Of a stretch of 64,000 nucleotides of DNA, positions 1 through 64,000 are shown piece after piece. Under the pieces are notes generated by a model. It had not been told where the DNA came from. It searched no databases and saw only the letters and a program-made list of their open reading frames with translations. The DNA is taken from NCBI GenBank assembly GCA_021613535.1, contig CP075495.1:8556001-8620000 (forward strand), read 5' to 3'. Source of the DNA: Adineta vaga (Eukaryota > Animalia > Rotifera). How positions within the stretch are numbered: position 1 is the first letter of the stretch; every line of letters starts with the position of its first letter. A program made the position numbers and the translations under genes.

Positions 1-1003
1 AAACGTCTTCATGGTTTCTTGAAATTCTATTGGTTGACAATTGTTATCCAATAGATAATATTAAGAGCATTTTCATCTTAATAATGGTAAATATTTCTAA
101 TTAAAAAAACAGTTCAAATGATTTTCTGTTAATTAATTTAACTTTTTCGACGCATTAGAGTAAATAGATGGAAGCATACAATAGGAGATGATAACCAATG
201 AGATATCACAACGTTTTTTTGTCTTCATTTAATCACAACAACGGACAATCATTTTCTTCCTTCGTTGTCCAGTCCGATCGACCTTTTCGATAAACAAAAA
301 GGGGGAAAAAAACTTTTGAACGTTTTCTTTTTCTTTTTAGATCTTAACATCAATAAAACATTGTTCTTTACATATCTAAGATGATGTTTAACAACAGTTA
401 ACATATTCATATCTATTTATTTGCTATCTCATAAGGTGATTCTATTTTATATGAATTGAAATGTTGTAAAAGAAAACGAGTGTAGATTTCGATTTATAAA
501 TCTAGTTCACAAAAAGAAAGTTGTAGCTATTTTATTAACATTAAATGAGTTTTTATTCAGTTCAATTTTCAATGTACAACATGACAGACTAAATAAGGAA
601 TGACATGGAGTCAATGATGAAATACAAAAAGAGAATAGATGACAAGTCTTCTTTTTTCTTTTCTGTCTTTTTCCTGCGTCATATGCATTACTATATACGG
701 AAAGAGAGAAGTATTTTGTGTCAATGGGTATGTTTTCAAGAGAAGATGTCGCAACAATTGCTTGCTTCATATGTATATGTACTAACATATTCTACAAACT
801 TCTCTATTTCTATCAACAATTGCCACATACTGTGATTCTAGGGGGCACGCAGAAGAAAGAAAGAAAGAAAGAAAGAAAAGAATCTAGAAACGTAGCGGAA
901 ATGATAACTGTATGTTTATTTCAGGTTGCTCTTGTTATTGTCGTCATCAGCTTATAGAATCTTCGTTAACGTATAACATTACAAATCTCTACTTCTATTA
1001 TAC

Positions 1004-3188
<2,185 letters not shown>

Positions 3189-3510
3189 TTTCCTTTTTAA
3201 ATTCAACAGCAATGTCTTCCTTTTTCTTTCTCATCTTTATCTTTTCTTTTCTCATTTATTTATTTTTCAATTTACTTACTATGTGCATATACATATACAT
3301 ACACACAGACATACATACATACAAATGTCCTCAATATTACTCTTTAAGATCCAGTAAGATAATCATCGTTTGCTTTCGTGTTACACGTCGTTTTTTTCTG
3401 CATGTCTGCATGTTCTCTTCTGAAAGTCTCTTGTATATAAACAACCTACTAATATTTAATCTTAAATAACTAATAATATACGATATGACATTTTCTATTC
3501 TTTTATTTAG

Positions 3511-3714
3511 AACCATGCCGAATTGATTTCCTTCAAGATCGATCATATTCTTCAACAATTAGATCGAGTCAATCGTCGTTTAAATCAATTCGATCAACGT
3601 CTGAAGGATATCGATATTCGTTTAAACTATCTTGAAACTAAACCACGCCATCATAAAAATCCTCAACACAATAATAATAAATTCAATCATTATCCCCACG
3701 AACTTCAATTTTAA
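3511..3714 (+). CDS. Probable alternative terminal exon of coronin (second coiled coil)
   Basis: Acceptor ttttatttag ends at 3510. Phase 0 matches the donor after 2949. Encodes heptad-like NHAELISFKIDHILQQLDRVNRRLNQFDQRLKDIDIRLNYLE...F*. Confidence 0.7.
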   Translation, partial: NHAELISFKIDHILQQLDRVNRRLNQFDQRLKDIDIRLNYLETKPRHHKNPQHNNNKFNHYPHELQF

Positions 3715-4202
3715 TCTGGCCAATAAAAGAACAACTGTATGTGTATTCTATGCATATTTGTCACCATATCTTTTCGGTTTTTTTCGATATCTGCTTTCCT
3801 TTCTTTTTTCTTTTCGGTTTTTTTTTGCTGTATGATGGCGTTTTCTTTTTTCGCAGCTATTCCCGTCCAATGTTGAATATTTTTCTCTTGAGCATTTAAA
3901 AATATGTCGAAACAAACATGCAACGGCAATTTCTCCCTGTACCTTTTCTTTCGCTCTGAGCTCTACCCGGTGCTATCATGCGTGCGCGCAAATCACATTT
4001 TACTGTCTTCCGTGTTTTTTCTTTCTTTATCTCACTTCTTTTTCTATTAGGATTACCATTGTACACATTTGAGAATCAAACATTTGAAAAAAATCGATCA
4101 AAAGACAATCTTTTTCTTACTTTCTTTTGTGTTTAAGCAAAACAATACTTCATACGTCCTTAAAAAGCAATAAATTCTTTCGAACAAAAAAAAATATTTT
4201 AG

Positions 4203-6050
4203 ATGAAAATCAATTGGATTACGTATTTCTTAGTATTATTCTTCTTCATATGTCTAATCGATCTGATCATTGCTGGGTGTGTAATTTCATGTTTAGAAAA
4301 CAAAAGAAATGAGTAGTTTTTGGTTTTTTTACTTAGACGTGATTTTTATAAGATATTGAATTTACCAAAAACGGCAACATTAAATCAAATCAAGAAATCT
4401 TACCGAAAATTAGCAAAAGAATTACATCCGGATAAGAATAAGAATGATCCAAACGCACAAGAACGTTTTCAAGATTTAGGAGCTGCTTATGAAGTAATTT
4501 GATTGGTCCGTTGGAACTATATTTTGAAAAGATTTTAATTTTAGGCATTATCTGATGCTGATAAACGAAAAACGTATGATAAATATGGTGAAGATGGTTT
4601 GAAACGACAAGGAGGTGATGATTCATTTCATGATCCATTTTCTAGGTATAGAAATTTTCATCGAAATTTAGTTTTTGTTTCTGAAAAGAAAATATTGTTT
4701 ATATTATATAGTTTTTTTGGTGATTTTTTTCATTTCGGTGGATCGAGAGATGATGGACATCATAATGTGCCACGTGGTGGAGATGTAGTAATTGATTTAT
4801 ATGTTACACTTGAAGAAGTTTACAATGGAAATTTCATTGAAGTAAGTTAAAAAGTTTCTTGTTCGTTTCTAAATTAATTCTTTAGGTTGTTCGAGCGAAA
4901 CCAGTTGCAAAACAAACATCTGGATCAAGAAAATGTAATTGTCGAATGGAAATGAGAACGATTCAAATGGGTCCTGGACGAGTAAGACTCGATTCATTTT
5001 ATAGTGTCTTTCTATTTTTAAAACAAACATTTATACTAACTTGCTGTCTATACCTAATTAATATATATCACATATAGATACTTCTACGAGATATGAAAGG
5101 GTATGTAGTATTAGAGGAGGCATATGATGGGAATAGAAGACAAGGCTATTTTTAACCTCAGTAATGAAAACAAGAAAGTATTCCGTTGAGTGTACACCTA
5201 CATATACTAATATCCAAAGATTATTTATGTACTTGAAGAGACAATTATATGTTTAGTTTCAAATGGTGCAAGATCAAGTCTGTGATGACTGTCCAAATAT
5301 CAAGTAAAAAGAAATAGTCATTGAAAGAATCAAATGTAAGGTATATTTGTTAAGATTCGTCACCGAAGAGAAAGTCTTGGAAATTGAAGTTGAACCGGGT
5401 GTAGCTGATGGTTATATCATACCGTTTCTGGCTGAAGGTTTGTATGACAACAAAATAGAATTTTATGAATCAAACTAATGTATATTTGTGATTAATATAT
5501 TCCAGGAGAACCACATATGGAAGGTGAACCAGGTGATTTGAAATTTGTCATTCGAATTCAAAAGTAAATTGAAATCAATAGGGTTCACTCTAGTTTCCTT
5601 TTACTTCTCATTTAAAGACATTCACTTTTTGAACGTCGAAACAATGATCTTTATACAAATTTAACAATTACTTTACAAGATGCATTAAATGGTTTTGATA
5701 TTTCGTTTCCACATCTTGATGGACATAATGTAAGAATATAAGTATGATATGTTTAAATCGAATCTTTATTGATAGGTAACAATTAAACGTGAAAAAGTAA
5801 CTTGGCCTGGTGCTCGTATTAAGAAAAAAGGTGAAGGTCTCCCACAACATGATCAAAATACTATCGTTGGTGATCTTTATGTCACAATTGATGTCGATTT
5901 TCCTAGAGGAGAATTTACTACTGAACAACAAGAAGGTAAATTCGAAATTTTATCATTTTCATGTATCCTAATAATTGATTACTATCTTCTTTAGCGGTAA
6001 AAACTCTTTTAAATCAACAATCAAAACATCGATTGTACAATGGCATCTAA
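4203..6050 (+). CDS. DNAJB11: ER co-chaperone DnaJ homolog subfamily B member 11 (ERdj3), multi-exon
   Basis: Signal peptide [25 protein letters not shown], then J domain RDFYKIL...LHPDKN...FQDLGAAYE. Also [39 protein letters not shown], and C-terminal LYNGI*. Confidence 0.95.
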
Positions 6051-7830
6051 TCAATTGATTTTCTCTTATTTGTTGTAATCTTGTTTAGATTAATAATTAT
6101 TAATTTATCAGTTTTCTGCTGTTGTGATGGTTTATTCGTGAATAAGTTATTTAATGTGCTTGTTTCTTTTTTTTTATTTCTCTGTCTTGTTTTCAATGGA
6201 CAACTCAGAGGCCGTTATAATGTGGTGCATTGATGTGATTTTTGCTTTCTGTTATTTCCTTTCTTTCCTTTGATCTGATATTCGAACAGTTTTTGTCTTG
6301 CAAAATTTTCAGTATTTATTCATCTACTCAAGAATTTGTTTCGATACAAGAGAAAACTTCTAGTTTACAATCTTGTTTTTTGATAAGTTATCAATGTCGA
6401 CTAGAAAAAGATGATAAATAAAAGCTTTTGGCTTTCGTGATATTAGAAATAAAAGCTTATTGACTAAAAACAAACAAATTTTTTTCAAGTATTCAATATA
6501 GATAAATTCTAATGTTGTTCTCATTTAACTGAAATTAGATCAGAATAGGGATCAAATGAAATTTCATCTATTATTTTTCAATACATGAAGCAAAGACAAT
6601 GTTTCTATCAAAATCAAATGAATATTTAATAGTCATCGAAACTTTCTCTCTCGATTACCGTCGTGTTCAAATATTTATCTATATAAAACTGAATGATTAC
6701 TAGTAGTTTAGTAATAATGTTTTTTTTCTATTTCTTATGAACATGTATTCAATATAACATTGATTTTTCTCTTGCTAGAAATAACTGTCTGATCAAAAAC
6801 AAATCTCATTGATTTATTTTATCATATTTTATTGATAATCTTACAATCTAAACCAATGAATTCGTTCGATGAATCTACATTAATATGATAGGAAACTGTC
6901 ATCGATGTATGATCATTCTTTACTTTAATTTACTATGTTCTTCGTCAATAGCCGTTCGATCGTTCTTTCAGAAAATAATATTCAATGCCGACATGCATAG
7001 AGATGCATGTTAATTTTCTCAAGAGAACAGACTTGTATCATAGGAAATAAACAAGAGGCTTTTTTTTCTTTGGGAATTACTAAGTTGTATGTAGTTCTGT
7101 TTTTTACAAATGTTAATTAATATTCTGCACCCTAGTATTGTGAACAATTCTACCGACTTTTCCATTTCTTGTTAACTATTTTTATCCTAATATCTTGTAT
7201 GCTATAATTAGTTTAAATTCTTCAATGAGTATGGTTAACTTTAGTTTATTCGATAAAAGCGTGCCCAAAAAGAATACTTTCGGAATGAAAATATTTACAT
7301 AAGTGTCACGTATGACTTTCCGTAATGAAACAGTAAGACACTGAATTGTCCTACAAAAAATAATCGTGCTATATAAATAGTCCTACTAATTATCTGCACA
7401 GCTTGCTTCTGTTCTTGTTAAGATCATTCGTGATTATAGCTATGGAAGTGATTCTAAGAAACAGTGCTTCTATCTAGTAAACCGGTAATACGAAATCATG
7501 ATTCTGATCTGCGACAAGTTATGTAGAATTCTGAAAGGTTTCTGTGAGACAAAACTACATATTGATTTAGTCATATTACATGAACATTAATTGAATTGAA
7601 GCTGAAAGAAAAGTTACATTATTCATTCGTTTTTAATCGTATCATATATCAGAATTGGCTTCTTTTTTCTTGTTAGAATAATAAATATTAGTTAATAATA
7701 ATTATCATTATTGTTAAATTAAAAACAGATGAAGAATATCTCGTTAAACATAGTATTTTATTTTATAACCGAATACTAGCGAAAAATCAGAAGGAAAAGA
7801 AAGAAGTCTGATATAGATGAATATCCTCTA

Positions 7831-8640
7831 TTATGTACCTAGACCCATTAAATGTTGAATATAAGTTTCCCAAGTTGGTTCGGATAGATTGATTTGCTTA
7901 CAAACATCCGCATATTTTTCACGTGTATCAATCACATATTTCACTGCTAATTCACCCTTATCAATATATGTTTGCATGATTGGATCATCTTTTGAAGAGA
8001 ACTAGTTTAAAAACAAAATAATTCAGAGTATTTTAAATTATTTTTACTTACACTTTCTAATTCTGCTCGGGCATTTGATACAAATTGCTTGATAGCATCA
8101 ATACCAACAGGAAAATTTGTTTTTTGACTATGATATAAAAAATAGAATAGAATGGATGCCGTTGATATGAGACGAAGAATTTCATCAGAAACTAAACAGA
8201 TCTTTCTAGGAAAAAGAACGAAAGACATAAATACATTCAAAATACTTGATAAATCTAAGCCTTTGGTATTTAGATGACGTTTGATCTGTTCAAAATCAAC
8301 TTGAAAGAAATCACCTAATGTACTTGTTGCTGGAAAAGATCCATCCTATTGAAAGAAAGATGCGAATCTATTTTAAAAAGTTTCCAATAATCTACATTAT
8401 TTTGTTGTTGAAAGATTCCATTAACGAGAGAATCAGTCAGTGGAGTTTCAATAATTGATCGTAAAGGAACATCTAAAATACATACATATGTCATCAAGAT
8501 CTTATCAATAACAAAATGATTTATTCACCATTTACATCAGAATCATTTGTTCTTCTCTAATAACAATAAATCAGCATAAGACATATCAGTTTACCAATTA
8601 GATAATTAACTAGATTACTTACTGATGCTTCGCTTGCCAT
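7831..8640 (-). CDS. 177-aa stand-alone protein resembling the PARP4 (VPARP) C-terminal MVP-interacting (MINT/INT) domain
   Basis: Six exons (8640-8623, 8556-8529, 8472-8396, 8345-8246, 8191-8052, 8001-7831) joined by 50-66 nt GT-AG introns give an open frame: MASEASRRTNDSDVNDVPLRSIIETPLTDSLVNGIFQQQNNDGSFPATSTLGDFFQVDFEQIKRHLNTKGLDLSISDEILRLISTASILFYF...ELAVKYVIDTREKYADVCKQINLSEPTWETYIQHLMGLGT*. The family call is from recalled similarity to the human PARP4 C-terminus. Confidence 0.75.
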
Positions 8641-9315
8641 AATGTTAGCTCACGTGAGTGACTAGCTGCTTGTAGTCAGATCGATAGTGACGACACAGTG
8701 AATGAGACGTGTCGAGCGAATTGAGGCTTAGTATTTTCTTTCTCTATCCCTTCTTTCTTCATTTCTCTGCTCTCGACTCGTTTTTTCCTCACTTGATGGA
8801 CGAATAGCAACTGCCGATGTTAGAGTCGTAGTCTTTGCCTTCATCATCAACGACACATCATCAGCAAAAAAAAATATATTTGAAATTATTCTTTCTTGTC
8901 TATTCTCTATATCTATTACCCTTTTCACATTGTACGCATCGACAATCTAACTGAAAATTTTGTCAAAAGCTAAAGAAGACGCATGGGAATAGCTGACGAG
9001 CAGTTCCTTTTCTAATTGATGTAACTATCTGTAATAAGCTTTTTTGCTTTCCCTCTATCATATTCAAGTATATTGTTTATTGTCATTCTTATACTTCGAA
9101 GGAGAATTCATGCGAAGAGAGAAATATTTTGTTTTAATAAAAGAAGTTGAAATCAATTACTGAAAATATATTCATATGTCATAATCGTCGGCAAAACTTA
9201 CTTATTTAATGAATTTTATTTTTTATTTTCCTTTTTTTTGCGAAAAGAGAAAAAGAAAAAAAGAGACGGATACCAAGAGGGAATACGTGAAAGTGTGTGA
9301 ATCAGCAAGAAAAGC

Positions 9316-9338
9316 ACACACACACACACACACACACA
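9316..9338. repeat. (CA)n microsatellite
   Basis: Direct run cacacacacacacacacacaca downstream of calmodulin. Confidence 0.9.
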
Positions 9339-9989
9339 GTTATTAAGAAGAAAAAAAAAGAAGATAGCCGACATCAAAAGTACAAGGGATGATATTTGTG
9401 TCATCGCTCTCGTGTGTTAAGTTATACACACATAATATGTATAAATAAAATGTTGTTCGTGAAAAAAGTTACTGTTATGGTTCAATGAATCTATGTATTT
9501 TTGTACTTGTGTTTTCGCTGTCGCTAACAAGTATATAGTAACAGAGGAAAAATACGAAAAAAAGATAATAGGTGTTGATGTAAAAATTTGTGTGAATATA
9601 TGATCCCTTTCATGGATAGATCTTCCAGTGAGAACCTGAATATGTAAAGGATGTAAAAAGAAAAACGAACAAACGAAAGGGTAGAAATAAGAAAGTTGAC
9701 ATCAACGAAACAAATGAAGAACGAAAAGAAACGTTTGATCAAAAAGTAGACAATACGCTAGTGTGTATGTGTGTGTGAGTTTGTGACAGAAAAAAAAGAA
9801 GATTTAGAAGAAGAAGAAGACAGGTATATGTTAGTGTTGGATAGTAAATAAGTTCTGAACAGAAAAGAAAGTCGAATAAAATGAAAAGAAAACGAAAATA
9901 GCATACACGCACACAACAATGATGACAAAAAAGAAAGAAAAAAAAATTAGTGTAATATGTAATGATGAATGATACGTCCTTGGTCACAA

Positions 9990-10669
9990 TCATTTTGAAG
10001 TCATCATTGTAACGAATTCTTCATAATTAACTTGACCATCTAGAAGAAAAACAAAATTTTATTTTTAATAAAATAAAATTACAATCTTTAGTAAATATAT
10101 AATATACCTCCATCGATATCTGCTTCACGGATCATTTCATCAACTTCTTCATCCGTCAATTTTTCTCCCAAATTTGTCATTACATGACTAGTAAAAATAA
10201 AATCGACATCGAATCATTATATTCAATCTAAGTAACAAACCGAAGTTCTGCTGCTGATATAAATCCATTTCCATCTTTGTCAAATACACGGAATGCTTCG
10301 CGAATTTCTTCTTCACTATCAGTATCTTTCATTTTACGCGCCATCATTGTCAAAAATTCAGGGAAATCAATTGTACCATTACCTAAATGTCTCATTGAAT
10401 TTAATCATCATTTTACACATGAACAACATACCATCAGCATCTACTTCATTGATCATATCTTGCAATTCAGCTTCAGTTGGATTTTGCCCTAAACTTCTCA
10501 TGACAGTACCTAGAAAATCGCCGAAAGATAGATCAATATAAATGATTTTCTTTGTCTCATTGAACAAACCTAATTCTTTAGTAGTAATGGTTCCATCTCC
10601 ATCTTTATCGAAAAGCGAGAATGCTTCTTTAAATTCAGCAATTTGTTCTTCAGTTAATTGATCAGCCAT
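9990..10669 (-). CDS. CALM: Calmodulin, multi-exon
   Basis: [34 protein letters not shown]|[26 protein letters not shown]|[19 protein letters not shown]...[15 protein letters not shown]. Confidence 0.99.
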
Positions 10670-11344
10670 TTCACTTCAATCTTTTGGATTAATAATATAC
10701 ACTCCTACACACAAAAAATCTGAAGAAAAAAAGATAGTACTAACCAAAAACAACAACAATAATAACAACATTCACTTGACAACATTAACTAAAACAAAAC
10801 AAAAAGCATAGCAAAAAAAAAGCATAGAATGATAAAGATGTCGCTTATAAATTGAAATTATTTTATTTTGAAAATCTTCAATAAAAAGATATTATCGAGT
10901 GAAATAAATTACTCGCGAATTATTTTATTCAAGAAAATAAATAACAACCATAGTACATGTCTAAATAACCTCTATGAACCAATCATTTGTCAATATATAA
11001 CTGATTATTCTTTTTCAGCTGGTAGAGAACGAACAAAACAAAGAGAAAGAACGAGAAAATGAGTATTATTTTAGTGGTGAGAGAGCTGGCTGTTTGGTTA
11101 GTTAGTGGGTGTGTAGGTGTTGCAATTGCTCCTTGCTCTACCGCACGACAGAAAAAAGGTGAACATCAACAAGTTTTCATTTTTCTGTACTTTCAGATCG
11201 CCGGGAATTAAGAATTATCTGTTGGCGAGAAGACGCCAGCATCTGGGAGTGTGAGTGAGAGAGGTCTTGGTTTTAAATAAAAAAACAATAAATTCTGAAC
11301 GGCACGCGTCATATTTTTTCTTTCAAACTTATACAACACTCTCA

Positions 11345-12873
11345 ATGGCAGAAGGAGGATACAACATTCAATCGCATAATAATTATCCCGATCGGATGCA
11401 GCAGTCACAGCAAGGTTAAAAACATTTTATTAATTCGTTAATCAACGAAAAAAGGATTTCCTTTCCGCTATAGGTGCGTCAGCTGGTGAAGAAGAACTAG
11501 CAACTAGGACACTTTTTATCCAACCGAAACGTTTTTATTTGGATGTCAAACAAAATCGGCGTGGTCGATTTATCAAATTTGCTGAAGTAAAAGAAACTAA
11601 ATAATTGTCTTTGTGTCTCGAAACTGTTTTCATATTTATTTTAGGTTAGTGCTGGCGGTCGAAAAAGTCGTATATTGATGTCAATGAATATTGCAAGTGA
11701 ATTTCGTGATCAATTAGAAGCATTTCATCAGTTTCTCCAAACAATAGGTATTTCAAAAACTAAGATCTTTTCTATTTTATTTTAGTTTTCTAACAATCTA
11801 GGTGAACACAATTCAAATAATCAACAATCAAACGAAAATGGCATTCTTCGTTCGGCACTTATAACTCGTGATGATCGAAAATATTATCTTGATTTAAAAG
11901 AAAATGAACGTGGAAGATTTTTACGTGTATGTTTAATTAAATTTCTATCTGATATTATTTGTTGATTTATCTATCATTTAGGTTTCAATGGTTGGTCTTA
12001 ATATTCCACGTACACAGATTGCATTACCTGCACATGGTTTACAAGAATTACGAGATACATTAACTGATTTACTTGAAGAATTCGGAAATGAAGATGATAA
12101 TGGTATGTTTTAAGCGACATCTATATTTGTTTTTAAGTTTAAGGAAATTTATTTCATAAAGATAAAGTTTTCAATATGAAAATCTTCAAAGATTATTATT
12201 ATATTCATTGATAATTTTATTCAGACATTTTTATTGGATCTTGAATATATCTATATATCAGACTATTACTTAATTTTAATGTATAATTTTCATAAAAAAT
12301 ATTTGAAAAAAATAAGTAATTTCATAAATAATATGTAATATAAAAAGAACACACATTATATATGTGTAAAGATGGAGTTGATAGTAGTTATTTATTTTCG
12401 ATATCGTTTATTTTAAACGTCTCTATTCGTTCTGTTTTAGATAGCGTTGAGTCACCACCAGCAATAGGTATATCGAATGAATTATTTTTTTTTACTATAC
12501 ATAATATTTGTTTTTTAGAACCAGCGGAATTACCTGAAAGTAAATTGATACATGTGGGAAATAAAAATTTCTATTTTGATATTGGTTCAAATAATCGTGG
12601 AGTTTTTCTTCGTATATCCGAAGTAAGTTGAATTTATGATTTTAAAAAGCTTTTGTTATTGAATCATTATAGGTTCGAGCAAATTTTCGAACAGCTGTAA
12701 CAATACCAGAAAAAGCATGGCCTCGTTTTCGCGATAATATTAATGATTTTATTCTTGCAATGGATAAAGAACGTAATAATACGTCGGCACCAGTGGATAT
12801 ATCCCGGTTAGATTCTGGTAATGGCGATAAACCGTCAGTAACGCCAGGCGATACTGGTGAAACTAACAAATAA
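11345..12873 (+). CDS. PURA: Transcriptional activator Pur-alpha (three PUR repeats), divergent from calmodulin
   Basis: [34 protein letters not shown]; [20 protein letters not shown]; [40 protein letters not shown]. Not assembled by the ORF track because the exons are short. Confidence 0.95.
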
Positions 12874-13585
12874 GCGTGCATATCTTGATAGACACTCTTA
12901 GAATTATTTCAAAACAAAAAAAATATTATATTATTTGGTAGCTTTAGCTTCATCCTTCTCCACTTCTTATTCCTCATCTTCTTTTTGCACTCTCTTTCTC
13001 TCTCTTCTGTTTCAAACACATAGACAAATTTATTCTTTTGTTTGACTCTTTAAAAGAGCCCGGTGTGTATCAGTATGTGTATAGTAAAGAACACGTTGCA
13101 TTGTAAGTGTCGATATGGGGCGTTTTTTTTCTTTCTATGTGTAAAACAAGCGTTTATTTATTCATATATAACAAAATTATAGTGCGTTTCTCGAATTTAT
13201 GTTTTGTCTTTTGCTTCTATTTAATCGGAATGGAAAATAACAAACAACATTTTTTAGAAAGATTTATTTTGAAAAGTAACGTCATTTGTTTAGTCTTATT
13301 TACATTAATCCACTTCTTCTGTTGCTCGTCGTATACATGTATGTTTTTCCTTTCTCTCTCTTTGTATGTGTATATGTCTATAATGAGTTATTCATTTCAT
13401 TTCTCTTATTTATTGACGAAAACTAACTTTTTTTGTTCTGCGTCTATCTGTAGACTAGTATCTAGCAGTTCAAGGAAACAAAAAATAACATTTTCTGCTT
13501 TGTTTCTGTTTAATCTTTCTATTCCAAATCCGGTATCATTAATATAATTAATATTTTTATGTGAGTGTGTCTATATCATCCGGTT

Positions 13586-13607
13586 TCTTCTTCTTCTTCT
13601 TCTTCTT
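13586..13607. repeat. (CTT)n microsatellite
   Basis: ttcttcttcttcttcttcttct upstream of the BAZ1-like gene. Confidence 0.85.
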
Positions 13608-13808
13608 AGAGTTCTAGCCGCTTTTGTATCATAATTCTATCGATACATAAAGAGAAACAGAAACACTGAACGAATATAATAAATGTAATAACAATCAAAT
13701 ATATATTTTCAATTCGTTTTATTGATTTATTTTCTCTTTCAGATTATCAAAATGAATTAATTTGATATATTTTTTTTGCTATCTCTGTTTTTCTTTTTCG
13801 GTATTTGA

Positions 13809-16800
13809 ATGCCTCTTTTCGGTCGACGATTATTTCATCTGAATGAAGATGATAAAGATGAAAATGGAGAAACTTATACAATTGAACATACAGGAGAAAA
13901 ATTCCATAGTAAAACCTTGTATGAAAACTTAAAAAAAGCATACGAATTAGAACGATGGTCTTGTGAATGTACATGGAGAGCAGCATTGACACATCGAGAA
14001 GCATACGAATCAGAAATTGCAACAAGAAAATCATTATCGACACTTGTACCAGAATACTTTCATAAGACTATTTTTGATATTATTCACCATAGTAAGTAGA
14101 TTTTACGATCTATTTTTTGATCTACTAAAGTAATAAAATTATCCATAGATGTCAAACCATTGGAGAAATTAGCTGAGGAAGCGTCAATTTTATTTGGGTA
14201 AGAGTTTTATTGTATCGATTGAAAGTAGAAATCTTTTCTCTATTGATTTATTTAGTCAAGGTTTTGTTATTAATGAACCAGTTCAATTTAAAAAACGAAA
14301 AGATACAACAGTGTAATTATTTCCTTAATTTTAATTGTTTATGAAATATGAATAAATTGAAATATGTTTCTGTTTGAATAGTGTGAAAGGCACCGTAGAA
14401 AGAATCGAAGAAAATGATGAACGTAAACGAATTTCGGAGCGAGCATCAGCTCAAATAAAACCATTATCAGATAAGGTAAAACACGATCAGCATTTTGAAA
14501 TTTGAAACATAGTGTTTCTTGTTTTATTCATGAAAAGCAAATGAAAAATGTCAAATATGCAATTCGTTTAGCGGATGAAGATCGTGTCATTAGTAATGTG
14601 CAACCGAATGAATTGCAGTAGGAATATTTCTTTGCAAAGATAAAAATCATAATTCATTCTCTTTAGACGAAGTAATTTAATACCAAATCGTGAAAAATTG
14701 AAAACATTCATTCGTTCATATGCAATTCGACTTGGCAATCGAGCAGATAGTCCATGGATATTCTATGATAATTCCATTAAAGAAAAATATCAAATAAAAG
14801 ATCGATTATCATCAACAGATATTGATCAATATAAAAAGTCAATGACTATTACACTTGATGTAACTTTATTAGACAAAGAAATGTTTGAAAATAACAATCG
14901 ATAATTTATTTTTAGGAAATTCTTCGTGAACAAGAACGACTCGTACGTAAACAAGCTGATGAACAAGTTGCTTTGCTGAGGGAAAATAATAACAATAGTA
15001 GGTTATTGAAAATGTTACTCTTTTAATCGGAGATTTTATAAAATGTATCACAGTATAGTTTATTTACACTTGTCTATGTAGTTCTCAAAATGTCTAAAAT
15101 ACTCTTTTTTTTCTTTAGCTTCATCTCAAAATGGACATTTAGATGATGATCAGATAATCCTATCAGATGATGAAGATAAAGGAAAAAGTCCTAAAAAGAA
15201 AACAAAATCAACTCCAACAACACCAAGAAAATCTTCTCAACCGACAACATCGCCAACGAAAAAATCTCGTACATCAGCGAAACAAAAAACTCCAACAAAA
15301 TCGAAGAAACAATTAACATTACATGAGATGAAATTTACAAAAAATTCCACATCAAATTCGAATAATCTTCTCCTACAAAAATCCTCATCAACATCTGTTA
15401 CAACATATAATATTGCTGTACCTTATTCACTTTTACAAAAACTCGATAAAACACGTCGTGATCGTGGAATTGATTCACGAGTATTTCAACGTTTAGTACT
15501 TCATTGTGCACGAACATTGAATGATAAACAACGTTTACGTTTACCAGATGAATATCGTTCATTAATTCAAACAAAATATGAAGAATTAGAATTGAAACGA
15601 CGTCTATCAGAAATGACTGAACAAGAAAAAAAAACTTTTCTTCATACAAAACAAAAACAAAAACAAGTCGAACAAAAACCATTGGAAGATTTAGATTTAA
15701 CATCATCAAAAACTTTACCACAACCGAAACAAATTCAATCTGTATCAACAATTCCATCACATTATACTGGTGATTTACTTGTTATATGTACATTTTTTAC
15801 CTCATGTCATTCATTATTCTTCTCATCTTTAACGGATGATTTACCTAAAACTACTCAACAATTTTTACGTTCATTTAAACATGATTCTTTACTACAAGCT
15901 TATATGACGTCATCAACGACACTATTTTTTAATTATTTTATTGAACTTTTACAAATCTTAATGAAATTATTATTTAAAGAAGATGTTAATCGTTCAAATC
16001 ATGACGATAATAGTAATAACAATAATAATAATAATACTGAAGAAGATGATAAACAACAACAGCAGCAACTATCAAATAATGATCAACAAGATATGGAAAT
16101 AAATCTTATTGAACAAATTGGAGTTGACGATGACATTGAGCAGAATTATGATATTAAATTGACTGATATACCATTAACACAATTTACATGTCAAGAATTG
16201 ACACGTCTATATTTATTGAAAGAAAAAGACGAAAAAAGTCGAATTATTTTAGATAAACTAGCCAATTCTGAATCAAAAGAGTTCTCAATTTCTGAACAAG
16301 TAAGTCGAAATGATGATTCATTACCTTTCTATCATTAAAGATCAAGCTTGCTCGATCATTTTTCATAGGAGAATATGAAATAGATATAATCGATTGATTG
16401 TTTTGAATTTAGATCGATCTGTTGATATTATTAGTTAATTTGATAACCACGGATAGTGAAATCATGTCTGATTATTTTGAATATTTAACTCGAACAATGT
16501 CAGAAACATATCGTGAACGTAATCAATTACTTGCTGAACGTCGTAAAGCACAAGAAGAAGAGAGTAAACAAAAGAAACTCCAATTACAAAATGGTGAAAA
16601 TGGAAAAGTATCTTCGAAGAAACAAAATAAAAATGGGCCATTATTGACTCCAAAAAATAGTAGTGGAATATTGAATGATGAAAATCATCAGTCATCACCT
16701 TCAACACTTCATGATGATACTGGCGATGTTGATAGTGGTGGTGATGATGATCTAAAGAGTGTCATACAACGAAGACGACAAATGGTTGCAATGTCGAAAG

Positions 16801-19070
16801 AATTGAAAGAAAAACGTGAACTAGAAGCACAAAAGATACATAACGAACAAAAACGAGAATTGGCAATAGAAAAAGCTGAACAAGCTTATCAAGTATGATC
16901 AAAAATGATAATTGAAAAGGAAATTTTTTTATTTTTATTCGTCATTTTAGGAAGCACTTCTCAATCTTCAATTTGGTTTTCGAATTAAACCATTAGGTTT
17001 CGATCGAAACTATAGTCGTTACTGGTTTTTCAAAGGTCATGCTGGTATATTTGTTGAAAAAGGTAGATTTGACAAACGATAGGATTGACGAAAGTTCACA
17101 ATAGTTTTGATATTTCTATGTTTTATAGGTTGGATTGGTTCTGAAATAAGTTATAATGCTCGTCTCTTATCATCTCAAGACATATCGTCTCCTCGTTTAC
17201 CTTCCATCATTAACGGTGAAAAATCAATACCTAAAGATGAAGTAAATCTATGGTGGACATATGATAATGAAACAATCATTGAACAAGTTCTTCAATCGTT
17301 AAATAATCGTGGTATACGTGAACGTAATTTATTAGAAAATCTTAAGAAAATTATGCCATTGTTAAGATCGGAATTTGAACAAGTAAATAAAGAGAAATCA
17401 TCTACTGAAAATCAAATCGAAGAATCTGTATCAAATATTGAAACTTCGAATGATACACAGCAGCAACAACAACAACAATCAAATGATATTGTTAGTTCAT
17501 TTAAAAATGATCTAGAAGATATTGAACAACGTTTACGTCTTGGTTCATTAGGTGGCTTTATTATTAATGATAATCTTACTGAATGGCAAACCAAAGTGAA
17601 ACAATCGAATGAACGTTCAGATTTAGCTGAATTACTTATACAGTTACAACAAACAATTGCTGAAAAACATGCGTCAGGTATATTCGGTACACATGAAACT
17701 AGTTCGAAAAATTCGACAAATTCATCAAGAAAAAAAGTTCTCGCAAATAAATCTTCGATAAACAATCAACATAGTTTACAAGTATGGATGAATGATTGTC
17801 GAACATGTAAGACGTATTCACGTCTATATGTATTATTGATGATATTTGAAAATTCAATTGCATGGAGTAAATCAACAATTGGTATTAAATGTAAAATTTG
17901 TCGAAGAAAACATAAAGATGAATATATTGTTGTATGTGATCAATGTTGTCAAGGTTATCATTTCGAATGTTTACGTGGATATTCATTTGATGAGATGAAA
18001 AATTCAACGAATGATTTATGGTATTGTCCAGCATGTCGTCCACAATCTGTATCGAGACGACGAAGTGAGAAAAAGACAGAGAAAAAACGAAAAATTGATT
18101 ATTATGATGCTGATATATATGATATGGATGTTGATACTCGATCAAATCAAAGTAGTCATGACCATAATCAAGATTTATCAGATTCAAATAGTGAACAAAG
18201 TAATCAGAATCATCACACAAACAATGATGATAATGATGATGCTAATGATGCTGAAGAATTAAATGTAGAAATTTTATGTTGTGTTTGTGCTGGTGAAGCA
18301 AACGATAACAATGAATTAATACAATGCATTCAATGTCGAAGTTTATTTCATTGTCAGTGTCATGAACCACCATTGAGATGTCCACCAAGATCCACAACAT
18401 GGATGTGTAATAGTTGTCGAAACGGAATAAACAATGAAACAAATCTGTCGACTCGTCGAGTACAAACGCGTCGACAAATGGCGATTAGAAAACGTGTTCC
18501 AACATCGAAACCACAACCACATCGACACAATGGAACGCGTAGAAGTAAGTCGACGTTCTATAGGTTATCTCAGATCTTTTTCAATACTGCAGACTTTGAA
18601 GTTGTTTGAATATTGATATGATATGTGTTTTAAAATGTATTGTTTAAGTCATTGAATTTTTTTAAATAGCAACACGTAAAAATTACCGTGAAATTGACGA
18701 AGATGAAGACGATGAAGCAGAAGAAGAAGAAATGGAAATGGAAATAGAACAAGACGGTGAAAGTGATTACGAACAACAATCAAGAGACCAACGACGTTCA
18801 AAACGTATACGTCGATCAAGTCCATCTTCAGCGACAGATGACAATTACGATACACGGCGTTCATGTCGAAGAGTACGTATTGCACGATCATCCTCATCTT
18901 CAGCAGCATCGTCGACAGTATCGAATGAAGAAGAAATATTGGCTAATCTAAATGATGACGAAGAAAGTGACATAGAAGAAGATGAAAATGATCAAGATCA
19001 AGATCAAGAACAAAATCAAGAACAAGAAGAGAATGGAGATATTGAAACTACTTTACCGTCCTCACAATAG
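13809..19070 (+). CDS. BAZ1B: BAZ1B/WSTF (Acf1-family) chromatin-remodelling subunit: WAC, DDT, WHIM/WSD, two PHD fingers, no bromodomain seen
   Basis: WAC: MPLFGRRLF...WSCECTWRAALTHREAYESE. DDT: GDLLVICTFF. WSD: PLGFDRNYSRYWFF...GIFVEKGW...LNNRGIRERNL. PHD1: CKIC...CDQC...HFEC...CPAC. PHD2: CCVC...CIQC...HCQC...CNSC. BAZ1A versus BAZ1B is not certain. Confidence 0.88.
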
Positions 19071-20429
19071 TCAAAAAAAAAAGTAAAAACAATCTATTTC
19101 AACTTATGTTCATATCTTTTCATTTCTATTTATAGAAATTTGTCTCAGTGATATTAATATTTCGAACTGTACATAACTCTGTATTGATTATAAGAAGAAT
19201 CAGTTTTGTTCTTCTTCTCGTCAACTGCATCTCGTATTCTTTCCATTGTAAATGTTTACTACTTTTTTTGTGCTGCATATGTAGTCAACTTCGATCTTTT
19301 TTTCTCCTTTATTCCTGAATTTTTCTTTCTGTAATGTTAAGATTTTCTTTTGTTCTGTTGACTGTTTATTTTCATTGATGATTGATATTGAGGAAACATA
19401 AGATGGATACATCTTTATGGTACTTTTTCTATGTATGGTTTAAAGCACATCATTCAGTGTACACCTACGAATTCTTTCATGTCATGAGAATAACAGAATA
19501 AGAATTGGTCGTACACTGATTTGTTCCTTGAATTTATGTGATGTTTGTGGATCTTGTATGTGGTTTTTTTTCTATGTTGATCTTCATCTCTATTTTTCTA
19601 CGTCCTTATGGGCGGTTTATGTATGTACGATCGACGTTCACATGAAAAGAAGATCAGAAAAAAAGGTCCAAATAAATGAACTGTAAACTATATGAAATAC
19701 AGAGAAAAACTTTATATTCTATAAAACATATCAACAAAATAGAATATGATGATGACTCTTAGTATAGTCGCATTAATATATAGAGAGACTACGAAACGGC
19801 AGCAAGGTGGAACTCTCTAAGAACATTTCTTTTCGATATTTAATAATTCTTTTGTTTATATGATAAAAATCTAATTTACATACTAAAATTGAAGATCAAA
19901 ATTGTAATCAATGATTTCACAAGATCTGTTCATCGTTACATGACTTTTTAGACTTTGTATATACATATAATGTCTAAAAGGAGATTTCTGAATAAATACA
20001 CGATAGATTTAGTTTTGCTATCTATTAACATTGAATAGTTGGTATGCTTCTACTCAAAACAGTTATTTTATAAATCAAATAAGACATGGGAAAAACAATG
20101 AACCTCTCGTTTTTCTCTCAAAAACAAAAACTGTTCTATTGTGTTGTGACGTGTATATTAGAAATATTTTCCTAATATTTTGTAATCGCATTGCTGAAGA
20201 AGTCCAGAAATAAAATCGATAAATTCAAAATTCACTTTTCTTTTTCTTTCTCTTAACTATCAAGTATATTACCATCCTCAGAATCAATAAAGTTTCGTTG
20301 GTTATAATAATTGATTGGCTATAATGCATGTTTCATGACAAAAAGAAAACTATATAACATATTTATCGATTCACATACAAACAATTAGAAGGAGCTTTAC
20401 TTTGATGAATGAAACATGAATAAACTAAT

Positions 20430-20780
20430 CTTATTATTGAGCATTGAACTTGAGCAACGAATTGCAAAAATCCTAACATGAAATATAAACAGTTGATTGG
20501 AAAGTCTATCTAGCATTAAAAGACAATCGTTAAAACTGTTCAAATCAACTTATAATTCCACCAGTGTTGAAGAATTGAAAGTTGACTGGGATTTATTGAT
20601 AAATAAGTATAGATATGAAACAGGACACGGATTAACAACTATCACTTGTAAGTTCCGAAATGTAGTAAAGATATGAGTCAATAAAAGAGCATACATATCT
20701 TTTACTACTGCTTCGTTTCTATTAATATTCACATCGATTTTCGTAAAACCTGTCGGCTGGTTACTAACAGAATGTTTTAC
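20430..20780 (-). pseudogene. Degenerate fragment of an F-box/LRR-type gene
   Basis: LLTHIFTTFRNLQ...STFNSSTLVEL*VDLNSFNDCL* then, after a frameshift, LDRLSNQLFIFHVRIFAIRCSSSMLNNK. This parallels SSTLTNLTIYVEMFDDCLLLVNGCLECLSSLIIRI in the intact neighbour. Confidence 0.65.
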
Positions 20781-21226
20781 CTGAATAAGTTAGATAACTG
20801 AAAACAATAAGTCATAAACAAACATATTTTTCATATTGTTTCTTTGTTTTTTTCTTGAAGATGTTTATATAGAATAACAACATCAACTAACATTCTGCCA
20901 AATGTTAAAATATAGAAGTGAATGTCTAAGTAATTTTAGAGTGTAACTTTAACTGTAAGAGACAAATGTATATAGTTACTTAGCATTTGTCGAATCTAAT
21001 CTTCAAAATACCATTGAAAGAAGGACAGTTTTGTGCAGAACGATCAAGTTACAGATGAGAAAATGCGAGTTCGAAAGAATCATACAAACTTCACATTAAA
21101 GCTGACACACTTACGCCTAACTCGTCGTGTATACAAAGCAAACAATAATCCATACAAGAATGAGCTATTTCTTATAATTTCAATACATCTGAACTCTTCT
21201 ATCATATTTCTTTTTATTAAAACAAT

Positions 21227-22967
21227 TTATACAAGATACCGAATTTGACAAGAAGGAAAATACAACTCGAACTTTTGTGACCGATGAAATGATAGGTTCC
21301 ATGCGGATAAAACTTTAACTTTAGTACAATTCAGAAGTTCTTCATCGTTGGTAAAATTGTTTGTTACAGTCATTAATATTTTATAATCGATATGAAGATG
21401 TGTCAAACAAGGTAAGCAAGTGTTTCTCTGAGAAAGAAATTGTATCATATAGTCACGGTGCACACGAGTAAGAGTAAGAGAGAATACGTGATTGAATATA
21501 ATCGATCCTGATACATCATATTCTTTATTTTCTTGTGGTTCATTATTAGCTATCATTAATTCTTCTAATACAGGAAAATCTTGAGATAATTCGAATAATT
21601 TATGCTCGAATGGACGTTCATCAGTCATTGTTAACATTCGAACTTGATTGAATTGACCGCCCCGAAAACAGCTCCCCATGAACAAAAATTCATTGAACAA
21701 ATATGGAAGAGAATAAACATGACAACTTCCTCTATTTCTTACAAGTCTATAATCGGCACATGCATCAGTTGATTGAAATCCCCTTTCAATGAAACTATTT
21801 CGAATATCATCATTCGATGGAAGATTAATTTTAATATGATTATTAATAATGTGAGTATGTATATTGAACATAAGTTTTTTTAATCGTAGCATATAATGAA
21901 GAATTTCATCATATAAGTGATTTCCATCAATATAAGCTGATTCGCGTCTTATCACCGGAAGTTGTAACATTAATTCTTCTAGATTTAACATTCGACGAAG
22001 TAATGGTACAATTTGCAGGTCATAATAATTCGTATACAAGCGAGTTTCTAATGAGAAAGATTTCAATTTGAGAAGTTTCTCCTAAATAAACACAAAACAA
22101 TAATTTACTTCGAAAACAGTATTTATGTTTAATAATTGCACTGATACTTACGATATTATCAATATTCGATGACGAAAGCTTGATTTCCTGGATACGGATG
22201 ATCAATGAAGATAAACATTCAAGGCATCCGTTAACAAGTAAAAGACAATCGTCAAACATTTCAACATATATTGTTAAGTTCGTGAGAGTTGAAGATAAAG
22301 AACTTATATTTGAAATATTTCGATTGGAAAATGTTAGATAACCACCTCTCAGAGAATGTTGAAACAAAGTTAAATTAGTTAACTGTTGACCGCGAGACAG
22401 TATCGCTTCGAATATAGTTGGTTCCATTCCATCTAATTCATTTTCTGTAACACGATAAATACTTGCTGTAAAATGTGTAATTTGATCAGTAAGCAGACGA
22501 CACAACATACGACCTTAAATAAAAATAAAAAGATAAATACTTCGTCATGTTAAATAAAGATTCATCATTATACTTGTTAAATGTTCGAAGAATATGTTTG
22601 GTATATAATTAATCAACGATATTGAATACAATTCAGGAAAATGAAAAGCATCCATAATGCCGTGCATAAAAAATGGTTCAATAATAAGTTTAGTTACTTT
22701 GTCAGCGATTTGAGGTATGATTATTTCGCAAATTTTATCACGAATATGAATGTCTGCTGAAATAATATGGATATCAGAGCTTTTTGCTACCAAATTGAGA
22801 TTATGTATACGCAGAGGATCGAGTGCTAGGCTATCAAATCGCAGATTTACACCTACTAATGAATAGAATATATCGATCGTGCTTAGCTTTTTTAAAATAA
22901 TGCTTAAGATTTCATTTGGCAGATCGAGTATATTCGTATCAACCTTGTTGCTCTTCGTGATACTCAT
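21227..22967 (-). CDS. F-box domain / degenerate LRR protein (bdelloid-type expanded family), 3 exons
   Basis: F-box ILDLPNEILSIILKKLSTIDIFYSLVGVNLRFDSLAL, then LRR-like repeats (IVPLLRRMLNLEELML, CHVYSLPY, DERPFEH). The three ORF-track pieces are joined by short introns. Confidence 0.85.
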
Positions 22968-24184
22968 GTTGGACGACGTTTTAACAATTGGATTAATTTT
23001 CATCTGTTGTACTATATATAAGTATACACAATTTGTTATTTCTCCCGCTACCATCCGTTAGAATCATACTTTTATATTTAGCGTCAAACAGACAGACAAA
23101 ATCAGGCGAATTAAATCTCAATGAACGAGTAAATCGTCGAGAACAGACCAATCAAATTGCATAATTCAGCTTTAAGTTAATTAATTTTTTTTGTCTATAT
23201 GACGTCTGTATGCGATGTGGCGATGAATATTTATTGTCATTTTCCTCTTACCTAAATTTCTTTTTATCATCGCCAAAAAAAAACGATCACTTTTTGATTA
23301 TATGACTTTATTTACCATGTGTCAGATATATTTTCTAGTTAGTCTTCAAACAGATACAAAACCAATAATATGAATCAAAACAAAATTAATGGACAACACA
23401 TTAATCATGTTGCTTGATTTAATTTTAAATCAATGCATTTTTTGCGTCTGTTTTGAGATCTAAGTTGAAATAGAAAATTGCAACTATTTTGAAGTGTCAT
23501 TCACGGTGTTCTTCCTTGATTCATAATGTTGGTAGACTTAGCTCAAATTTTATAAGGGAAAAAATTGATCTAAAGAATCAAGATACGTGTTACTGATGCT
23601 TTTGATATCTTAATTCTTTTTTTGAGTAGATGGTGAAAGTGTTTGAAGTGAACACATTGAATCTTCATTGGATGATAAACTATGACAGTGGATTGACCTA
23701 TGAATAAAAACTATTGTCTTCTATGTTCTCGTTGTTTTTATAACTCGATTGAGCTATTCTCTTCAGTGAGAATACTTATCTGATTTAGGCATACAAATGT
23801 TCTTTTCATTTAGCACAGCAGCGTAGTTCAAAGGTTATTTCTATTAGAAGTAATCATGATAATACTCTGTTTATATACACATCATATATTGAATGTTCTT
23901 AGTTACGTCTTCGATATGTAGTAGCTGTATAGCAACGAAATTTCTACTGATATTTATAGCAAAATCCTCATTTACCAAACGTTGTATCACAAGATAACGA
24001 ACGATATTAATTACATAACTGTATCAATCTATATTGGAGCGAAAAAGATGAGTTCAAAATGTTTTCTTTTTTCTCTTTTTGCCATCAATCGTTCGGTTAC
24101 TTGTTGTTCATAAAAGTTTGAGAAACTACGAGGACTTATGTGTTCTTTTTTTTCAAAACGCTGGATTAAATAAAAAATAAAAGT

Positions 24185-25310
24185 CTATTGAAATTTCTTT
24201 TCTTGTTTTAGAATGCCACACTTTAAACATCTCTTGATATATTTTTCACCTTCATCTTACGGCATTCTGATGAGAAGAAGTTTGAACCTTTGGAGATCAC
24301 CTGTTTTCACAGCATGTTTCAAATCGTAGATAGAATTAAATAAAAATTAGACGATCATGAATTGTTTCTCTACCTCGGGTAAGGATTCTATAACGATATT
24401 CTGAGTGTGTAACCTTGCTCGATGAGATATTTTTCTTCCTCATCCTGAAAAAGAAAAGATATTAATTTTCAGGAATTTTAAAAATCGTAACTTACTTCTT
24501 TGGAAAACGTTTGACCTATTTCAAGTGCGCGAGTGCGAATTTCTTGATGTGAAGCTTCAAGTTCACGTTCAAATTCATTTTTATAAAATGTATTTGATGA
24601 CACTCTAAATAGTAAATTTTTATTTTTATTTTCAAATAATTTTATATACCGGCAAAAAAACAAATCCATACATTGGATTGGATTGTTTTTCGTTGTATTG
24701 ATCAAATGTAAAATGTTTTTCATGATCATTGTTTGATTCAGAATGTTTTCCATTGAAGAAAAATTCGAAAATATTTTCATTTCTTTTTATATTCTACATA
24801 AGTTGAAATATTTTTACGTTGTCAATCTCTTCATTTAAACACCAATCGAATAAAGTTTGAAGATTTTTTTCCGATATTAAATCAGGATTTTTTTTCAAAT
24901 ATTCTTCGGATTTTTTATTATCTTGTACAATTTGACTGTACAATTTTATTGGTAATGATTTTGGGCCAAATTCTTTTTCATTAATTTCACTATTTCGAGT
25001 GTCAACTAAAAAAGAAATGGATTTTTATTGAAATAAATGTCACATATTTTACCGATTGTACTAAAACATGTATAATAACATAGGTCAGCTTCATGATTAA
25101 TACCATCTGCAAGTTGTCTTGTAAATGAAATGTTTTCCGGTGAAAAATCGAGAACATAAGCATTTAGCTGTTCGATCTTAATTGCAGATTCAAGCTAAAA
25201 CAAAGGCAATTTTATCTTGTGTAATTTAAGCAATAAGATTGTACCACAGATACAGATGAATTCACGTTCGAAGATGAATTCATGCTCGATGATGAACTCG
25301 TTTGTGCCAT
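24185..25310 (-). pseudogene. CDC37: Cdc37-like (middle and C-terminal domains) pseudogene
   Basis: SEEYLKKNPDLISEKNLQTLFDWCLNEEIDN, MENILNQTMIMKNILHL, FERELEASHQEIRTRA, IESLPE and YIKRCLKCG match Cdc37 M/C motifs. Lesions: in-frame TAA at 24257-24259, a frameshift in the A-run near 24430, and acceptors reading AC (24326-24327) and CG (about 24767). Confidence 0.75.
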
Positions 25311-26074
25311 ATGTGAATTATTTCAAAATGAATTTGATATCTTGTGAAGCATGTGTCTTATATTTCTTTTTTTTCTCTCTCTTGGTTGTATATGTATATT
25401 CAGGGATACTACATAGAGCGTGTACCCAAAAGGTTTACGTATACAGGAAAAGTAATAACAAGAAAGCTTCGATTTATTTTTATATCGAAGACACTATAAT
25501 TCAGAGAGGAACATTAAATAATAGATTTTAATCAACTTTTTCAGCACTAATCCATTTTAAAGGATTTTCTCAACTTTTTTTACATGGGTAGTTATGATAT
25601 CTCAATACTTACTCACTTACGCAAAAACACTTATTAAAATCGAATTTTTTATGACGAAAAATCGATAAAAATCTGATTTTTTACTTTTTTTTACATGGAT
25701 ATGTTCTGTTTAAACATTTAATAAAGTTATTTACCATAAAACTAGTAACGCTCATCCTTTGGATTCGCTAACCCTTTTCTTAAAATCAGATACAACTATC
25801 ACGGGTAGCACTGGTATTTTATTTTTGGTTGTCCTTTATGAATGATTTCTGTTGATTTTAGCGATGAAATGAATTTTTATTTCATCTGACACAACTAATT
25901 TTTTCAAAGTTACAGATTTCATTGACAGCCAATTTTCTTTATTAGAAAAAATAAATTTTCAACATCTTGTTTATCTAAGAAAATAATAGTCGAGTGGAAA
26001 AGACACACCCAGAAAAAGAACAAAAACAAATAAATAAAAATCTGAATTATTTCAAACTCTAAAAAGGAATATTA

Positions 26075-26760
26075 CTAATTATCTGTCTTTTGCAATTTAT
26101 CTTTTTTGTTCAATGAATTTTGTTCATCTACTGAATATTTTATTACATTATGACTACGTTCATCAAGATATCGTAGAAGATTATCGATAAGATCTGGTGG
26201 TGTTGATGGCAATGATGATTTGACGTATTCATTTGTTTTGGATTTTTTTGAAATTACTACTGGCTGATGAGTAGAATCCTATATATAGAGAGAGAGACAG
26301 TAAAGTGCACTTCTTGACAAATGTGAAAGTCTAAATTGATTTACCATTAATGAACGTTTTTTTTCTTTCGTAATTGTTTTTGATGTTGTTTTATTATCCA
26401 ATGAAGAATAGAATTGTTTGTGTCGATATGATACGCTCGATACATAATCATACATGGTCATTTGTTTTGTATGCGTTATTTTTCGATTTTTAGTTCGTTT
26501 TTTATAAATTCTTGGAGCTGTACAATCATCTTCATTGAAATTAGTCAAATCATCTTGACTTGAATAAGAACTATGAAATTCCATAGAAAACTACTTTTTT
26601 CGAATATTTTTGCAATAAACTTACTTTAAACCCCATTTAGTCAACGACTGTCCAGTAATAGACGATTGGTTTTCATCAAAATCGTTGAAAAGTTCATCCA
26701 AATCGATACCGTCTAAATTTTCATCATTAGTATTTATCATATCCAAAGAAAAACCAGAAT
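26075..26760 (-). CDS. Hypothetical low-complexity protein (5' end unresolved)
   Basis: Three exon-like open segments (DSGFSLDMINTNDENLDGIDLDELFNDFDEN; EFHSSYSSQDD...; DSTHQPVVISKK...KTDN*) with short spacers. One acceptor is unclear. Confidence 0.45.
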
Positions 26761-27154
26761 CTAAAAACTTAAGAAAACCTCATTTATATGAATTAATAAT
26801 GGATGGCAATTTAGTAATGATCTTTCATCATAAAATAGCTGAACTGAACTGAACATCATATCAGAATTCAAATCCTTATTGGAAAACAATGTTACAAAGA
26901 ATGACATATTCATAGAGGAAGAATAGAATGAAATCGAATGAATAGTTTATTTATTTATCACAAAATAGATATGTAGAATAAATAGATGTCGATGTTCCTC
27001 AGACAGTGTATGAATATAAAGAGTCGCAAATTCTACTAAATTGAATTTTATTAAATAGCTAGAAGATAAAATGTATAAATTAAGTGACGAGTATGCGAGG
27101 TTATTTAGTAAATCGAATAATAAAAATGTTCATGAATATTTAATAAATACATAG

Positions 27155-27960
27155 TCAATGAAAGAACATCATGAAGGTAATAGTTATTGTAAGAAATAAT
27201 GCTGATAAAGTCGGTTTAATATTCAGTCCATTTGATGTTGTTAATTGAATAAGACCGCATGCAACTCGTGCACCAGCATTTCTATTTAAAAAAATTAAAT
27301 CAATAGAAAAAAGCATTTCTATATGGAAATAAAAACTTTAAAATCATACCCAGTAATAGCACTTTCACCGGTGCCTGTACTGCCACCATCATCAGTAGTG
27401 ACATGTACAACAACAGTAAGACCAATAATATTTTGTTTAGAATCATAAAGCTGAATAATCCAATCTTCGATATTAATCGAAGCTATACCACTAGCATTTG
27501 TTTGTATATTTCCAAGGTCACCGACATGTCGACTTGTTATATTAGCGTCGTGAGGACCATGACTGGTATCTAAATATTTTTATTATTATTAATTGAAACG
27601 AATAGAGCAAAGTCGTCAGAACTTACTGTATGGATTGAAATGTGCACCAGCTGCAGTGCAGTTTGGCATATTTTCCATGACTCCAACAGCATGTACATGA
27701 AAACCCTGAAAGACAGAAAAATTTAGAGTAGAACTGGTTTTTTACAGTGATTTAGTTCAATATACCTGACTACTACTAGCATTCAATGAGGATAATGTAC
27801 CCGTGATTTTTACAACTGAATTTGCATCGTTTTGAGAAAATTGTAATGTACCAATGGATTGCGCGGTATTATGTAATCTCACATTAGCAGTAGCTTGCTT
27901 AGCACATTGTCCATGATGAATAAATAGTAATAAACTACTTAGAAATAATACGAACATCAT
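27155..27960 (-). CDS. SOD3: Extracellular Cu/Zn superoxide dismutase with C-terminal hydrophobic (GPI-like) tail, 4 exons
   Basis: Signal peptide, then GFHVH, CTAAGAHFNP, SHGP, RHVGDLGNI, IIGLTVVVH and GNAGARVACGLI. Tail: TTSNGLNIKPTLSALFLTITITFMMFFH*. Confidence 0.93.
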
Positions 27961-29483
27961 GATATATTAAAAATGAAAATCTATGAAATGAAAAGAAAAA
28001 AACGTTGTATTGTTTGTCTCACTCAGTCTATTAATACAAGAAAAAAACCATGCGAAATATCGTTTATAAAAGACTAGCGTGACGAACATTCGATGACGCA
28101 GAAAAAACTTGAGTGCATCAGCTAGTGAGTCAATAACCTATTGAAGTAAATTAGAATTTTTTTTCTTTTTTGTACCATCATTATTCTTTCTTTTATCAAG
28201 GTACTATAAGGTGACTACGAAGGATATTGACGTGCTTAGTTTTTTTATGAACTACTATAACGACGATGATGAAGGACGAAATGCACTTGATTCACATAGT
28301 ACTGATCGACCCGCGTTGAAAACGGTATAACTTGTTTTGCTTCTATTGTCTCTTGACTGGTTATTGGTTTCTATTGTTTCTTTGCATATTAAAGTTTTTT
28401 GTATGATCTATGTTAAGTACAGTTCCACTTTGAAAAAGAAGTAAACATGAGAAAGTATCTCGACACATTATAGTATAAAAGAAATCAAAAGCGTGACGAA
28501 AGTAACATAACAATGATTTATATTGTACGATAAGGACAAAAATTAATGCATTCATCAATGACAGGTTGTTTAGTGAGAATCAGCTAGATTAAGATCTGAT
28601 TTGCAACACGCTAATAAATAGTTTTAATGTATTAACAACGCGAAAGGTACTGAACAAAATACGTGAATGTGTTTAGTTACTAAGAATCTAATAAGATATT
28701 ACTGAGAAGATACTCTTTATTATTAAAATCAATGAATTTAGGATTTATAATACTAGATTCTTTTTGAATAAATTGTTGTATTTGATAGATAGAAAAAAAA
28801 CAGTTGAACATTTACTCGTTACTGATTATATCTAAAAACATAAGTTTCACAAGATACATATGGTGAATTATCTGCCATTAATTAGAATCAATAAACGCAT
28901 TCTTGATGATTTTATTGCAATAATTGTGTTCACAGGTCCTTATTCTATTTCATTGTCAAGTCATTATTTCTCAAACGTAAATAAACAGAGCAAGACATAA
29001 GAATATGTCATTTCAAAAATAGTTTTTATTCTCTTCAAAACTAAAAATAGTGACATTCGTTATCTATGTTAGTTCTCACTTCACTTGTTTATCTTCGAAC
29101 TAATTTTCAATTTGGTTTTTAAACTCATGAAGAATCTCGACTTAATATACTTTTATTTAGAAATTCAATAGTAGAATAGTTTTACATTGCTTGCTGTTGT
29201 GATGATCACGAGAAGTAAAGGTGTAAAGAGATAACTAAGATAAAAGGTCGAAGTCTATGTTTTTCTTATGATGGATGATACTGCCAAAACAAGTATTTTC
29301 CAACACATTGAATACAATAATGATACAATGACATACTAATAGATTACACTTTATTTATTAAGACCAAAAAATTATACATATATATATATATATAAAACAT
29401 CATTTTTTTTATTGATATAGTATTAAACGCATATGATATACTTATTTTGCATACATAATAAACAATTAAATATTAATTTTTCT

Positions 29484-29783
29484 TCATTGATTTTTCACTC
29501 CAAGAAGTTTTGCATTAAATGTTCGATCACATTTAAAAACTTTTAAATCACATTTATAATGTTCAGGACAACAATGTATGCGATCTGGACAACAAACACC
29601 TTTTTCTATTGGACAACATGAATAATCACCATCCGTAGCTATACAACAAGTACTCGTCGATGGACACAAGGCTATACCATCAGGACAAACAATAACTTGA
29701 TCTAATGCTAGATCAGTATCAGTACCTTTGCTCACGCAAACTGTAAATAATGAGCACAATAAAAGAAACGTAAATAGATGCAT
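29484..29783 (-). CDS. GRN: Secreted single-domain granulin, intronless
   Basis: Signal peptide MHLFTFLLLCSLFTVCVS, then the 12-Cys motif CPDGIALCPSTSTCC...CCPIEKGVCCPDRIHCCPEHYKCDLKVFKC. Confidence 0.9.
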   Translation of the reverse strand: MHLFTFLLLCSLFTVCVSKGTDTDLALDQVIVCPDGIALCPSTSTCCIATDGDYSCCPIEKGVCCPDRIHCCPEHYKCDLKVFKCDRTFNAKLLGVKNQ

Positions 29784-29999
29784 CTTGCACAATCGAAAAG
29801 AATACAATGAAGATTTGTTTCTTTTTAATATTTTCTTTTTATTTAAAGATAAGAGAGATATGAGGAGCGTCTCTTGAAAGAAAAGTCAACATGAATGAGA
29901 AAAAAAGGTCATCGTACAGAACAAAAGAAAAGCAAAGACGGATTTAAATTTATACAGACAGATTTTTATAAACATAAGACTAATATATATTTTTTTTTT

Positions 30000-31959
30000 C
30001 TAAGATCGACACCGTCGTCTTAATCGTTTATTTGAATTCAATGGTCTCGGTGGAGACGATGAAGTATTTTGTACCAGCAATCGTTTCGACGACGACGACA
30101 ACGACGTAGTAGTATTAGTAGTAGTAGTTGTTGTTGCTGTTGTTGTTGTTGTAGCACTTGGTAAAATCCACATCGGATTGATATAAAAACTTGACGGTGC
30201 CCATATACGTGTTGAACGACGCTGTGGTGTTGATAGAGATTGTGTTTGTGGTGATATACTTGTTTGAATACGTAATGGTGATGAAAGTCGAGTATTCATT
30301 GATCCATTAGCACGCATATATTCTGTTGGAGTTGAATTATGTGATGATGAACGTGAAACCGTTGTTGTCGGTGATGGCGAGGCATGTTCAATTGATGATG
30401 ACGATGCTGTAGACGTATTACTGTCACGTTGAGATGATGATGAGGACGATGATGATGATGAATCTTTATGTTCTAATGGTTCTAAAAAGAACGATAACGT
30501 TTGTTTTGAATGCTAAACAATCGGCAAGAACAGAATGATATCTAAGAATGATCTCACTACTGTGAATGAAGCAGTATAGTATTGTAAATAATGTAATTGC
30601 TTACAATAATAAAAAAGTAGCTCATTCAATAAGTTGATGTTGCATTTCAAATACATAGAATCGAACGTCACAGATTATTCATTAGTTTAATCTCGTATAT
30701 TAACTCGATTTCTTTGACATATTTTCGAAATAAAGTCCCATCTGATTACAAGTTCAATTGACAGAAAAAGCTATCTAGAATATCTTGGAGATATGCCGTA
30801 CGCATTATATGTCTCGACAAAGTCATGAAATTACTTAATCGAAAACATCGGCAAATTAATGAAAGTTTTCGAATATTTCTATCTTGCTTGTCTATGAATA
30901 AATATCCTTTATTACCTTGATTTTCAACACTGTTCATGCGTCGTCGACGGCTTACACCATTTTGTGGAACTTTTTTCTTACATAACATCTGCTGTCTTCT
31001 TGTTATAATCGTTGATGTTTGTTGTTTCAAGGATTTCGTTTTATTCGTAGTCATTAATGAATTTGGCTCAATTGAATCTTGTTTTATTGAAATATTCAAT
31101 GGAATTGATAGATCAGTCATTGATGTTGATGAATGAACAGGAGAATGGTTTGTTTCACGTTTTATTTTATGTATTGATTCATTGGAATGATTTCTTGTTT
31201 TTGAACGATTTTCTACTGTTGGACTAATCAATGGTGAAGACGATAATAATGGCCATGATTGATCTGATCGTGCATACATTTGTAGATTGCAACGTTGTTT
31301 TCGATGAACTTGTTGATGAAATTGCGGAGGTGATAATGAACCATTATTGTCCATTGTAATTTTTTGAGATTTATCTTCATATTCTTTATACAAATCTGTT
31401 TGTTTTAACCATGTAGGTGGATTATCTAGGCATATGATAATTTTACAGTTATTTAATGAAATTAAAAAGCAAAAGAGACGGAACCTTTATAAATAACAAA
31501 TGATACTAATTCATGTACACTCGCAACGGTTGATAGAAGAGAATGATTATTTATTGATGAGCGTTTTGGACGACGACGATGATTAGGTGAACTATGAACA
31601 TGAGATAAAATTTATTTAAGAAGAGACTATTTTTTCATACGTATTTCCATTTGTTTTATTTCCCGTAGGCGATAGTTTGTTAGTCTAAAAATAAACAGCA
31701 TATAGAATAGAATATTTAGTAACAAGAAAGATACAAAAAACATACGTCTACTTTATTATCTTGATCATTAATTTCAATTTTGACTGATAAATTTGTAGAT
31801 GATTTTTTCTTTGAAATAGCCTAATGAGAATAAAGAATAAATTTGGCTTGATTAATGTTTAATCAGTATATTTACTGCTAGATTCGATGATGATTTAGAT
31901 TTCCGTATTGATCGATTTTTATCATCATCTTCGATTGGTGTTGGAGTTTTATTATGCAT
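30000..31959 (-). CDS. Hypothetical Ser/Thr/Arg-rich, largely disordered protein, multi-exon
   Basis: Spliceable exons from MHNKTPTPIEDDDK through VHELVSFVIYK|DNPPTWLKQTDLYKEY to NKRLRRRCRS*. The basic C-terminus resembles an NLS. Confidence 0.6.
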
Positions 31960-32246
31960 ATGTTATGCCAACAATCTATAAGAAGACAAATATAACGAAG
32001 TCATAGATTGCTCTCTAAGCACTTCGTGAGAAAACATCGTTTCTTTTTTTCCTTCCTTCACATTGTTATTCATTCATTCATTCATTCAATAATAGAACGC
32101 GAAATTCACTGTTGAGCTATTTCTCTTGATAATTTCCTCTCTCTCTACATCTCTTTTTCTTCCAGCCATTTTTGCAACGCACTCTTTGTTCATTCTCGAT
32201 TTTCTTTTTCTTCTTCGTGTTCTTATTTACAAGGTTTTTTAGTTCA

Positions 32247-33341
32247 ATGAATGTCTTGACTCAAATCGCTACACAGTTTCTCATTACTAAAAATAATCTT
32301 ATTCAGCTATTACGAACATTAGATTTTTCTGATGAATTTTTGAATCAATTACGTCACGATCGAATCTCCATCGATGAAGATATGATACGACGTCGAATAC
32401 GATTATTATGCGAGATAAGTAAAGATGAATCATTTCAAGATCTATTTTGTCATGAAGATGGAATTTGTTTCGTATTTCATATAAAATTTCATGAATCTCG
32501 TTTTATACGTTTTCGTATTAGTTTTGATATTAAAATTATTGCACTTATATTAAATAATCATCGTCAAACTATACAATTCATGATCAATAATATTCAAATT
32601 AAACCACTCAATCGTTTATCAAAACCATTTCGATTTTGTATTCAGGTAAAAATCAAAATCTTCTTCACAGAAATTATCTCTTCATAAGTTTTCTAAGTTC
32701 AAATATGGCAAGCGAAGACTTAATTAAAGTATGTGCTCTCATGTGTGCAATAAATAGGTGCTAATAAGTTATTTATATTCTTGAAAAAACAACCATTAAG
32801 TACCCTACAACTGATTACGGTCGTATAATAACAGTGTATTTCACTACTATATCATAAGTTCCCAAAGAAATATCATAATTCCTTCACTTGAGGTTATGGT
32901 TTTCAACTTCACATGAATAGTAATGCTAATAAGTATTACACATAAACTGATTAGAAAAAAAAACTACATACGCATGTTGGAATGTACCTACTAGGTTTAA
33001 ATTAGTTATTAGTAGAACCAATATTGAAAAAGATTAATTTTTTTTAGTCAAAAGCTCGATTATTAGTTGCTGGGGAACTTGAACGAATCTTTACTGAACA
33101 AAATCTTCCTTACGAACGATTATTTAGTGATATAAAACGTCCATTAACTTATGAGATTAATTTATCATCTTTTAAAGAATTTGATCAATTTCGAGAACGA
33201 TATTTAATTATTGGTAACCGTTCTATTCTTGATTTAATTCAAATTACCTATGTTGAACATTGTGAACAAACTATTATCTTAGGTTATCGTTTAAATACGA
33301 CAATAAACGAAGAATCAACAATACAATTCGTTGATTGTTAA
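32247..33341 (+). CDS. Hypothetical globular protein, 2 exons (32247-32645, 33048-33341)
   Basis: MNVLTQIATQFL...KPFRFCIQ|SKARLLVAGELERIF...IQFVDC*, joined by a phase-0 GT-AG intron. No family recognised. Confidence 0.7.
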
Positions 33342-34996
33342 AAACGAATCAATGGAAGAAAATTGTAGGAAAATTTTACTTACGTATTATCGTTTACAAA
33401 TGATATTTGTTTTATTAATGTCAAGGATAAAACTTTTTTGTACTTGTCAGAAGAAGAAAAGAATGAATGACGAGGTGAATGTTATATGAATGGTTTAATC
33501 TATAGAACAAATGGATGAACAATTGAACAAGATGTCGCTATCGTTTGACTATGGACAAATACATAGTTCAAGTGATTTATCACTCTTATTTGCTGATGAT
33601 TTGGTTATTAAGCGTCGAGTATTGAATGTCTATAATAGTACTAAGACAAACGAAAAGATTGATTTCTATCGTTGGAAATAAAATGTTGTTTGATTGAAAT
33701 TATTATCAACAATGATCGATTGTGAACAATTCAAAATCAACAACCAAAAAGAAATTGGTTTATTTCTTTGAGATTTTCTCATATGAACATGATTATTGAA
33801 AAGAGAAGTTGTTTAATTTGGTGCTTTTCTCTTATAATAGGGTGCCTTAGATCATTTTTTGATTCAATTTTGCTTTTAATAATAAAATTAATATTTGAAT
33901 CGAACCTACTGATGATTTCATTATGAATGCTGTCGATTGGCTCGATGAGATTTTGAGTTATCACCGAAAAAAAGATATCTAGTTTATTTTCAATCAATGT
34001 TGAATGATACTATCGAACAAAATATTTGAAGTAATACTCAAAATACCAACACAAGTATTATTTGTAATCTGATTAATAAAATATTGTATTGATTATCAAA
34101 CATATTAATTGCCTTTTTCTAAAAGTAAATTATCAAGAGTGTTTGAGTAAAATCATTCGTTATTAATGAGAAAAGAGAACGCATAAATTATTAATTATTT
34201 GATGGGATATTATGAAAAACAATACAACTACTTTTTTGATGATTGTTCATTTCGAAAGTGTGATTAACAATAGATGCTTTTTATCTATGAAAGCCTTACA
34301 CAATTTTTTAGCTTTTGTGAATAAATCTAGGAAAACATAAATAGATATTGTATCGCTTGATATCAACTAAAATCGTCTGTATTGAGAGAGAGACAGAGAG
34401 AGCGATGTATACAATAGATGTTTGGATCAAGACAGATTACAATAATAATGATCTACGGTACAATACATCAATCTGCTTATCATCTTATCGATGATTTAAA
34501 ATACATTGTGTCATATTTGTCATGATCGAATCATTGGTAATCATTAGTAAATTTTGATGAATCAGTAATACGTGTGAATGAATCATCTGTAAAATTTGAT
34601 AGTCATAATCATCACTGAACATCTTAAAACGTTTTTGTTTTAAATATATATCTATTGAATACATTCGGATAATGAAATATATTTATATATATCTATACAA
34701 GTATGAAGATGTATAAACGAAGTTCCAGTATAGAAAGTATTAATTATCAGTACAGCAGCTAGAATAGTTTAATTTCTTATGGTATTTTTAGTGCAAATAT
34801 CTTTAATAGATATTATATCGCATGTTCAGATAAGAGTTTATCAATGCAGTTACATGGTGACGCTGATATGATACGTCATTCATTGTTAGGTATTCATTGC
34901 TTATCAAAATTTCTACCAATAAAAGACACTCGAAATTAATACAATATATACATTTTTCTATTCGTCTTAATACTTTACAGGTGATATAGGAAGAAA

Positions 34997-35745
34997 ATGG
35001 CTTTAAACAAGCCGACTAAATTGATTAATGAAGAATTTATACAAAAAATGCTCGATTCACGTTTAGAACTTAAAGAGTACGTAATAGCAAATAGTCAGCA
35101 AGGTAATATTCAAAATATCATTGATACAATTGATAAATTTTGCTGGACACAACAATGGTTAATGAATATTGGTGATAAAAAAGGAAAAATTCTTGATCAA
35201 GCTGTTCAAACAAGAAAACCAAAAACTGTTCTTGAACTTGGTATGAATTATCTCGAAAACTTATTCTTTTAAAATCATCAACACGCTTCTTTATAGGTAC
35301 TTTTCTTGGTTATAGTGCATTGAGAATGTTAAATCATTTTTCTACAGATGTTATATTTATTTCTATTGAAGCTGATGCTCAATCAGCTGATATTGCCCGT
35401 TCAATTTTTGAATACTCCGATGTTACTAATCGTATTCAAGTTATTAATGATTATACTGATAAGGTGATTCCTCATTTGAATGAAAATTTCAATATCGATT
35501 CATTTGATTTGATTTTTATTGATCATTTTAAAGACGTATATTTACGTGATCTTCAACTATTAGAAGAGCATGGATTAATTAAATCTGGAACAATGATTGT
35601 TGCTGATAATGTTATCTATCCAGGAGCACCTGATTATTTAGAATATGTTCGAAATAATTCGAATTATACAACAACATTTCATGAATCCTCACTTGAATAT
35701 AAAGATGATATACCTGATGGTATTGAAATATCCATTCGAAAATAA
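34997..35745 (+). CDS. COMT: Catechol O-methyltransferase (SAM-dependent), 2 exons
   Basis: IDTIDKFCWTQQWLMNIGDKKGKILD, VLELG|TFLGYSALR, FDLIFIDHFKDVYLRDL, GTMIVADNVIYPGAPDYLEYVR, SSLEY...DGIE. Confidence 0.93.
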
Positions 35746-36559
35746 TCTTCGAATATAGATAAATTGTCAATAATTCAATTGAATGATTATGCTGAAATTA
35801 TGGTAAATCTGTGTATTGTCAGTGCTCATAGAGTATAAATAAAATGGTTCTTAAAATAATATTTATTATAATTCAAAAGGCTTCATTATCGAAATAAAAA
35901 GAATATTTTGATGTATTTTGAAACTTATTCTGCAAACCACTTGATACAGAGAGACGGACTTAATATAAAAAAAATAATTATTCTTATAAATACTGCTAAA
36001 ACGTGAAGTATAGTTCACTGTTGTACAAAATGAAATTATATAGTAATGCGTACGAAAAAATGACTGTACAATGTATAATATAAGATTGTTCAAATGAAAA
36101 AATCAAAATCTGACAAAGTGAATTAGAAAACAAAACATATGGACAACATCTAATAATAGGATGATTAAACCGTATTGTCTAAATGAATTAGTAATAATAC
36201 TAAGATCTATGTTTTTAGTATTACATATAAAAAAAACCTTTTAAATAAAGGTGATCATTAACCTCTCACTCAGAACAAAGATTTATCGTATTACAAAAGT
36301 GTATTATCGTTATGGTTGAATGCTTATCATGACCTATCTCATAAGCGTATAGTGTCTTGTCTATACCTATTTACATATGCATAAAGTATATGTCATGCAA
36401 CAACATAATAAGTATTGAAGTCTCTCGTTGTCTCTTTCTTTTCTTCTCTCAACCTTGTTCAATAGTCGATGTTTTTGTCGTCGAACAGAAAGGTGAACAG
36501 ATACATACGAACTCGATAATCAAACAATCTTATTTCATCTTTTAACTGGTTATATAATC

Positions 36560-38781
36560 ATGCGAAAAGCGATCGTATCAACAAAAAAAACGGTTTTCAT
36601 AGATCCTTTACCAGTTGTACCTGAAACTCGTGTTATTGATCCACTTGTACAATGTGGTGTTCTTTATCTAGGAACATCACCAACGACGAATAGTCGTCGT
36701 GGTCTTGATGCTATACAAGAACCATTTTCATATCAGTATCCTGTTGATGGAACTAATACAGCTCGAGGTAATGAATTTTTTTTAAAACAAATTCATTTAT
36801 TTTTCTAATTTGAAGGTATTGATGGCGTACTTTCTGTTTATGACAATGGTATTCAATTAACATTCACACGTCAATCAGAAGCTGCCGTTTTTTTTCCAAT
36901 AACATCTCTTCTTTACTGTGCAAGTCTTCGTTTTTCCGTTATTAAAAATGATCGAACGAAACCGAAAACGAATGTTCATTGGCGATTTATGCCATTGGAT
37001 ACTGCATCATCTAAAGGTGAAAATAAACATCCACCCTTATTTTGTGCTGTATTTCACCGTACGCAAATTCTACCAGGTGATGAATGCCATTGTTTCATAA
37101 CAAAAACGTCAGAATCAGCACTTGCACTTATACAAACAGTATCCCGTGTTTATAAAAATATGCAATCGGATTTTAAAACTGGAAAAAATCCGATATTTTA
37201 CGAGGTTATTAATAATAAATTTCTATTCTAAAAGTTAGTTTAATCAAATTTTCTCTTTAATATTAATAGTTAGATCATCTTGGAAGAAAAACAAATGAAA
37301 TAAGTGATACTATTTATTTGTCACCGGCGAATGATGAAGATGGTCAATTAAATCGTACAAATCCAATTCGATTAAAAGATGAAACAGTTGCACGAAAGTA
37401 TCTACTTAATCCGTCGTATGGTGGTTATTATTATCGTACAGATTCTAGTCTTATCGAACAATGGCAATTGTGGGATGATGACGATTTAACTGGATGTCGA
37501 CCACATCCACCAGATTCGCCATTTGGTTTACATGAAGGTCTTTATCATGACGATACAACACAAGAAATTCAACGATGTTTACGTAAAATGGAAAATGAAG
37601 AGCATGCATCTTCATGCAGTTGTTCAAGTGAATGGTCTTGTTCGTCTAGCTCGATATCAACAGAATATTCTCGACGAAAAAATCTACAACATCGAACAAA
37701 TAGACAATCATCACCTACTGACACAGATCATTTTGATGAATCCTTTGCACAATTAGTAGCAAGTACATTCGAACCAAATCCACCGAAAAAATCTTCTAAA
37801 ATAAAAAAAAACGAACGAAAACCGATTATTATTGAAAAAGTTCTACCAAAAGCAGTCCCATCAAAATCGAGTACTAATAAGAACATAGCAGAACATAAAT
37901 TAGATCCTTCAAATTTACAATCAAAATCAGATTTAGATTACATTTCATCTTCGGATCGAGCTACTTTCTCATATCAAATAAATGAATATGGTGAGAAAAT
38001 AACAAAAGAAGGTAATCGTATTATCTTCATGGATGTTGTTCAACCAAATCAAAAAACCAAATTTACTGATCCACCTTCGTACATTCCCGTCAAATCTTCA
38101 CCATCTCGACGTCGGCGAAGATCAAAAAGACATATACCTATCATCGATATTCAACAATTGGATAAATTAATAAGTGAACAAAAACTCAAACTTCAACGAC
38201 GTACAAGTTTACCTAGCGATACTATTTCCAACAAAGATTTTGATCATGAAAATTATGTAACAACATCGGATTTGTTAGGAATCTTACATAAATATTTTGG
38301 ATATGACTTTGATAATAAAATTAAATCAAACAATCAAGACATGCAAACGACACTTGATTATATTGATGTACCTGACCAAAAAGAACAAAAACGAAAAAAT
38401 AGCTCTATGTCATCAACAGATAGTTCAAAAAGTGAACGTCGTCAACGCCGAAGTCGATCAACTACTACTAATCCATCCATTCATTCTGAAAAAGAACGTC
38501 CTTCTATTCCATCATCAGTTCATAGTCATATGTCCGTAGGTAGTAAACAAAAATCTTCTCCTGTACCTTCAGTATTGAACGATAAAAAACTTGATCGATA
38601 TATTTCAAATATTTACGGAACAGCTGGATCTATCAATTCAGTGACATCTTCAAGTCATCATCACGAAAATGAATCAATAAATCAAACTGCTCTTTTAAAT
38701 GCAGGTTACACCTCAACATTTCCATATATGCAAAGTAAACTATATACCAATTATCTCCAAGAATATCATCATGCTTATTAA
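36560..38781 (+). CDS. PTB/PID-like domain protein with long disordered tail, 3 exons
   Basis: CGVLYLGTS...GLDAIQEPFSYQYP...GIDGVLSVYDNGIQL...LLYCASLRF...PLFCAVF...ECHCFITKTSESALALI follows a PTB-fold pattern. Confidence 0.7.
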
Positions 38782-38926
38782 CTACAAGTTCGAATAGCGC
38801 AGAAAAACACTTTAAGTTATAATCTTTCTTTTTTTCCAATATTTATCTTGTTGTTATACAATTTTTGTTTTCAAGAAATAAATAGATAGACAATTACATT
38901 TATCTATCTGTCTCCGATCGATTATT

Positions 38927-39919
38927 TTAAGTCATTTCATACTCCTCGGATGGTGATAGATGGAATGAAATTTTCGTAGATGATACATGATTTTGTTTTT
39001 TGTCTGAGATTGTATCAGTACGATTGGTAGCTAAGACTGGTTCTGATGTTGGAATTTTATCGGAAGATATTGTAGTAGCTCGAGATCGTGCATAAAATGA
39101 AGGATCTCTTGATGGGATTATACTTTTACTCCAACGTCTGGAACGTTTTGGTTTTTCAATGTCTTGATCTTGTGTTGAAATACGATGTCGAAAAGCTCGA
39201 TCACGTGCCCATTGTCGCATAGCTGATATACGTGGTTGTTCGATATGACGATGAAATAAACTATTTACTAGTCGATCACGATGTTGTTTGAATGAAGTCA
39301 TCGATAAAACACTTGATGAACGTGATCGAGGATTATCATCAATATCATCCATATCATCTCTTCTTTTACGTTTCACTTTTATTCTTTGAACAACGAGACC
39401 TAATATGAAAAAAAGCACAATACCAATAGCCAATGCAATCAATAATGATGTCGGATCTTGTTTATATGATTCATGCAATAATTCACCAACAGGAATAAGT
39501 ATACAAGCATTACGAGGTTGATAAATCCATTGTGTTTGATTGATTTGAAATTCAATACAAATTTCATAGATACCTGAATCAAGATTGTATATACGTAAAC
39601 TATTATTATAGTCAAGAAGTTCAGTAAAATTTGTTAATGGTTTATAATTGTCGCTTGTATATGTTAGAATATTAACAGATCGTAAGATATATCGATAAAA
39701 ATCAAATGCGCCATTCCAACATGTTCCCAGAGTAAACCAAACACGATTAGAATGATCTGATTTATCATATAAATAATTTATTTGTACATCATTTGAAAAG
39801 CAATCTGCAAAACAAATCTTTTCATTGGATTTCAGTTGATAGGATTGAATGCTCGAATATTGTAATAATATGAAGAAATAAACACAGATAAAAATAATCA
39901 ATGAAAAGAGATTAAACAT
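38927..39919 (-). CDS. Single-pass type I membrane protein, intronless, unknown family
   Basis: 330-aa ORF with hydrophobic N-terminus, a Cys-containing beta-rich ectodomain (LDSGIYEICIEF), TM LLIALAIGIVLFFILGLVV followed by QRIKVKRKRR. Confidence 0.8.
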   Translation of the reverse strand: MFNLFSLIIFICVYFFILLQYSSIQSYQLKSNEKICFADCFSNDVQINYLYDKSDHSNRVWFTLGTCWNGAFDFYRYILRSVNILTYTSDNYKPLTNFTELLDYNNSLRIYNLDSGIYEICIEFQINQTQWIYQPRNACILIPVGELLHESYKQDPTSLLIALAIGIVLFFILGLVVQRIKVKRKRRDDMDDIDDNPRSRSSSVLSMTSFKQHRDRLVNSLFHRHIEQPRISAMRQWARDRAFRHRISTQDQDIEKPKRSRRWSKSIIPSRDPSFYARSRATTISSDKIPTSEPVLATNRTDTISDKKQNHVSSTKISFHLSPSEEYEMT

Positions 39920-41917
39920 AGAACTATCTTGAAGATTTTCATCTACTCGAAAAATCGATGCATAGATTGATGTGAAAGAGAATGAAAGATTGATAAATTT
40001 GATATAATAAAGACTTTAAGAGTTTCTTTTTATTCAAGTTGATATTTGACTTGTGAGAATATTTGCATATTAGTAAGAGGAATAGATGATAGTTGAATAT
40101 CGTAATAAACAAAAGAAAAACATTTATACGTTTTTGACATAAAAACTTCGTACTCTTTATCCTTGATATAAATATGTAGAGAAGGAGTAGAAGAAGGAAA
40201 AAAAGAAAGATATCAACATTTAAAAAATCTCGTATTTAAATCTTATAAGAATAGATTTGTTGAATTGAAAAAAAACTAAACTCAATCCATTTATGTACTG
40301 AAAAGATTTCGAGATATTTATTTTATTCACCCGTTACAAGAAAAATCATTAAATTTTCCAATACAAATATATGACACTCATTTCTTCATCATTTATTTAG
40401 ACTCAGGTGAGACAATTCAATATAGACGTCATATGAGAAAGCTTAGTTTTTGTCTAAGGAATCATGTATCTTGATAATATAAATGGGAAGTGTAGTAATT
40501 TGAGAATACTAAACAGTCTCATTAGGATTACAATCTGAAATCCATGTAATTGCAAAATTTTATTCTATATTGGAAAAGCATTGCTAATGTAAATTTGATT
40601 TTGAAATCAATTAAAATTAAAAAATGAATTCTTCGTTTTCTTTTTCACAGTTTTCAATGATTATTCAAAAAAATAAGGTCTAGGAATTGTAGAAGATTAA
40701 ATACTTTTTATGTCATGAAAAATTGGTATTTTCAATCTTATAGTGAACATATAAATGAAATAGATGTGACTTAATGTATGATTTAATGCATTCAGATTAA
40801 TCAACCGTTTATGACAAAAAGTATCGTTAATATCAATTAAATATATGTATCCTAATAGATGAAAGATAACTTCTTTTTGTCTAGAAAAATACATCGCAGA
40901 TGGAATAAATTAAAGGAAGAAAATGTCATATCGACTCATGATCAAATAAGTTCTCGAATAGTATAATATAGAATAAATAAGAAACTGTTCATGCGATTAT
41001 TTATAATCATAACAGTTTTATTTTTGTCAAAGATACTTCTTTTCATGTTTATGCTTGAAAAGCTTTTATCTTGAAAAGGGAATTACTTTAATATGTACTT
41101 TCAAGTGAAGGATATTAGTTTTGTAAATATTTTATTTTATTTTTATTAAGAAAGCTTAAGTATTACAAACAAATGGAAAATTTTCGAAACAGATTTTCTA
41201 TACTTTGGAAATAGCGATGAGAATTTTCTTGTTGACAAGAAAACGCTCATATTCAATTATCAATAAAATAACGATTTATAACAAATCCTCTTGAGTGTAA
41301 AACAAACTTACATTTCCTGTTGAAAATAGAAGCAATATATATACTCTATTCAATTAAATGACATCAGACAAATTCATTTTACATTATTTTCTTTCTTAAC
41401 ATCAATCACCGTCTTATTTTAAGATGCACGTACATTAGGTATAATTGTGTGTTTTCTAAATTTATTCATGACAAAATTCAATAGAACGATATCTGACGTA
41501 TTTGATTAGATATTTCTTATTGATTATGTGTATCTATGTATGCAATAAGAAGGAACAAATTCGTCATTATGTACTCAACAACGAGCGAGTACTCTATACA
41601 TTCTCATGAGAATAGTTTGAAATACTGTAATATAGATTGTATATATTAGCTCCATTTTATTTTGTTCAATTATTATTATTCTATTAATATAACTAAAAAA
41701 AATTCTCTTATTGATCAAGACAAAGCTCATTCGATAATAACAAACTTTAGTCTACTGATTTGTGTAATATGTAGTTATATATTTGTATTGCGATATTGTT
41801 AGGAAATATTTATTTCGCTTTTGTCTTCTTATGAGTAAAAAAAGGAAGGAAGAGAGAAAGAGAGAATTTCTAGACTGATGCTTTCTCTAACGCTCTCTCT
41901 TTCTCTCTCTGTCTCAC

Positions 41918-41925
41918 TATAAATA
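41918..41925 (+). promoter_or_regulatory. Candidate TATA box of the Cys-rich secreted protein gene
   Basis: TATAAATA after a CT-rich tract, followed by a 5'UTR intron-like gtaaca...tttcag (41992-42064) and an ATG at 42094. Confidence 0.4.
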
Positions 41926-42093
41926 TGTGTGCAATATAACTATATAGAAATATTTGAGTTATATTTTTCTTTTATTTATTAAATTGATGAAGGTAACATT
42001 ATCATTTATGTTGTAATAAAAAAGAAATTCTTCAATCAGCTTTTTAATTTGACAAATATTTCAGATACATACATTTGCCGCAGAATCAATTCA

Positions 42094-43623
42094 ATGGCAG
42101 CATCAATCATCTCGAATAAGGTCTCATTAAGCATGGTTCAAATTAGTGTTATTTTATTAGGTCTCCTTGGTAAGTTAATAGATGGAAATTTTTCAGATTT
42201 TTCTTATCTCCTATTTGATTATTAAACTTTCATAATGAATATTGAACTAGAATGCTTTCGATAATACTATTTTGACTTATATTGAGAACTTCTGAATATG
42301 TCATTACTTATTATAGGTCACAATAGAAGATGAAAAAGTTGTTAGTCATATTAAATAAGAGATAAAAGAAAAATTACCATGAGAATAAGATCATTATATT
42401 AGATACTACTAATTGAGAACAGAAAACAACGATTTTCTTTCATTTTACATTCAAGATCCTCTGTTTCTTTTTTTTAATTTTATTTATAGAAGACGATCAT
42501 GAAAAACTATTGTATTTCCTTTGCTAATCAATAAATCATTTGTGCTTTTTTGCATCCTAAGTACTGCTAAAGTTCAAGACTTATGACTATCAAAAACTTA
42601 TTCTTTAATAGCTGCGACCTTCTAAAACTGATGGATCATGAACAAATCTTTTACATAAAAAATTCGAAAACAGAGAAAATCTCTTAACTCATTCTTAGCA
42701 AAAATATGTGATAAAATCAGATCTCGAAGGTAATCTTTGCTTCTATTCGTGGTAGATAGATGACCTGGATAAGACGACAGTCAGTACTCATACAAGATCA
42801 GAATGCAAATACATTTTTTAATGAATATGTTGATTAATAAAAAGAAAAAGATTCTATTTCCGTTTGGAAATTGATTGAAAAGGAAATACTTTCATCGCGC
42901 CCATAAAAGACAAATTATATCAACTTCTTTAGATGTATTATATATCACTAAGTACTCTACCAAAAAACAAGGCTTCTCATATTTACAGTACAGTGCAATA
43001 TCATTAGTTGAGTTCTTTTTCTCCAGTAGCTAATAAAAATTACATCAAGTAAAGTCATTAAAAACCAAACTAAAAGTTCAGTTTACATTTTGATTTTCAA
43101 TGAATTATTTATACCATAAAAATCTTATTCTACTAGGAAAAAGCATCCATACATTCATAAGTCAATTCTAATTATGTACTGTTGAAAGTATAATTATTCA
43201 GTTTATTATTCTCAGATAGCGTTTCTCACGAAATCATATATCATCGTCATGAGATGGTGAATTATTGAATGTTATATTTAGCCTCCTTTCGTTTTAGTCA
43301 TCGGTAATTGGGCAGCACCAGCAGGTGATGAACTTCAAGAAATTTATTTTGAAACCTGTCAAGAAAGCTGTAGCGTCGTTCGAAATGAAGAAGAAGCAAA
43401 TGAATGCCGTGAAAAGTTTTGTCCAAATTATACTAACTATTTATTAACAGGTTTATCTATGCAAGGTTCAACGCCAAGTTCTGCAACAAGTCATTCTAAA
43501 GAAGCAGCCGAATTTTGTGCCACATGGATCCTTCATTTGATTAGAGAACTTGGTTGGCAACGACGTATTCGACTGAATAACCAAGATTGTACTTGTGCTG
43601 CTGGCAAAAATTGTCTTGCTTAA
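42094..43623 (+). CDS. Small secreted 8-Cys protein, 2 exons (42094-42169, 43298-43623); absent from the ORF track
   Basis: MAASIISNKVSLSMVQISVILLGLL|VIGNWAAPAGDELQEIYFETCQESCSVVRNEEEANECREKFCPNY...EFCATWILHLIRELGWQRRIRLNNQDCTCAAGKNCLA*. Phase-1 intron gtaagt...gttttag. Confidence 0.8.
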
Positions 43624-44421
43624 TAAAATCACAAAGACATGATCAAAACAAAGGCTTCGATAACAAAACTATACATATGCGAAATATTCATATAGATATA
43701 TAGAAATCTATTTTACTTATCCTTCGAAACATATATCCATAAAGTTCTTTATAAAGTTAATAAATATTAAAAAATAAAGAATTATTTTAAATACAATACA
43801 ACACTTGTTTTCAATTAAATATTACATATTCTTGTCTTTCATTGCCATTGATATTTCTTACTTTCTGAAAAAGTATCTCAGCTGCTAAACAAGTATTTGG
43901 ATAAACACAATTGTTCTGTTGTGGCATTAGTTTTCATATATGCTCCTAGGTAATTGCAAGGCTACATTGAGTACATTGAATTTATTAGAAACGGAAATAT
44001 TCATAAAGATCTCACACATATTAAAAATCTTCCTTTCAGTAAATGGATATTCTCGGTTGGGTTCTATCACTTATCGATATATATATATATATAATCATCG
44101 TGCGTACCTCTACTTCCCTATTCATCAAATTTTACGATATTTTTAATGAGTTTCATAAAATAAAAATAAAATAATAATTATTCTATATGAAAAGTTTCAT
44201 GTTTATTTTCTTTTTAAACACTAATCATAGTGTGTATACAATAATGAATGTTTACATAGCAAAACATAATCAAAAGGAAAAGTTACGAAAGAAAGAAATA
44301 GGTGCAACTAGTAAATAGAAGATAAGAACGTTCTTGTTCACCGTTTTCGGTTCCAAATTGGTTTCAGTGATACCTTCGAAAAAATTTGTGTTCGGCGAGG
44401 AAAAAGAACTAAATAGTATCT

Positions 44422-44646
44422 TTAACGTTTTAAATTTCCGATGAGATGTGCTTGGTAATCATTGGTAGGGACTAATTTAAAGTTAATTTGTTGGAAATAA
44501 GGATCTTGATTGAAAATTTTGCTTGCACCTTTCATCTCTTTAGAATGATAAAATCCAAGAAGCAATCGTACTTCAAGTTTATTCAATTGTGGAGAAACAT
44601 GTTCAAGCCAATGATGCCATTTTCGACTATCAAGAGCTGATTGTGG
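44422..44646 (-). pseudogene. Detached C-terminal 74 codons of the F-box/LRR gene at 47497-48261
   Basis: Stop-free PQSALDSRKWHHWLEHVSPQLNKLEVRLLLGF...LIGNLKR*. Resembles the LDxxxWxxxL...PxLxxL motif of this family and begins exactly at the insertion edge. Confidence 0.7.
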
Positions 44647-47496
44647 TCAAGCTTCGCATTCAAAAAAATCTAGAAATCAGGAATTGGAGCAGGAATTTTA
44701 GTTAAAAAAATCAGGATTTCCTCAGAAAATCAGGATAGTAAGAAGAAAAAGACATTTCAAACACTGAAAACTGTGCTCGAAAGCGTTTCAATGCCCAGAA
44801 TTTTAGTAAAATGTTCAAAAATATTAAAAAAAAAGGGAAAGTGGTTGCAGAATTCCATTTATCGAAATGGACTTGGCATCGCCCTTGACGTAATATCGGT
44901 TGACTAAAGCTAAGAATTCCCCATTTCTTAATATGATTCGACGTTAGTGCAATCTAAAAGCTCAATTAGTGTACTACTCGGTTAATTAATCAATTAATTA
45001 ATTGTCACTGTAGCAGAATCAATTAGTTAGGATTAATATGCCAGTCATTAGTTTCCTAATTAGAAATGAATATAGTTCCTTGATTTTCAAATCTTTTAAT
45101 CAGTTATGTTATTAAAACTAAACAAAAAACAAAGAGAATGTGTCTCACATGTCATGTATTATGACACTATTCATCAAAATATTTCAAAATAACGTGACAA
45201 TTCTTCAGAGAAAGTATCGCATGCTCTGCGTATTCATCTGAAATATTTGGAAGAATCTTTCTTTTATGACATTTTTTGATATTTTCCGATTGCCACTACA
45301 TATTACTACGGGAATATATATTAGTCAGTGAAGTGAAGATTTCCAGAAATGATCAAATTTTGGAGTTTTCGAGAGTTCGACTTTCAGGAAAATCGCTTTT
45401 TTCCTTGCTAAGTTTGGCACAGTACAGAGTTCCTTTGCATCAGCTAGTAGCGTTGTTTCCTCGTCATATCGAACATTTGCATCAGTAGTTTTATTATTTT
45501 GCACAACAAGAACTAATCTAGAAGAGTAAAACTTACTAAATATAAAGAGTTCATGAGGATTCGAAAAACTTATTTAAATAATGTGTCTTTGAAACTGTCG
45601 TATGTCTATTATCTGTGAAATGATAAACCTATTCTCAATCCATCTTAGATTGGACAGTGTTAGCTAAACTCAATACCATCTAAATAAGTAAATGGTAGAA
45701 TTATATGAAAGAACGAAACTCCTATTTTTAATCACATTATGTTTTATCAATTATTGTTTGCTAAAAATAATACTGTCGATTTAGAACGGCAATTCAGCTC
45801 GTTTGTTTGATTTGACCTATCATCATCTTGAACGAGAGTGCTAGTCTGACTGGCAATTTTGCTTCGTGCTGCCTGACCTCTGTTCAATTTTGTCTGCAGA
45901 TCGTCAGGTTAAAAAATTGTACATGATCGTCTAATCATTGCTTTATTATCTATCGCAGATGCGTTGGTCGATTGTCTGCGTATATTCACAATTGACCTTT
46001 CGATACCGTATAAAGCGTTTGAAGCATGATGCAATCTTCATTTGTACCCGTTTATTTGTCTATGAATTCTACAACAATTAGGCGCAATTCGAGTAGGTGT
46101 ATAACTTAGTTCGCATTGTGACTCTACGTTTTTCCATCGATTACAAACAGTTTACGATTGAAAAGCAGTAGATGTCGAAAAGATTTTCTTCGCATACTAG
46201 TTGACAAACACAATGTTTACAATATAAATCTATAAACTAGTATCTGATTTTCCATAAGTTATGCGCAATTTTCATTCTTCAATCCTATTAAAGTTCGTAG
46301 TGAGATTTCTTATTAGATTCTAATTCTATAGAAGAAGTTTCATGCCTTCGCATATACTTCTATTGTGAGATGCTATAAGACATGATTTTAATCGAAAAAC
46401 CAAAAGTTCATAGTAAACATACGATACATTTCGACTTTCATTCTCAAAGGAATTCGAATCTCTATACACTTATACCATTTTTCGATTTGGGAACAAAAAT
46501 CTGTTGTATTCTATTTCTAATGTCGGTTTTACCCGTCTAAACGTTGAAAGAAAATCGAAAAATGTCGAAAAACATAACAACAAACTCGATAAAGAGTGTC
46601 AAGCTACGAGAGGAAAAAATCTTCTTTCCGTATACTTCCATTGTACCTCTATGATTCTTTCATTATTCATATTTATCTAGTTTTCGACGTTCATATTTTT
46701 ATTCAGAAGACGAAATTTTGAAAAAGAAGTAATTCAATATCGTAGTCCATTTCTCTATTAAAATCTTTTCCTCATGTCAAATGAGCATGATCTAACTGGT
46801 AAGGTGAAGAAGTATTCAATAGAAAAAGTCTTACCTTTCACTGTTGCGAGAGGATGTAGATGCATGGTGGCTTCCGAAGAAGACATCTTTTTTATGTCCT
46901 TGTCTCTCACTTTCAAAAGCACTGTTCATAGTAAGAGATTTAGAATTATAAAGCATCGAAGCCAAGGAACGAATCTGCATTGTAAGAAGAATGCATTGGA
47001 AAAGTTCAAGTCGTAAAACTATGCAAGAGAATAATGTACTCTTTCAGTTCAATACTGAATAGTAGACTGCGTGACATATTCTTTGAAATCTCGAAAATAG
47101 ACCAGGCAACATGAATTTAGGTCAAAAGTATGAATAAAATATATAGATATTTAAACACGCGTTTTGACCTTTGAGTGCAAAGAGTAGAAAAATAGAACGA
47201 AAGAAAACACTTTTATATCGAACATATGTATAAACAGAGCGTCAGTCTCTTTTGAAAAGCTATTCTTACATATTCAGCCATTCATGTATTTAGAAAATGC
47301 AGAGAAATACGCATTTTACTAGATATTCTTTGTTCAAGACAAAGAAAGAACATAATCTGCTTCTCATTAGTGAATTTATCGATATAATTAACTAAAATCA
47401 GGACAAATCAGGATTATTCGCAAAAATCAGGATGAATCAGGATTATCTGTAAAAATCAGGACGATATCAGGAAATCAGGATAACTGCGATGTCTGA
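44647..47496. mobile_element. 2850-bp non-autonomous or degenerate DNA-transposon-like insertion
   Basis: Imperfect terminal inverted repeats (TCAAGCTTCGCATTC vs TCAGACATCGCAGTT, 10/15 identical). Clusters of AAATCAGGA subterminal repeats at both ends (44673-44735, 47395-47480). Interrupts a coding frame. No intact transposase ORF. Confidence 0.6.
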
Positions 47497-48261
47497 AGAT
47501 AAACTATTGCTAAGATTAATCAGACGACATTGTCGTAACGAATAGGCAGCTACATTTTCGAGAAACGAAATCATTGTATCAATATCCATATATTTGCAAA
47601 TTAAATCAATAGTATGTAGACATGAAAATCTGATAAAATAAGATTCTATTCCATGGGGATAGTATGTTTTTTCTGATTTTAATGATTGTAGGTTGGGTAT
47701 ATTAATCGATAAAAACGCATAATCGATAAAGCTTCGTTGACTCTTGAAGATCAAATGCTTGATTCTTGATGGTTTAAGTAAAACTTCATTAGATTTAGTA
47801 AAATGTAAGAACGTTGAACTGAATTCTAGTCGTTGAACATTATCTAAATCTAAAGCCTTTTTTAATACTTCACTGCGATGTTTACTTCGAACATGAATAG
47901 TTAGGGATTTTAAATTCTGTGGTAAATTCTGTGGCCAATTTAGTTTCGTCACATTATGCAATATAAGTAAACCGACATTAGTGAATTGACTTAAACTGAT
48001 AGGAGCCATCTGATACATGTTAGGAATACGTATTGATAAAACATTTTTTGGTTCAATATGCGGTAGAATATGTTTACGAAAATAACCATCCATTTGACGC
48101 ACATACAGTTTAACATTTCCTTGTTGTAGTAATGATGAAAAATGATAAATCGTATCAGCAAATGTATAAAACAATTCATCAACATAGAAGTATTGAAATA
48201 ATTCAAGTAGAATATCTGTGCATAAGAAAGTATCATTAATATGTATTTCTCCTAAAGACAT
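47497..48261 (-). CDS. F-box-like/LRR protein, N-terminal part; as assembled it reads into the insertion and stops at 47467
   Basis: Degenerate F-box LCTDILLELFQYFYVDELFYTF, then LRR-like LPQNLKSLTI, IPNLQSL and FSCLHTIDL. Confidence 0.75.
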
Positions 48262-51200
48262 GATCTTCAACTAATTAATAATCTTCGGTTTTCTTATAAT
48301 CTTCACGAAAATAAGCAATGTATAACTCTCTTGGGGTCAATGTTTTTTTTATGTAGAATATACTGAATTCATTATATTATATATACATAACTGGTGCACG
48401 TGACCGTCTGACGAGAAAGAAACTTTAGTCTAAACAATCGTTATCAAGGGATGATCGAGGTACTATCACTAGGCATCGCCATCAGAATATCATGAGGTTA
48501 TTTAGCTGTCCAGGGAATGATTTTACAGTATAAAGTACATCAACGAAGTTTATGAGGGAAAACACGACACAAAAGAAAAGAAAGTATACATATGTAGTGA
48601 ATCTATTTTGTCTGTTAAATCAACGAAATTTTCTCTCTGAATACAACTGAAAATAAAATTCGAATATATCTCGAAAAATATCAACGTGTAAATTGATAAT
48701 CCAACTGAATTAGATATACTGTCTTATTCGATTCTATAATCTGAAATATCATTAGTTGAATCGCAATATTTGTAACTTTAGAACAAATTCATGTTTACTA
48801 TCGATATAAGATTGTTTTATACAGAAACAATAATAATAATTCGAAAAAATGTACTTGTGTACATCGAAATCTCCTTCCATATGTACGCATATTGACCTCA
48901 TGACCTAACACTCTTTTCGTTGGATTTTTTTACCAATGCACGAAAATATCCTCTTATTCATTTTCAACTATTTCTTTACCACATTATTTATTTCCATGAA
49001 CGTAGTAGCCAATATGGTCTATTCTCCTTCAAACATCTAGTAAACGCTCTTAATTATATTATGTGTTACGTGTACATTATAGACGCCTGTAAGAATCGGG
49101 TATTTTACGTACATACGCACGTACGTACGATCAAAAGAAAGATTCAAACGATGATCTACACTTGACGGAAAGGAATATTTAAATCCATCAGAATTAGGCG
49201 TATAATTAATGCGATCTGACTTGCAGAATAAAAGTAGAGTATAACAATGTGAAATCCATTCAACAGTTCCAAAACTCTTTCAGTTCATTTCAAATCAAGT
49301 GAACTGACGAAAGTACATCAGAATATATCAAAAACGTATTTTGGTCGTTGTGAGATTGAAACCATAATTTTCAGAATACTTTCATGTTCAACAATCGGTT
49401 ACACAAAAACAACTCTCTTAATGTAACTCATGTGTAATTTTAAATCCGTGGAATGATTCTGTCTTCTGTGAAAATGACGGGTTTGGACTTTGAATGGTCA
49501 TTAGTTTAGTTAATTTATATCATTAACATGAAATAATACCGAGAAGAGAAACTTTCACTGGATATGTTTCACTTTCATCATTTTACAATAGTGATGCTGT
49601 CGTATTGGTATCGGTGAGAACGCAGAAAACGCGGATTTTATTAGTAAAAAACGTTTTTGTAACACATATTTGGAGGAGTAGTTATACAAAATTGTAGGTG
49701 TATTAAAATGCGATTATTGGATGAGTTTCGTGAATATTCAATATATAGCTAGTTAAATGCATTGGAAAGCGTCAATTACGTCTTCACAAATTCCTTCGTA
49801 CTAGAAATTTTGAAGTGTATCAGCACATGAATACCTACGAAGATTTACAATCAGAACAGCAAACTGTCTTGTAATATTTCTTTTAGCCACAAGGGTTATA
49901 GAAGTGTAATATTTTTTTCGTTTCAATGATCATGTTAATCCGCAGCGCAAACATTGTCTAATATGCTACTTTTCTAATACTACGTCGCTGTATCTTGAAG
50001 TGATTAGGGTCAGCTGACTCTTGGAAGTGAGCTGGTTTCTAAGCTTAAATACATGAGCGCTTGACAATCATAAAAAAATTAGCTATAATTTTAGGATTAC
50101 TTTTGAAGTATCTCATGGACAAAAAAAGGTTTTCAATGTATTAAATTTAATTTCTGTCTGATTCTCATCAATTGAGACACATTTTGAGAAGACTTGCTTG
50201 GTTACACCTTAGGAAAAAAGTAGCTCTCTATGAATATATCCTTCGTACGAATGTATTATATCTATAATACTCTATTTTGCGACATCGTCTGCTTTGCTGT
50301 CTAATTCCATACTGTCTTACTTAGAATAGCATTGTTCACTTCATACAACCATCTATAGTACTCTCTCAAACTCTGTCCCTAATGATATAACCGTTACGAT
50401 TATTTTCAAAGTACTGAGATTCTGTAACAAGAAGACTCATTGATCTGATCGTTTCGGCCATATTTTTCCTGTTTACCTGAGTTTTGCGCAAAGCTACATT
50501 TTATAAATGTCTATGAATATGTCATATAAAAGTTATTTAATATCATATTGTACTATACTTGTATATTATTCAAAGACTTACAAGTATTTGCTATTAAAAT
50601 CTTTCTCTCTCAAGTTGATGTTTGTCATAATTATTATTAAGACAGATAGATATTTGATGGATTCTTCATGTAGTATACCACTTTCTATTGATTATATTGT
50701 GCACGAAACATGTATGATTATATAATTATTTTTTGCTAACCTTGAAAGTACTATACAACAACTCGAAACAAACCAAAAGACGAAAGCATAAAAATTGTCC
50801 TTGATGTTATTTTTCTCGTTCTTTTTTCTATCTTATACACTTTCATTTCGATATTATTCTCGAACCTAGATATTGTTCAACGTAAATATTACTCTTTAAT
50901 TGATAATGAGTGTGGGTAAATTATAAGACGCAGAATAAATGATGACACACATAAGTTTGTCATGAAAACTAGTATATGTGAGTATATACATATATGAAAC
51001 AAGCGATAGCAGATGTTGATTTGTATTGATGGTGTAAAGCAAAAAAAACGAGAAAAGAAAGAGAAAAAAACAATCTTTTTGAGCTATCGCCATTATATGG
51101 CGTGAATCGTTGTCATTTTCTCTAGTGGGTTGGTTATATCAGGTAAAGGGAAGCAATGAGAAGAGAATATCGAAAAAAAACGAGAGAGAAGGAAAAAAGA

Positions 51201-52259
51201 AAAATATTGATGACTATGTGAAAAAAAAGAAGAAGTACTAGTAGCGTCAAGCTAAAATCATGTTTATCTTCTGAATCATACTGTACTCATACTCATACCT
51301 TTCGAACACCATTTGCCTCTTCATTTATTCTATGTTATTCTATCATATAATTTGATAAAACAGATTGAAATGTTATTTTTTGCGATAAGTGAGACGACTA
51401 GTGTCACTGTTTTACGTTATTACAGAAAATATTGATTTATTGTAAGTGATGTTCTTTTAAAACTGTGTATTAGAACGGATTTAGAGAAGGAGGATTTGTC
51501 TGTAATATGATCCAAATGATACTCGGATAGTTGTTTTCGAGGTAAAATCTGTCGAATTATAATGGAAGTTAGATTCACTGAGCGATAATATAGAAAAGTA
51601 GAAGAATAAGCTCATGCCATGGTGACACCGTAGTTATTTACGTATTTAGCTTCGATGAGAGAGGAAAAGAAATGCACAGAACGAAAAATCAATTCATGAG
51701 ATTTCATAAGAGCGTAAAATACGAAAGAACACGAGCTATTGATTTATTTTCTCTTTTCTTATCTTCTTACAACAATGATTTAATCCGTATCGTAGTTCTC
51801 TGATAATAATAAAACTAAAAAAGACAAACGATCAATGTATCTACTTCCCTCTCTTCTCTATCAAAAGAAAACATCCATAAGGAAGCATATTTTTGATTTT
51901 TCATTGTTGCCGGCAGTTTTTCTTCCTATTCATTTGATATAAGAGTTCACTATCAGATCTATTTTTACCATGTATAGTCATTGTATCGTATTAAAGTGGT
52001 TGAGTTTATCCTGCGTGATTGCGATGTGTATACATCAACGCACTTCGTTCCAGTTCACTGAGCACGTACATGTTGAATTTATAATGTGATGATAGAAATA
52101 AACGCAACGTGAAACACATGGTGGTTTGATTCTTCTCGATTTTTCTTCTACACTCTAAAACATTAATTTACGAATGTAATAATAAAGACGAGCAAGTCTT
52201 TAAAGAAAATGAAGAGGAATTGTAAATAAAATTTTATGATTTTCATTATAGATTTCATC

Positions 52260-53761
52260 ATGGGTGCTCGTCTTGCACGTTCAGATTTTCAATGGGTCTA
52301 TACCGATGAGCCCCATACGACACGTCGAAGAGAAATGCTCCGTAAGTTGTTGTTGTTTTTTGTCGAATAAAAACTTCATTTTTGTTTTAAATAGAAAAAT
52401 ATCCTCAAATAAAAAAATTAATGGGTCATGATTGGCGTATTGCTATTCAAGTTGTCATCACTGTTTTAATCCAACTAACAATGGCAATTCTCGTACGAGA
52501 TCTTCCCTGGAAACTTGTATGGCTTTTTACTTATATTGTTAGTGGTACACTTAATCATTCTTTATCAATTAGTTTTCATGAAAGTATGAAGATAAATTTT
52601 GTTGAAAAACAAAACAAAAACTGAGAATACAATATGATGTTTTGTTCTAGTTGGTCATAATTTAGCCTTTGGAAATCACCGACCATTAGCAAATCGAATT
52701 CTTGGTTATATTGCCAATCTACCATTATGTATTCCATCATCCGTAACTTTTAAAAAATACCATATCGATCATCATAAGTAAATGAAAAGAGAATATCTTA
52801 CTAAAATCATGTATTTCATATATATTATTCAGATTTCAAGGTGATGACATCTTAGATCCCGATCTGCCAACTTATTTCGAAGCATGGTTATTTCAATCAC
52901 GTATTGGTAAAATAATTTATATTGCTGCCCAACCATTACTCTATGGTGTTCGACCATTATTACGTGTACCTAAACCTATGACAGTACTTGAAGTAGTTAA
53001 TCTTATTATTGAATTCATTTTCGATGGTCTTGTTATGTATTTTCTTGGACGAAAATCGATTGTTTATCTTTTCTTTGGAACTGTGCTTGGTCTTGGTCTT
53101 CACCCGATTTCAGGACATTTTATTTCTGGTTAGATTGAATCTATAGTCATGATTATGAATTAAACCTTTTCTATTTAGAACATTACATATTTGTCGAAGG
53201 TTATGAAACATATTCCTACTATGGTCCAATGAATTATATAACATACAATGTTGGTTATCATAATGAACGTACGAATATTTCTTTGATTTTATCCGAAAAA
53301 GTGTTGAATCTGTTCTATTTATTTAGATCATGATTTTCCAAATATTCCCGGCTATGCATTACCAAAAGTAAGTAATTCCATTGATCCAAAACAGAATGAT
53401 CATTGATCTTTTCTTTTAGTTGAAAAAAATTGCACCAGATTATTATGACAATTTACCATGTCATACTTCATGGCTTAAAGTCTTAATTAATTTTATTTGT
53501 GATCCAAAATTAGGACCAAAGTCACGTATACGTCGTTCGATGCGTTCGGATGCCTTAAAAGCGAATAATGCTATTGATTTAAAAAATAAATCGAAAGTCA
53601 ATGAAGTTTTACATGAAGTTATCGATAATAATAACAATCATACGGCACATTTATCAAAAGAAGAAAGAAAATTAATTCATATGAAGAAATCTTCGGGGAG
53701 CTCAACTGAAATTTCATCATCTATACAACAAACGAATGGTGAACATGCAAAATATGAATGA
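52260..53761 (+). CDS. DEGS1: Sphingolipid delta(4)-desaturase / C4-hydroxylase family, copy A, multi-exon
   Basis: [27 protein letters not shown]. His boxes HE..HN, YHIDHH and HNEHHDFP. Also [13 protein letters not shown] and ETYSYYGP. Confidence 0.95.
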
Positions 53762-54895
53762 TAGAACTAATTACAAAATATCAAAATTATGCATGTCTGT
53801 ACTTTGTGTGTTGTTTTACAATTTTCTTTAAAAAACACTTTTTTTAATTTTAACACCGCATGGTCTTTCTTTTTGTTTGCAAACAATGAAGAAATCTCAG
53901 AGATTATGTTTGCAATGTAGGGGACAAAAAAAGTTCTTATAAGTAAATGATTTGATTGAATACGACTTAGTAGTGCGTAGGAAGACAAGCTTTCAATTTT
54001 TAATTATAAGTCATTAACTATTAATCGGTTATTTACGTCATCATGTTGTATACTCAAAACATTCAAATTTATTTCCTTTTCAAATCAATAGAAAAATACA
54101 TGAGCGTTTCTTTTCCAAGTTTATAAATTAATTAGTTCCTTCCTTTGTTTTTTTTCTCTCTTCAAAATAGTTAAGTTAAAAGAAGAAAAATCTTTTTGTC
54201 CTTTACATGCATAATCATATATTTCATCTCTGAGATATCTGAAGCAAAAAAATCATCGGTGTTGTCTTCGACAAATACTTAAATACTATTCCTATTTACA
54301 CGTATTAACAATCTTTATATTCGTTCTTGTTTCGTCACTTTTCTCCGTCCGTATGTTCGTTTAAGCTTTTAACACCCATCTATATTCATGTTTTTCTGTT
54401 CGTAAAACAAAAAGATGTTTAATGATTCTTTCTTCTTCGAATTTTCTTCTCTGAAACCATTGTGATTTTATTGAAGTTTGTTTTACTTTCTTTTACAATA
54501 AAGTTATAACTTGATGAAACAATGGAAGACACATCTTATGTATACGAAAGCACTCAATAAATGGTAAATTGAACAATTACAATAAAAGTAACGCACAAAT
54601 ACAATTTCAATAAACAAATCAAATGAACATATTAGTTTTCTTTTGATGTAAACATAGAGATGTTTGGAGTACTCAAAATCAAACAAAGAAGTAAACGAGA
54701 ACAAAATCTGACATATGAATATTAATATATGAGAGAAAAAGAAAGAAACTGAAAGTCACCGATCATACGAGTTAAACCTTAATATAGTTTTTGAACTGGA
54801 AAAAAATGAAGAATTATTCTCTGTTTGTTTATCTACTACTGAATATCATTTTAGAGAGGATTAATTAACGAAAGTAACAAATATAACATTTGTTA

Positions 54896-56215
54896 TTAAC
54901 CTTGTTTATGAGCTTGTCTAACAACGCTTTTTAATTGTTGTTCATATTCTTGTTGAGTTGGAACTACAATATGACCAACTTTTGTTGGGCGAGTTACACG
55001 TGACCATGGACCAACATTATCGTTCATAATAAAATCATATAGTACTTTGGTCCAACTAAAATAAATCAAAGATAAATTGAAAATTCTAGTTCACTCTTTA
55101 TGTTCCGTGGAATTTCATAGACATAGTAGAAAATAATTATTTTCTTTTCATATTATTTAAGTAAAGAAAATTCTTACCTTGTATAACATGGTAAATGATC
55201 ATAATATTCTGGAGCAATTTTGCGTACTTTCGGTAAATTTCTTCCCGGTATATATGGAAAATCATGATCTGAATAAGTCAAAACTTTATGTTTAATAAAA
55301 AAACAAATCAAGTATTTCTCTCTCACGTTCATTATGATAACCAACATTATATGTAATCGCATTAAGTGGTCCATAATATGAATATGTTTCATACCCTTCT
55401 TTAAAAACATAATGTTCAGCAATAAAATGTCCCGAAATTGGATGTAATGAAAGACCAAGTACTGTACTCAATGGGAAATATATTAATGTTTTACCACCAA
55501 AAAAATAAAACATGACAGCATCAAATGAAAATGCCAAGATAAGATTGACGATTTCTAAGACATGTATTGCTTTTGGAAAAACGAACATTGGTCGAAATGA
55601 ATAAAGAAATGGCATGATAATTAAAAATATTAATTTACCAATACGAGATGAAAATAAAAACACTTCTAAACGTGTTGGAATATCGGTATCATAAATTGTA
55701 TCACCTTGAAATCTATTTTAAACGAAAGAAGGAATTAGAAAAGATTAAATTTCTTTTCTTATTACCGATGATGATCAAGATGATATTTTTTCAATGTTAT
55801 CGAAGCCGGTACACCTAATGGTAAATTAGCAAAAAAACCCAATAAACGATTACATATTGGATGTGAATGGCCAAATGCTAAATTATGTGTTAATTCATGT
55901 AATGCTAATGATAATGTATGATTAATTGTTCCACCAATAACATAAGCACAACAAACTAATGTCCACCAAGAAGACTGTCGTAGAAGTATTGCAACAAGAA
56001 TTTGTATAAATACCGAAATAATAACTTGAATTGACATACGCCAATCAGAACCCATTAATTGTTTGATTTCAGGATATTTTTCTAAAGAAAATAACAGTGA
56101 ATAATGAATCTTAGAATTTCAATTGACATTTACTAAGAATTTCTTTTCGACGTGTGGCATGAGGTTCATCAGTGTATACATGATAAAATTCATGTGTAGT
56201 TATATATTGCCCCAT
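54896..56215 (-). CDS. DEGS1: Sphingolipid delta(4)-desaturase / C4-hydroxylase family, copy B, multi-exon
   Basis: [60 protein letters not shown]. Ends RQAHKQG*. Confidence 0.95.
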
Positions 56216-58742
56216 TTGATATTTATCTAAAATTACAAAGACACAATATAACTTTTTATTAAGTTATCAATCGACGAGACGATAGAAAAAAAAAGTAATC
56301 TCTTCAGACAATAAAAAAATATCGGTGATCGAATAGAATAGATTCTCGTCTCGTTCGTTCGTTTTCTATTATTTGCCATCGAAATAAGTCGTAAAAGAAA
56401 AGAACGATAGTAGAGACATCTAAATAACACATCTGAAAAAAGGCATTTCGTCATGTTTCTTATTGGTTTCATTGACAGGATGAGAAAGAGAAAGGTCATT
56501 TCGAAGTATTATACAATACAAATGCTAAAACAAAAAAGATAGAAAAAAAATATGTTAACAAAATTCTAAAGAAGAATAATTATCTCCAAGAATCATACTT
56601 CAGATCAGAATTAGTTTGTCATACTCATTAATAGGTTCAGTTTAAAATACTTTCATGCACATTAGATCTAGAATACAGCTTACAGATTTTGATCTCAACA
56701 TCTTCTTGTTTATGAAGACTAAAAGTATTCATCTCACTAAATGATGTTACAACAAATGAAAATTTCACTCGAAACATCATTCTCTTTCTTCTAGTTATCA
56801 CAGTTGTTACAGATGCAGCTGTATCCTTACCATTGGATGCATAAAAAGCACACCTATTATGTATTTTTTTTCTGAACAAAATACTCCTCAACTTCAAGCA
56901 TCAACAAGCCGGGTAAGAAAATAAAACTCAAATTACTAGATAAGTTTAGAAACAAAAATTTAATTAACTAGAAAGAAATACAATGAATGCTTAATCGAAT
57001 TCTCTTTGCAATAATGTTAGGTTTTACTACAATTATGGAGTTATTAATGTTTTAAATAAGAATAACTGTACATACAGAACCAATAATATCAAGACGTGAT
57101 AAACTAATTAAGAAGAATAAGACATATTTTTTAAGAAAAACAAAAGAGAGAACGTGTAAAATGTTTCATTGGAAGGGAGAGTAAGCTAGACAATGTTTGT
57201 TGAATAGTTTGAAGTGTTAATAATATATATATATATATAATTAAAAAAAAGAAGTGTACTTTTAGATGAAATATTTATCTGTTTTCTTATCAATATAATG
57301 TCGGACGTAAATACTATTGATAAATTTCATTTTTCTTTCTCAACTCTTCTTGGATTCTACGAAAAGAAACGAATTGTTCTTTCTGTCTTGTTCTGAGAAG
57401 GAAAATATAATGATAAGTTCTTAGTCATCGAAAATTGACTTAAAAACAGTTGAACAATTGCGTTAAATAAAATAATGTCTACTACATTCAGCAAGCAAAA
57501 GAATTGGTTTACATAAATTGAAAATATGTACTTTCATCAAAACAGGGAAAAGAATAATATCGAATTGGTTTTTTAATTTGTTATCATTTTATACTTGATT
57601 GAAAACTATGTATTTTTTTTTCTTCATGCATAATGCATGTAATATCTATATTCAATATTTTTCTGTCTTATTATTAGTTTTTCTATCGTCCTTAGAATAA
57701 AATCAAGATATGTTTTTGAACGTCATGATTTGTTAACTTTAGAATAAGTCGTTCTATGAATGATATTGAGGGTGAAGGTTTGGTTGTAGATGAAAGCATT
57801 GATAGAATTATTTTATAGACTGTTGAATAGTCTTTTTTGTTCTAATTCTTATCTTTTTTTTTCGATTTTTTGAAGGAAAATAGCAGAATATAAAAGTGGT
57901 TAGATAAGGTAAGAATATGACCTTACTCAACGAAGAAGGAGACGTATGTAATACTAATATTTATTCTAAAAAAGTAAGTTTCTTTGTCTAATAAAATCTT
58001 TCATCATAATCATAGACTTGAATGGTATTGAGTTATCAGATAATCTGTGTATAACATTGATTTGATACGTAATAAATCTTTTTTCTTCGAATGATATGTT
58101 ACTCAAATAATCTATCGACTCAAATGGATTTCCTTGTATTAGAAATACAAAACCTAACAATGCGAGTGTTTCATTTTTTTTTCTTTGTTTTGAAGTACAT
58201 ATTGACGATGCATGAAATATTATTTCTTCTGTATAAACCGATTTTCTTTTGACTGAAAAATTCATCATCTTATTGTCCTTTCTCCTGTTTTCTAAATATG
58301 TAAGTGTCAACATTGAATGACTATTTATTTCATTTCTATTTGAAGTGAAAGGTGAGCGTAGAGCGTAAATGTGAGTGCTCATTTTTCTACACTCAAGAAA
58401 AAAATTTTTCTTGTATTTGACCTGATGAAGGTAATGTTTGTTCGACAAGTACAGTAAAAAGAAGAAAAGAAAATGTGATGTCCATAGCGCCGTTGTGTAC
58501 TTTTTTTTATTTTACATGTTTGTGCAGTTAATGAAACAGAAAGAACTCCGAAATTTACACACCTTTTTCTTCGTATCATGATGAATAGAATATAACTATT
58601 CGTTTTTTAGTCATCAATTAACAACAAGAAGTATATCAACACGAACTATCGAATTCAGTAAGTATTCAATTCTGAAATTCATACAAACATAGAAAAGAAA
58701 ACAAGAATTCTTATTAAATCTGTTTATCTATTTAAGATTAGA

Positions 58743-61700
58743 ATGAAATCATCTATTAATGCTATCGTTGGACGAAGCGATCAAAATCTTTCTGGTGCAT
58801 TAGATAGTATATCGGATATTCATGTTCGTTTTGCTCCAAATAATGATGAAGAGTATGCATTGCTCTCTGATAGTGACAAAAAACATTATAAAAAAGTTTT
58901 AAAACGAAGATTACATAAAACCAATGACCTTGATCGACAAATATCAACAACACCTAGTAAAATCGATCAATTTCAAGTAAAAGATTTTTTTCTCTTATTC
59001 TGTTTCATGTCCTGATGATATTACAGGCTGCACGACATGGAAATTTAGAACATTTAAAACGTTTGTATCAACAAAATATTTCAAATCATAAAATATTTTT
59101 TAATCGATTGGACTCCGAAACAAAATTAACAGCCTTACATTATGCGGCACGTTTTCATCATTTGGATATATGTATATTTCTAATTGAACAATGTGAAGCT
59201 AACGTAAACAAAGCAGGTGAAGATGGAATGACACCACTTCATTATATAGCTCGATTTCGAGTAGAAAAAGATAGTCAAGTGAAATGAAAATCATTGCAAA
59301 AAATCGATTCTATTTGTTTTCGATTTAGACTGATGTATATGAAAAAATTGTACGATATCTAATTCAGAATCGAGCTGATATTAATATACGAGATGATTTT
59401 GCTTCAACGTAAGTTAGAAATGATTTTGTTTTTCTGTCGGAAAAATTATTTGAGTCATACAAAAAAAATGTGAGTATCAAATTTGATCAGAGGAAATATT
59501 TATCAAGCATTACTAGTAAACGAAAATTATTAGATATGAAATAACAGAAATTTGATCAGCAAATATTGATATTGTCATTATTTTAACAGATCTTATAGAA
59601 CTAGTGTTGATTTTTAGGTAATAAAAGGAGAGCAATTTCGAAAAAAGAGGAGTGAAAAAGATATACTGAGTAGATATTATCTTTCTTGTGTATTACACTG
59701 GTTTTTAGACCTCTCCATCATGCATCTGAACGTGATAATGTTCTCTGTGCTGAAATACTCCTCTCAGCAAATGCTAACATTGAAGTGTGTATTTAGATAT
59801 GTATTATCTTCCGAATTAGAAGCCATACTTTCCTATTTAGGCAGCTGATCGTCAAGGAATGCATCCATTGCATGGTGCTTCTTTTTATGGTAGCGTTGAT
59901 ACTGCTTGTTTATTAATTCAACATGGTGCTGATATCTTAGCAGCTGATCAAACGGGTTCGATACCTTTTGCACATGCCTGTCGTAATTCACATTATAGAA
60001 TCTTGGAAAAGTTCTTTTCTGTCTTTGATCAACATGAAAATCTCGATGAAGTAGTCAAAGCAATAGATACAGAAAACAATACTCTATTACATTTGGCTGT
60101 TGCGTCAGCAAATGTTCAAATAGTTGATTTACTTTTATCGAAAAACGCTGAGCCATCAGCAAAACGAAGTGATGGACAAACTGCAATACATCTCTGTGCA
60201 AAAAATGATTCCCTAGAAATCTTAGCAAAATTAGTTGATGCTGGAGGTGATATTAATGATACTGATGATAAAGGTGAAACTATTTTACATAAAGCAGCTA
60301 CACAAAATAAAGAAAATGTTTTAAAATATGCATTATCAAAACAAGTAAGACATTCGATGTGGATTCTCAACTCTTTTTCTAATTAAATTTCTGATTGATT
60401 TTAGATAAATACAGATATTATTCAAAAAAAGAATAGTGGTGGTGCAACAGCTTTACTTTTAGCTGCTACATTTGGTCATGCTACATGTGTTGAACTTCTT
60501 TTAGAAGCTGGTGCTGATATGTTTAATGATCGTGATAAACGTGAGCGTAGTGCTGTTTATTTAGCATCAGCTAGTAATCATGTTCAAACACTCGAAATAC
60601 TCTTACAATATGCGAGAGAACATGGTAAAACTGACAAGGAAAAATCAGCTATCAATGTATTGATCGACACAGTCGAACTGCTTTACATGCTGCTGCTGAA
60701 CTTGGTCATGTAGATATTGTCAATGAATTATTAAAACGAGGTGCTTCTCTAGCAATGAAAGATGATGATGAATATACTCCATTAATGTTATGTTGTAAAA
60801 AGAATCGTTTAGATGTTTTGAAACTTTTTATTGAATACATCAATGGATATTATCAAACTTCTCGAGATAAACTTAATCTTTTAGAAGAACGAGATGATGG
60901 ATCAAATACAGGTAATTCGACAAAATATGAAAATGATCTTTCAATGTTGATCAATTGAAATCATACTACAAATGGTTCTTTTTCTCTATCTTTTAGCTCT
61001 TCATATTGCTGCTTCCGAAGGACATTCTTCTGTGATAAAACTTTTGCTTGAACAAAATTGTGATTTACAAGCTCGAAGTATGATATCATGGTTGCCAATT
61101 CATTGTGCTGCTGGACGAGGTCGATACAATAGTGTTCGAACACTCATCGATAATCATTCTCCAATAGATCCAGTTGACAAAAATCAACAAACTCCTTTAC
61201 ATTTAGCAGCATGTAATGGACATTCTGATGTTGTAAAACTTTTATTAAAAAATGGTGCCAAGATTGATCAACGTACATCAAATGGTGATAATTGTCTTGA
61301 CTTAGCAATTGGTTCTAATCAATATAATGTAGCTGAAATTCTAGTTAATAATCGTGATTGGGCATTACTTTTACGTAATGCTCAATATAATAAACAGAAT
61401 AATTGTTGGGATACACCACTACGAAAATTAATTCGAAAAATGCCTGATATTGCTTTGATCGTTTTGAATAAATGTTGTACAATAATAACAAAAACAAAAA
61501 CTGAACAAATTTCATCCGAGAATGATGATCCAAATGATACGAAGAAGAAGAAGAAGAAGAAGAAGAAACAAAAGAAATCTGCTACAGAAAATATTATTGA
61601 ATTAGAAGAACAACTCAATGATAATAATAATAATATTGATACAAGTGGTTTAACCAAAGATGAAACACAATTACAAAAACTGAAATTTGTTTATACATAT

Positions 61701-63466
61701 GAATTTCTCGATGATCAATTTCTCGTTAGAGAATGGGCAAAACCAGAGTGTGAGTTTTATATCGATTTTTTTTTCTAGAAGAAAATCAATTGAAAGTTAA
61801 AATTTAATACGAATATTACCTATTTTTTAGTTGATGATCCTTTCGAACCAGATGGTCGATTATATCCTAGTATAATTGATCAACCATTAGATCGTAAAGG
61901 TTTACAACTTAATCATCCATTTACGCTGATGGTTAAAAGCAATCGTGAATATTTACTTGATCATCCACTAGTACATTCATTATTAGATTATAAATGGAAA
62001 CTCTATGCACGTTATGTATATTATCTTAATTTCTTATTTTATCTTCTATTTGTTGCATCTCTAACAACGTATGTTTTTATTTCATTTGCTCCCTATCGTT
62101 TTGGTATAACACATGATCAAATGAAAGAATCGACTTGTTACGAATTATGTTCTCTTGTAAAACAAAATCATACTGAAGAAATAGAAAGTTTACAAACACG
62201 TATACGTGCTATACATGTATTTCAATGGTTCGTGATAGTTTTAGCAAGTATACAGATAGTCAAAGAATTCTTTCAACTTATATCGGAACGTTTAGATTAT
62301 ATTAATCTTGAAAATGCAATAGAATTATCAGCATTTATTTTAGCGATTTTATTTACAATTGATTTCAATTCATGCTCAAGAGAAATTGGCTATCGATGCG
62401 TTGTTCAATGGCAAATTGGTGCATTAGGAGTCTTTCTAACATGGTTTGCATTAGTTTTATTTATACAAAAATTTCCACGGTTTGGTATATTCGTTGTGAT
62501 GTTAACACATATCTTACATACATTTTCGAGATTTTTTCTCGTTTTCTTTCTATTTATTATTGGTTTTGCATTAGCTTTTCATATGTTACTACAAAATCAT
62601 AATCCATTTCAACATTTTGGAAATAGTCTATTAAAAACCTGTGTTATGATGATTGGAGAGTTCGAATATGAAGGTTTGCTATTTTCTTTATAATATCATA
62701 CAAATAGAACGATGCCTTTGTAAAATCTTTTCAGAACGAGAAAAATTTGAAAGATATTTGTCTCGATTATGACAAGTGAAAGCTTTATTACTGTCAAATT
62801 TCTGCAATCCATAGTATAACATCTCTCTTTTCTTTAGGTATTTTTCATGGTGATGATGCGAATTATTTTGGCATAACATATTTCTTTTTCATTATATTTA
62901 TCATTGTTATGTCTATAATCATTATGAATTTACTTGTTGGTTTAGCTGTTGATGATATTGCAAGTGTAATGCGTGTTGCTACTGTTAAACGTTTAGAAAT
63001 GCGTGTTAAGTTAACACTAGATGTTGAACGACAGTTACCACGGGGACGATTCTTTTCTTCGATTCGTCGTTTTCGAACAATTGTTTATCATTCAAGTTTT
63101 TGGCAAAGATTTTTTAATAGAGTATTTCGTATACGAATCAAGACAAAATTTGATAAAAATTTTAATCGTTTGGAAGACTATGGTCTAATTCAAACAGCAG
63201 GCAATCAAGATTCGAAAACAACAAATGTACCTAAAATTGATGATAAAGTAAAATCAACAGTTGCAACAATCGGTGGTAATGGAATCGGTCTACCTGCAGA
63301 TTGGCTTACATCAATGCATACACAAATAAATACAAAATATAATGAATTTAATCGGCATATGACAGACTTAAAAATACAACAAGAAAAAATCAATAATATT
63401 CTACAGCAATTTCCAACAACAAGTCGACATAGTTCTCACCCTACATTTACACCTACATCTGTATAA
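58743..63466 (+). CDS. TRPA1: TRPA1-like ankyrin-repeat cation channel, multi-exon; one apparent 1-nt frameshift near 60658
   Basis: Many ankyrin repeats (TALHYAA, TPLHLAACNGH), DTPLRKLIRKMPD, LLDHPLV..LLDYKW, six TM segments with pore SLLKTCVMMIGEFEY and MNLLVGLAVDDI, and a C-terminal coiled coil. Confidence 0.93.
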
Positions 63467-64000
63467 ATTGTTCTAATCTGTTTTGTGTTCATGTTATATT
63501 TCGACCTCTGATTTTGATGATAAAATAAGAATGATGTTAGAATAAAATGAAAGTATTTGATTGAATCTTTACTGTTCATTAATCAATATGTCACATAAGG
63601 CTAATACAACATCACTGCATCATACAATAGGAAAAATCATTTAAAAAAAACGTTGAAATAGAAATAATATCACATTCTGATTGTGAACTATATTTATAGA
63701 CTCGTTCAATGCAAATCATACACTTATTTCTTTAAAGTACAGCGATGTCTACATAATCAATTGTAATATTTTCCAATTCTATCTATAACAATCCTGTCAT
63801 GTTTATTATTAATGAAAATGTATTCTAAATAAATAAAATTCGATTTTACTCAATTCAAAAAGAAGCACAGCTAAATCTAAAATTTAATTAGTTTCGTCTT
63901 TTTTCTTTTCGAATATATTAAGTAGAAAATCAATTAATTTTCCGTTCTTCTTTTCAATCAAACTTTTTCCTATTGGTTAAAATAAAAACAAGAAGAATTT

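Follow-up and report, generated by a model that had tools for sequence, protein, structure and literature searches.

A Stand-Alone PARP4 MINT/MVPID-Type Protein of Bdelloid Rotifers That May Be a Vault-Docking Protein

A Six-Exon Gene Downstream of Calmodulin in Adineta vaga

The window, i.e., the whole stretch of 64,000 nucleotides that was analyzed (A. vaga C2:8556001-8620000), is AT-rich with a GC content of about 30%. On its minus strand, from position 8640 to 7831, a gene of six exons was found. All five introns, of 66, 56, 50, 54, and 50 nt, carry GT-AG ends. The spliced coding sequence of 534 nt, stop codon included, yields a protein of 177 amino acids that is letter-for-letter identical to the A. 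vaga hypothetical protein I4U23_008432 (P0001) at NCBI. A preliminary description of this DNA had proposed the six-exon splice model, an in-frame TGA four codons ahead of the ATG, and calmodulin as the next upstream gene on the same strand. These observations were confirmed: the model was reproduced with all of its joints present in cDNA-derived contigs, the TGA was located at 8652-8650, and a calmodulin gene (9367-10669, minus strand, ATG at 10669) lies directly upstream. The neighborhood is conserved across bdelloids, and at the orthologous loci calmodulin is likewise annotated as a separate gene of 149 amino acids. The pair of calmodulin and small gene was found flanked alike, by PurA and a BAZ1-like gene on one side and by DnaJ on the other; coronin follows beyond DnaJ in Adineta steineri and in this window.

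Exon 1 (8623-8640) consists of the ATG and five further codons (MASEAS) and ends at a phase 0 donor, GTAAGT; its joint to the next exon (8556/8623) was covered in runs X1 and X5. The same joint was seen in X6 and X15, there together with an S6A variant. Exon 2 (8529-8556, 28 nt) encodes part of the disordered N-terminal tail, residues 1-14 having a pLDDT below 50. Exon 3 (8396-8472, 77 nt), defined by contig joints, carries helices 1 and 2 and ends with QQQNN ahead of the DGSF motif, the next intron being placed as in the PARP4 genes. Using the HMM alignment, the structural model and the contigs, exon 4 (8246-8345, 100 nt) was assigned the DGSF motif, helices 3 and 4, and the h4-h5 loop, which is the S1614/K1618 loop of the human domain. 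Exon 5 (8052-8191, 140 nt) contains the long invariant helix 5 (RLISTASILFYFLYHSQKT) and helix 6 according to the family alignment, the model and the contigs, while exon 6 (7831-8001, 168 nt coding plus TAA) provides helices 7-9 according to alignments and contigs. Its invariant residues C155, L160, W165, and Q170 are common to the PARP4 MINT domain in the alignments. The 5' untranslated region (8641-8688) includes the TGA at 8652-8650, and the 3' untranslated region (7739-7830) carries AATAAA at 7762-7757; all of these features lie on the minus strand.

Transcripts of the Gene

Logan contigs of four runs from four different studies were mapped on window positions 6500-11000. The run type was assumed to be RNA; the contigs are spliced and therefore derived from cDNA. 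Contigs of each of the four runs contained every one of the five predicted splice joints, which have CT..AC ends on the plus strand. A poly(T) contig end before 7739, found in X5 and lying 18 nt beyond the AATAAA, places the poly(A) junction near this position. At the other side, one contig from 2013 (X6) stopped at 8688, 48 nt ahead of the ATG, in adaptor letters that match the Clontech SMART IV template-switch oligonucleotide, and which we take to mark a cDNA 5' end. Further contigs extended unspliced upstream to 8790, 8862, and 9190 (X15). The upstream calmodulin gene was represented by its own contigs, ending near 9367, and no joint of the small gene to any upstream exon was observed in the contigs of the four runs between 6500 and 11000. 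Relative to the reference, the variant F54L was present throughout the four runs, and T164A and S6A each occurred in two of them. An operon or a spliced-leader trans-splicing tie to calmodulin was considered and rejected, as the sole adaptor-marked 5' end carries no spliced leader.

From its own mRNA ends, the upstream in-frame stop codon and the lack of a joint to upstream exons we conclude that the protein is made alone. The claim of the preliminary description that the domain is encoded without an upstream PARP4 part was in agreement with these transcript data. With 177 residues and mRNA ends at about 8688 and 7739, the BRCT-PARP-VIT-vWA body that precedes the domain in PARP4 is absent.

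Relationship to the PARP4 MINT Domain by Sequence Profiles

Orthologues of 177-192 amino acids were found in Adineta ricciae, A. steineri, and five Rotaria species, with 66-81% identity to I4U23_008432; the alignment of this small family contains 66 invariant columns. Searching 1.84 billion representative proteins with the profile of the small family (A1) gave bdelloid matches only. Among these were the C-termini of PARP4 proteins from D. carnosus (P0031/P0065, 2098 aa, E-value of 6.5e-25) and A. ricciae (P0050/P0079, 2063 aa, E-value of 3e-6). These rotifer PARP4 proteins contain BRCT (in the A. ricciae protein), PARP, VIT, and vWA domains and an Hsp70-SBD-like piece, followed by MINT. Aligning A1 by hhalign with a profile of the PARP4-type domains from Adineta and Rotaria (A3) resulted in a probability of 98.4% and an E-value of 8e-15 over 153 columns. 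In the PDB, A3 alone found human PARP4 1574-1703 (E-value of 3.4e-6), and the combination of A3-type sequences with the small family (A2) found human PARP4 1575-1707 with an E-value of 9.5e-10. PDB sequence searches with I4U23_008432 alone or with A1 gave no PARP4 match. Human PARP4 was reached only by profiles containing rotifer PARP4 C-termini. The homology to the PARP4 C-terminus, for which the preliminary description had suggested a profile search, is borne out by the A1/A3 alignment and by the match of A2 to human PARP4. Furthermore, the human PARP4 strings which had been given there (QTEDGFW, TPELG, FLKQKGI, LLDLIATMLVL, QYPSICPRLELG..WDSATKQLLGL) were all recovered in the HMM alignment with 11jf_P/9bw6 1575-1707.

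Neither the single exons nor ten members of the family gave a match when scanned with a Pfam library that does not contain PF26156, the model of the PARP4 MVP-ID C-terminal domain (MINT/MVPID). Precomputed PF26156 matches are on record for the orthologues P0007, P0009, P0010, and P0084, one of which, viewed in its genomic context, was marked as "weak"; none is on record for I4U23_008432 itself. Several orthologues bear the UniRef label "PARP4 MVP-ID C-terminal domain-containing protein". In the 100-Mb genome of A. vaga the only non-self locus found with I4U23_008432 or A1 at an E-value below 1 was the terminal exon of the C3 PARP4 gene. Comparing the protein with the A. vaga PARP4 loci by tblastn gave colinear matches, and the small family is 23-28% identical to the MINT domains encoded there. 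More than 20 VIT loci of the VWA5A-like type lie outside PARP4 in A. vaga, and none of them was matched by the small-family profile.

Predicted Fold

The AlphaFold model (AF2) reached a pLDDT of 85 and a pTM of 0.83 and shows nine helices, with residues 1-14 disordered. The protein is predicted to be soluble and all-helical, with about 160 structured residues after a 15-residue disordered tail. Comparing the model with 48,161 PDB chains, the best match was 9bw6_B, the human PARP4 MINT domain bound in the vault cage, with a Z-score of 10.4 and an rmsd of 2.6 Å over 116 of 136 residues (model 26-177 on PARP4 1570-1708). A T. brucei flagellar doublet protein ranked second (Z 8.6), and all remaining rows had Z-scores below 6. 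We are aware of the caution given for the alignment tool that helical proteins with a Z-score below about 13 can share merely a common arrangement of helices, and the identity of the domain therefore rests on fold and profile evidence together. An AlphaFold model of the PARP4-type MINT alignment, made for calibration of the Z-score, had a pLDDT of 51 and was set aside. A fold search in the ESM Atlas gave TM-scores of at most 0.43, to alpha/alpha-toroid enzymes. The comparison with the MINT structure by AlphaFold and Foldseek that the preliminary description had proposed held in one part: the MINT chain ranked first in the structural alignment, whereas Foldseek against the PDB did not list MINT and returned just weak nuclear-receptor-like rows with TM-scores below 0.25. 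Profile and fold taken together support that the 177-residue protein is genuinely homologous to MINT/MVPID, the C-terminal MVP-interaction domain of PARP4.

PARP4 and MVP Genes of A. vaga

The preliminary description had raised the presence of major vault protein (MVP) in the same genome as a point to check, and seven MVP-like loci were found, six of them MVP_shoulder loci and one a further Vault-repeat locus. Five A. vaga MVP genes are over-expressed after radiation, and one of these also after rehydration (PMC10809525). PARP4 and vaults co-occur across animals (PMC4245714). A search of the A. vaga genome for TEP1_N yielded no match, which says little for so short a motif.

Matches for PARP and VIT are adjacent to each other at C1:10.17, C3:14.15, and C6:13.29 Mb, which represent three PARP4 genes. 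All three finish with an intact Hsp70-SBD-like piece and MINT; the gene on C6 contains in addition a calmodulin-like piece (72% identity) upstream of Hsp70-SBD and MINT. Near a fourth PARP4-type MINT locus, at C6:12.945 Mb, neither PARP nor VIT was found, and this locus is disrupted by in-frame stops as well as a deletion in the last exon. The pseudogene represents a partial PARP4 duplicate that has decayed, and provides a useful neutral control. In Rotaria, cassettes of Hsp70-SBD and MINT without upstream PARP4 exons were found, once in tandem.

Origin, Age and Constraint

The PARP4 genes have one intron exactly before DGSF and another one in the h4-h5 loop, and introns 3 and 4 of the small gene match these positions. 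At the second of them, a 3-residue indel separates PARP4 and the small gene, as would result from a splice-site shift. Introns at PARP4 positions indicate a partial duplication at the DNA level, not a retrocopy. An ohnologue of the small gene lies on C5 (P0006, I4U23_025196) and also consists of six exons, of 18, 37, 77, 100, 140, and 177 nt. Among the entries listed for the A. vaga stress transcriptome, FUN_008432 and FUN_025196, the numbers presumed to denote these two copies, did not occur. In a maximum likelihood tree, rooted at the midpoint only and calculated with fragments left out, the small family was monophyletic (100/100) on a stem branch of 1.34 changes per site and was divided into a C2-type and a C5-type clade. 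Each of the two clades contained Adineta and Rotaria members, and the gene therefore predates both the split of the genera and the divergence of the ohnologues. At the sensitivity of the A1 search against 1.84 billion representatives no homologues outside bdelloids were observed. On this sequence evidence, the small gene appears to be restricted to bdelloids and to predate their genome duplication.

Comparing the C2 and C5 copies by the Nei-Gojobori method, a dN/dS of 0.24 was obtained (dN 0.17, dS 0.71). A pseudogene reading of the small gene was rejected in view of this ratio. Between Adineta and Rotaria, members of the small family were 73-79% identical, compared to 56-59% for PARP4's own MINT. 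The dN/dS estimate that had been suggested beforehand, together with the identity of the Adineta and Rotaria orthologues, points to purifying selection.

In the history that we propose, the 3' end of PARP4 would have been partly duplicated at the DNA level in the bdelloid lineage, before the genome duplication, and the duplicate would have acquired two short 5' exons plus a promoter of its own. This origin of a soluble, all-helical stand-alone MINT/MVPID paralogue, with both of its ohnologues under purifying selection, is strongly supported as a whole, and we hold it to be almost certain.

The Human MINT-MVP Interface and Putative Vault Docking

In the human system the isolated MINT domain (1562-1724) suffices for binding MVP repeats 3-5, its helices 4-5 and 7-8 face MVP, and contacts are made by S1614, K1618, Q1682, and R1689 of MINT and by Q164, R169, Q172, and D214 of MVP (PMC12280208). 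In I4U23_008432 the equivalents of the four MINT contacts are L73, S74, K150, and Q157, none of which is identical. The consensus of the small family at these positions is S, S, K, and Q/D, so only Ser1614 is kept, in most members. Compared to the basic h4-h5 loop of human MINT, the loop here is acidic and has three residues fewer. The MINT of rotifer PARP4 is likewise without K1618 and R1689. On the side of MVP, Lodwick et al. reported that the PARP4-binding residues occur in vertebrates only (PMC12280208). In the five A. vaga MVP paralogues examined, position 164 is R, Q, N, or K, position 169 is G or K, position 172 is Q or E, and position 214 is S, C, or N. Accordingly, Q172 is kept in three of the five, Q164 in one, and R169 and D214 in none. 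Judged from these alignments, the human interface is not conserved between the small protein and A. vaga MVP. Any docking must use a different, co-evolved interface.

Within these bounds the small protein may attach to MVP repeats 3-5 on the vault's inner wall, as the isolated human domain does. Carrying neither a catalytic nor a cargo domain, it would be a non-catalytic resident of the lumen, and there it would occupy or tune the docking sites of the three PARP4 paralogues. For this role we see a chance somewhat short of even, and the explanation as a whole, origin and putative docking combined, is rated similarly, as the best one available and nearly an even bet. Several observations count against docking, namely the failure of A1 alone to match human PARP4, the miss by Foldseek, the "weak" mark of PF26156, and the long stem branch. 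A more specific proposal is that the MINT-only protein competes with three decoy-laden PARP4 paralogues on an expanded MVP set and so sets the PARP4 load of vaults, e.g., during recovery from desiccation or radiation, perhaps being supplied also as a calmodulin-MINT read-through fusion. We regard this extension as rather unlikely; if true, vault loading would have its first natural regulator or cargo adaptor in this protein.

Alternative Explanations

The main rival to docking is a change of partner. The protein would then descend from PARP4 MINT and no longer bind MVP, or its rotifer ancestor would never have done so, and it would now interact with some other partner as a small helical module, a use that the related VWA5A tail may share. 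The length of the stem branch (1.34 changes per site), the shortened and acidic form of the contact-bearing h4-h5 loop, the loss of the human contacts on the MINT side and the MVP side alike, and the reported restriction of the PARP4-binding MVP residues to vertebrates (PMC12280208) are all consistent with such a change. A like fold was found in the T. brucei flagellar doublet protein (Z 8.6), and VWA5A holds a similar domain with no known vault binding (PMC10450202). However, the MINT domain of rotifer PARP4 itself lacks the human contacts too, and their loss therefore tells little about the small protein. The co-occurrence of PARP4 and vaults across animals (PMC4245714) and the expansion of MVP in A. 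vaga, with its radiation- and rehydration-responsive copies (PMC10809525), also speak against a change of partner, which we consider a serious possibility, though on the doubtful side.

A second alternative is a conjoined gene: exons 2-6 would serve also as 3' exons of a calmodulin read-through transcript, and the fusion would take calmodulin to the MINT target. The same-strand pair is kept at both ohnologous loci of A. vaga, in R. magnacalcarata, and in A. steineri, and three public gene models from three other species (P0081, P0082, P0098) join CaM(1-~135) in frame to MINT exons. The phase is 0 at the calmodulin donor that follows DGDGQ as well as at the exon 2 acceptor, contig X15 runs unspliced upstream to 9190, and the C6 PARP4 gene has its CaM-like piece before Hsp70-SBD and MINT, a parallel that may be due to chance. 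Yet each of the three fused models has a junction of its own, as expected of prediction artifacts, most annotations show separate genes of 149 and 177-184 amino acids, and the cDNA 5' end lies at 8688. Such a joint was also absent from the contigs of the four A. vaga runs, keeping in mind that contigs drop rare forms. We judge a conjoined gene improbable. Far less probable still is a split PARP4, in which a catalytic part encoded elsewhere without MINT would associate with the small protein. The stand-alone architecture would fit, and nothing more; the loci at C1:10.17, C3:14.15, and C6:13.29 Mb all have an intact Hsp70-SBD and MINT 3' end, and the small family is just 23-28% identical to their MINT domains. 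As all three PARP4 genes retain their own MINT, the option of half of a split PARP4, raised in the preliminary description, had to be dropped. Partial duplicates of the PARP4 3' end do exist, one of them a pseudogene, and the small gene might similarly be a decaying, transcribed but functionless remnant. Against this stand an intact reading frame and a conserved arrangement of exons, shared by the two ohnologues and by at least seven species from two genera, the dN/dS of 0.24, and the 66 invariant columns, which leave hardly any room for a remnant.

Novelty and Significance

The function of vaults is a long-standing question, and PARP4 is among their few known residents. Excision of MINT is the engineers' route to loading vaults, and here the same cut was made naturally and long retained in evolution, in animals with an expanded set of MVP (several copies being induced by radiation or desiccation, PMC10809525) and of PARP4. 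The small protein may be a natural non-catalytic vault-docking protein. Should docking be true, the protein would give simple and genetically separable access to PARP4 occupancy, together with a second, divergent MINT-MVP interface that can be set against the human one. Without docking, it would show that the MINT fold serves interactions more generally than the name suggests.

In the literature searched, no published description of a natural stand-alone MINT/MVPID protein or of rotifer PARP4 domains was found. The earlier statement that no stand-alone version is known holds for this literature; UniRef, however, already names some orthologues by the domain. The protein is therefore to be seen as an architectural variant of a known domain: what is new is the stand-alone architecture in bdelloids, while the domain itself is known and an automatic database name is already attached to some orthologues.

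Comparison With Known Systems

The human PARP4 (vPARP) MINT/MVPID domain (about 1562-1724; PDB 9BW6, 9BW7, 11JF) shares with the small protein an all-helical fold of about 150 residues and the order of the helices, and the Q-x-x-D-G-aromatic motif and the C-terminal Cys, Leu, and Trp are common to both. It forms the end of a BRCT-PARP-VIT-vWA protein, whereas the rotifer domain is encoded alone, at an identity of about 18%. K1618 and R1689 of the human domain are replaced by S and Q in the rotifer protein, in addition to the shorter and acidic h4-h5 loop. The engineered INT/mINT vault tag is likewise an isolated, self-sufficient folded unit, and the mammalian domain binds MVP unaided (PMC12280208). 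The tag is fused to cargo, while the natural protein carries only its 15-residue tail and therefore cannot alone deliver fused cargo. [quoted passage not shown] By this published description the C-terminal helical domain of VWA5A can be likened to the small protein; unlike the latter, it sits on a VIT-vWA body.

Within the bdelloids, short Rotaria genes (P0047, 328 aa; tandem in L042) and the C6:12.945 Mb pseudogene likewise stem from partial duplication of the 3' end of PARP4, and no PARP, VIT, or vWA exons were found near the Rotaria cassettes and the C6:12.945 Mb copy. These duplicates differ from the small gene in being younger, in their PARP4-type sequence, and in having retained Hsp70-SBD, and the A. 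vaga copy is disrupted by its stops and deletion. Within one genome, the nearest relatives of the small gene are the bdelloid PARP4 paralogues (e.g., P0079 and P0065; C1, C3, and C6 in A. vaga), which have the DGSF and h4-h5 introns in common with the small gene. They differ in their size of 2060-2100 amino acids with catalytic and ITIH-like parts; compared to the Adineta and Rotaria PARP4 MINT the small protein has a 14-residue insertion between helices 6 and 7, and it is the MINT domain of PARP4 that evolves faster.

Partial Duplicates of the PARP4 3′ End

Contig C6 of A. vaga carries a partial copy of the PARP4 3′ end in a decayed state, consisting of the Hsp70 substrate-binding-domain-like piece (Hsp70-SBD) followed by MINT (locus L045 3367-4706, corresponding to G000:C6:12945366-12946705, minus strand). 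It has in-frame stops and a deletion in its last exon, and its surroundings lack PARP and VIT exons. Rotaria sp. Silwood2 harbors two such Hsp70-SBD plus MINT cassettes in tandem (L042 5082-6593 and 9199-10663), while a gene of R. sordida (L044 847-2342) encodes 328 aa with the same architecture. PARP4 N-terminal exons were not found in the examined upstream DNA of these Rotaria genes. Therefore, the PARP4 3′ end was duplicated on its own repeatedly, i.e., more than once.

The PARP4 gene on C6 shows the order calmodulin-like piece, Hsp70-SBD, MINT. The calmodulin-like piece lies in the linker (L030 6797-7036, corresponding to G000:C6:13297296-13297535) and shares 72% identity with calmodulin residues 2-60.

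Genomic Neighborhood and Transcripts of the Small MINT Gene

A canonical calmodulin gene directly adjoins the small MINT gene upstream on the same strand (window 9367-10669, minus). This gene order was observed in both A. vaga ohnologous loci, in Rotaria magnacalcarata and in A. steineri (further loci: L031 about 6900-7756, L040 4010-4707, L041 4304-5003). In three public gene models (P0081, P0082, P0098), calmodulin and the MINT exons form a fusion, with a different junction in each.

In one contig of X15, one of the four cDNA-derived runs, the coding sequence is spliced, but 550 nt 5′ of the ATG are unspliced (window 8626-9190) and head toward the calmodulin 3′ end; the contig ends at a CA/A-rich repeat (window 9210-9366). 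This extension may represent read-through or an upstream start. Within the coding sequence, reference and RNA-derived contigs differ at three residues. F54L (window 8307), which restores the family consensus, was present in all four runs, T164A (window 7875) and S6A (window 8623-8625) in two runs each. These changes may reflect variation between strains or alleles or, at 8307, an error in the reference.

MVP Paralogues and Possible Distant Relatives of the MINT Fold

The A. vaga genome contains an expanded set of about seven MVP loci, with divergent pairs at C6:8.188-8.195 Mb and C3:8.228-8.235 Mb and single loci at C3:17.984 Mb, C3:14.675 Mb and C1:16.387 Mb. At the last of these the shoulder domain alone was matched, and the locus may be partial. 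Positions contacting PARP4 in human MVP vary among the A. vaga paralogues.

For the predicted structure of the small MINT protein (m7fb38a4d41d3), the second-best PDB fold match was a protein of the T. brucei flagellar doublet microtubules (Z 8.6), followed at lower scores by alpha/alpha-toroid domains of complement TED and terpene cyclases (chains compared: 9e5c_4t, 5jpm_B, 3pya_A). A Q-x-x-D-G-aromatic motif is common to the small MINT protein and the matched toroid domains. The T. brucei match and the weaker toroid matches give a hint that the MINT fold has a distant origin.
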